From assembly GCF_026571515.1 (NCBI RefSeq), contig NW_026863406.1, forward strand, positions 1 to 64,000: 64,000 bases of DNA. The letters are read 5' to 3'. The DNA is from Ruditapes philippinarum (Eukaryota). The translations under genes were made by a program, and so were the position numbers. Shown in pieces: positions 1-64,000 of the stretch (the stretch's first letter is position 1; each line of letters opens with the position of its first letter). Under the pieces are notes generated by a model, which had not been told where the DNA came from, did not search any database, and saw nothing but the letters and a program-made list of their open reading frames with translations.

Positions 1-646
1 CAGGCATCTTAGATACTAGTGCTAAAAATACCTTATTGCCTAAGTAAAACCTCTTGGACAAGTGTTTGATAGAGAAGAGTTTATTTGAAAACATTATTAG
101 AAGAATCAGTTTTTGAACGTTTTATGATAAGAGTTTGTTGATTTGAAATATAAAAGTTAGAAATAGGAGATAGGTTTAGGAATGTAAATTTTAGTTTGTT
201 TGAAAGTAAGAGTAAATAGAGTTTTATTGTTTCTTGAAATATATATTTTGAATGATTTAAGTATTAGTTGAAGATTGTTATTTTTGCATTTTATAATTTC
301 TAAAGTTTTTATTAAGTTAATATATAATCAAAAGGTTAAGAAACCAGAAGGAAAATTTATATAAAATATTTCAAATCATTTCGGATAAGTATCCCAAGAA
401 AAATTATATATTTACATTTGAGAATCTTGTGGTTTAAAATAATTTTATTTTGTAGCACTTGAATAATTAATCAACAGCTTGATACACGCTACAAATGTAC
501 TCATGTAATAATGTTACTTTGATAAATTGAAAATCCGCAATGGGGGCCTTAACTTCATATTACTTGTATTAAGAAACATTATTAAATTATTAAAAAAAAA
601 GAAAACAGTTTGTTGATTTACTAAAGAAAATCATTGTTATAATCAT

Positions 647-737
647 ATTGTGGCGAATCGTTATTTAACTGTGGCGAATCGTTATAACTTTGTGGCAAAT
701 CATTATGTGGCGAATCGTTAGTGTGGCGAATCGTTAT
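647..737. repeat. Short tandem TGTGGCGAATCGTTA repeats (probable DNA-transposon subterminal repeats)
   Basis: Five copies of the motif; comparable arrays at 56830-56928 (GTCCGAAAYGTCC, ending TTACCG) and 63540-63620 (GGTCAACTCGTCCC). Confidence 0.6.
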
Positions 738-2820
738 TAATTCCTCCCAAATAAGTGTGCAAAGCTGCAAGCAAATACCAAAAGTGGTTAATGAGATAAT
801 TATCATATTGCACCAAAGTGTTACACCAATACCTTGGTGAGTAGGATAGCTAAAAATACTTGGCTGTGGTAAACTTGTTAAAATATTTTCCATCATTTCT
901 ACTCTAGTCTTAGTCAGGTTTGCATTATTTCATGCTTGAATTTTTGTATTATATATCAGAATACATAATGAAACATAATTTTGATGAAAAACATTGTTCA
1001 ATGCGGATATTCATTTCTTAATAGATCTATTCAAGAATAGGATTTATATTCTCTAAATTTGTTTTTCTTTCAGTATAAACAAATCTCACCAAAAGATATT
1101 GAGATCATCAACCCAATCTTTGTTTTTTTCAATAACAGTAACAGCATCAAATAAAAATACAGATGTAACATACATGTACAATGTCCTACATTTAAAATCT
1201 AAAACAATCAATTTATCAACACATTAAGAATTAAAAACAAAGCAATTTGTAATGCTTAAGAAATTTACTGGTTAGGACACAGCCATTAGGTACATCTCAT
1301 ATTAATATGTAGAAGAAATGAAAATTTATTTTTACATATGCGCTTCTGTTTTCAGACAGTTGTATACCGCTGATAATGTGTGTCACTTACTCACTGTGTA
1401 TCGCTAACTGAAGTCACTTCAATGTTTTCAACTGTTATTTCATGTTGTTAATACATGTAATTGAAATCTCAGAAAGATAAAATTCTATGAGTGTAAAACT
1501 TTTACAGCTCAATGAATTTAATTTGAATTGTGACCGAAGACCTTTTGCTGCTTACATGGAAAAACTGAAAATGTGAAAATTTCTTAAACTGCATCATATA
1601 ATTAGGAAATAGATATCAATTTTGAGTGCAATGTTGTAGAATAATTAACAGTTCAAGTTCAAATGTGTGGGATTAACTGCAAAGCATTTGAACGATAAAT
1701 TACGTATAATAATGCAAGAAAAATTAATATCTATTCCATTATAGCATGCCATTGGCAATAAATACATGTAAAAAAAACAATTAATAAAATTATGTTTAAC
1801 TACATTGAGCATACGGGTAATTTTGTCAACATTATTAAGTTTATTGATGTCAGATGACATGTAAGCATTTTTTTATCCTGTGCATATATCATGTAATCAT
1901 ATATCACTTGATCTGTTGATCACCCTATCTTTTTGATGGGGGAATATTGTGAAGTGTGTTACAATATCCAACATTGCACCATAGGTATTTTCACAATTCA
2001 AGCTAGTTTCTGAATACATCTCTAAAGGCACTTGCTGGAGGTAATACAGTAGTAAATGGAGGTTTGGCTGACTAAATATGACTTCTGTCTTAAGTTACCA
2101 TATACATGTATATTACTATTTAGTCACAACTGAAAAGGAAATAGTTATTAAACTAAAAAGGACAAATTATTCATCAAGCCATTATTGCTTACCACTCAGT
2201 ATGACTGACTACTTTTCTAAATTTAGAATACAGAACTAATTCCAAGTCACAGTGACCAGGTGACAGTGTGTGAAGTGCAGTTCAATGAGACAATTCATTT
2301 TGATTTAGCAAAAATAATTGTCAACGGCTCCTGCCAGCGATAGCCCAACATATATCTCATTTGATGGAATTGACATATGGTAAAAGCTGAACTTACATGT
2401 CTATTGTGTCGTGATTGAAATGTATAATTCAATGAAACTAGGCTACTCCCAAAATTTGTTGACAATTCGGTGTGTGGTGCTCCGTATAATCTGCACGTTG
2501 TAAATTTTCAATGAGAAGCATGGGTAAACGACTAATATAATTTTTTGAGTAAAATTAACGAAAATTTAACCAATTTAAGTTTGGAGGCTCTTAATATTTT
2601 TGAAATAAAGTATAGATTTAAAATAAGTACATATGACATGTCAAAGTGATGAAAGAAGGTAGTTTATTGTGTTTGTCTTCTATTTTCGCGACATAAATAT
2701 TCTGTAATAACAAATGTTTTGCAATTTTGTATAATTATGTAACATAATGAGTCTGATATTAGTGAAGTAATTTGAATAAAGTTGGGAAATATTTCATTTC
2801 AGATCAAAGCATGGCAAGAA

Positions 2821-5800
2821 ATGGATACATCTAGGACTACCTTTTGTAGATTCTCACCACTAAGAACCCCAGATATGAAGCAAAATCACATTAAAAAGGT
2901 GATAGTTTATTGGAAATGGTAAAAATAATACCGTTACCCTGATACTGATTCTATTTTATTAAAACATATGTCAAGCTGCACATTTTTTTTTCACCTAGTG
3001 ACAATCTGCGCCCAACGGGGGACCGTGACTGCATATAGCTCAGCCTCAGAGTTTAATTGGCACTGCTCTGAAACCCTGAGAAATTCAGGGACGAATTTCA
3101 ATAAAGTAGGGGAGTATGTCACAGTTCAGAACTGTTCACTATTTAGGGGAGATGATGTGTTAGTGGCTGGATAGCTCAGTCGGTGGAGCCACGGTACAGC
3201 ATTCAAAGGGTCCCTTGTTCAAGTCCCGGTCAGGCTGCACATTTTTCTCACCCTGTGACACATACAAGTCATAATGTCTTGGACATTGGGGATAATTTGT
3301 CCCGGATATTAACTAATTAAGTAACTGTCATGGAAACGCCAAGGAGATCATTTATGTCTTGTAAAAGAAAAGAAATTTAAAATGATTTTATTGAAGCAAA
3401 ACTATCACAATTTTAAAGCCACACAGTTTGCAAGGGACTTCAACTGTTTAGTAACCTAGTAAATATATAGGAAATACTGACACTATATGTCACTAATTCC
3501 GTTGATTGTAAATCAGTATGACGCTTTCAACCAAAGAATCGTAAGTTATCAAGACCAATTAAATGATCAATCAGAAGATTGTTTACGGTAATACCATCAG
3601 GGCCATTTGGACAAACATGTCAGTGAATATTATAATTAACAATCAGCCACTGTCAATTGACTCCACCTTTGTCCGGATATTGACTCCACATAATGCTAAC
3701 TTACTGATAACATGATGGAATTTAGTATTCAGAAATTGGCAATTTTTTTAGCAACATACATGTAGATGAAGTTTGTAGAGAAATATCCATACTGCAAATA
3801 GTCTTATGCTAATCTTAGAATGATAGAATTCAGTTATAGAATTCACAGACCCTCACTGCATCCCAAATTGAGAGGTAAACTGCAGGTTAATTTAATGTTT
3901 ATTCTTTGTGTGCCATCATAATATTTGCCCATCAAACATCAGTTGATGCCAATTACCGCTCGAAAATTTTAACTTGTTAATGTGTCTTTCTCTCAATTCA
4001 GGGTTTATAAGTTCAAACTCTTTTGGGGTTATTTCCTTACACAACATTGTTCTGGTGAAGAAGTGCATGGGGCATTTCAGCGGAAAATATTAGCTTTTTT
4101 AGGGGAAAATATACCTATTTTGAGCTAGGGGAAACAGCCTTTATTCGGCTGTAAAAATACAGGGAAAAAATCACTGTAATTTAATGTTTATTCTTTGTGT
4201 GCCATCATATTTGCCCATTGTAAACATCAGTTGATGCCAATTACCGCTCAAAAGTTTTAACTGATGTAAATGTGCCTTTCTCTCAATTCAGGGTTTATAG
4301 GTTCAAGCTCTGTTGGGGTTATATTTCCTTACACAACATTTGCATAATTTTGGTTAGTTAATTTCAGGAAGTGGACTTGAGTATGATATGAAGTTTCAAG
4401 TTTTCATCTGACTCTTAGTCATGTTCATATGTTTAAACTAGCAGGCTAAGAAAATTTGCAGGTCATCTTGAAAATAAGTTCAGACAATAATAAAACCTAA
4501 TGTACTTCCTTACAGCCAAAGTGATACCTGAAATTTACTTTAAAATCTGATGAATGGGGGATATTTACAATGGTCTTGTTATACTGCTTGTAAGAGTGTT
4601 GGACTGTGGATTGGACTTACTGCCGTAATCTGGAGTGAAAACTACCAACACCACCACCACCACCATTTACCCAAATTGAGATGAAACTGCCTTTGTCACC
4701 AGTATTTGTACAGGACAGCCTGCAGTCTGAGTGTTGCTAATAAAACTTTCATCTTGAAATCCCTAATATTGATATTGACAGTTCCAAGATGTGGAAGCTG
4801 GAAAAGTCTTATTTCACAAGTTCAGCAGGTCAATGGTATATTCAGCAGGTCATGGTCAAACATGTAGTATTTTGTTTGGTAAGACGTTTTTTTCAAGTTT
4901 GAAAATAAGATACAATCTAAGAGTTTTTTAAAATGTTTTATGAATTAATATTCTGTTTATTTTCCTAATATAGCTTGACCTACGAGACAAAAATGTGAGT
5001 GACACAGAATCATTAGCATCAGTGGTGACTTCAGATATTCGTAGACTGGCACATTCTGTGACTAAGAAACTGAAGGAGAGTTCAAATGCTGTAATGATGT
5101 CGTCAGATGATGATCTCTTTATATCTCAGGTGAAAGTTTATTAGAACAGATTATTTCTTCAGAGAATATCTCGAGACTTCACTTTATATTGTTATATTAT
5201 ATTTTAGCTTCATCATGTAAGTAGAGAAATATTAATACACTTGCTATACATCTTTGCCTTTATTGTTGTAATGGTCGAAAAAAGTATTGATGTAGGTTAA
5301 CAACATAAGTTCAATCATATGGCTGAGTGGCTAACATATCGGACTCGTAATTTAAGGATAGCTAGCTGCATTGGTTGAAACCCTGTTAGGGGCAGACTGT
5401 TGTTTCTCCCAGCAAGAAACTTTATACTCATTGCTCAGTACTGGTTGGTTCCTGGAATGGATTTGAAAGTGTGTCTATAAGTTTCTTCACAATTAAACTA
5501 AGATAAACTTATTGCAAAATATTTACTTAAACTGTTTTACTCACTTTCGAGGCCTCCACCTGGACTAATCGATATTGGAGTTACATGAGGAAATATGGTC
5601 ATGATTGATGGAAGGCTCAAAACCTTCCTTGGATTGAAAGGCAGACAAATTGTAGACCAAAGCTTCCCGTTTACACTGATACATTTTATTTTAAGAAGGT
5701 TGTTCATTGTGCAACACTGTTACTTTGGTTATAAGTTATAACTCCCAGGATTTGATCTCTGTTTATAATAAAGTTACGACATTTCAATAATAGAGATTTG

Positions 5801-8800
5801 ATGGTCTGCTGTTTAAAAAGCAGACAACCTAGATTACAACCTAGTGCCCTGAATTTTCTTACTTTATAAAACCATAATTTGTGCAATTGTTTGTGCAATT
5901 GAAAATGATGCTAAATATTTTATTTTGTTAAAACTTCAATGATCCTCTTATTCTTAATTTCTAATTCTCACAGAGCAAGAAAGTTTCAAGTCCTAAAAAA
6001 CTGGCAAAGAAAAGGAGTATTTCTGAAAATGATTCTAGCTCTAGAAGTTCCAGCTCTGAGTCAGAAGCAGATGTAATAAAATCACCACCTCGTAAAAATC
6101 AACAGACAGTTTCCCCTAAAAAACGTTGTAGATACGATAGTGGAGATGTAGATCGTGAAAAGAAGTTGAAATCAAGTGTAAAATCTTCATCAAAATCTCA
6201 GAAGAAACAAAACAATAATGATATCATTGAGAATTCTGATGAGTCATCATCTTCTTCAGAGGATGACTCTTCAACAGGGAGGAAGAGTAGCACAAGTTGT
6301 GTTCTTACCTCTGAATCTTCAAAAGGGAGGAGAGAAAGTGCAAGTAGTATGGAGTCGCAAAGTTCAATAGAATATGTGAGGGAAAAAAGTGATTCAAGGT
6401 CAGTTGACAGTAAAGAACGAGGATCAGACTCTGATAGAAGTAGCAGATCTAGTGATAGTGACAGTGACCATGAGAAACACTCTAAGACAAGGAAAACAAG
6501 TCCTTCTAAAAATAAAACACCAAAGAGGAAAGAGAATTCATCATTAAATGAAGGTAGAAAATCAAGGTATGAATAACTTAGTAGCAAAAATTCATGAATC
6601 TATTCATTGTCTAAATATTGTTTTAACCAGTGTTAAAGGCAATGAAATTATTTACATTTACTCTGTGAATGTCAAATCATCATGGGATTTTTAAGTGACA
6701 GTTTAAACCCAGCGATTTATACAAAGAAGCTATCAATCTAGCTTATTTGCAGATGGTTGATGGTTCTACACAAGTGCCAGCTTGGGTCTGATGTAATATG
6801 TTTTTAGACAGGGGGCTATACTTTTGGAGTTATGCGCCTTTTTAACTTTGAATTTTTGTCAAAATTGGATTAACTTTACAGACAAGCACTAACACTGCAT
6901 GTGGTGCTCTTGTTATTGTGCAAGTACATCTTAATTAATCTAAGCATGGTTTGGATTCATAGTAGCTAATGATGATAACTAAAGACAGAGGCAAGTCTGT
7001 AGAATGATGGCTTTTGAAAACTTTTAAGGCAATTCTAAATTTGGCATCAAAGATTTCTTTGAATTATCTATGATATGATTTGTAAGTAACAAAATAAGTA
7101 TAATGATTCTAGGATGGATGTTTACTTAAATGCAATGTGATTCTCACTGAAATTCCTGTTGAAAGTTTTATGTCCATATAATGTATTCACGTGAACCATG
7201 AAACATCATTAGGGTCATAATTTCCCATTGTGAACTTGCTAAATAGTTTAATTTGACTTGGGTTTTTTTTTCAATCTGGATAAAAAACATTCCTCATTTT
7301 TATGGAAAATTTGAAAATATATACAGTGCAGACTGTGATCAAGACGGCACCATTGGATATTTAAAGTCACAACTGATTGCATTTGGGATGTGGGTAGAAT
7401 CTGTTGTGGCCAGCAGACTCAGAGTTATATGCATGAAACACTCTATTTTTATAAAGACAATATTTGTATACTCTAGTAATAGGTTTTCCATCTATTTATA
7501 TCAGGTACAAGATACCGGACAATTTTGAGATAGATGCTTCCGCAAATTACCTCAGTAAAGCTGATATTCAAGGGAAACAACTCTGGTTGATATCGGCGCC
7601 AGATGATGTAAGTATACTTGTTTTTTAAAAACCTGGAAAAGGGGAGATTCCTTTAAGAGCAGTGAAAACATAGCAAATAGTTGACAATTGCAGACTCGGT
7701 TTTATTGAGTCTGTCCATTGGAGGCAATGTAATGTGCAACATCTCTCGCAACCTCTAACACCAGGTTAAGTGAAAGTATTTGAATCAATGATCCTGAAGG
7801 ACCAGAAAAATATGCACGCAAAATTGAAACATATAAAGGTCACCTAGAAGAGAGACCAAATGTGCCCTTTATAGACAAGTGGTCTTTATTTGAGGGTTAC
7901 TCTATTCTATTAAATCAATGAACTGTTGGTGGAAATTGGCCTTTATTTACAGGGTGATCTATAATCAGAGGTGGTTTTTTTTAACACAGGTTTGACTGTA
8001 ACAGCACTGAAATAAAGAATGGAGCAACTTTTTACAGCCGCCACACAGCACTTGACCCCACCTGCTGTTGTTAGTATAAAAGTAGAAAGGGGAGATTGCT
8101 TAAGTTTGCTTTGTTGATGTAATGTGCAGATTTATAAATATTATAATCATTTTGCAGTAAATAATCTGTTTTATCAATGAACCTATAGGAACGGAAAGTG
8201 ATTGGCTTTTGATCAGAGTAGAACCAGGCCAGTCTGTACATCCATGCAGTTTGACCAATTTTCTCTTTATACCCCAAAAACAAAGTTTGGGGGGGTATAT
8301 AGGAGTCACCCGGTGGTCGGGTCGGTTTGGTCGGTCGGTCGGGTCGGGGTTTCAGACGTCCGTTTGCATTTTCCTTGGTCCGGAGCATAACTTGAAAAAA
8401 CTAATGGTTGGAATTCAATATAACTACATAACAATGGTCAAGCACATTGAGAGGAAGTGCAGTGCACAAGAACCATAACCTATCTTGACTAATTACAGAG
8501 TTATTGCCCTTTTTCTTTTCCTTGTCCGGGGCATAACTTGAAAACTACTGGTTGGAATTCAAAACAAACTTTCATTACAATTGTCAAAACAATAAGGGGA
8601 AGTGCAGTGGCACAAGAACCATAACTCTATCTAAAGTAATTACAGAGTTTATTGCCCTTTGTTTGCTTTTCAATTGCCTTCTTTTTTTGATCCGGAGCAT
8701 AACTTGAAGACTAATGGTTGGAATTCAATATAACTACATACAATGGTCAAGCACATTGAGAGTAAGTGCAGTTGCATAAGAACCATAACTCTATCTAAAA

Positions 8801-11800
8801 AGTAATTACAGAGTTATTGCCCTTTATTTCTTTTCCATCTGCTTTCTTTTGTCCGGACCATAAACTTGAAAAACTAATTGTTGGAATTCAATTATAACTT
8901 CATGGTCAATGGTCCAGCACATTGAGAGAAGTGCAGTGCACAAGAACCATAACTCCATTTTGAACTTATTACAGAGTTACTGCCCTTTGTTTTTCTTTTC
9001 CTTGTCCAGAGCATGACTTTAAAACTACTGGTTGGAATTCAAAAACAACTTCATACAATGGTCAGCACAATAAGGGGAAGTGCACTGCACAAGAACCATA
9101 ACTCCATCTTGACTAATTACAGAGTTATTGTCCTTTGTTACTTTTCCATTGCTTTCTTTTTTGTCCGGACCATAACTTGAAGACTTATTGTTGGAATTCA
9201 TTATAACTTCATACAATGGTCAAGCACATTGAGAGGAAGAGCAGTGCATAAGAACCATAACTCCATCTTGACTAATTACAGAGTTACTGCCCTTTGTTAC
9301 TTTTCCTTGTCCAGAGCATAACTTGAAAACTACTGGTTGGAATTCAAAACTACTTTATACAATGGTCAAGCACAATAAAGGGAAGTGCAGAGTGCAGTGC
9401 ACAAGAACCATAACTCCATCTTGACTAATTACAGAGTTATTGCCCTTTGTTACTTTTCCTTGTCCAGAGCATAACTTGAAAACTACTGTTTGGAATTCAG
9501 TACAACTTCATACAGTTGTCAAGGACATTCAAAGAAAGTGCAGTGCACAAGAGTCATAACTCCATTTTGACAAAATACAGAGTTACTGCCCTTTGATACT
9601 TTTCCTTGTCCGAAGCATAACTTAAAACGTACTGGTTGGAATTCAAAACAACTTCATACAATGGTCAAGCACAATAAGAGGAAGTGCAGTGCACAAGAAC
9701 TATAACTCTATCTTCAGTATTTATAGAGTTATTGCCCTTTGTTCTTTTTCTTTGTCTTTCTGGACTTATTACAGAGTAATTCAATTAAACTTCATCAATG
9801 GCCAACCACATTGAAAGGAAATGCAACATACATGAACCACAATTATCTTTAATTGCCCACAACCATAACTCTATGTTTCAATTCTTTTACAAGGTATTCT
9901 GTTACTAGTAACATCCTCATTTCCGAAGCAGACTTGTGGGGGTATTAATCACATTTAGTGATAGTTCTAGTTTACATTTGTAGCTCAATTTTTGTATTTT
10001 GATATTTTTATCCCTTAAACTTTCAATGGACTGTTCCAAATTTAAAGCTGGCACTATCCATTGCACAGATCTAGCAGGTTATGGGTTCACTTATTTCTGT
10101 TTACCTTTCAGTTTGATATATCAACACTGCATAGACAGAAAGTCAACTTGACTGGTTCCAGTATCATAGCAGATGTAAAGTCAGAGGTAAATTATTTACA
10201 CTTTCTTTGTGATTTTAGAGTTTTATGGTGTATAAAGGCTTTAAATAATGGCAGGTGTTAATATGATCTATGACATTTGCAAACCTTGTAGTTACATGAT
10301 TACAGTCCAATCAATCTGACTTAAGTTCAGATCTACTTAAGTTATTTTTTGCATATAGATCTGATTGCGACTGTATTTGTTTTTCTTCCATATTCATTTG
10401 GAATTGTCATTTGGATTTCCAGAGAAAGCTATTTTTAACCAAGCAATCAATCGAAATATCACTGTCCATGGAAGAAAAACTATTTGTTGAATTTTGTTAG
10501 AAAAAAAGTAATTGGAAATAATAATTGGCAATGATTTAATGGGCAAGATTGTTTTGCCAGTTTAACTGCCGGCTATATGTACAACGCCATGTTTGTTCTC
10601 AAAATTGTGAAAATTCCTTTTTCAGTTTTGGTTTTTCAGCAGTAAAAATAAAAAGCTGCATTGCTTTCAAAATTGTGAAAGCTCACCTATGATTGGCTGT
10701 TTAAAAGGACACAAGAAGGTGGCCTCCTATTTTTGTCCATCAGATTCCGATACATGCGTTAATTAGGAGCTGATTTTAATCAGATTGACAGTCCAATCTC
10801 AGCTATTAGAATGGACAGAGACATTTTTGAAAAAAAGTAATTAATGGGTTCAAATAATCCGATTCTAAAGAAAGTGAAACCAGTATTTTTGGAGTTATGC
10901 AGCTTTTTAAGTGACTAGCATTTAAGCCAATGTGGTGCTCTTGTTATAAAATATATATATGTAAAATGGTACTAAAATATCACTGTAAATGATAATGTGC
11001 ATGGATAATATGAAATATTCGTTCTTTAATTGAAATCATTTATTTTTGAACATTTTTAATTGTACAGTTATTGAAACATAAATTACTTGTTTACAAGTAA
11101 TTGTTGGTAAAATTAAAGTTGAATGCAGAGCTATTGTCATGTAATATGCATGGTAGAAGTAATATTGACTGTGTTTATATTGTAGAGGGAGAAACAGTTT
11201 GAAGTTGTTGGAAGACCATTTACAAGCAAGGTAAGTTAACAATAATGGTGAACAAGAAGGTCTTTCTTTTACATGTAGATCAAAGATTCCAGTGGCATTT
11301 TAATCATTAATATTCTTCTTTGATTACACTAGGTTTTTGCTGTTTTATAATTTGTGAAATTGTGGATGGAGTCAGTGAAAACACAGAGTTCTTGTAGTTT
11401 CTGATATGAAAGAGGAAATACAATGCTTTAATGTTTTAATGATGTACTGCATTGGTTTATTGTACATATGTAATTTGTTAGGCCACTTTTGGGTGCCCGT
11501 AAAACACTTAACCTACCATACATGTATGTTGTATAATACAGTAGAGAAAGGTGGACCAAGGGAGGTAATTGTCAATAAACATAGCATCTGCTAGTTATCC
11601 AACTTCACCACCGATGGAGATCAGTTAAAAAATACAAATATAAACTAACTTTTAAGATTGCCAGTCCTAGTTAAGAGAACCTGCAGTTTTATGAAATAGA
11701 CATATAAACTATAACACATCATGAACTTTGTACAGCAATGTGTATCTTATCATTAACTGAGTACAGTAGAGCCTTGCTAATCCGAACCCTTCTAATCCGG

Positions 11801-14800
11801 ACTCCTTTCTTATCCGAACGAAGTGTCCGGTCCCGATTTTATTCGTTCTATTTTCAATAGTAAAAAACCTTTCGGATCCGGAACCCGTCTACTCCGAATT
11901 CCGGAGGATTTTTTCAATTTTTGTTCTTTTTTTACTCTAAAATTTACCTCTCGGATCCGAACAGATTATGCCAAATGTCACACCTTCATTCAAAATAACA
12001 AATAATTGCACATCTTGCAGGTGTAAACATACACCAAACTGATGTGTAATTTCACTTGATTAATGGGTGAAACGTTTGATCTACGAAGGTGTAAAAATTA
12101 CACTTAGCTGGCCTTCATATCTTCTATAATTGCTTAATTGATTGTTTTCTTCACCTTCAATAAATATTTTGATATAATGCAATAAAAATATCTTTTAATC
12201 CTTTGTAATGGATTCAATGATACGTGATTAAGCAATGAAAATTAATAGAAACTGTCAGTGAATTCGGATAGTCGCTGAATCGGATAAGAGTAAACAAATG
12301 CTGGTACGAATATTTAATTATGTCTTCGCCTCCTGTTTTACATCATAGGTTAACTTATCCTTGAGGACATAATATATTTTTGCTTATTTATTGATTTTCA
12401 TTTCTTTATTTTTGTATTCACATGCATTAGAATGAACGATAAGAGACTGCAAAAATAAAATATCTAAATTGCGATTTCAAATGCATTCCCGTTTTCTTTC
12501 CCTAAACTATTTTGCAAATACATGTAACATGAAAAAACATGTAAAAGAACTTTCTAATCCGGAAACCTTTCTAATCCGGAAACCTTTCTAATCCAAACTT
12601 TTCTTCTGGTCCGGACGAGTTTGGATTAGACAGGTTCCACTGTATATAGTTTCACCCATACCATGTTACAGTTAATGGACTAGGCCTCTTAATGTACATA
12701 ATAAATGAGCTTGTTATGCTAGGATTACTTGTTTATGTTTATTGACAGGATGGGGATAGTTTGATATAGATGTACATATATAGCACTAAATTTTGTTTCT
12801 ATTTTCAGATGTCAAACTACAAAAGTACAGCATCACAAGCATCTGGAAGTGAGGAATTTGTGCTAGGTTAGTAATGTTAATAACATCATACCAAAAGAGA
12901 CAATGTCTGTACAGACTTTATATATTTCTCTGCCTTATTTCGAAGGAGTGTACAATACAGATCTATGTAGTATTAAAGTCATTGGTTGGTTGATTCTTTG
13001 AGGAAGCTATCAAACTTTCTTACGCAAGGTTGATGGCTCTACTCAGGTGCCCCTGGCACTTGAAATAATGCATGAAAGGGCCCTGAGGTCTTTCTCCACT
13101 AGTAAGACGGGAAAGTTGTGATATGATTTGTACATACTCATTGTGACTAGGCAACTAAACAGTTGAATGATAGACCATTAAAATTTTGTTTCTAGACAGC
13201 TGTTCAATGATCAGTTGACAAATATTTTAGGGACAATCGTGTTTAAAGCTGCATGCCTCCAGATGAATCAAAATATTTCAAGAAAATCAAACTTTGGGAA
13301 AATATACAAAGATTTTAAGAAAATGAAAAAGATTCAAGTAGAAATTTACATTTTATGTCCAATTTTATGACTGATTTTGCAGTATTTATCATAGGGCTGT
13401 CATTGATGGGAAATTTTGTAATCATATATCGAGAGACAAATATCAATGATATATGACTTAGGCAGTAGATACAATGAAAAACATTTAAATATGTGTTTTA
13501 AATTGGGATCATAGTGTTATGCATGCTTGTATTAGACATTGCAAATACTACAGACTAACAGAGAGTTTGTGTCTTCTGTTATTTTTGTCACTGACATTTG
13601 AAAACAGAGTTTAAATTTCAAGTAAGCCAAGAAAACTGGAAAAAATGACTTCTTTTATGAGGCAAAATAGAGAGGTATATTCCACTAACAGAAATGAATA
13701 AATTTTAGCTTGCATTGATAATTGAAAGTGTGTATCGATATCGTATAATGTATCAGATGATGAATATTGATCATATTCAATGACAGCCCTATTTTATCAC
13801 CATATTTCTACTGTGTGACACAGTAAGGGTTTTTTTCTTTTTGCACATTTTTACCTTTTTATAGTAATTTATATGGATTGTAAGTGCCGTTTTTAATGTG
13901 GAAATTACTTTCTTTGTTCATTTCACAATATTTTACTTTAAAATGTCAATGTTGATGGTCACATCTATCTTGTGATAGAAAGTGGTTTCAACTACACATT
14001 AGGCTTATCTCTGCAAATGTCAACTGTTCAGTCATCATGGATGATGGATGTCAAACTCATAAATCTAATATGGATTTTGACAGAATTTTGGGCATTTTTA
14101 ACTTAGAAAATTCTACATTATCCAGGCTTGACAATGTCGAACCTAAAGAGCTGTCTTACCAACAGTTCTTGTCTATTTTATTTCTTGATAAATATTACAT
14201 TTATTGCTCTAATCCAAGTAATTTATCAAGGGATATATATTTATGACTGAATTTATCATTTGTTGTTGTAATTCATACTTGTTTCTTCTGTGACAATTCA
14301 GGTCAAGCTGAACATAATGAAATATTTGTCTACATCTGTGACAGTATAACTTTGATTACATAGCACAATTCTGATTGTAAAGTTGTGAGAAAGGATATAA
14401 CATATGCCTTAAACTTAAATTATGTATATGATTTAGGGTCACAGTTAAGTGGGCAATTACAAGTACTGGAATGGATCCCCTGTATGCCCACTGTTGAGCT
14501 GGTCATTCCACACCAAGAGAAACATCGGGTACCAGACAATCTGAAACCTACATTTGTACCATTTGGCGCAAGTAATTATTTTTGTTACTTTTATGTGTTA
14601 TAAATAAGATAACAGATTTTATTTCTCCCCAGTCTTCATAGTTCACCCTGTCTGTCTTCTGTCACACTTTGTTTCCATGAATTATCCTCAAGTATGGTGT
14701 GACCCAAATGTTTCGTAGGATGACAGCCCTTAACCCAGGAGAATTTATAGTGTTTAGGGTCAGAAAGTGAAAGTGCAACAAAGACCTTGATAGCAGTCAT

Positions 14801-16535
14801 TGTTTAGATCAAGTTATTGATTATCTATAAGAGGAAAATGGAGAAGTACAACAGGTTAACACCAAAGCTGGTTTATTTACTACCAGTTTCGGTTCTATCG
14901 AACCTTTATTCCTAAAACAGTCAAAATTGCACTAGCAGTAAGGCCCCCACGATTACACGTTTAAACGGATTCGTTTCGATTTTCATTCATAAACGTTTAC
15001 GATATTGTTTTCCGTTTAATCGAAATGACCATATTGTCTTACAAAATTTCTTAATCATTGCCTGTAATCATGGATTTTATCAATTCTAGTGGTTTATTCC
15101 AAAGTAAACAAACGGAAAATAGGTGTTTACAACCTTCCACTCAGCATTACGGTGCAAAATTGCTCGTGACATAATACATTTTTGGAAACAAATGGGGTTA
15201 CAATGCAAAAACATGTGTGCTGACTCAATCGTCTAGCAGTCACCCTGTCTGTATTGGTCAGTTTTAAGTTCTACTGCAAGAAGTTCTTTAATATATACAC
15301 AGTTTATAATGTGACCTGTTTTAACGTGGTCAGTGATCAGTGTACTGTAATTGATAATATAACAGTCTGTGTCAAATGCAAATGATAGGTATAGATGTAC
15401 AACATTTAATTATTATGGCATGTAAATATTGTGGGATCTAGACGGAAGCATCAAAATGCTGATAAATTCAGATCATTATTGCTAAAATCTGTGACTAATA
15501 TATCAATGAAAAAGGAATAGAGCAATTGGGCAAATTTATTTGTATTAGCTGGTTATTTTAACAGTCATACTAAGATTTTTAGTTTCTGTAAATGTAATTT
15601 TTAGTTTCCATAAATGTAATTTTAAGTTGTAATAAATTTGATTTTGTAATTTTTAGTTTCTGTAAATGTAATTTTAAGTTTTTGTAAATGTGATTTTTAG
15701 TTTTTGTAAATGTAATTTTTAGTTTCCATAAATGTGATTTTAAGAATTTTTTTTTGGCCAATTCGATAGAGGACTTCTTATATAAATATAAACTGAGATA
15801 CGTACTGTTACACATTTGCTAACTAAATAATTAACTTGTACAATTACAATTGCATCATACACAAGTCATATCCGTTACATGTATATCAAAGTGAAACATG
15901 TGACAGGAAAAATGTATACTACAAGCATAGTCATGTTTTATCAATGTATATGGTATCCATGTTAACCTTGATATAATGGTCACCTGTCTATAATGGCTGT
16001 AATAGCTTTGTCCCTTTGCGTCTATAAATGCAATCACTATGCCAACTTGTGAGCCTGTTCAATTAAATGTGTACCTTGTCTTGCAATTGGTAGCATGTGT
16101 TACTTTAAAAAATTGTACCTTTATTGGGAGCCTCTATATTTTAACTTGAACCTTTCTTGTGATAACAGGCAATAGATTTGTTCATATACTGTAAACTGAT
16201 TCAATGTTAGATTCAATGTATCCGTATTTTCTCAATGTATATGTGTATTGCTTAACATTTTGTCATGAAACTACCCAAGATTAGTGTCTGAAGACTTATT
16301 TGGGGTTGTAAGTTAGAATTATACTCTTTCAATGAAAATGAAGTTGAAGCATAGAACTGCAGTACATGTAAATTTGAAACCAACAAAGTAAATGAATTCA
16401 TTTATACATGTATTTGACTTATTGAATATTTCAGAGTCTCCAACTAGAGAAATTGAAGATGAAAGTTTTGCTGGTGAGACAAAGAAAGAGAAACATAAGA
16501 AGAAGAAGAAAAAGAAAGATAAAAAAAAGAAATAA
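2821..16535 (+). CDS. POLR1G: RNA polymerase I subunit RPA34/PAF49 (CD3EAP)-like protein, spliced, ~447 aa
   Basis: GT-AG exons with consistent phases: 2821-2898 (acceptor at 2803, frame already open there, so the true start may be upstream), 4974-5129, 5974-6566, 7505-7607, 10112-10186, 11186-11230, 12809-12866, 14437-14571, 16435-16535 (TAA). The joined peptide YKIPDNF...GKQLWLISAPDDFDISTLHRQKVNLTGSSII...LSGQLQVLE...HRVPDNLKPTFVPFGA matches by eye the RPA34 dimerisation domain (LWLIxAPxDF ... PxxLxPxFxxFG). It ends in a Lys-rich tail KKEKHKKKKKKKDKKKK. Confidence 0.85.
2969..3260 (+). mobile_element. Non-autonomous LTR retrotransposon (TRIM) with tRNA-derived LTR
   Basis: 4-bp TSD CATA (2965-2968 and 3261-3264). 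Internally deleted 5' LTR 2969-3003 (TGTCA...GTGACA), degenerate tRNA-Lys(CTT)-type PBS ~3007-3021 (TGCGCCCAACGGGGG), PPT AAAGTAGGGGAG just before the full 3' LTR 3117-3260 (TGTCAC...GTGACA). Confidence 0.85.
3165..3235 (+). pseudogene. tRNA-Lys(TTT)-derived sequence (A box/B box) embedded in an LTR
   Basis: GGCTGGATAGCTCAGTCGGTGGAGC...AGGGTCCCTTGTTCAAGTCCCGGTCAGGC resembles tRNA-Lys(TTT) in the D and T arms; the anticodon arm is diverged, so it is not a functional tRNA. Confidence 0.75.
3888..4340. repeat. ~160-bp direct duplication flanking a transposon end fragment
   Basis: 3888-4048 is repeated at 4177-4340; the spacer ends in the TIR GGGAAAAAATCACTG. Confidence 0.8.
5319..5510 (+). mobile_element. 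tRNA-derived CORE-type SINE
   Basis: A box TGGCTGAGTGG, degenerate B box, body GCAAGAAACTTTA..CTCATTGCTCAGTACTGGTTGG shared with the copies at 17458 and 30140. Confidence 0.75.
8266..9972 (+). mobile_element. Helentron-associated (HINE/pearl-like) element with internal array of ~10 x 145-165 bp repeats
   Basis: T-rich start with ATACCCC...GGGGTAT inverted repeat, (GTCG)n microsatellite, tandem units beginning CCGGAGCATAACTTG, 3' sub-terminal GGGGGTAT, short hairpin ATCAC-N5-GTGAT, CTAGTT end. Confidence 0.85.
11764..12642. mobile_element. Tigger/pogo-type MITE
   Basis: TA|CAGTAGAGCCTTGCTAATCCGAAC ... GTTTGGATTAGACAGGTTCCACTG|TA, with repeated TAATCCG(G/A)A subterminal motifs. Confidence 0.85.
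13392..13791. mobile_element. hAT-type MITE, 400 bp
   Basis: 15-bp perfect TIR TAGGGCTGTCATTGA; 8-bp TSD ATTTATCA/TTTTATCA (7/8). A partial second copy lies at ~34129-34280. Confidence 0.85.
15575..15760. repeat. ~22-bp minisatellite (TTTTAGTTTCTGTAAATGTAAT) ending in T-run-GGCC
   Basis: About 8 diverged copies visible directly. Confidence 0.75.
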
Positions 16536-17457
16536 AGAATAATGAAAATATGTTTATCCTAGGGACAATGCTGTTAATTATGTTTGGAAATAAAATTTCA
16601 TGTTTACTATGTTATTGAATAAATGTAAACAAAATTAAAAAATTGCATTTATTTTCATTCACAAAAAATACAGTCTTGAAGCAATTTCTTACTGCACTAT
16701 TTCTATACATGTTGTAAATAATTTGTATGTGTCATATTTAAAAACGTGGGAACCACTGATTTTTAAAAAAAAACTAAAAGTTACTCTAGATATCCTATTC
16801 TAGAAATTTCAAAATACAGGCTATCGTTACCTGATTCTGGTAAAAATCAATCTGCATACATATTTTGTATCATTCAGTGAATTACTGAATTAAAAATGTA
16901 TAGGTCACCTTTTGGTGGATAAAAACCTTTTAGGGCATGAATGGTGACATGTCTGGGGGACGTACTCTCAAGTGTCTGAAAGGGCGGATAGACCCTCATT
17001 AAGACTAGAATACATACATACATGATTCTGGTTTTCATAAAGAAAAACTTTTTAAGCTCACCTAAGACCTTGTGAGAATTCTTAGATTTTGTTGCTGTGT
17101 TTATAGCTTATTATTGTTTCTATCTGGGCAAATTGTTTGAAACTTGCCTATGATGTTTCTCAAAAGAACCTCATTTGATTTAACATAGTGTCACACAAAA
17201 ATAAAAAAACAAACTTTAAAAATATCCTAATCTCCAAGCAATAGGCCTAAAGCAAACCTGTTTGGTATCTATTGTTGCCTTTTGAACATGCGTTTAGTTA
17301 GCTTGAATCAAGACTTGGCCTGGCCCCCTGGAGTCAATTGTTACATTAACATTTTTTTTTTTAATAAATTAACTTGAGAAATGTTTTTGTAATCTTAAAT
17401 GTATAGAGCATTTAGCATAACCTTGTGATTTATACTCTTCAAGACCTAGATGTATAG

Positions 17458-17655
17458 TAGCGGCATGGCAGAGTGATTAACACATGGACTAGTAATCTAA
17501 TGATCCCTAGTCTTGCGGGCTCAAACCGTGCCGGGGCAAGCCGTTGTTTCCTTAAGCAGGAAACTTTACACTCATTGCTCAGTACTGGTTGGTAACAGGA
17601 ATGGATTCTAAAGTGTCTCTTTATGCTTAATAAAGCTTCCTACACAATCAAACTT
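17458..17655 (+). mobile_element. tRNA-derived CORE-type SINE
   Basis: Same family as the copies at 5319 and 30140. Confidence 0.75.
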
Positions 17656-18289
17656 CTGAAAAATTTTGTATAAACAAAGACCTAGATAAAGATCCTGTGC
17701 TGGTCCTGCTCTTGTTGTGGGGATCATTGCTTATGAAGGAAAACTTATTTAAATCTTGTGTAAATCTATATGACCTAGATATATATGCCCTGTAGCATTG
17801 CCTATTTGACAAATAAAAGCTACATGTCTTGTGCCCCTGGTTTTCAGCAAGTGATTGCCAATTATCTATAACAGCCAATGGAGAATAACTAGTCATATTG
17901 CCATTTAATCATCACGAGGGAATGTGTCTTATCTAGGAGTAGCATTGCAGATCTGTACATATAAGAATTATATACCTCATCTAGAACTGGCACTGTGGCT
18001 GTTTTCATATAAGACAAATATGCTTTATTCAGATCTGTTCATATACCATAAAGAAAACATGCTTTATCTAGGACTTGAATCATAGATCTGTCCTTATTAG
18101 ACAAGTGTGCTTTATCTATATCTGTACATATAAGAGAAAATATGGATCATAAATGTGTCCAATCTAGGACTGGAATAATAGATCTGCGCATATATGATAA
18201 AGTGTCTCCTCTAAGACTGGAATTGTAGATCAGTACATATTGTAGAAATGTAATTAATCTAGATATGTACATATAAAAGAAAATGCCAC

Positions 18290-18870
18290 ATTCTTCGAAT
18301 TTAGAAATGTGTGATGCTTGATGAGTTGTGTGTCATGTGTAAGATTTACGGTAACTCTTGCTATGAGATTAAGGTCGCACTTGGAGGTCAAAGGTCAGCA
18401 GTAAAAAAAACCTTTGCCATGCATAAAGGGATTTTGAAATAACTTTGCATTTATGTGAGACAGAATGTGTCATGTGCAAGACACCTAGATCCGAGGTCAA
18501 GGTCACAAATAGGGGTCAAAGTTAGAAAATCTTGTCTGGCCCATAACTCCGTTATGTATCAAGGCACAAATGTGTAACATGATGAAACAGTGTCATATGC
18601 TGCAGACTGCAACCCCAGGTTCAAGGTGAAAGTCATTTTTAGAGGTCAAATTTCAGCAGTTAAAAATTCTTGTTTGACCCAATAAGTTCCTTAGTCATGC
18701 ATCAAGGATTTTGAAATAACTTGGCACAAATGTGTAGCATGATGAAACAGTGTGTCATGAGATAGACCAAGACCCCTTACTCAAAGGTTACCTTAAGAGG
18801 TCAAAGGTCAGCAGTTAGAAAATAATGTCCAGTCCATAACTCTGTCATGTATGATTCTTATAAGTGATTT
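18290..18870 (+). repeat. Degenerate HINE-type internal repeat array (AAGGTCAAGGTCAC-type units)
   Basis: About 4 diverged ~140-bp units; similar remnants at ~22395-22920 and ~45920-46580. Confidence 0.5.
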
Positions 18871-19891
18871 TGAAATCAGTGCTGCAGTATCCATCCTCTT
18901 ACAGGAAAAGTTTTTTCATTGGAAAGCTGTTTATGAAATACCAACTATGCTGTCCTGTCAAAACATCTTTATACATTTATTCTGTGTCCTAATATATATA
19001 GCAGAGACATCTGTGTCTTTCAGACACATTTCTAGTTTGACAGAAGAAAAGAAAAACCTGCAAAATGGTTCAACCATGCTAGTACTTGTACTTATTCTGA
19101 ACGCTGGCAAGTGTATGACACTAAGATAAAATGTTCAATAAAATTGTTGAAGTTTCATTATTTTAGCTTTTTTTTCAATTGTTGAATGCTGATAAGTGAT
19201 TCACAGGGAATGTTCTATGACCGTTCTATCACATACATAGAATCACAGAAGGAAAGTATTTTGTGGCGTTCAACCAATAAATAGAAAACTCATAGTGAAC
19301 TTCAGCCTAGAGAACACACTTTCTGATGACGTTTTACGTTCACAGATGTAGAAGACGATCAAACTATTTTGCTAATAAATTTGCTAGGTACTATTATATT
19401 CATTTCTGATGAAATGCATTTGCAAAAACAACAATAGTGTTTTCACAAGTAGCTTTAATTACATTAATTATATTTTTCTTTGAAAGATTTTACAGTATTC
19501 CTCATTTTTGTAAAGATTACACTGAAAATTGAGTTGTTTACCTTGTGCTTGTTATAATTTTGTATGTTTTATTTTTAACAAAAATCTTTGACTAGCCTCC
19601 TGTTATAAATTTTTTTATCGGAAGATTGTTGCAAAGTAAAATCTTCTTTAACATGCATGGTCTTAACTTTACTTTATTTAAATAAGAGAAATGATTGGGA
19701 CAATAAAATTTTTAAAAAATAGAAGAAACCATTTTTGTGTATTGCCCAGGTAAGGGAGTATTGCACAGCCTGGGAAACCCCAGGTTTTCTCACCTGGGTT
19801 TTCCCGGGCAGTCATTACTTTGCCAACCTTGAACTGCAATGTATCATTGTCAGATAATTTGTATAATTTTATTTTCACAGGAACAAGAACA

Positions 19892-20806
19892 ATGGCATTA
19901 AATTTACGATGTCAGACTAAATCAGGCCAGCATTATTTGACTGGCTTGACATTGTCATCAAGTGTTGGAAAACTTAAAGAGATGATTTGTGAGGCAACAA
20001 AAATTCCAAAAGATTGTATCAAAGTCAGGCAAGGATATCCACCAAAAGTGATAGATCTGAGTGTAGAGAGCAATGAATTATCTTCACTGCCTTTCAGATC
20101 TGGTGATACTCTAATTGTAGAAGAAGATTCATCAATGAGAAAGCGTCGCATAGAGCAAGTAGACAAAGATATTCAGGACCAAATAACAAACTCTGGTGGG
20201 ATGTTAATGAGAAAAGTAGTACCCGCAGATAACTCTTGCTTATTTACTAGTGTTGATTGTGTTATGAACAATGGCACTGTTGATTTAAATGCAGCTCCGC
20301 AAATGAGAGAACTAATTGCTGGCATTGTAATGAGTGACCCGGACACATATAATGAAGCTTTCCTTGGAAAAGGCAATGCTAATTATTGTAAGTGGATAAT
20401 GAACAAAGAATCTTGGGGAGGAGCAATTGAAATTTCAATTTTGTCCAAGTATTACGATGTTGAAATTGATGTGGTTGACACTCAGTCCGGAAGGATAGAT
20501 AGATTTGGTGAAGATATGAATTATAAGCAGCGTGTTCTTGTAATTTATGACGGTATTCACTACGACCCGCTTATAATGGAGCCATTAATTCCTGGCGAGG
20601 AGATCAAAACCATGTTTTCCACTAAAGATGCAAGTGTACTTAGTCAAGCTATGGAAATTGCAAATGAAGCTAAAGCGTCACGCCAGTATACAGACGTAGC
20701 TAAATTTACACTGAGGTGTCTTGTCTGCCAAAAGTCTCTTGTTGGACAGAAAGAAGCCCAAGAACATGCTAAGTCATCAGGACATATAAATTTTGGCGAA
20801 TACTGA
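19892..20806 (+). CDS. YOD1: Ubiquitin thioesterase OTU1/YOD1 (UBX-like + OTU + C2H2 zinc finger), 304 aa
   Basis: ATG at 19892 lies just after a splice acceptor (ttttcacag|, exon starts 19881); a probable non-coding first exon ends at 19387. N-terminal LRCQTKSGQH...GYPPK UBX-like domain, OTU Cys box VPADNSCLF, WGGAIE, His box GIHYD, and C-terminal LRCLVC...HAKSSGH zinc finger. Confidence 0.96.
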   Translation: MALNLRCQTKSGQHYLTGLTLSSSVGKLKEMICEATKIPKDCIKVRQGYPPKVIDLSVESNELSSLPFRSGDTLIVEEDSSMRKRRIEQVDKDIQDQITNSGGMLMRKVVPADNSCLFTSVDCVMNNGTVDLNAAPQMRELIAGIVMSDPDTYNEAFLGKGNANYCKWIMNKESWGGAIEISILSKYYDVEIDVVDTQSGRIDRFGEDMNYKQRVLVIYDGIHYDPLIMEPLIPGEEIKTMFSTKDASVLSQAMEIANEAKASRQYTDVAKFTLRCLVCQKSLVGQKEAQEHAKSSGHINFGEY

Positions 20807-21139
20807 CCAAGTTTTATTTAGTAATAGTATTATATAAGTTGTCTCTTTTTTTCAACATAAGTCATTAATTTAAATTCTGTAGGTATTTATCGTTCAACAT
20901 AAGTCATTAATTTAAATTCTGTTAGGTATTTATCATATTATATATATAATTTTTCAGTGGCATTAATCCCAGTCAGTCAGTCTTCCTCTTGAAGTTAAAC
21001 ATTATAGAAAGCAGATTTACTACAATTTGTTTAATGTTTGTCATTTTTCTGTCATTATCTACTTAAGATCTCTTATCCCGATAAGCATTTTTGTAAGATT
21101 TGTTTCCTTTCCTATCAGTTTGTCATTATCTTTATGTAT

Positions 21140-21385
21140 AGCCGTAAACAAATCTATAGGCATGGCAACTGGAGACCTAAACAAATTTATAGGCACGAAA
21201 ATGCAGACTTTTAACAAATTTATAGGCATGACAAGTGCAAACAAAAGTCACGACAAGTGCAGACATAAACAAATCTATGTGCACAAGTGTAGATATAAAC
21301 AAATTTATAGGCATAATAAGTGTAGACATAAATAAATCTAAAGGCATGACATTCAGACAAGTGCAGATATAATTTGTAGGCCAGT
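21140..21385 (+). repeat. ~33-bp minisatellite downstream of YOD1
   Basis: ACAAGTGCAGACATAAACAAATYTATAGGCATG-like unit, about 7 copies. Confidence 0.75.
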
Positions 21386-21503
21386 TTATTGATCACTTTT
21401 TGCTCATTATTTATTGTCCATATCTTTATAAAAGTGTTGTTGTTTTTATAATTCACATTAATATGAAGCAGAGGATTTAATATGATTTAGAAATTGCAAG
21501 ACT

Positions 21504-21686
21504 TATTATTTTCACATGGGCCATTGGCTTTATCTGAATAAATACTGAAATCCTCTATTATTTTCACATGGCTTTATCTGAATAAATACTGAAATCCTTT
21601 ATTATTTTCACATGGCTTTATCTGAATAAATACTGAAATCCTTTATTATTTTCACATGGCTTTATCTGAATAAATACTGAAATCCT
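21504..21686 (+). repeat. 44-bp tandem repeat x4, each unit containing AATAAA
   Basis: TATTATTTTCACATGGCTTTATCTGAATAAATACTGAAATCC repeated at ~21504, 21556, 21600 and 21644. Confidence 0.9.
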
Positions 21687-24600
21687 GCTAATCATCCATC
21701 AAAAGTAATATAGATACATGTACATGAGAGGAAAGTGAAAGTGCTTTGTTGAAATATCTCTACCATTGTAACAAATTATTTAGTGAGTTCTTTTATTTAT
21801 TCTTTATTTAATAAAATTATGCATTTACTTGCCTTTTTAACATGCTACATGTAGATTCAGGGACTGGAATGGCATTCATTTATAAAGCATAAATTATTTC
21901 ACTGGTATTACATTTAAAATGTGCGTTGCACTTTTACCATTGCCATTACTTTTAACAACTGTAAATGACAACAGCTTCTATTCATTCTGTAAATATTGTC
22001 TCACTTTTCAGCCAGATAAATACATTTTCACTGAAGACAAACAAAAATTGTCAATGTACCTTAATATAACTTATTAAAGGGACCATGAAATGCAAATTTC
22101 CCTATTGAATAAATACTTGCAATGTTTTGTAATTAACATCCAATGTTTTTATTCCAAGTTTATACATGTATTTAGACTATTCAATTTTAGTTCAAAGTTT
22201 TGGTTGTGTAGTTTTTGAACAACTTTTCACTTGTATGTTGTATTTAACTATTTATCACATATTTGTTTAATGTCTTTTGTATGTGATTTTGTAAGCCAAT
22301 AAATAATAATAAAAGGAGCCTGTTCTATGATGATGCCTTATAGTCATAACCCTCAACCTGTTGAATTTCTAAAGTGACTTATCCTGTTTTTTAATCACCT
22401 GCCGCCTATATGTAGTTTGGTAATGCATGGCCTCCATCTGTTAGCCCGTCCATCTGTAACATTTTTGTGTCCTCTGTAATTTATAAATTTATGAAAAGTT
22501 TTAAAATGACTTGGTACAAAAGATCACTATTACCAGATGATGTGCAGACTGCAACAAGATTGCTACCCCCAAGGTCACACTTAATTAAGGAGAAATGTAA
22601 AAGTCATCATTTCAAGTACGCTGCATAACTTAAACTAGTGAAAAGTTTTTAAATTAACCTCGCACAAAAGATCATCGATTGTCAGATGATGTGCAGACTC
22701 GACCACTAGGTAGCTTCCCCAAAGATAAAGGTCATTATAAAAGGGCAAATGTATAAAAGACAGCATTTCGTGTCAGCAACAAATGAAAAGTTTTTAAATA
22801 CCTTGGCACAAATGATCATAATTATGAGAGGAAGTGCAAAGCATAATAACCAGGTCGATGCCCCAAGGTCAAGGTCACACATTAAGGTCACTGGCCCTTC
22901 ACTGCTGTTAGGGACTTCTGTTTCTTCTATGTGAAGAATCTATCCAGCTACTCACGGTTCCTGCTTGTGCCTGACATACAGCACAAAGGGGCACCTGATG
23001 TTTTCCTCCACCAGTAAGGCTGGAAATTAGGCGTTGTATAACCTACACAAAGTCGGTGTGACTTAAACAGAACAAACAAACTGAATTCAAGGTCAAAGAT
23101 TCAAAATTAAGCAATTTAATTTCTGGCTGAATCCAAACTCATGAACCTATTGAAGGATATTGCTACATTGATCTAATGTTTATTTTGTGAAGACAATGTT
23201 GGGAATCCATGTTTTTGGCATTTCTTAAGTTTTAGAGAACAGGACTGGTTTCCTAGCAGTTTTTTGGCCCTTTATCATTTTCATTAAGTATTTCTGTTAT
23301 TCATCAATCTGAGAAACATTTGTTTTCTATGCAATACAGCAGTTAAGATAGTTTTGCCTGTTGTTTAAAGTTACATAAGAGAACTTGCAACATTTAATAA
23401 TAAGCAACACCTGGGGTATTCTAGTGTGAATGTCAATGCATAATAACTGAGATCACATTCAAGGTAAATCAATACTTTTGCAGACGACACAGAAAAGGTT
23501 GTGAAGTTATTTATTTGAAAAAAAAAAACAAAACATCTTAATATTGCTAACTGGTACTGAATTAATTCAAAATAAAAAAGGTCTGAAAATCTGTGATGAA
23601 ATTTTGGTACAGTACCTAACATTTTTGTACTCTTCTGTAGACAGATTTTTATTTTATTTGTTAAAAAGTGTGATTTGGGGCCGTTAACTAATAGGAAACC
23701 GACAGATTCATTTAAGAGTGTATCTTTTAAGCCGATGCAGGAATGCAGTCTTAATCAAGCTCTATACTACTGTCTACATATACAATATTACAGACAGGAT
23801 ATATATTCATTTCAGATAGGCAACTTGTTTCAAAATTCAAGATCAAATGTTTAAGGATCTGTTCCTTTCCCCCATAACCCATTGAAAAAACATATTCAGA
23901 TTTATTTTTCGTCACCTTTACGATGCAGAAATTACATTTATAGCAGACTGGAAGGTGCCTGATTTCGACAAGACTAAATATTTTTTGAGAAATTTTCATG
24001 AATCTGAGTTTTTGTCTCTGGTATTCATTATAGGAATGTTCTTAAATTAGAGACAAAAAGCAGGATCCTTTTTTTGCATGATTTTTTTTGAGTATAATGC
24101 AAGTATAACCATATGGCCTCTCCAATAGCAAATTAGGTAAAAAATTCTAAATAATGCATCCTTTAATGAAAAATTGCATGTGCACAATGAATTCTCAAAG
24201 ATCGATTGAAATAACATTTTGGCTTCCTCAGAAGGAAATTGCCTCAAGACACATTGACTGGTAAACTGGTAAAAATGGGAATTTTTTTCTAAAGTCACTA
24301 GGAGCATTTGAAGTCTTGAAGAATCCTTTACAAGCTGGTGGCGACTGAATTTACTCATGCAACAAGTGCAGACCTCGGTCACCCGCCCAATGGGTGGGTC
24401 ACCTCGGGACGGATAATCTGATCGGAACCGCAAAATATGACAGATATTATTAGTCTGTGCAGCTGATCATTTCTTACGGCAAACAACACATCATATAAAA
24501 CAAAAAGGACAAAACATTCAGTCCTGATTAAGCCAAAACAAAACCAAACTATTTATCATTTGTTTATTTATAGTTTAACACATTGTGTTAATCATAGAAA

Positions 24601-25159
24601 GAAACATCAACAACAAATATTGCCAATAGAAAATTTACAAATGACAGGAAAAATTGATGCTGAAATTGAACCAGATCTGTCAAGAAATAAGGAATAAAAA
24701 AAGCCGCGAAAAGAAAAAACACAAAATCAAAATTTGATAAATGAAGATATCTTCACAGTAAAATTTTCTTTCATTCACATTCCAGTTAAATACAAACCAT
24801 GGTTATACAACACATTTTAATAAAAGTAAAGTCTTGTAATTTCTTTGTAACAACAATTTTGTCAGTAAAAAATTCAGCCATATTAATTCAGAAAGACAAA
24901 ATAGTCCTATAGACAGTGCACTCAACTTACCTAAGTACTTGTTACGGGTAATACTTATGAAATATACTAGTAAAAAATCTTAATTTTCTTTTTTTTCTTC
25001 CAACAATACATGTACAAAAAATAAAACCAGTTAGATGTACTATCATATTAAAATCCTGAATATAAGAAAAGGCCATGCCTTTTCTCAGTTTCACTATGTG
25101 ACAGATTATCTGAACCATTCCCAATGGCAAATATGCTTATTATTTCCTAATCCTGAAAA

Positions 25160-25747
25160 AAACAAGAGCGATCAGTGATCACATGTGTCGCCTCATAATG
25201 GCCAATTTCATGTTGGGACAAGTTTTGTGACAGACAGACAGACAGACGGACAGTGCACAACTAGACTTGGTACTGATCATTCCTGTAAAGTTTGGATGAA
25301 ATTGCACCAGTAGTTTATGAGGAGTAGTGGGGACAAGCTTTTGTGTATCTGGCAACACACAGAAAAAAACACCTTTTTATCAAAGGGCCATAACTCGGCC
25401 AAAAATCATTCAACCGGAAAACCCGTGCAATATGCGCAAGGACTTGAGCTACAGATCAATCCTGTAAAGTTTCATTGAAATTGCATTAGTGGTATAAGAG
25501 AAGTAGTCCGGACAAACTTTAAAAATAAAAATTATTAAAGGGCCATAACTCTGACAAAAATCATTGAACCGGAAAATGCTGACAATATGCACAACTAGAC
25601 TTGGTACTGATCATTCCTGTAAAGTTTGGATGAAATTGCACCAGTAGTTTATGAGGAGTAGTCCGGACAAGTTTTGTGACGGACAGACAGGACGACGGAG
25701 AAGTGATCCCTATATGTCGCCACTACTCCGTAGAGGCGACACAATAA
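25160..25747 (-). mobile_element. HINE/pearl-like element (rearranged)
   Basis: AACAAGA end, GATCA-G-TGATC hairpin, GTGTCGCC/GGCGACAC IR, (GACA)n tracts, duplicated internal unit. Confidence 0.75.
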
Positions 25748-25928
25748 TCTAAATATCCAAACTAACAAAATTGCTGAAGTTCATTCTTGTATTCATTACA
25801 GAAATATTAAAATTCTTAAAACTTTTATCTTTAAGACTATAAGCCTTATAATACTTACACTGTTACAGGTAAAAAAACAAGCAACAATACAAAGCAGAAA
25901 TACCATACAACATATAACAACAGAACAT

Positions 25929-26930
25929 AAACAAGAGGGTCATGATGGCCCTGGATAGCTCACCTGAGAAGTATTGCTAGAAAAGTTCACAATTTCTGTA
26001 ATGATCTCACTGTGTTTTTTTTCTTCATTTTTTACCAAAGCCACATAATTTTAAAAATATTTGCGCATGTCTGCTACTATCAATGCTTCATGACAATTAT
26101 CTAAATTCTATGGATTGCAGTTTCACAAAAGACAAATAAATGTTTTTTCCTAAACAATATGACAATGTAAGATAAATGACCTCCGGGGTGGGGGTAAATT
26201 TTGATCCCAGAGTCATGATATTAACTTTTGCGGAGGACCAAAAGGTGATGCTACATGCAAAATATCGAAATTCTTGGCATTGTTCTTTCAAAAACAATAA
26301 GGCGCTTAAGTGGTCATATAGTTGGCATGCTAATGAATAATTTCACCAGGTTCACTACTTTTACTTCTAAACCATTTAACTCTTTTTATGATAAAAGGAT
26401 TAACACAAGTCTAGATGAAGTCATTGCCATTTTTTAACCAAGGGGCATAATACATATAACTTTCTAGGGGACCACAATGTGATTCTTCAGGGAAAATATT
26501 TAAGCTCTTAGCATTATACTTTCAGAGAAGATTTTTAAGACATCCGTACTATACATGTCCATATAAACTAAGTGATAACCAATAAATGGCAGTCGAATTC
26601 TGACCCAAGGGGCATACCTTAAATAAGTTTTGTAGATGTCCACAAGGCAATGATACATGACAAATATCTAAACTCTAGGTATTGCAGTCACACGAAAGAA
26701 GATATAATTTGATACATGTATTTTAGTTTTCTAGCTATGCATCTGATTGGAACCATTTAAAACTTTTGTATCAGACCACCGAAGGATCAATCATATGAAG
26801 TTTGGTCATAATCCATCAAGTAGTTTAGGAGTTGTTGTTTAAAGAAATTGTGGGCAACGACAAATGACAGACACACGACCATCACAAACACTCTCCTCTC
26901 AGCACATTGTGCTGAACAGTCGGGTTAAGA
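25929..26930 (-). mobile_element. Old, diverged HINE-like element
   Basis: AACAAGAGGGTCATGATGGCCC...GCTCACCTGAG end, similar to the 49658 element; degenerate internal repeats. Confidence 0.55.
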
Positions 26931-27708
26931 CTAGGTAATATCGTACAGGTAGTTATCATACATGTACATTTAAGTTAGTACACATCACTATAGGGACATG
27001 TCCTGCATGTTATTATTGCAAATTACAAGATAACAAAGTAATCTGAAATGTTCACAACACAGCTGTACTACAGTGAATATTGCTTATTGATAATTAAAAA
27101 CAAACAAAAAAAGCAACATGAAATAGTTCAAAAAGTGAGTATTACAATTTAGCTTAACCTGGCATTAAGATCAACTGTATAACAATAAAAATTCATTAAG
27201 AAGACGATAATCATGTGTTCATAAAGAACTTATGAATAATTCTGATAGTCGTCTTCTACCACTTTCAACTCTATTTGAGATGATATTTATGATAACACTT
27301 GACATGAAAAATAATTGGTACATAATTCAATATAGAGATAAATTTTAAGATCCTGACCAAGGCTAGAATCAATCAAAATCTGAATCTAAAGCAGATTTCT
27401 TAAACTTTATTCAGAAACTACAAAAGTTTCATCATTTTATGTCATCTCAAGGCTCTAGTCTAAATTGATATGAAATGTTTAATAATTAATTACCATAGTA
27501 GACTTATGAAATTTTGCAATAATCTGAATTAAGTCCTGGAACATGAGACAAAACTCTCTCAAACCAGAAAAGAAATTTTGCTTTCTTAACAATTCTTTTT
27601 ATCAAATATTTCTTTAATTTAATTAATTATCACAAAACTGTGTAGAAATTTGATTCATTATTAAAATATAAACCCATTAGCCATGTAAAGTTTCTTAAAT
27701 AAATACTG

Positions 27709-30700
27709 TCAATCAATTATAATCACATCACTGTCTTGATCTTCTTTTTCTGCAGATTCCAAACTTTGACTTCGTCTTCCACGCCCACGTTTATTATTTT
27801 TTGCACTACTTTTACTATTCTCTCCTTGTTTACTGGTTTGATTACCAGACAATGTAATACTGGATTTATCTCTGTCTTGTGTTCCTATAATCTTATGCAG
27901 TTTTGGTCTTCCTCTTCCTTTAACGGCAAGTTTTTTTGGTAAAGTACACCCCTGAACAGCATGCTTTTTTGGTCTTCCTGGCCCTCTTTTAACATCTTTC
28001 ACTGCACAAGTAGTCCCTGCAGAGTCACTTGTATGCTTTGGTTTTCCTGTTTTTATAGAATAAAATCCTATTTTACGTCCTCTTAAAGAACTAAACTTTG
28101 ATGGACTGACATCTTTTTTATCTGTTTTCAATTTAACAGCAGCACCATGACGATTTATTCCTCTAGTCCTCAAAACTGGCCTCCCTCTTTTCCCTCTAAC
28201 TTGACCCTTGCCCCTCTCCATCATCAAAGATTTATGTCCTTTTGAGCGCCCTCTGCCCCTCTTACCTGTAACACTGCCTTTTTTCCTTCTGGACCCTTCA
28301 TCCTCACTACCACTCCATAAATCATCATCATCATCATCTTTATCAATATAGTCATCATTGTCATCAGTAAGGTAACTTTCGTAATTCCTATTCTTCTGAC
28401 CCTTGTCCTTAGCTCTAGATGAAACGTTACTTTTTGATCTAGGTCCACGTGGTCGTCCTCTACCCCTTTTACCTGAAATACTGGCCTTTTTTCTGCTCAA
28501 CTCTTTATCTTCTGAACCACTTTTTGTATTATCATCATCATCATCATTGTCATTATCATTTTTATCACCACGATCAGCAAGGTAATGATCCTCACTTATA
28601 CTTTGATAGTTCATATAATCACTGTCAACTTTTTCAATTCCTATACTGGGTTCATTTGAGGCTTGACTATCATCGGAATAACTTCCAGGCTGACCCCATC
28701 CAGTCAAAATGCTGTTGCCTTCCACACCACCTGGCAATGCGAGATACTGAAATACATACAAAGATAATCTTAAAATCATAGTAACATATCATCTGTATTT
28801 TAAAATGAACAACCACCTTTGATATCTTATCAACAAATATGCATTGCCCTGCACTATTTTAAGCGAAGGCTTTCATGTTAGTAGAACCACTGAGTTGCCA
28901 TAAGCTCACATGAAAGAATAATACATGAAGACTTTCACTAAATTGTTAACCAGTTTAATATTATACAAATCACAATATTACAGAGAAACTCTTTTATTAA
29001 GGACAGTTTGGGTTCTGAGTCAAAACACAATTCTTTATCTGTATCTTCATGATATTATTACTAGGACTTGTCAATAGCTGAGTGGTTAAGGCAGCCAATT
29101 TCAAAACATTTGCCCTTAACTGCTGTCAGTATGAATTCCAAGATGGACTTTGGATTCTTTCATGATAGATAGCTATCTAACTAGCTTATGGAAGGTCACC
29201 ATCAGTAGTTTTTACTTAGTTGCCAGCTCTAGCTTAAAATAATGCATGGTGGGGCACCTCAATATGTACTGCTAGTCTTTATGTCAAATTATGTGACTTA
29301 AAACACTGACTGACAAAAGTCTATGCTGTAAGAAACATTCCATACCATAACACCAGCATTTTTGTTGTGTGCAAAGTTCAAATATACAGTAGATAGATAT
29401 TCATTAAAGTCACGGCACAACTTAACAAGGATTGGAAAATATCATTCAAATTAACATCAGAAACATTTACATTTTTATCACTATATGTGGGTTTCTTCAC
29501 AATAAGCAAATGTAATATATAAAAGATCTCTATGTTAAATTTGTACAAATCATGCAATCATTCATCTATATCATTAAATTTATCTTCATAAAAATACAAA
29601 AAACTGTTTTTGATCCCAAAATGACAGCCTAATGTCTTCTGTGTAGAAGATATCCAATATTGATGCCTCAATATAATTGTCACATATATTGACTCAGTGC
29701 CCTTATTACCTCATTGGGGACAAGGTCAGGGCCTTCATGTAGGGAATTTGTATTGTTTTGAAGAAAAAAAAATTGTCTGACAACAACAATACTCATTATG
29801 TTAACTATCACATATTTCCTTGTGAAAAATAAAGCAATTTTCAATTGATATTGTAAAGTGTCTTCTTCTTGAGGCAGATTTTTTTAGGGAGGAGGATGGG
29901 CACAATAATCGGTAAGGACTAAAATTACCTTGTCTTGTTCTGGACTAAATTTTGGCTCCATATGCCACTTCTTGTCATGATCCAAAAGTCGTTTCTTTTT
30001 TCTTGGTGGGCTCCCACACACATCTGGTGACTGAAAATAACAAAATGTAATTGCATTCCTAATTCAAACACACATACTTATTAAATCAATACTCTTTACG
30101 GTAAATACCGATGTTACATACCGTTGATATCAAGTCTATAGGCGTGGCCGAGTGACTGTGGTTAACGCGTCAGACTAGTAATCTTAAGGATTGCTGACCG
30201 CGTGGGTTCAAACCCTGTCAAAGCTGTTGTTTCCTTGAGCAAGAAACTTTACATTCATTGCTTAGTACTTGTTAATTCCAGGAACGATTCGAGAGTAATT
30301 CAATAAGCTTATAACTTCCAACACAATCAAACTAAAATATATGTATATTTGTATAAACTAAACTAAGTCTACCATTACAAAATAAACTATATATCTGCCA
30401 CTACTTTGACAATTATAATAAAGATTTCAATTTGAACTTGAAATTTAAATTTACTGTTGCATTTTAATTCAAGAAATGAAATAAAGTATTCTTCAGAAAT
30501 AATATATGTTAAAGTCTAACAAAGAACACTGACTTATTATAATTTTAAGTCAAAATGAACATAGTCTTTCACAGGCTTCCTTTTCTGTTAAATTTGATAG
30601 AATTTCACCCAACAGGAAAGTGAAAATATCTTTTGAAAGTCCAATGCATGCAAATGATTGTTTACAATACCTCACTTCTCCAGCTGTCAACCTTCTAAGT

Positions 30701-33700
30701 GTTATTTAGCCTATCAAAAATATGTCAAGACTTTGTAAGGATTACAATCTCCAATGAATTGGTAAATATCAACTAATATCATAATGAACTCATCACCACA
30801 CTCTAGCCTTTTTTCAGTAAATTTTTGTTGTCCTGAGACAAAGCTAGCATACACGCCCATTAGGGCCTGTAATCCAGTAAGTCTTATCAGTATAAACAGA
30901 ACATTTCTAAGACATTAGCTATATCAACTTACCTTGCTTGTTGAAGCCAGAGACTGATTAGTACTTGATTTCTGAGTCTGCAGCGATTGTTGTTCTCGCT
31001 GGGAAGTCTCTGTAGAAGAAGACACATTTTCAACATCTGTAGAAACGTGCGGTAAATTCTGAATATTCGGTAATGAGGAAAGAGAGCCCTTCACAGTGTC
31101 TGACGAGACATATACTGACGGACTGGAAGAAACTGATCCAAAAGTTTGATTTGTTGTAGACTTATCTGCAGCAATTACAGTTTTTTCAACAGTCTTTTGT
31201 TGATCTTTTACTGGTACTAGTCCTAATACATCCATTGCAGAATCAGAAGAATGTTTATCCGACACAATAACACAAGAGGATGATAATTTTTCCTCATCTT
31301 GAACCGACAATGTGGGACTTGACATACCATCTAAATGTTCCATTGTGGGACAACGCAACCTTGGAGGAGAACCTTTTTCATTCAACCCATCTACTGGACT
31401 TTTCAATGTAGATTTCTCCCCAGAATTAATAGTAGAATCTTCCTTTATATTTGAGAAGGACTGTTTTCTTTTTGACTTGGTCCCTACACTTCCAGTCAAA
31501 TTTTCACTGCCTGAAGTATTAATATTTACATTTTTACTGTTACAAATTTGCTCCGAACTTTGGTTGGTATTGTTAAATTCTATTTCACAAACATCTTCAT
31601 CATCACTTATGATTGTTACATCTTCATCTTTCTGGATATTACTTGAGTTGAAATCACTTTCAGCTTTAACTGCTTTGCCTGCATCATATGTAATATTTGA
31701 TATCTCTTCATATTCCTCATCATAATAATCATCCTCATCTTCTATCTCATCACAGTCCATATCAAAATAATCTGGCTCTTTCTCTTCTACTTTCTCTTCT
31801 ACTTTCTCTTCAATCACATCAGTATTGTTTGCATCCTTTGTTATGTTTGTCTCACCAACATCATTTGAATCATCATCATCAATACTTATTACTTCAACAT
31901 CTTCTATTCTTTCCTTCTTTTTCTCAGCTACAGCTTGTGATTTTACAGTCTTGCTTGATCCATTGTCCATTAAAGAAACCTTAAATTCAGATGTTGGATT
32001 TTTTTGACCAGATATACTTTGACCTTTACATTTGTTAATTTCATTGTTTTCAGCTGAAGTACTGGCTTGACTGTTTGTTTCTTTAACGCTGGCTTTGTTA
32101 TTTGTGTGCAATCCTGTATTCTTGTCGGGTACTTTTACAATATCTGTCTTTGTCTTTACAGAAATGATTTCAGTTTCTATAACATTACCAGCTTCGTCCT
32201 TGCTGATAGTTTGGCAACTTCCTGTATCTAACTTGTCTAACACTGATGAATTCATTGGATGTTTAGAATGGCTATTTTGTGATGTACTCATACAATTGCT
32301 GTCTGACTGGCTAGCCTTCTGCTTTTTAATATCATTGCCATTTTCATTATGTGTGATTGCCTCAGTATTAGTTTCATCAACAATGACAGGACTTTCTCCT
32401 CCAGTTTTGTTTCCATTTTGCTTGTCAGTTTTGTTTTCTTCACTTCCAGATACACTTGTTGTATTAGAGCCAGCAGAAGTTTCTGTTGTTTGATTCAAGC
32501 AATGCCACACAGCTGCTAGAATCAACTGCAATGAAAATAAAACAAGAGGTACATGTATGTTACATAATGAGGGCCATCATTTTTTACCACTCACGTTCAT
32601 CAGTTACATATTAAATGTTTTCAATCATCTCTTGAACAAATTCCAGCATAATTTAGTTGTAAAATCTATTTTTAGCTTTGGTGACCCAAATCCTTTTTTG
32701 AAAATTTAAACCTTGTTGACCAGTATGTGACCCTTGTGAAATTGCAAAAGAAAATCAACATACTACTCCTGAATATTCTGGCCAAACCTGTAAGTAACAT
32801 AAAACCGTCAATTTACAGTATAAATTATGCATTCTTTTATGTAAGATAGTGTGTCTTCTTATCATTTACAGTACGGACAGTCTGTAAAAAAAACAACTTA
32901 CTTTTACCTGATAACTGAAAGTTAACATTTTTACTTGTTGGAAAGTTAAAAATTGGATGCAGATTAGCATGCTCATTTATTCTCTAAATAAGAAGCTGAG
33001 TCACCCCAATATTCTACATGCATGCATAAAAATTGCAGGTAAGGGATACATCCATGTACAATAAAAATCATCAAAACTGTCAAATGCTTATTAATGAATG
33101 TTTTGTTCTTGCTGTCTATAACTTGTTTGAGACGGTTTAAACCACGGTATCTGTGGCCGAAATATTGTCTCTAGCTCAGTCCTATTCTCAATCATAGCCA
33201 CACCTTGAGGTTCAATGCATCATATTGTAAGAAAAAAATGTTGAATATTAATAATTACAGCCAAAAAAGGATTTTGAGTTTCTGGGAATCATATTAAGAT
33301 TTGTCACTATGATCAGTGATTCTTTGTGTGTATTTTACAGCCGAATAAAGACTGTTTCCCCTAGCTAAAATAAGTATATTTTCCCCTAAAAATGCCAATA
33401 TTATCCCCTAAAATGTCACTTTGATTTTCATATAATTTAACTTTAATCAGTTTTGATCAATCCAAATGTCATGTGAAATAAAAAATATCAGTCAGCATTT
33501 TGAAATGAAAATTTGTAATTTCAGATATAAAAATTTTGGGTTATAATGTATATATAAACTGATCAAAAGATCTGGGTTTGTTAAATCTGTTTTGTTGCTT
33601 ATAGCCTCAAGTAAGAACTCATTGCCTGTGTCAATGAAAAGTCAGGAGAATGACTCTGCCTAAGAGTTCACCAATACACCTAGCTACTAACCAAAGAGGG

Positions 33701-36700
33701 TAAAATTTGGCAATGTCACTGGCAGTTAGCAGTCAGAGTTTGACTTACAATAATTTTGATTGAACGAAAATGCATTATTCTGTGTGTAAGAAGGCAAGTA
33801 AAACCAGAAAAAGCCTTCAGTCCAGTGCTGTTGTCATTGACAATACAGAATTCCAAGCACATGTGGAGGAAATGTGTAGGGGCAGCATTCCAGTCTGGAA
33901 TTTCTGAAGGCATATTTCATAAAAAAAATTGCTTGGCAATTGGCTCTGCTTGGAATATTATAGGGAAAGGGAGAAGATGTAAGCAATAATTATGAGCTAA
34001 ATAAATATAGATCTGCCAGTTTTCCATTTATGTAATAACCAACTTTTATTAAAAAATTAAATTCCATAGAACTAACATATATCTAAAATGTATGACCTTT
34101 TGACAGAGCAGAAGTAAAAAACTTTAATTAGGGCTGTCATTGAATATCCCAATATCGCTATATCATCGATATTCATTATCTGGTACAATATTGATACACA
34201 CTTTCAAATATGGATACAAGCTAAATTTTATTTATTTCTGTTAGTGAATATACCTCTCTACTTTGCCTAATAAAGAGAATATATATACATGTATATTTGT
34301 ATATTGCTTAGTTTATTATGCCTAGGATATTAGACTTTGTTAACAAGGTTGTTCTTTATATTTTGCTTAGATTGTTTTGTACAAGAATAAGTAGGGTTTA
34401 TGTCAGTGTAAGAAGGCAAAGAAAAATATTTTATGTAATCAATTATTTCATGTCCATTTACATTGATGATTCTAAATCAAATATGTTTCATAAAACAAAT
34501 GTCTATTTTGTTTACATAATTAGTGTTATTTACATCAATAAACAATTGAATTATTTCAATCTTATAGCAAACAAAACATATTCTTTAAAGTTTAAACCCT
34601 TAACTTGAATAGTGTCCAATATCAGCAAACATTTTCATTGAAATGTTTGATAGTTACAGTATGCTGGTCATGTGAGGAAGCTATCCAGCTAGCTTACAGA
34701 ACTTCGGTGGTTCTACTCAGGTGCCCATTTGTGCCTGAACTAATGCACGAAGGGTACCTGAGGTCTTCCTCCACCAGTAAAGCCGGAATGTCGCAATATG
34801 ACCTATACTGTGTTGGTGTGACGTAAAACCCAATAAAACAAACAAACAAACAAACAAACAAACAAACAGTATGCTAGAAATTCTGTGATAAAGTTTGACT
34901 TAAAGTTTCACTTTTTGCAAGTTTAAAATAGATTAGAAGTCAAATTAGAGTCTATTTTCTGATTTTTTCAATGATTCAGTGTTTGCTACTGAAAAATAAA
35001 CAACACTTGTCAGTCATTGACTGTAAAATGCTTTGGTACTAAATCATTGTCAGTTTCATACATTTCTAATCATTGTTACATGTATGAGAGTTAAAGGAAA
35101 TTGTTTCCAAATGCCTGACGGCATGTAACACGAGACATGTGTTAATAGCTTTGCTAAAACCCCATGGGTTAAAGCTTCCTAATCAAGAATCCATACAATT
35201 CTTTCTGGAGGTTACTTACCACGGAGGAAACGTGTTTATTATGGTTAATTGTCGTTTGATGTTTATTCTACTTATAACGTATATATTTTATTTAATAAAA
35301 TACAATAGAATTATTGCGTCAATTTGAACAATAAAAAGTTTACCGGATATTTTCACACCTTTTATCCCTTATTATCACTTATTAATTATTTTTATAGAAG
35401 TGGTACGTAACCTCCAAAAATGATACATTTACTGGTCGGGGACCATCAACCGGACACTTTTTGAACATTTTTCCATACAGATTTCATACTTTCCAACTCA
35501 GAGACCTAAAAATTTGACACAGTACAGCTAGGTTCTTCTCCTAACTAACAAACTAGTTTGTTTATTTCTGATTGTATTTCACTTATATCTGAGGCTCGTC
35601 AAGGAGGGTATCCAAATTACCTAAATTGTCTACACTATAGTACCATGTGTCCGGACAGATACATGTGTGTACATGGCGTGATTTAATTCATATAAAAGCT
35701 TGGATGTTTTAATTTTTAAGTTTTAACATGATATACAATATATCAGCAACAAATGCTGAAGTTTTGGAAATTCTATTGTTTACTTTGCAAATGATTATAG
35801 CTGGTATATGAGATCAGGCATTTCTTTCTTGATGCCCAAACTTCAACGGCAACATTCTTAAAATAGACATTAAAATATTACTATTTACGGAGGTTGAAAT
35901 AAATTTATTTACTAAATTATAAAAGAAACGTGCATTTATTGTTTAAACAAAAAGTGACTGACTACCACTGAACAAAGAAAATACTAAATTAAGCATTTTC
36001 GGGGCCGTCCGGGTTTGGTGGTTGTCCGGTTTTGGTGGTCCCCAACCAGTATGCAGTGGTACGTTTCCTCCAAATTCCCTCTCACTAGTATACTGTATTA
36101 TTATAAAATTTGCTACAGGGTCCTACTTATGTAAATACTTTTGTAGCAGATGACCTATACTGTGTTGGTGTGACGTAAAACCCAATAAAACAAACAAACA
36201 AACAAACAGTATGCTAGAAAATCTATGATAAAGTTTGACTTAAAGTTTCACTTTTTGCAAGTTTAAAATAGATTAGAAGTCTAATTAGAGTCTATTTTCT
36301 GATTTTTTCAATGATTCAGTGTTTGCTACTGAAAAATAAACAACACTTGTCAGTCATTGACTGTAAAATGCTTTGGTACTAAATCATTGTCAGTTTCATA
36401 CATTTCTAATCATTGTTACATGTATGAGAGTTAAAGGAAATTGTTTCCAAATGCCTGACGGCATGTAACACGAGACATGTGTTAATAGCTTTGCTAAAAC
36501 CCCATGGGTTAAAGCTTCCTAATCAAGAATCCATACAATTCTTTCTGGAGGTTACTTACCACGGAGGAAACGTGTTTATTATGGTTAATTGTCGTTTGAT
36601 GTTTATTCTACTTATAACGTATCAGGGCACTCGTTTGGCCATTTTTGGGGCCGAATATCGGCCCCATTCCCCTCTCAAAATCATATGCTTTTTTCCCCTA

Positions 36701-39700
36701 TTTCAGCAGAAAATTCCCCTAAAAAAAATTGTAGAATAAATGTTTGATATTTAACAAAAAAAGTGATGTTTTCATTTCATAAAAATAAAATATATTTCTG
36801 TTTAACTTTCAATGGATTGAAAACTAAATTACAGTTGTCAACAACGCTGTATGTTAAAACCGAAAGTAGCAGGAAGTGAGAAATGTAGAAGGGAGGTAAC
36901 TCTCGTAAAATTATTGACAAAATTAATGTGGCAGATAATCATCGTAGGAGTTTACCTTATATTCAATTTGTTTAGAGAATAGACATACATTGTCATATTT
37001 TGCTAGTTAATAAACAAAACTATTTTAATTTCTGTCAGTTGATGTTGGAAAAAACGTATTTCTCTTGCAGTTTTGTACTCAAATATTTTCGTACCCAGTT
37101 TTACAGTTACAGACAATTTTCTCTGAAACCAAACCCTTTTTTAGAAAAGGCATAAAACTTTCTTGTTATTTTTATTTAATTCTTATTTCAATTCTCATTG
37201 TTATAATTGTTTCAATCTAAAGAACAGGCAGAAATATGTAGAAAATAGATTAAGAACTGACCAGTGCAGATTGCAAAATAGTGTGATACATTTTTAACTT
37301 TAAAAATAAAGAAACAATTAATGACTATAATAGGAAATAATTTTCCTGGTGTTTCCAGCACTTGGGTATAACATACCCTTGCCTAGGAAAGTCTGCATTT
37401 CCAGAGCTTGTTGCACTGATTCAATTTTTGTTGTACAAGTTTTTTTTTTAACTGTCAGTTTTAATTTTTTATCATAAACAAAAATGCATTATGCTTGCTA
37501 TAGATTTTAATATAACCCTAACATTTTTTTCAGAATTTGCATTTTAACCCCTCACTTTAGAATTTGAGGGGTATAAAACCCTTGGCCAAAACATATATCT
37601 GGAGCTCTGATTGATGTCTGAGTCAGTCAAGTGCAATAACAAAGCAATAAAGAAAATAATGAGATAGCCTATCTCAAGAAAAACTTCCTGTTATATGTTT
37701 TATTTGTTAGGTCTATAGTAATAAATATACTAGCTATTGTAAGTAATGGTAGGAAATTGTGCCAAGAGTTAATGTAAAACCTAAATTTAAAGAACTCATA
37801 TATGGCTTAAAATTTCCCCTTTTGTCTTAAAATGACGCAAGTGAGGGTATGGGTACCAGTCCCCAAAAGTTGTCTAGTGCCCTGCCGTATATATTTTATT
37901 TAATAAAATACAATAGAATTATTGCGTCAATTTGAACAATAAAAAGTTTACCGGATATTTTCACACCTTTTATCCCTTATTATCACTTATTAATTATTTT
38001 TATAGAAGTGGTACGTAACCTCCAAAAATGATACATTTACTGGTCGGGGACCATCAACCGGACACTTTTTTTGAACATTTTTCCATACAGATTTCATACT
38101 TTCCAACTCAGAGAGCCTAAAATTTGACACATACAGCTAGGTTCTTCTCCTAACTAACAAACTAAAGTTTGTTTATTTCTGATTGTATTTCACTTATATT
38201 CTGAGGCTCGTCAAGGAGGGTATCCAAATTACCTAAATTGTCATACACTATAGTACCATGTGTCCGGACAGATATGTACATGGCGTGATTTAATTCATAT
38301 AAAAGCTTGGATGTTTTTAATTTTTAAGTTTTAACATGATATACAATATTCAGCAACAAATGCTGAAGTTTTGGAAATTCTATTGTTTACTTTGCAAATG
38401 ATTATAGCTGGTATATGAGATCAGGCATTTCTTTTCTTGATGCCAAACTTCAACGGCAACATTCTTAAAATAGACATTAAAAATATTACTATTTACGGAG
38501 GTTGAAATAAATTTATTTACTAAATTATAAAAGAAACGTGCATTTATTGTTAAAACAAACAGTGACTGACAACCACTGAACAAAGAAAATACTAAATTAA
38601 GCATTTTCGGGGCCGTCCGGGTTTGGTGGTTGTCCGGTTTTGGTGGTCCCCAACCAGTATGCAGTGGTACGTTTCCTCCAAATTCCCTCTCACTAGTATA
38701 CTGTAGCCTCGAGTGCCCATGTTCCGGTGATATAAGGACAGGATTGAGAATAAAACCAACTTTAAGAATGAAAAAAACAGTTGTAACATTTGCCAAATAA
38801 AAACAAATAACTTACCTTCAAAATGCCTTGGTTTTTATTAAAATAGCATAAGTAGTTCATGATTTTTTTTCAAAAGTTTAACCACCTTCAAAAAATTTCT
38901 TCTGTAAAAACATGGTGCCCGGCCCTGATTGTTTCCCGGCTCCGGTGACGTCATACACATGCTAATCAAGGGGGTAACTTCGAATAAAACAACAATTAGG
39001 CCACTTCAATTTTTATATTGGGTTCTACAGGCTTACATATGTTTTATTACATAGTAATTCTATTCAAAACATAAATTTTTCACAGTTTTAATCAGTTATC
39101 ATTGCACATATTCTCAAGGAAGTAAATTTCCAAATTTAGTTTATTTACATCTTTGTTTTATAGTATCAAGTCACAAATATGCAAGGATGCAAATTCACTC
39201 TTTCCTCCTTGCAACATGGCAAACAAAGTGATCTCCAACGCCTTAAGACTCTTTCAGAAGTACAATATAATCAAATGCACCCAGTGGCCACAAGACTCAA
39301 CTGCCCCCACTCTCCCCCATGTTGTAAACTTTTACAAAATTGCGGTTCAACAAGTTCAACTGGGGTAAATTTTTGCATTTAAACAACAAAGTTCCAAACT
39401 CATCAATTTCAATTTCACTGTCAGTATCTGACACATTTTCAAAACAAGATTTATACATGATGGCCCAGGTTGTGGTGATGGTGGGGTCTTCTTTTGCTGT
39501 TTACTCTGCTTAACCTTAGATTTTGACTGGTTTAGATTTTCCTTGTTTTTGAACATGCTCAGTCATTTGTTTCAGTACAGACTCATTGATTTCCTTACCC
39601 GCAACAATTTTACTCATGGTATTTCTTGGTTTTGTTTTTGTTTTCATTTTTTACCCTTTTAAGACTAGCCTCTTTCTGGTGCAAGAAATTTACAATGTCC

Positions 39701-42672
39701 CGAGACATTTCATTTAATTCTGACTGGACCCCCACCTATCACTGTTTTGCCTGGCTTATTCATCACTGACATCAGTGTCAGAGAGAACATGATCTGAACA
39801 CCTCTGCAGGTAGAAGTTTCTCCTGTGCGATGGCCAAGGGATCAATGGGTAAATGCCTGCACGGCGGAATGCAGCCTGGACATTATTTGGGTAAGGGCAG
39901 CTAGATTAGGATGAACAAGATACTTGGCAAATATTGTATCTGGTAATTACTGATGAAACTTCCCTAATCAGCTTGTGACATTTTATATCATATATTTTCT
40001 GAAAGGGCCAAAACATCCTACATCCATGGGCTGAAGAATGTGGCTAAATGGGGTGGCAATATGAAGATAACAATTCCTAATTTATGTGCCCATTCAGAGA
40101 GACCTACAGACACATGAGACTTATGCCATCTAGGATCACAAGGATTTTCTTATCATTGCGTCCAGGAACAAATTTAAGAAAGTGATGTTCTAAATAATAT
40201 CTAAAAATGCTGCCATTAGACCAGCCGGTTTCATTAACTGTTCCATCAGCACCTGAAATGTAAAAATAGTTTGATTTAACTATGCCAATATAATATTTTT
40301 AACTGTGAAAAAAATCTACCAAATAAGCTAAAAATATCAGTATTAAGATATTTGTTAAATAATTAACTTTTTTTAATTAAATAATTAACGCTGGCGATGC
40401 TCCAATCATAAGCTCAGACTCATGCGCTGTCCGGGAAACACAAGATAAGGGGGGATAGCTTGTCCAGCTGCACTTCCAGCACCAATCAAAGTTACAATCT
40501 GTCCCTTGCCAGAGGTAACAGCAGAGGGGATGTAACTAGAACTTGAACTACATGAGGAGGCTTATGCTCAACTTTGACTGCCTTTTCATCAATGTTGAAA
40601 ATCAAATGGGTTCAATGTTGTGGTTTTCAATTGTTTCTTTTAAGTTGATGAAGTATTTCATCACTGTATCACGTGATGCCATTTTTGCTCGGGCGTGTTC
40701 TAGACCCTATAATGGAGAATAATAATATGATTAAGAATATCAATTGATTGAATACAAGTTATGAAATAATACATTAAAAAGCATATTATGATATATAGGT
40801 CTACTGTACTTGAATATATTTAATTATTTAGATTGTGAATTATTTCAATATAAAACAAAAAAATACCTACTTTTGTTTAACAACCTTTAATTTGGCCACC
40901 TCTTTAAAAACCCTCTCATCCATTTCATCGTGAGTGGTCTATCCTGAGTTCGTCGACCTAATTGGACAGCATAATCAGTGGCAATGTCAACACACTCTTG
41001 TCTTGTGTACCCATGGCCATATCCTGCCATAGTTTTGAAATGGCTGACAAGATTAGCCTCTTCATACTCGTCAAACAAGGGTTGTCCACCAGCAGACAGA
41101 GTATCAATATGAACTAACCCTAAGTTCTGTCCCTAAGGGTACTCTCTGGGACACCATAGAGTTTTGAGGCTTTTTCTAACTGATGTGCCATGCTCCTTTA
41201 TATGCATATAGGCATTTGGTCAATGCTGTAGGGGAGTAAAGCCTGTTTTTTACGGCGAATTTTTTTGGATTTTGCTGAAAAGCAATTTTGAGATAAAAAC
41301 AAATGATAAAAAAATCACATAAGAAATAGGTCTGAAAACCACTCATGAAAAATGTGCTTAGCCCTAACTTACTGAAAATTGCACGATGGGAAAATGTCAA
41401 TGGAGGTTTGTTTACAAACATAAATCAGCTGTCAAATTTTCAAATGATGTTTTTGAAGCAAAAAATAGGCAGTTTTTGAAAGCAATGAATTGGAAATAGT
41501 AAAAAATACAAATTTACATCAAGATGAAATGTTATGACCCTTCTTTACCTGCTTTGTTCGCATTTTTTGAGCTGATTTTTCTATTTGCTGTTTGCATTCT
41601 GCAATACACAAAATTTTATCGAGCACTTGACGTATGACGTCATCGATTTCGCGCGAGACAGGAAGTAAACAAAAATCACCGGAACCAGGACTCCCACGGA
41701 ATAAGGGCACCCGAGGCTATTATTATAAAATTTGCTACAGGGTCCTACTTATGTAAATACTTTTGTAGCAGAATGAACACAAAAGTGCAAGTATTATAAC
41801 TTGACATACCAATTAAAATGTATAGCATACTTATCCAAGCTAAATGATATTGATCAATGGATAATTTATTTATCCGAAATTCTTTTTAGCCGAAACATTG
41901 ACTACATTGAACATAACACAATGATACTTACATCACTCGTCAAAAAATTACATTGCGCAGAAATTTTCTCTGCAAAAGTAAAAACTTCTTTTGATGATTT
42001 GATAAGCTTCTGGTTTGCAATAAGGCAGCTTCCCAACTCCATTTTCAGGGTCTGTGGTTTTTTTTCACTCGCACATCCCAATCGCAACTTTTCGGTCCTC
42101 AGAAAACGTCGGTACCGTCCGGTAAATTACATCCGTGGGTAAATTGAGTTGTCTTTCTCTGATAATGACAATTTTTATGGTCAAAATGTTAAATTTCGTG
42201 TTTGATAAAGTAACTTTTACGTGTATTAAGAACCCAAAATCACAGAGTTATATTTGTAAAAGTCTCTGCCAAAATTAATTAGGTAAAATTCCATTATTTT
42301 AAATGGGTTTAAATAAAAGTTACAGCGAAAAAACCGGTAATAAGAAGGATCCCAGTATATATTTGCAGACCTATTAAGATATATTACTGTTATGAATCAG
42401 TATCGGAATCGTCTTAATGATAGGTGTAACATAACTCATGCTCGATTTGCACGAAATTCACGTGCTTCTACATAGGCCAATGAAAAGTACTGTTTTATAA
42501 TCTGATAATCTATGTGGATAATATCAGGTAATTTTCCGTTTTTCAATTTAATGAAATACTAAGAGCTGTTGATGTCAAAATATCACAAGTTTTAAATAAA
42601 TGAAGGGAGACAGTCATCACTATTCAAATACTCACCTAGTCTGTCTTTTCTTGAAAATATTTCCAGCCGCAT
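27709..42672 (-). CDS. Uncharacterised large disordered nuclear protein (multiple SIM-like motifs, NLS, AT-hooks), ~980 aa
   Basis: Well-supported phase-0 exons: 32525-30933, 30030-29929 (SPDVCGSPPRKKKRLL...), 28746-27709 (ends DSDVIIID*). Tentative upstream exons: 32787-32764 (24 nt), 33903-33749 and 42672-42636, all GT-AG and in frame. AT-hook-like motifs RGRGRPRG, KRGRP, KRGPGRPKK, GRGRPK. No recognised globular domain. Confidence 0.7.
30140..30366 (+). mobile_element. tRNA-derived CORE-type SINE
   Basis: A box TGGCCGAGTG, B box GGTTCAAACCC, CORE-like TTCCTTGAGCAAGAAACTT, (TAAAC)n tail. Confidence 0.8.
34657..36095. mobile_element. Non-autonomous TA-specific DNA transposon (CAGTAT(G/A)CTAG termini); its left TIR is interrupted by a SINE
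   Basis: TA|CAGTATGCT[SINE]AGAAATT ... CTAGTATACTG|TA, with repeated internal GTGGTACGT(AA/TT)CCTCC motifs. Confidence 0.6.
34666..34866 (+). mobile_element. 5'-truncated Meta-type SINE with (AAAC)n tail
   Basis: TCATGTGAGGAAGCTATCCAGCT...GGTGGTTCTACTCAGGTGCCC...GAGGTCTTCCTCCACCA body; TSD ACAGTATGCT on both sides. Confidence 0.85.
36623..37884. mobile_element. Non-autonomous TIR element, CAGGGCACT termini, ~6-bp TSD
   Basis: Present only in duplication copy 2; flanks ACGTAT / CCGTAT; empty site at ~35277 in copy 1. Confidence 0.88.
38706..41717 (-). mobile_element. pogo/Fot1-like DNA transposon (Tc1/mariner superfamily), ~3.0 kb
   Basis: Imperfect TIRs GCCTCG(A/G)GTGCCC(A/T)T(G/A)TTCCG and a TA TSD confirmed by the empty site in the duplicate copy near 36096. 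Confidence 0.9.
39195..41563 (-). pseudogene. Spliced pogo-type transposase (HTH_psq + CENP-B HTH + DDE_1 + C-terminal PHD-like finger) with many frameshifts
   Basis: Peptides SVRKASKLYGVPESTLRDR, WMRGFLKRWP, FNIDE, GWSN, LDG(H)...QPMD (about D35D after repairing frameshifts) and a Cys/His cluster at 39200-39400. AT-rich introns at about 41548-41275, 40870-40707 and 40390-40253. Confidence 0.85.
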
Positions 42673-44393
42673 AAAGACAAATTGCTGCTGCCGATGATGG
42701 CAGAAACGTGTAATTCTTGTAACATTTTTCTTCAATTGTCAATTCTGGCACCAGTTCCATGTCGAAAAATTCGAACTACAGTTTAAAGTAAATTTCAGAA
42801 TTGGTTGCAAATGCGAAGCAAAATGCCTTCCGTTCTCTTAACCATGAAAAACGTTTTTATTTACTTTACGATGTACATGATGATGTATATTCAAAAATGC
42901 ATTCACAAATAAATTTACGCACGTGCTTTAATTGATTTCGGAAGTAAAAATTGCTCTCTGTATTTGTGAAGAAATTAAGTTGCTCTTTTATTGTGGAAAA
43001 AAAACCTATTAGTTATAAAGCAATATCAATCGTGGACTTTTAAATAAGAAAGAAAAACAGAATTCCTACGGCAAAATTGAAAATGTTGCAGACTCAGTTT
43101 GACTGAGCCTGTTTATGTACTGAAAAATGCAAGCTACCGTCCACGCTCCCAATAACCACGTCTTCATACCAATTGCAGTAAAATGAGTTTTATTCAGATT
43201 GGGTGAAATCAAGGAGATAAGTGTTCTTATTACAAGAAAGACTAAATATAGAAGAAATCGAAGAACCCATACACATGCACATTCAGGAACACTTCCATTT
43301 GTTTGCTGTGAAGAGGGTTACGCCATAAAGCCAAAGGTTGTTCTTTTAGTCTTTTTTTTTTTGTAAATAGTTACTTAAATTAAACGTATAACCACAGTAT
43401 ACTATATAGGGAAACAAAACCGGTAGCAATGTCTTAGTATGATAGATTCAGCTTTTTAACACAGTGACACTTTTAACAGTGACACTCGTTGTTTACATCC
43501 TATTTTTCATACCCAAGGTAACCGTTTATCGTGCACTGGATCCTTCAGAACACTATACGCTATTTATTTTGTTATTACATTTATTTCTGTTGATACACTG
43601 CATATCTGACAAATTCAGTAACACTACCTTAATTAGACAGCTTACTGGTACATATTGAAATGAGAGGAAGAACGGAATATTTTATCCCTGACTTTATGTC
43701 TGGAAAATATTTAAATTGAGTAGAATTTTTTTAACAATAATGCCTCTCTTTCAATTGAATAAAAAGCGATTTCTTATCGATGTGGCCATTGGCTGTAAAT
43801 GCATGTATCATTGCGCACGGCATGAGCAGGAGAGGTCCTCGACAAAATTGTTGTTGCATTTTAAGATTTAGAATAAAGAACGAAAATTAAAATTTAGAAC
43901 ATGATAAACATATGCCAAACAAGTCAAGTATCTAACGGACTCGGCAGTCATTTGACAGTTCTTTGACAGAAATAATCATAAAATGTAACCGAATTTTTAA
44001 ATAAAGATATGTTTGCTATCAAATGTGGAAAATGGGCGCGTCAGTGCCTTATGGACCACAATCCTAGTCTTATGTCGGTGTTTCTATTGCCGATGTTATT
44101 GTAAATCGTTTTAAGACATTTTTATTTCCACCTATTTTGGGCCTCTTGTTATGTAAATGCTAAATTAAGTAACGCAACTAAATGACAGTACTATAAGGTT
44201 TACAAGACAAAAGTTCCAAGTTAAATGTTACGATATCAAAATTGTTCTACACAAAGAACAAAATCTGACTGATGGCAAAAGTGCTTACAATGATAATAAT
44301 CATACAATGTTAACGTCAAGTTATGTGCGTAACATTTACCGATACAATGTTATTTTAGTACTTCAAATTTTATCAAACACTATCAATATTATA

Positions 44394-44602
44394 CAGTGAT
44401 TTTTCCACATATAATAGGGGCCTATAAAAGGCCTCCTACCGATTGATTGACTTTAAAATTATGCAGTTTTCCCAAAAAAATCTGAACTTACACCAGTTTT
44501 TTTACTTCCCAAATTAGCAATTTTAGCTATAATTTTTCCCAAAATGAAGAGACCATGGCCTTTTCCGAATTAACACAATGAATTAAGTGAGAAAAATCAC
44601 TG
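44394..44602. mobile_element. Small MITE with CAGTGATTTTTC TIRs
   Basis: Inverted termini CAGTGATTTTTC...GAAAAATCACTG; related ends at ~4075-4176 and ~33314-33420. No clear TSD. Confidence 0.6.
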
Positions 44603-46770
44603 CAATAGTTTATTATGGCAATTTCAAAAAAAAAAAAGTTTCCATTTTGAGGAAATCATTCTTCAAGTAAACTGAACGTAGCTTTTCTTGGATATGAAAA
44701 AAGCATGTTTAAACAATATTCATCAACAAGTGTCTGTAACTCTTTACAAAAAAAGAGGCTAAAATTATTTCCTTTGACTTTACAACTATCGCATGCAACC
44801 CTTTCCGAGGCATACCAGACACATAGATAACATGTTATCTATATGTCTCTGGGCATACAAAAGATTTCTTTTATATCTTAACTCTTTCTCTCACTTAGAG
44901 TACAGATATTTCTTTTCTGAAAGATAATTTAAACAACTTCAAAACGTAACCAAACATATTATTTTTGTATAGGACTAAATGTACGTAATTTGACGTGCAC
45001 CTTGCGATACTGTCATGAAACTAATAATGTTTTTAAAAAAGAGATCTTTGATATGTACTTGTTTACCGGTACTCTCCTTTTGGCTTAAAGCTGCATTAAA
45101 TAAATTTCATAAAAAGAGAAATAGCTAGATTTTGTTAATTAAATGTGTTTCATATAGACTCCCATTCTTATTTTGATGTCCAGGAAACCAAAATGAGTTT
45201 TATAAGCCTAAAATTCTGCAACCTAATTGTGTATAATTTCTATTTGTATGAGGAACTCCGCCTTTGGGTCATCCGTATATCAATAGAAAATCAACAAACA
45301 TTTTTAAGCAGCAGTCCCATTTCCGCATTATAATATGGACGTTTTCAGATGATTAGTTTTTTGTTAACGACAGGGCTATATATTATGCACTGTGAAACTA
45401 AAACGGTAAAAGTTTGTTTGCACAAGAATATCTCGTATTTGCTGTGACCCACATGGTTACAATTGCATGATTTTACCACCATGACATAGCGCATACTCGA
45501 ATTATACTAGTCTTCATTTGCATGTTAAAATTCATATATGAACTTAAGTGTTACCACATGGATTTCCTTTCAAAATCAGAGCTTATGAACAATTTTTTAT
45601 GAGATTTACAACAATACTGTTAAAAACGTTCACAAAAGTATAGAATGCCTGATTTTGAAGTTGACGGAAAAATATGTTTATGTTATAAAATATAGTATAG
45701 GGATATAATGAAAATCGTCGAAACGTGTCAGAATATTGTTTTTATGAATTTTTATTGTGCAAATCAACTTGCATTGATATTTTTTATGGGTTGTAGCAGG
45801 GCCTTCGGGGGGAGGGGGCCCGGGATAATATCAGATCACAGCGTCTTCTCCCTGTGTTTACAATGGTGTTCAAAATGCTGCAGTTATCATTGATAGGGTG
45901 GGGCCAATTTTCATTTCAGGAAGCCTGGCCACTATCTCATTATAAGTAATATTTCTGCCAAAGTTTTTTTTATATCAGTTCAAAAGATACAGAGTGAACA
46001 CAATACTTTGAAGTTTATACAAAATGCGTGTGACCTTGGATCTGAGAAAGGTCAAATACACACATCGTTTCTTTATGGTTATTATTTTGCCAAGTAGTTT
46101 TACTTTCCTTCCACGCTTCAAAAGATACAGACCTTGGATCTGAGAAAGGTCAAATACACACATCGTCTCTTTATGGTTATTATTTTGCCAAGTAGTTTTA
46201 CTTTCCTTCCACCGCTTTAAAAGATACAGACCAGACACAAGAACTATACAAGTCTGACACAAGAACTATATAAATCAAGTAATCCTCAGGTGCCAATTTT
46301 GATCTCGGGTAGCGCAAACCAGTGTTCTGCGCACTGTCTCATTATAAGTAATATTTCTGCCAAGAAGTTTTAATTTCTTTCTAGCGGTTCAAAAGTTAGA
46401 GAGCAGACACAATATTTTAAAGTTGAGACTTCCACCTAAGAAAGTCAAAACCTTCGCTTCACACATCATTTCATAATGGTTAACATTTCTGCCAAGCAGT
46501 TTCAACTTCCTTCAACCATTTCAAAAGATCTAGAGTGGACACTTAACTGCTGACAGGCAGGCAGACAACTAGGTGCGTAACATTTTATGCAGTATGAAAT
46601 ATATTTATCTAGGAATGATTTTTTGAGATTTATTTATTTCACACATTTCTATCTTATGATTTTTTGAAGATTTATTTATTTCACACATTTCTATCTATTT
46701 CCATCATGAATCTGACAAGATTTTATTATTTCCTCGAGCAAATGATGCATGTATTTTATCATGTTACAAA

Positions 46771-46922
46771 GGGGCATCCATGGCCGAGTGGTTAAGGTCA
46801 TTGACTTCAAGCCACTTGCCCCTCACCGCTGTTGGTTCAAATCCGGACAGGGACTTTGGATTCTTCATGTGAGGAAGCTATACTAGCTGTGTTGGTGTGA
46901 CGTAAAACCAAATCAAACAAAA
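46771..46922 (+). mobile_element. Meta-type SINE with tRNA head, internally deleted
   Basis: A box TGGCCGAGTGG, B box GGTTCAAATCC, CATGTGAGGAAGCTAT joined directly to the 3' tail. Other diverged copies at ~6725-6815, ~12990-13145, ~22930-23080 and ~29064-29316. Confidence 0.8.
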
Positions 46923-47214
46923 CACTTAACAATTTTTTATTTTGTGTGAAATAAAGAAAGAAAGCAGTCCAATTTGTAATAAACATCATTATATTACATT
47001 ATTACTCAGTTGATTTATTTTATACACATATATGCACGTAATGGTAAAATGATAAAATGAAGCATCAAATGTTGCCAACTTTCCATACACAAATCAAAGA
47101 ATTCATAATCATTTGACCTACTGAAAATAAAGCTAAACAAATCTGAAATTTTAAGCGAGAAGTCAAGGACATCAAAACGTATACATTTGGTTATCAGTCT
47201 GTAAGACAAAATCA

Positions 47215-48344
47215 TTTTTAGTCCCCTACCGGTTTACCGGAGGGGACTTTAGGTTTACCCTCCGTCCGTCTGTCCGTCCGTCTGTCTGTCCGTCCGTCTG
47301 TCCGTCTGTCAGTCCGTCAGTCCGTCCGTCCACAAAACTGGATCCCGCGATAACTTGAAAAGTACTGAAAATATTTTTATGAAACTTGGTATATGGATAG
47401 ATGGCAGTATGGAGATTATGCACGTTATTTTCTTTTCTTCCTATGTCGAAAATTCTGGTTGCTATGGCAACAAATAGGCTGAAAATATGGCAAATTTTAC
47501 ACATAAACTGGATCCCGCGATAACTTGAAAAGTACTGAAAATATTTTTATGAAACTTGGTATATGGATAGATGGCAGTATGGAGATTATGCACGTCTTTT
47601 TCTTTTCTTCCTATGTTGAAAATTCTGGTTGCTATGGCAACAAATAGGCTGAAAATATGGCAAATTTTACACATAAACTGGATCCAGTGATAACGCAAAA
47701 AGTACTGGAAATATTTTTATGAAACTTGACATATTGGTAGATGGCAGTCTTGAGATTATGCATGTCTTTTTCTTTTCTTCCTATGTTGAAAATTCTGGTT
47801 GTTATGGCAACACATAGACTGAAAATATGGCAAATTTTACACATAAACTGAATCCAGTTATAACTCAAAAAGTACTGGAAATATTTTTATGAAACTTGAC
47901 ATATGGGTAGATAGCAGTCTTGAGATTATGCATGTCTTATCCGTTCTTCCTATTTTGATAAAATATCAGTTGCCTTGGCAACAAATAGGCTTAAAACATG
48001 GCAAATAAAACAATATTTGTGATTAGTCAAAAGAGCTGAAAATTTTTATGAAATTGCATCTTTAATTCAAGAGTTATCTCCTCTTTAAGAATTTTGCTTT
48101 TAAAATTTTATATTTTGGTAACAGGGATGTTTCAAATATTAACTTTAGAGTGTCCTTCAGTCCGTCTGTCTGTTCATAAAAACTGTTTCCTGTGATCACT
48201 TTTAAAGAACTTTTCCAACAAATTTACTTAAAATAGAGAAAAATTGAAACATTAGTGAATGGCCAATGGCCCTTCAGAATGTTGATGGGGTTCTAACCGG
48301 TAGGGGACTTATGGATTGCTTGCAATACTATGATAATTGCTTGT
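47215..48344 (+). mobile_element. HINE/pearl-like element with ~4 x 170 bp repeats
   Basis: TTTTTAGTCCCCTACCGG start, (GTCC/GTCT)n, AAACTGGATCC units spaced 170 bp apart, 3' ACCGGTAGGGGACT sub-terminal IR plus a short hairpin. Confidence 0.85.
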
Positions 48345-48905
48345 GTAAAAAGTTATGTATGTACAGTTACACATATATTTTTAAAAGGATTGCGTGATAG
48401 TACTGCATGTTAAATCAATGTTACACATTTTCCTTAATATCATACATTTATACATCTATGCACAAAAAATACAATGTAGAAGAAAATGTACATATCCCAA
48501 TTTCAATTAAGAATCTAAAAATTTATATAAACTTCAAGGAAATATATTTGTTTCTATTTAACTTCAATTTAAGACCACACAATCATGGCAAATGAAACAT
48601 AATAGACAGGAGACATCAGATCAGTAAGCCTAGAGGCTGGATTTAGATGGGGGTAAAGTCAAAACTGTAAATGAACTACACAAGAAGTACAACAGCCAAC
48701 AAAATATAACAATCTCAGATTACTGAACACCTAATAATAACATTTTTGAACACTAATGACCTAGAGAAATTCAAAATTGTTGATGAATTTTAGGTACAAG
48801 TTCAATGAAGCACAGTTCAATTTCTCCAATGCCATTGCCAAAACTTCCAATAAAAAAATAAAAAATCATCGAGGTCAAATTGAAGGTGCATTTTGTGGAT
48901 GAAGA

Positions 48906-51900
48906 TCACTTCTTGCCAGATTTCTTTATCCCACCACCACCTGCAACATAAAAATAGAGAATTTAAGATCATAATGTCTTTATAACTTCCATTGACCAAT
49001 TTACATAATCAGTTACTTCCATTGTTCGTCAAAATCTTGAATATTATATTTGCATTTATAATTTTTAAAAAAATCAAAACAAAAACATTCCAAATAATTT
49101 TACAGTTTATTTACTTCTATTTCACTGTTAAGCAATCTTTCAACATTTAACCTGCAGACAACATTAAACATGGTGGCCATATGTGGCATCAAAGGTCCTC
49201 ACATTAACACTCTGATTATACAGTGTACACCTGTGGATATATCATATACTCGTTACATCCAAATTGTCTTCCTTCCTAATCTTGTATAATTTTCTTTTGT
49301 ACCACACTCAAAGCATAAACATGGCCATAAGAAATCCTTTTATAAAGTTCTAAACAACTTTTTAACACTGTAAATGGACGTTTATGATAAAGATTAATAT
49401 GGCTAAGACAGGCTTTCACACCTTCACATACAACTATATTTTGATTATCAGAAGGCATGTGCTGATCTCCAATAATTTTGAATCGAAATACCCAGGTGAG
49501 TTAGTGAACATGCTACAAAGTTTCATTGCTCTATCAGTTTCACTTTTGGTGCAACATGTCACAGTCACACAAAATGCTCTATGTAAAGAAATTGGAATAA
49601 AAAGCATGTGCAAATCTATAAATTGCCCCTAACAAAAAGTGGTTGGAGAATAAAATTAAACAATAGGGCCATGATGGCCCTAGATCGCTCACCTGACCCA
49701 TCAAACTCATCCGAACAATTACCTAGACAAGCATTCTGACCAAGTTTCATGACCACTACAGTGTTAACAAGGATTATCCATATTTGAGCAGTGTGACCTA
49801 GTTTTTTACCCAGGTGACCCATATTCAAACTTGACCTAGAAATCATCAAAACAAACTTTCAGACCAATTTCCAGGATAATTGGATCAAAACAGTAGCAAG
49901 TAGAGTGTTAAGAAGATTTTTCTATTTTTAGCTCTGGTGACCTAGTTTCACATGCGATTTCGAACTCATCTGAGCAATTACCTAGACAAGCATCCTGACC
50001 AAGTTTGATGATAATTGAGTCGAAAATGTGACCACTAGAGTGTTAACAAGGTTTTTCCATATTTGGGCGGTGTGACCTACTTTTTCATCCGAGATGACCA
50101 ATGTTCGAACTTGACTTAGAAATTATCAAAACAAACTTTCAGACCAATTTACAGGATATTTAGATCAAAACAGTAGCCACTAGAGTGTTAACAAGATTTT
50201 TCTATTTTTAGCTCCTTTGACCTAGTTTTTCATCCGAGATGACCCATGTTCAAACTAATCTGAGCAATTACCTAGACAAGTTTCCTGACCAAGTTTGATG
50301 ACACTTGTGTCAAAAGTGTGACCACTAGAGTGTTAACAAGATTTTTCTATTTTTAGCTCCTGTGACCTAGTTTTTCATTCGAGATGACCCATGCAGGTTT
50401 AAACTCATACAAGCTATCACCTAGACAAGCATCCTGACCAAGTTTGATGATGATTGAGGCAAAAATGTGACTGCTAGAGTGTTAACAAGGTTTTTCTATT
50501 TTTAGCTCTTGTGACCTAGTTTTTCATCCGAGATGACCCATGTTAGAACTCATCCATGCTATCAACTAGATAAGCATCCTGACCAAGTTTGACGATGATT
50601 GTGGCAAAAATGCGACCGCTAGAGTGTTAACAACTAAATGTGAACGGACGAAGGCCGACGGACAATCATCGATCCTAAAAGCTCACCCTGAGCATGCTCA
50701 GGTGAGCTAAAAAAATCATGGTTTGAACCAGTAGTTTATAGAATTTGAAAAACATGTTTTGCATACCCAAAGGACCTTTTTGTCCTGCTTTTGCCTTGGC
50801 TGCTTCTAAAGCTTTTTGCTGCTCTCTTTGCTTCTGTTTGAACTCCATTTCATCCTGCCAAAAGTAAAATAAATGTAAACTATAGTCAAATCTGGCATAT
50901 CTAATTTTCTTACAAAATGTAGATTAATTTTGTTATTTAACTAGAAATGTGTCCATAGGACACGGGTGCCCCCATCGCGCCACTGTTCTGTCATTTTTAC
51001 TAAGTCAAGGGAAATAACTCTACAAATACTGGATAAATCCACAAGCGAAACCCCAGGTGCAAATCTAAATAATTATGCTGAGCAACCTGCCCATAAGGTT
51101 TAATGACTATGTCAAATCCTTTTTGAGTAACTTGCGACACAAGTTGAAAATTGCAAAAATTTTCTAAGTGAAGGGCAATAACTCTGAAAATACTAAATAA
51201 ATCCAGACGAAAATACCTGGTGCACAACTGCACATGCTGATCAATATTCCTGTAAAGTTACATGACTCTAGGTCAAATACTTTTTGAGTTACGTGCGACA
51301 CATGTTGAAAATTGCAAAATTTTACTAAGTCATGGACAATAACTCTGAAAATACTAAAAATATCCAGACGAAAATACCCAGGTGCACAACTACACATGCT
51401 GATCAACATTCCTGTAAAGTTTCATGACTCTAGGTCAAATACTTTTTGAGTTACATGCGACACAAGTTGAAAATTGCAAAATTTTACTAAGTCAAGGGCA
51501 ATAACTCTGAAAATACTAAAAATATCCACACGAAAATACCCAGGTGCACAACTACACATGCTGATCAACATTCCTGTAAAGTTTCATGACACTAGGTCAA
51601 ATACTTTTTGAGTTATGTGAAACACAAAAGTGAACGGACGGACAAGGGTAAATCTAAATGCCCGCCACTAACGTGGGGGCACAAAAATCACAATAATTAT
51701 GGCAAAATCCTTAACAATTCACATTTCTACATTTATAGGTATATCTTTTAACAATTAAGATGAAAATCTGAAGGGAACACACAAAATTTAACTATTATGG
51801 TAGAATAGTACATTATACATTCAGGGCTCATCCTGGGGGGAAATTTTAGGGAGAAGTGACTTCCTCGCGAAAATTAGGGAGAAGGGAAACAACCCAATGT

Positions 51901-54900
51901 GTATGCATTAACATGATGGCTATACATGCTTTAAATATAATATAAACACAATTGACATCACTTATAATATTTCTTCAGTTAATTAATTAATAGTAGATTA
52001 ATTAATAGTAGTATTAATTAAAAGTAGATTAATTAGTAGTAGATCTGGCAATAGCATCTAAATGTTTTTGAGCTGCAAATATGAATATAAAAAATTATTA
52101 TTGATATCTATTGATCAGCTATTTATAAGCTTTCTCAAAATATGTGTTTATATATTTTCATGTACATTTGTTGATAATGATGTGTAAGAAAAGATGTGAT
52201 GATAAAATCAATTTCATATTTTTTCTTTCCTCACTTTTATTAGAAGATGAAGTCACCTTGGATGTTGATTAATAAAATCTGTTCTATTCTGTTCTGGTAA
52301 CAGAAATTTCTTTTATGTCCTGAATGTTGTAATGTCAGATTTATATGCATATAATTATGCTTATAAAACAATTTTCAAACATCAAAGAATATGTAAAATA
52401 TGTACTGCAAACATTTGTGCACATTATATTTGATCACTAAAATTACATACATTCATTTCTTATTGAAAAATTTGACTGAGAAATTGTAGAAAATTAATTT
52501 CTAATTACCTCCCTTTATTTTCATGAAATGTTAAATTCGGTTATATCTTTATAAATAATGCTTTTTAAATTTACAAAATTGATAAATCTTAATCTGAGCG
52601 TCATATTTACGACATTGAAACAAATATGTATATTGAAACAATAAGAACTCGTCTTCTTGACAAATTTTGTTGTTATATACGTAACATGATATACGACCGA
52701 TATGTAGTTTAGCCGGGATGTCTTGCCCACGTGCGTAAACTGTGTCAAATTTGGCATTTCTAAAAACAGAACAATGCCAAACACCCCCACTGTCTACAAC
52801 ATACCAATCGCAAGATTTTTGCGAAATGGTTTCCTTAAATTTTCGCGTTTATGTATCAGAATCCGTAACTTTCTTTTAGTTTTACTGCTAGGTTTGGGCA
52901 CTTCGCCCTGTAGCCATGACGTGAGCGACATAACAAATTTACAGTAAAAATTTGATGTTAACAGACTCAAAACTATGATTAAGTTTTTAATCCGGTCGCT
53001 GATCATTAATGAAATTGATTATTTTTAATTGACAAACAGTTTTGTGATAGCCGTGAAAAATCCATTGCACATCGCCTTTACTCGGGTTAAAAACCCACCA
53101 TCGAAGTGCATCGTGTATATCAATTAGGGAAGATTGCACGTGTTTAGATAATCGGGGAAAAAACAATGTATAATTATCGCCAAATCCCGGATTAAACTCG
53201 CAAACTATCACACAATTATACCGTTTCGGGTCGATGCTCTCATTATTTACTGTTTAGAGTAGGCGGTCTATCGCTTCGCTTACAGGTAGAAGGGTAGTAT
53301 AAAGCGACGCTCTGATTGGATAATGATAATTAGCGGTCGTCATATGGGCGGATACAATCTCTGCTCTTTACAACGCTAAGTAATTACTATTTGGAATTAA
53401 GATTTTATCGGCGATGTTGACTTCTCTTTGATCAATTGGAAGAGCGAAATTGGAATATACACGGCGAAGTTTTCGCCTGAATCGCCCTTCCGGATGAGCC
53501 CTGATACATTGATATATGTTCATTATATTTTACTGCACATTCTGTACTTTATAATCTGATATGTTCACTTGCAATATTTATTGTAACCCATTATTTTGTT
53601 ATGTACCAAACAACAGAGAATTTAGTATTAACCCAGCTTTGTTTTCGACCAACTAAACAAATTAAGTTATTCTAGTTATAAATGAAACTTAATATAAAGA
53701 GAGTATCTTACCTCATCCATCTCCCCTTTATTCTTCTTTGGCTGTTTTAGAGGTTTCTTTTTGCCACCTGGATATACACAACAGCAACATATAATAATCG
53801 ATATAATACAAATTTATGCTTAAGATTAAAATTTAATCATTATTTTTAACCTTTTACCCCATGAGCAAATTGCGAAAAATGGCAGTTTTCATTGAGAAGC
53901 CTTGTAATGTCTGCTATAACATAGTTACTGGACAAGCATGGGTAGAGAGATTAAACAACGCAGCCGTCTGGTTACTAAATCTATTTACTAATCATACTAC
54001 ATAGAGGTGATGCCAGGTGAATTTAGGCGGGGCTTATCAGCTAGTGGCTAATACTAGCTGACCAATAGCGAGTCAATATATTACATCCGCCTTTTTCTCA
54101 GAAGAATAACATGCAAGTAGTTTAAAAAGTTCATGAACTCAAAATCCCTGAAATAAAAGCATTATAATCATGAACATAATCTAGCATGTCACTTGTAAAT
54201 AATAGTGGTCATTTATCTAAGAGGCATGAAGTTTTCAGAGCAATAAAGTTTAGACATTTTGTAAACAGTCTCAGAAATAATGTTACACTGATTAATCTTA
54301 ATGTTTTCTCTAGCAGTTTGAATGATAGCATTTATTGCTATTTAATTTAAAGTAATCATTTCCTGAAACATGTCATTAATTTTCTTAGTTTAATGGTTAG
54401 TCTGTATGGTCAGTTTGTTTTCATTGAGAATGTGTCTGACAGTTTATCTCTGATAAAATGGACGGATCTGAGTGATATGCCTTCTCACAATGTCATTGTG
54501 TCTTGATTTTAATTTCACTTGATTTCCCGTTTGTCCAATAACAGTGTATATTTCATTATTCCATTTTGAGTCTAATTTTCCTTGATGTTTGTTTAGAATA
54601 AGCACTTTCTGTCCAAGTTTATATGTTATAATCCGAGTATTTGCCTGCCTGTCTGCGTATTTCTTCATGTTTTGTTTTTTGTATGAGTCCATTTTTCTTA
54701 CTTTTGTGTCATTTTTCTTTCTTTCAAAGTGCGGTAGTTTATTCCTAATTGTTCTGTTGAATAATAGGGATGCAGGTGCGGATCCTGTGGATACATGAGG
54801 GGTTGTTCGATATGTCATCAAAAATTTGTAGATTTCTGTTCGCCAGTTTTTCTTTCCATTGTTAGCAGTCTTAACGCATTTTGCTATTGTTTTGTTGAAA

Positions 54901-57184
54901 TTTTCTACCAATCCTGCTGCTTGTGGATAATAAGGCGTAACACGTTGGTGTTTTATTCCGTTTGCAGTGAAGAAGTTTGTGATTTCTTGAGATACCATGT
55001 TTGGTGCATTGTCCGTTTTAATCACTGACGGAAGTCCATGTGTGGCGAATATTTTCATAAGTCTTTGAATGATACATCTTGAAGTGATTGATTTCATGAT
55101 TTCAACTTCTGGATAACGAGAGTAGTAATCTATTACTACAAGAATATATTCTCCCCCTGGGAACGGTCCTGTTAAATCCATCCCAACAATTTGCCAGGGT
55201 GTCTCTGGTAATTCGGTTGGCGTGATAGGAAGTTGTCGTGGCGGGTTTGAGACTAGCTGGCACTGGAAGCACGTTTTAATCAGCATTTCAATTTCGTTGT
55301 CAATGCCAGGCCAATAAACTTTTTCTCTTAGCATTTGCTTTGTTTTCACTATGCCTTGATGTGTTTCATGTGCTATTTGTAATACTTTTGGCCTAAGTCC
55401 ATCCTCGTCGCCAATGTAATGTCTGCTATAACATAGTTACTGGACAAGCATGGGTAGAGAGATTAAACAACGCAGCCGTCTGGTTACTAAATCTATTTAC
55501 TAATCATACTACATAGAGGTGATGCCAGGTGAATTTAGGCGGGGCTTATCAGCTAGTGGCTAATACTAGCTGACCAATAGCGAGTCAATATATTACAAGC
55601 CTCCTGTTATAAAATTATAAATACATAAATTTTGAGCTGTTGATGATCAAAAGTAAAAAAGATTAAACAAATACTTTTTCTAACAAAATAATCAAACTGT
55701 AACATCCGAAAAATCATATTTAAATCCTTTTATTTAAGCATTCTTATACACTGAACCAATACAGAAAAGGCTATCACGGTAAGAACTAAATCTGATAGAC
55801 TAATTAAATGTAAGCATTTAATGAGTCAAAGTCTCAAAAACAAAATATTTTTTAATGAAATATTTGCCGATATAAGTTTGTATGAATATGTTTTTCTGTC
55901 AAAAAATTTGGAATCAATCTGTAAAGCGCTTTACTTAACCAGTATGGCAGACATGCAAAATCAGATTGTTGTTTGTATTTTATTTTAAATTGATTATTAG
56001 TAATATTACACCGTTTGAGATTTTTTTATTAATGATTGAGCATGAAATTGAAAAATATTTGATAAACTTTTGATAAGGCAAACTTGAAAGGCAAAACATT
56101 AGATATTTTTTTTATTTTATTAAGTTGCTATGGTTTTCCTAGCAATATCTGTAATATGCTTGACCATCATAAACTTTAACAAGCCCGTAACATTAAATAT
56201 ATTCATTATTGGACTTTGAATGGGAACAAATATTCAAAATATGTTCGGTTCCATAAATATAAAATTCTCATCTGACCCTGGGAGTTAAAATATGTATATT
56301 TTAAGTCCCAGTCTGAGCATACTATTTGAAATATTTCAGTCAATCATATGATGCTTATTATGCAAATTTAAAACCAATTCTTGATTACGTAAATTACAAT
56401 TTATAGATTTCTTTAACAACGTTTTCAGTATTCTTCTTTTATCCACTTTTAAATAACTCTATTTTACTGTCTTATAATTTTGATGTCTTTATTTGACATG
56501 ATATATAATATAGATTAACTGATGACTGCCAGGTATTTCGAGTATCCTGTTTTCTTTAAATTCTTATATTATCATTGGGCTAAGGAATGAACTGGCAAAG
56601 ATGAACTTAACATTTCTAAATAGTAATTTTTTGCCCTCAATACAGAAAAATATCCCTTTAGACATTATGAACAAAAGAAAAAAATTGTAAGAAAAATTGT
56701 TACATAGCAACAAGCAATAAATAAAATTACCAGATAATACAAGATCAGGTCAAGATTTCAAGATATTTACCTACAGTCTGTAAATTTTTGGACAATCCAT
56801 AATTTTACAGATTTTTTTAATAAATATATGAAATGTCCAAAAATCTGGTCCGAAATGTCCCTAAATATGGACCGAAGTGTCCCAAAATCTGGTCCGAAAC
56901 GTCCATTGTCCGAAATGTCCTATTACCGTTAAGAAATATACTTTGAAATAAATTGAAAATCGTATTTTTTATGCTTTTCTAAGCCTGTTTTGAGTGAAAA
57001 GCGTTTAAACGTCTTTCATTGTGTGGCTTTTTTTTACAATTTAAATAAGTAATCCGGAAAAACGAAGAGCGCGAATGATCTGAAGATAGATCTACAAGAA
57101 AACCTGAGAGAAACAGAAGTCAGAATCAAAATTAACTAAATAAATAAACAGATTCATAAAATTCTTACCTTCTCTACCCGACAT
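48906..57184 (-). CDS. TMA7: Translation machinery-associated protein 7, 64 aa
   Basis: Exons 57184-57169, 53767-53712, 50854-50767 and 48940-48906 (all GT-AG) join to [64 protein letters not shown], the canonical TMA7 sequence pattern. Confidence 0.97.
49658..50715 (-). mobile_element. HINE/pearl-like element with ~7 x 143 bp repeats (TMA7 intron 3)
   Basis: GGGCCATGATGGCCC hairpin plus GCTCACCTGA at one end, CTCAGGTGAGCTAAAAA at the other; GTGTTAACAAG recurs about every 143 bp. Confidence 0.85.
50939..51687 (-). mobile_element. HINE/pearl-like element with 4 x ~162 bp repeats (TMA7 intron 2)
   Basis: AACTAGA end, GTGTCC-ATA-GGACAC hairpin, GCCCCC/GGGGGC sub-terminal IR, (GGAC)n microsatellite. 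Confidence 0.85.
51822..53503. mobile_element. Non-autonomous TIR element, 12-bp TIR CAGGGCTCATCC, 7-bp TSD ATACATT
   Basis: Perfect 12-bp TIRs; ATACATT at 51815-51821 and 53504-53510; no long ORF; in TMA7 intron 2. Confidence 0.9.
53903..55597 (-). mobile_element. Gypsy/Ty3 (Mag-like) LTR element, 1695 bp, retaining only integrase
   Basis: Two 183-bp LTRs that look identical (53903-54085 and 55415-55597, TGTAAT...ATTACA), 5-bp TSD AGCCT, PBS TGGCGACGAGGATGG (55413-55399, complementary to the tRNA-Ser(GCT) 3' end), and PPT GAGAAAAAGGCGGA next to the 3' LTR. Lies in TMA7 intron 1 in sense orientation. Confidence 0.95.
54444..55400 (-). CDS. Retroviral-type DDE integrase (HHCC + rve), uninterrupted frame
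   Basis: Open frame GLRPKVLQIAHETHQGIVKTK...YWPG...CFQC (HHCC), MDLTGP, KTDNAP, GLVENFN (D,D,E), YRTTPH. The first in-frame ATG lies downstream of the two His residues. Confidence 0.9.
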   Translation of the reverse strand, partial: GLRPKVLQIAHETHQGIVKTKQMLREKVYWPGIDNEIEMLIKTCFQCQLVSNPPRQLPITPTELPETPWQIVGMDLTGPFPGGEYILVVIDYYSRYPEVEIMKSITSRCIIQRLMKIFATHGLPSVIKTDNAPNMVSQEITNFFTANGIKHQRVTPYYPQAAGLVENFNKTIAKCVKTANNGKKNWRTEIYKFLMTYRTTPHVSTGSAPASLLFNRTIRNKLPHFERKKNDTKVRKMDSYKKQNMKKYADRQANTRIITYKLGQKVLILNKHQGKLDSKWNNEIYTVIGQTGNQVKLKSRHNDIVRRHITQIRPFYQR

Positions 57185-57769
57185 GATTGACAATAACTTG
57201 CTGGAAATGAATAATAAAACGTAGTAAAACCGGTTAAAACCACTGAAAACCACGTTCAACTGATCAACATCAACAAACGCTTTCAGATAGTAGCAACATT
57301 TCGGTTATTTCCGTCAGTCTTAGGTCGGTCTTTTCCGTCAAACTTCGGATTATACGGCTAAAGACAGACGGAAAGACGCGATTGAGTGAATAATAGCCGA
57401 GCTGTTCCGATTAGATTCCCGGTAAGTCTTAAATGCGAAGAAGACATTTATATACGAAAAACTTTTTCTCAAGGAAACTCCATTATACACCCCTACCTAA
57501 GTAATTCCCATTTCTGTCCCTTCATTCAAAAGATTTATCTTATCAAACTTTGAAAATCAACTTAAACTACAACTCTACGGGACGTCATTGCTTTTACTTG
57601 TGAAATTATTCCTTTGATACTCGTGCCTTATTCTGCTGTGTATTATATTACTGATGGCAATGTTTGGGTGGGTGTTTTTCCAGGCTGTGCTAAGTGAATA
57701 TCGCCCTACTTCGTCAATCGTTGCTTTAATTAATATTAAATAACCTAGGCAATGGACCACATACGGATG

Positions 57770-58790
57770 TCATTGAAATGGCCTTTTCAAAGGTCTTTGA
57801 AAAAGTTGACAAATTCAAATTAATACATGTATATGCATTACAAATAATTGGCATAAACTATCAAGTTTCACCCTGAATTAGGTCATTTCTGAGCAATCGC
57901 AGTCAGAGACAGGCGCAGTTTAGGGCCATACATTGTACTTCTGTTAATTTGCCAATGAAATAAATTTATAAAGAATTAATGTCAGAAACGGTAAAAAGTA
58001 AAGCAAGGTTATTTGAGGATGGATGACACTTTAATACACTTGTTACTATATATAGTAACAAAATTGCCTATGATTTCAACTGATTATGAGTGTCACGTGA
58101 CCTATTATGAGTTTGCGGCCCGGGGCCGAGAACTAGTTATCAGCCCGCAGAACATGTGCACGTGCACAAACTGAAACAATGACGTCATATTTTACGTCAT
58201 GAAACAGTTAACTGTAAAAGTGAAAGTAGGTTGACAGCACATCGTATTTAGTACAAACACATTTTTGTTACTGTTGAAATTTGAAGAAATAATACGACAA
58301 ATTCAATCCGAAAAAAAAAATGAAAATAAAACTTGCTTCTTTGAACACACAAACAGTAAACATCTCCGTACAGAACACAAGAATTTCAACCAAAGAACTT
58401 CAAAGTAGATTTCTATTTGTTGTTGTTGTTTTTTTTTTTTCTTTTTTAAAAATGCTACTATTAGATCTACCAAGTGTATTAAAGACATTAATACACGTCA
58501 GAGTAGGGCCGGAAGGTGATAATCGGCCCTGAATGAATAATGGCCCTCGGGCTAAAGCCCTCGGGTCCATTATTCATTTTGCGGGCCGATTATCACCTTC
58601 CGGCCCTCTCCTGCCGTGTATTAACCTCTTAATATTCTACGCGACAAACGAGGGTGAAACAGACGTGGACAGATTACAAAATGGCTTACAGAACCTATAA
58701 ATATAGGAACGAGTCTGGACTATGAAGTTCATCCGGACATGTGTAATGTGCATAGGGCCGACCACCTGTAAAAAGGAACCCTACCATTTT
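57770..58790 (+). pseudogene. Highly degenerate CR1/L2-type LINE reverse transcriptase remnant, split by an insertion
   Basis: Peptide relics FSKxFxKV, IRSFLSNRSQR, (L)GP, KARLFxDD(T) at ~58000-58029, then after the insertion DRLQNxLQNL...WTMKF..D.CNV. Confidence 0.6.
58031..58624. mobile_element. Palindromic non-autonomous element, Crypton (tyrosine recombinase)-like
   Basis: Four TTAATACAC/GTGTATTAA motifs forming two inverted pairs (58031/58482 and 58488/58624), a ~55-bp-arm hairpin, and no obvious TSD. Confidence 0.6.
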
Positions 58791-58826
58791 CCCATATACC
58801 CTCAGCTGAAACTGCCAAGTACCTTC

Positions 58827-59000
58827 CCAGCAGGCACATCAACATTGAAACAACGTTGAATTATGGTCAAATTCCAACGTTGAAATAACGTTGGATTTAT
58901 ATTCGGGTTTGAAAGTTTAAACAACGTTGAAATTTGAATGTTGATACGACGTGGCGGCTTCAGTTGAAGTTTCAATGTCGAAAACCCACCATATTTATAT
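58827..59000 (+). mobile_element. Left end of an EnSpm/CACTA-like (CCCAG terminus) element
   Basis: CCCAGCAGGCAC followed by repeated palindromic CAACGTTG(A) motifs; no partner end found. Confidence 0.45.
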
Positions 59001-59404
59001 TTTAAGATATAAAACAAAGTAACAGAGTTTCACTAAAAAATCAAGACAATACTTAATATTTTATTTCAAAAGATGCAGCTTAAATTCAAACTTTTTATGA
59101 AGTACTTTTAGTTTAACCCTTTAGATACAATCTGTTCCGATCAACCTCTTCTTTTGATCTTTCTTGGCATGTCTCGAGTGTTTCATGATTGTGTTTGAAT
59201 ACTTCTTTGGCTGTCTCTTACTGCTTCTTCAAATAAAAATAAGAAGTTAGTAGTTAAAAGTGACTTGGTCAATTTTAAATTCTATATATAATTAATCAAC
59301 ATTTTGTTTTGTTTTTGTTTTATCTTTAAATGCTTATCTCTAAGATTTACATCATAAAACAGAATAGAATTTGAGATAAAGCTGAAATTTCATATTGAAA
59401 GCAA

Positions 59405-61280
59405 TTATTTACATAAAACAACAAAATAGAGAAAATGAGAATCCCCAAAGTCCAAAACGGCAAAATTGAAAATGTTGCAGACTCGGTTTGATTGAGCCTA
59501 ATCATGGACGGTATTGTCGAGGGCAAACTACCATCCATGCTCCCGCTTAAGCAGAATTCATCGGAACAAAAGTGTCGTGTTGAACTATTTTTAAGATAGG
59601 AAATATAACATCTCTAATTGAATGTATGGGGCGGCATTTTGCAGCCTCCACACGGCACAAACAATGTTGATGTGGGGATAAAATAGAAAAAATAATAATC
59701 CCTAAAGAAAATCCAAACCTTTTTAAAAATGCTATCTAAAAGTCTCACCTATAATTGATATTTTCACAATTAAGCATTAATGGAAAGCGCAAAATTATTT
59801 CCAACTCTAAATGTTTGAGCGCGAATTTGAAAATATACAGTACATATTTAATATCCGGAAAAAAATAACATAGTTTTCTTGACAAAAATTTCTTACAGAC
59901 TTATTCAATAAAGGAATATTTACACAGAATTACTTCTATAAAAGCAGAAAATAATAATCATCTGTTGGACCGTGTCTTTGCCAATCGTCGCCATTTTTAT
60001 TTCTTTCATATGAGCACTGTATGAATTAAAAAGAAGCAATGAAAACATATATTTGTTAGCTGTGATAGTGGAAGGAAATTTATTTGTGTATTTCCAGAAG
60101 CAGAGAGAACCGTAAACATGCCCTAATGGTGCTCATTATGTGACTGGAACTTTACGGTTATAAAACCTAAATATGACTTGATCCAGAGTCGAGTTACGTG
60201 CTACCAGGACATCATTCATGGTATATAGCAATTAACTCGATGTTGTACTTACATTTGTATATTGAGAATCATTAAGTGCCCCTCAATTTAGAATTGCAAC
60301 CACCGGATAATTGGGGTTATATTTCATCATGTTATAACGGTTAGTTTCATTTCAAAGTATTTTCAATGAACTGTAGCCAAGGGTCGCCGGCAGAGCCTTC
60401 GCTTTGGGGTCGTTTGGGGAATAAGATTCGCTGGTGTAGTGAGCGCCCTACACGGAAACCCTTGGCTGGTTGTGGTGGGATACTGATTAGCCTGTCTTGT
60501 GCCCTGTCCTATTTTTGTTTGGGGTCCGTCTGGGCTCCTTGCCACTTGTTCTTGTTGCTGGGTCGTGTTGGGTTGCGTTCATTAACGCCGCCTTTCCTTG
60601 TTGATCTTGTTTATCATATTTTAATATTTTATTTCTTGTAACCGTGACATCCAGTATCCTCTTTGTTAAATATAACTTATAAAAAGTCTCCCCGTACATT
60701 TAATCAATGATGTTATATTTTCGATCCTTGAAGATCGTTCAGCACGACATTATTGTTGTGCTTGTGGTATTTTTAGTTTCAACTTTTTGGCACTTTCTAG
60801 TTGGGTGGTTCCAATATTCCTACTTGAATAATGTTGAATCACCCTTAGGATATGTTGCCTGCTTTTTAAATTTGTCTTTTGACGTCCTCTCTGTGATACG
60901 CAGGCTTCATAACCTCAGATCCCCTTTCAAAATTCCATTTTATTTAGTTCCGCCCATTGTTTTCTCGTTTAGGGCACACGCATTTTTTTACTTGGGGACC
61001 ATATGCCGCTTTTCATGGAATGGCACTACCGTGTCACATTGAAGGTTCCATGATAACCGCCATATGAACACATCTGCGGATGTTTCAAAATTGTAAATTT
61101 TACCAGTTCATGTTAAATGTTGAATTCTGCTTAAGCCGGTGCTAGGGGGCGTGGACGGTAACTTGCACTTTCCAGTACCGTCCATGAACAGGCTCAATCA
61201 AACCGAGCCTGCAACATTTTCAATTTTGCCGTGTTGGGCTTTCTTTAGGGATTCTGTATTTATCTATTTTATAAATGACA
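59405..61280. repeat. ~150-bp inverted repeat pair (59405-59560 / 61120-61280); third copy at ~43055-43150
   Basis: ACGGCAAAATTGAAAATGTTGCAG(A/G)CTCGGTTTGATTGAGCCT...GCTTAAGCAGAATTCA present in opposite orientations. Confidence 0.8.
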
Positions 61281-64000
61281 CAACACAAAATGTCAAGTTC
61301 AATTTAATTCTTTTTTAATTTATCACTGGAATAGTTCATCAAATTATAAAATAGATTATAATAGTCCACAAATATTACAATAAAGCTAACACCTGAATTA
61401 ACTAAATATAATTTCAAAGTATAGACTAGATGTTATATACGTCCGAAATTCTAGATAAGACTTTAGATGTTGTAAGTTCCGATTCAAAATAAGACTTATT
61501 TAAAATATAAAAAAAACTACAAAATGTTGTCATAGTGATTAAGCCTTAAGCTCTATTAGCAATAAATGCCATAAGATAATCAAGTATGGCTTGTTTGATA
61601 AATAGACTAGGAAATTGATAATCAAGCCATAAAGTATTAAAATTGAAAGGTGATAATATTTCATTTTGACCACTATGACATGTTTATACTGCAGTTGTAA
61701 AATTTATCAGTTGAGAATCTAAAAGTAATTTATATCAAAATATTTATGTAACATGAAATTCTTTTAATGATTGTTAAAAATGTAAAAGTTAATTTACGAA
61801 TATTGAAATTGTCATTTTTTTATAATTAATACTCTAAAAGCACTTTGACAAGGAAATGTTATGTTACAGAACCATATGGCATGCATTTTATGTAACCGGT
61901 ATTTCTTGCAATTTTTTATTACCTTTTATCTATTAGTTGTTCAATTCTAGCTGTAAATCATAACTTGGTTTAAACTATTTTGCTTGTTATTAACTTTTGG
62001 ATACATTTATTTTCAATTGCTGACTTAAAAGCCGTATGTCCGACCATCATTCATTGTTATATGGTCACTTTAACGTGCTTGTCCCGTTATTGAAAAATAA
62101 CTCTACGTCCATTTATTATTCTCATATTAGAATACTTTATTGTTTAAGTATCTAATCTCACACTCAATCTAACCTCAAACTTTTAATTCATGAGCTGTTT
62201 ATTTTTAACTAGAAGTTCCAATGATGTCATCAACTTATGTTTACTAACATATAATTTGCTTGACTCTGTAGTGGGTAGAAGGACAACATATACAAGCTTA
62301 GTTTCGGACAAACATGTATCAAAACAATTAATGCATAGGAACAGATATTTACACTGAATATTTCGTTACTTAGGGTAATTTCATATAAATTGCCATAACC
62401 TTTGTAAGTCATGTAAATACACAAATTACTAATATGAAAATGAATATTAGGAAACAAAACATCTTAGAGCACATATACCTGCACCATGTAGTATGCTTAA
62501 ATGTCATGTGATAGCCACGCAACAACCATGTAAAAAAAAAACTAAACAGAAAATATTTTGAAGATACTCAGAGAGGTTTTAAGTTATAGGTCCTTGATTT
62601 TAAGATGCCACGTCAGTTTTACATCAGAGAGTTGTGCTTTTCAAAGACGTAAATGAGGCTTTTTCAGTTTTCTATTTTCAGACAAAGACTAAAGTGTATA
62701 TGTGAAGACTTTTTATAAAGATGCTAAAAGGCATCTTAATTACTTGGAGGGTTTTATTTCATTTTTTAAACCAGGAAAAATAAGAAAGAAATAACTGATA
62801 CACCAGTCACTTAGCTCATTAACCTACCAACATGATATCATCTAGTTACATCTACATGCTACTGCTAGCAGGCGCGTTGTCGGGGAACTGTTATTAAAAG
62901 AAATTATCTATGTGCAAATTTAAAAAGATAAAAGTTGTACAAGCCTATTAATTCAAAAGACATATCGTGCAATTTACAATTTATAGAATGGGTCAAGCCT
63001 CTCAGTAAAGATATTAAAACTGGGGTTATTCCAAAGACGTATATCATAAAATGTATATCATTTCGTTTATTTCGCACTTTCGCGTAAGTCTGTATCACCC
63101 AAGCGTTTGGGTTTTACCGTCCAACTACAATACAAACATCTGATGATACAGACTAACAATTTTTTCATTATTTTTATCCTTTCCACTCAAAATGAACAAA
63201 GGGTGGCTTGAACTTGAAAGCGATCCAGGTGAATATACTGTTATAATATGCAAAGAAAAAGAGTGGTGTTCATTTCAACAGACGTATCGAAAGGAAACGT
63301 GATATCGACTTTTATAGCATGAACACCAGTAAACGTCTAACGTAATTTCGGATTTTCAGATATTGTTCAGTCGTGTGTTTTTAGCTCGGACTACCTACCG
63401 TAAAATTGAGTTATCATGTTCAAGATGTGTTTTTGCAGGAGAATGACATGCCTGACATATTAATATGAAAAAGGCAAAGCCTCAAAGCTCAATTTACTTT
63501 TACCGTGAAAAACTGAAATAGTATAAAATAATGCAATCCGGTCAACTCGTCCCCTGGTCAACTTGGCCCCTGGTCAACTCGTCACCTTTTTGGTCAACTC
63601 GTCCCCTACTTTTGGTCAGGTACGTATATTAACGGTATCCGCAACAAGGTTTTAGACCGAGATTGCTGTCGTGTCGGTCGTGCGCATGCGCACATGCTAC
63701 CAAAAAATTTAATCGATGGCGGACGGAGCAATTTTTGTTGATGAAAAATCTGTAAATTAAGTGTTAATTTACGAGCATCGGCACAAAATACTCAAGAAAT
63801 AATGACAGGTAAGTCTTATGTTTTTGTTATGTACGTGTATTTTTACTAGATTACGCTTCCAAATGGCGTAAATCGGGTGTGGAAATTTCCAGTCTGTATG
63901 AATGAGATCGACAAAATGGCGGATATTTGTTAAAAACGGGTGAACATGTATAAAATCTGCAGAGTTATCAGGCTTAACCTACTTGTAGAAAACTGATTAA

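What the first reader, a model, noticed from the sequence alone, without database searches (positions are those of the whole stretch)
2969..3260. Miniature LTR retrotransposon carrying a tRNA-Lys-derived Pol III promoter inside its LTR
Seen: CATA TSD, TG...CA LTRs, Lys-type PBS, a ~110-bp non-coding interior with a CCCTGA-GAAAT-TCAGGG hairpin, a PPT, and a 144-bp 3' LTR containing tRNA-Lys(TTT)-like A and B boxes. The 5' LTR has lost exactly the tRNA cassette through a deletion between two GTCA motifs. Known: plant Cassandra TRIMs carry 5S rRNA in their LTRs, and I recall tRNA-bearing equivalents described as Ajax (not checked here). Inference: this is a SINE/LTR hybrid transcribed by Pol III and mobilised in trans by an LTR retrotransposon; this copy is probably silenced by the 5' LTR deletion. 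It would easily be mis-annotated as a tRNA pseudogene or SINE.
Basis: partly seen in the sequence, partly recalled or inferred. Interest (0 to 1): 0.72.

Follow-up and report, generated by a model that had tools for sequence, protein, structure and literature searches.

The report
Clam Helenus mini-retrotransposon, damaged copy
This is a damaged copy of an abundant 394-base jumping element of a known kind (Helenus), whose end repeats carry a tRNA-like promoter; it is new only in occurring in a venus-clam lineage and in sharing a small hairpin with the host's full-size retrotransposons, which likely helps it borrow their machinery.

Summary
The element is real, and it is a known kind: Helenus (Kojima 2024), not Ajax, which carries 5S. 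The family is LTR(144)-internal(106)-LTR(144). 16 of 19 two-LTR copies have 4-bp TSDs, 5 of 19 have identical LTRs, and the LTR end occurs 1,596 times exactly. The PBS matches the 3' end of a host tRNA-Lys(TTT) gene 18/18; a minority variant matches tRNA-Lys(CTT). The closest published families, compared by eye, are oyster Helenus-3_CGi, -3_CVi and -4_SaGl. The cassette is Lys-like only in its A/B arms. Two additions: the host is a venerid clam, outside the mollusc range listed in the paper; and a 7-9-bp hairpin just before the PPT is shared with 6 of 7 integrase-bearing families sampled here. I found no paper describing that hairpin; it is likely a cis signal. Pol III transcription was not shown. 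This scan already filed the family as Helenus elsewhere in this genome.

The parts
2965..2968 (+). Left target-site duplication (CATA)
   Evidence: 16 of 19 two-LTR family copies have 4-bp TSDs
2969..3003 (+). 5' LTR remnant (35 bp): LTR positions 1-5 joined to 117-144 by a 111-bp deletion between GTCA microhomologies; promoter lost
   Evidence: junction absent from 30 of 30 other loci examined; present in run X15
3006..3023 (+). Primer-binding site; 16/18 to the family PBS, which is 18/18 complementary to host tRNA-Lys(TTT) 3' end plus CCA
3080..3099 (+). Pre-PPT hairpin; family form GAAATTCG-AGGA-CGAATTTC, inner pair lost in this copy
   Evidence: similar hairpins in host Gypsy-type elements
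3108..3114 (+). Polypurine tract AGGGGAG, 2 nt before the 3' LTR
3117..3260 (+). Complete 3' LTR, 144 bp, TGTCAC...GTGACA; 14 differences from young copy L005, 9 of them at CpG sites
3165..3237 (+). tRNA-like cassette (decayed); Rfam tRNA 44.5 bits in young copies, with mispaired acceptor and anticodon stems
   Evidence: not detected in the window copy
3172..3183 (+). A box TAGCTCAGTCGG, intact
3216..3226 (+). B box, two substitutions from the family form
3242..3246 (+). T5 run, likely Pol III terminator; the only run of 4 or more T on the + strand of the intact element, present in both LTRs
3261..3264 (+). Right target-site duplication (CATA)

Best explanation
This is a decayed copy of a Helenus-type non-coding LTR mini-retrotransposon, whose intact copies are likely transcribed by RNA polymerase III from the tRNA-like A/B boxes in the 5' LTR and likely reverse-transcribed and integrated by a host Gypsy element. 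Shown: the architecture, 4-bp TSDs, recent copies, solo LTRs and tandem arrays; a PBS matching host tRNA-Lys; Gypsy elements in the same genome with the same PBS and 4-bp TSDs; and a shared pre-PPT hairpin. Inferred: Pol III would start near LTR position 49. Most transcripts would stop at the T5 run of the 5' LTR as ~80-nt RNAs. A read-through fraction would give a ~330-nt genomic RNA ending at the T5 of the 3' LTR, with the cassette serving as R; further read-through could feed tandem arrays. tRNA-Lys(UUU), and sometimes Lys(CUU), would prime the minus strand. The hairpin beside the PPT would be a cis signal for packaging or plus-strand priming. This copy lost its 5' promoter after insertion and is likely dead as a source.
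For: 394-bp structure in the best genome matches. 16 of 19 two-LTR copies have 4-bp TSDs and 5 of 19 have identical LTRs. Rfam tRNA hit inside each LTR and no 5S hit. PBS 18/18 to an intron-containing tRNA-Lys(TTT) gene. Among 44 interiors, 28 carry that PBS, 5 the Lys(CTT) form, 3 a hybrid and 8 other variants; two forms are expected if the PBS is recopied from the primer. Gypsy elements with PR/RT-RH-INT order use the same PBS (L073, L075, L076 over 18-19 nt; L213 over 19 nt) and have 4-bp TSDs. Definition and oyster relatives in PMC10886601. Read-through and arrays are reported for Cassandra (PMC7215508 passages).
Against: No direct sign of a Pol III transcript. In four unstranded RNA-seq runs no place has many starts or ends, both orientations are near equal, and 34-76% of reads run on into unlike flanks. 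The read share (0.002-0.03%) is at or below the family's rough genomic share (at least 0.02%). A/B boxes are only slightly better conserved than the rest of the LTR (non-CpG differences 3.3% and 2.5% against 4.3% in U3). No coding element among the 39 stretches compared shares sequence with the family beyond the LTR end and PBS, so the partner is not identified. The most abundant integrase family sampled lacks the hairpin. No empty site was seen for this locus.
Confidence: 0.9

Rival explanations
1. Same element and same Gypsy helper, but the genomic RNA is made by Pol II (from U3, or by read-through from host genes); the tRNA cassette is a passenger or an RNA-structure element.
For: A T5 run follows the cassette in both LTRs and would stop Pol III early. 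RNA reads look like read-through. The whole LTR folds into a long U3/U5 hairpin (z -2.85).
Against: A and B boxes are kept while the anticodon arm is not tRNA-like. The same pattern is reported across Helenus. U3 is only 48 bp.
Confidence: 0.2
2. A tRNA-derived SINE or tRNA pseudogene inside a chance LTR-like context.
For: ARAGORN and Rfam call intact LTRs tRNA; isolated 144-bp copies exist.
Against: Fixed TG...CA ends, PBS, PPT, uniform 4-bp TSDs and no tails. Isolated copies are full LTRs, several with 4-bp TSDs, i.e. solo LTRs.
Confidence: 0.02
3. The short 5' LTR is an ancestral, tRNA-free LTR or a subfamily, not a deletion.
For: The junction is clean and keeps TG...CA ends.
Against: 30 of 30 other loci carrying the junction motif (of 87 matches) have LTR sequence upstream of it. 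The remnant retains the 3' end of the cassette. Reverse transcription would make both LTRs alike.
Confidence: 0.03

Closest known systems
Helenus (TRIMp3), oyster families Helenus-3_CGi, Helenus-3_CVi, Helenus-4/4B_SaGl (Kojima 2024, PMC10886601)
   Same: tRNA-like LTRs of about 140 bp with TGTCAC...CCTGTGACA ends, a T-run after the cassette, a tRNA-Lys PBS, the same pre-PPT hairpin core, a similar PPT, 4-bp TSDs and tandem arrays (supplement read by eye).
   Different: A distinct family: 5 of 6 family motifs are absent from the supplement and the sixth hits a scallop family (line breaks could hide matches). The host is a venerid clam, while Table 1 lists only Pteriomorphia among molluscs.
Ajax (Kojima 2024) and Cassandra
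   Same: TRIM with an internal Pol III promoter in the LTR; Cassandra also forms arrays and self-complementary LTRs.
   Different: Their cassette is 5S-derived. Ajax makes 5-bp TSDs and uses tRNA-Leu.
biv-TRIM (Satovic et al. 2019, PMC6934838)
   Same: TRIM of venerid clams with solo repeats, arrays and an internal hairpin.
   Different: 202-218-bp repeats, 77-80-bp interior, no canonical PBS, and a conserved central segment not seen here; no tRNA cassette is described in the parts read.
Host Gypsy elements with a tRNA-Lys PBS (L071-L073, L075, L076, L213)
   Same: Same PBS, 4-bp TSD, and a hairpin with a GGA-type loop before the PPT (imperfect in L075).
   Different: Coding, long LTRs, and no similarity to the family beyond the LTR end and PBS.

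Membership tests
Helenus | Non-coding TRIM under 1000 bp with two LTRs | tested here: met
   394 bp = 144+106+144
Helenus | tRNA-like sequence with A and B boxes inside the LTR | tested here: met
   Rfam RF00005 44.5 bits in both LTRs; boxes located
Helenus | PBS complementary to a tRNA 3' end, and a PPT | tested here: met
   18/18 to host tRNA-Lys(TTT); PPT
Helenus | 4-bp TSD (animal families) | tested here: met
   16 of 19 two-LTR copies and this copy
Helenus | Cassette unlikely to be a functional tRNA | tested here: met
   Mispairs in acceptor and anticodon stems; isotype calls flip between Pro, Thr and Ile
Helenus / TRIMp3 | Transcription by Pol III (proposed but not validated for Helenus) | tested here: inconclusive
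   Unstranded fragmented RNA-seq shows no start or end
Helenus | Mobilised by Gypsy (animal families) | tested here: inconclusive
   Gypsy elements share PBS, TSD length and hairpin type; no single partner identified
Ajax / Cassandra | 5S rRNA-derived sequence in the LTR | tested here: not met
   No 5S match at E up to 10
Ajax | 5-bp TSD | tested here: not met
   4-bp TSDs
tRNA-derived SINE | tRNA head at the 5' end, 3' tail, variable TSD, no PBS or PPT | tested here: not met
biv-TRIM | 202-218-bp repeats, 77-80-bp interior, conserved central segment | tested here: not met

The most novel reading that the evidence does not exclude
A short hairpin with a purine-rich GGA-type loop just upstream of the PPT is a general, so far undescribed cis signal of many animal Gypsy elements. 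Helenus strips its interior down to PBS + this hairpin + PPT, so a 106-nt interior would define the minimal RNA that Gypsy particles recognise. Helenus also reaches heterodont clams, which implies an origin older than Pteriomorphia or a transfer between oyster and clam lineages.
Probability: 0.45. Interest if true: 0.55.

Novelty: new member of a known kind. Interest (0 to 1): 0.3.

Why it matters
Practically, well over a thousand LTR copies in this genome can be mis-called as tRNA-Pro/Thr genes or SINEs. For the field, it extends Helenus beyond the mollusc range listed in the defining paper. Kojima 2024 states that it is not known how a TRIM's dependence on its autonomous partner is maintained. 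The hairpin shared by Helenus and host Gypsy elements, and the terminator present in both LTRs, give two small, directly testable handles on that question. The copy in the window is itself an ordinary damaged insertion.

Tried and rejected
ARAGORN and Rfam on the window found nothing, because this copy is too decayed. A ribozyme in the interior was considered: no Rfam match, and folding z was only -1.35 and -0.51. No host tRNA closer to the cassette was found: all 30 loci examined of 79 A-box matches were family LTRs. A degenerate hairpin+PPT pattern gave 22 matches against 39 for the control, and the hairpin core without the family gave 68 against 66. These counts show no enrichment; only the context was informative (9 of 30 loci were followed by a PPT and LTR start). 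The pair count on alignment A1 was above all 500 shuffles, but two loop lengths were mis-registered, the +1 slide scored nearly as high, and half of the rows had been found by the hairpin pattern, so it is weak. No empty site was found: X16 and X17 lack the flanks. No partner was found by sequence similarity. The Cassandra 2008 paper was not held. A recalled likeness between this hairpin and a plant chromovirus integrase end motif could not be confirmed (0 papers) and is not used. Complex prediction and structure tools were not relevant.

Full report
Observation. The window shows CATA | 35-bp TG...CA remnant (2969-3003) | 113-bp interior | 144-bp TG...CA LTR (3117-3260) | CATA. ARAGORN and Rfam see nothing in this copy, and it has no second copy in the window. 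A genome search returned 95 matches from the 40 candidates scored out of 2,509.

Family anatomy. I analysed 24 of the 30 loci for TSDs, leaving out the window itself and five overlapping or rearranged loci. Nineteen are LTR(144)-I(106)-LTR(144) elements of 393-395 bp; 16 of these 19 have 4-bp TSDs and 5 have identical LTRs. The other five are arrays of 3-5 LTRs, none with an exact TSD. Solo LTRs with 4-bp TSDs also occur. Exact counts are 1,596 for an LTR-end 14-mer (control 3) and 420 for an internal 18-mer (control 0); both are lower bounds. In young copies LTR positions 49-121 score 44.5 bits as tRNA, with mispairs in the acceptor and anticodon stems, and there is no 5S match. ARAGORN calls them Pro or Thr. 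Against host tRNA-Lys(CTT) the cassette matches 48 of 73 positions, mostly in the D and T arms, so 'Lys-like' applies to the promoter arms only.

This copy. Its 3' LTR differs from young copy L005 at 14 of 144 positions, 9 of them at CpG. The 5' LTR lacks positions 6-116 between two GTCA words, which removes U3 and most of the cassette. All 30 loci examined of 87 matches to the junction motif were point-mutated longer LTRs, so the deletion appears private to this copy. A contig of run X15 carries the same short LTR with the left flank, another carries the right flank, and no empty site was seen.

Primer. Host genes ending in the exact complement of the family PBS exist in clusters. One of four examined is called tRNA-Lys(TTT) with a 19-nt intron, two are called with an unresolved anticodon and one is not called; the match with CCA added is 18/18. 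Canonical tRNA-Lys(CTT) genes match the minority PBS. Of 44 interiors, 28 have the TTT-type PBS, 5 the CTT type, 3 a hybrid and 8 other variants. That LTR reverse transcription recopies the PBS from the primer is established knowledge, so two primers is the simplest reading (inference).

Identity. I read the whole main text of Kojima 2024 (PMC10886601) and parts 5-7 of 11 of its supplement, plus term searches of the whole supplement. Helenus is the tRNA-bearing group and Ajax the 5S group; animal Helenus make 4-bp TSDs; Pol III use is proposed but not validated. By eye the closest families are oyster Helenus-3_CGi, -3_CVi and -4/4B_SaGl; no identical family was found. A host gene in the window (OTU1) is 91% identical to the Mercenaria protein, against 63-72% for named pteriomorph proteins, so the host is likely a venerid clam. 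The paper lists only Pteriomorphia among molluscs and the supplement has no hit for five heterodont names; unread parts could still bear on which genomes were screened. 'Helenus' with 'bivalve' returns only that paper. biv-TRIM differs in size and content (PMC6934838, parts 1-2 of 5 read).

Helper candidates. Among 30 of 74 PBS matches examined, several belong to coding LTR elements. Pfam shows gag, protease, RT, RNase H and integrase in Gypsy order. L073, L075, L076 and L213 share 18-19 nt of PBS with the family; 4-bp TSDs were read for L071, L072, L075, L076 and L213, and L073 is likely. None of 39 stretches compared is similar to the family beyond the LTR end and PBS.

The pre-PPT hairpin. 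Elements found by PBS alone had a perfect 7-bp stem with a GGA loop just before the PPT in 4 of 5 cases (L071, L072, L073, L076); L075 has a mismatched version. A Leu-primed coding family (L162) has nearly the family's hairpin, but it was found by the hairpin pattern. I then took 20 of 150 integrase-zinc-finger hits; these were not checked further with Pfam. The 3' end was located in 18, which fall into 7 families. Six families have a perfect 7-8-bp stem with a purine-rich loop next to the PPT, while the most abundant family (10 of the 20 stretches) has none. One of the six (L212) was picked knowing it had the hairpin; without it the count is 5 of 6. Background under the same rule is 21 of 533 host windows for the stem alone and 1 of 533 with the loop motif, which I defined after seeing the data. 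The families are related, but their stems differ in sequence. By eye, similar hairpins precede the PPT in published Helenus of oysters, scallops, ribbon worms, wasps, coelacanth and sturgeon, but not in all families (for example LTR-11_DR). The Helenus paper's main text has no 'hairpin'. Searches found no description; the one relevant hit describes a hairpin after the 5' LTR of fungal Copia (PMC5445492, passages), and passages of PMC13570524 do not mention one. The library lacks most subscription papers, so the claim of novelty is soft.

Mechanism. The only T-run of 4 or more on the + strand follows the cassette in both LTRs. It is the least variable LTR segment (7 differences in 425 cells), though T content and alignment may bias that figure. 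A Pol III transcript would have to read through it once to give a ~330-nt genomic RNA, in which U5 is predicted to pair with the downstream U3. Read-through into arrays is reported for Cassandra (PMC7215508, passages). Four RNA-seq runs hold family reads, but they are unstranded, show no start or end peak, and their share is no higher than the rough genomic share. They neither support nor exclude Pol III transcription.

Verdict. New member of a known kind: confidence 0.9 overall for the explanation, and higher for membership alone. Interest 0.3, raised slightly by the new host lineage, the two-primer signature and the hairpin shared with Gypsy.

Noticed in passing
window:53903-55597 (- strand): Young 1.7-kb LTR element with identical 183-bp LTRs, a 5-bp TSD (AGGCT), a PBS and only an integrase frame (H2C2 + rve); an internally deleted element.
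   Followed up: partly
L119-L122 (G000:C14685, C15637, C5004, C14355): Clustered, partly tandem (about 650-bp period) tRNA-Lys(TTT) genes with a ~19-nt intron and a Lys(CTT)-like acceptor end; ARAGORN mostly fails to assign them.
   Followed up: partly
L005:1588-1638: About 280 reads in each of X21 and X22 join the 3' part of the interior to one unlike upstream sequence, probably a truncated copy in a well-expressed host transcript.
   Followed up: no
L013-L015, L083/L084, L081, L082, L108: Inverted or nested family copies, and the same solo LTR with the same flanks at several loci, suggesting it is carried inside another repeat.
   Followed up: no
L202, L208: Two hairpin + PPT-like units about 200 bp apart before the 3' LTR of a Lys-primed integrase family.
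   Followed up: no
L065:7600-8300: Non-coding GC-rich stretch with a hairpin + PPT and a Lys/Ser-like PBS remnant; possibly another small LTR element.
   Followed up: no
window:19892-20806 (+): Single-exon OTU1/YOD1 deubiquitinase gene, used to place the host lineage.
   Followed up: yes
window:8369-9825, 47331-48006, 49694-50633, 50995-51627: Tandem arrays with periods of about 145-170 bp.
   Followed up: no
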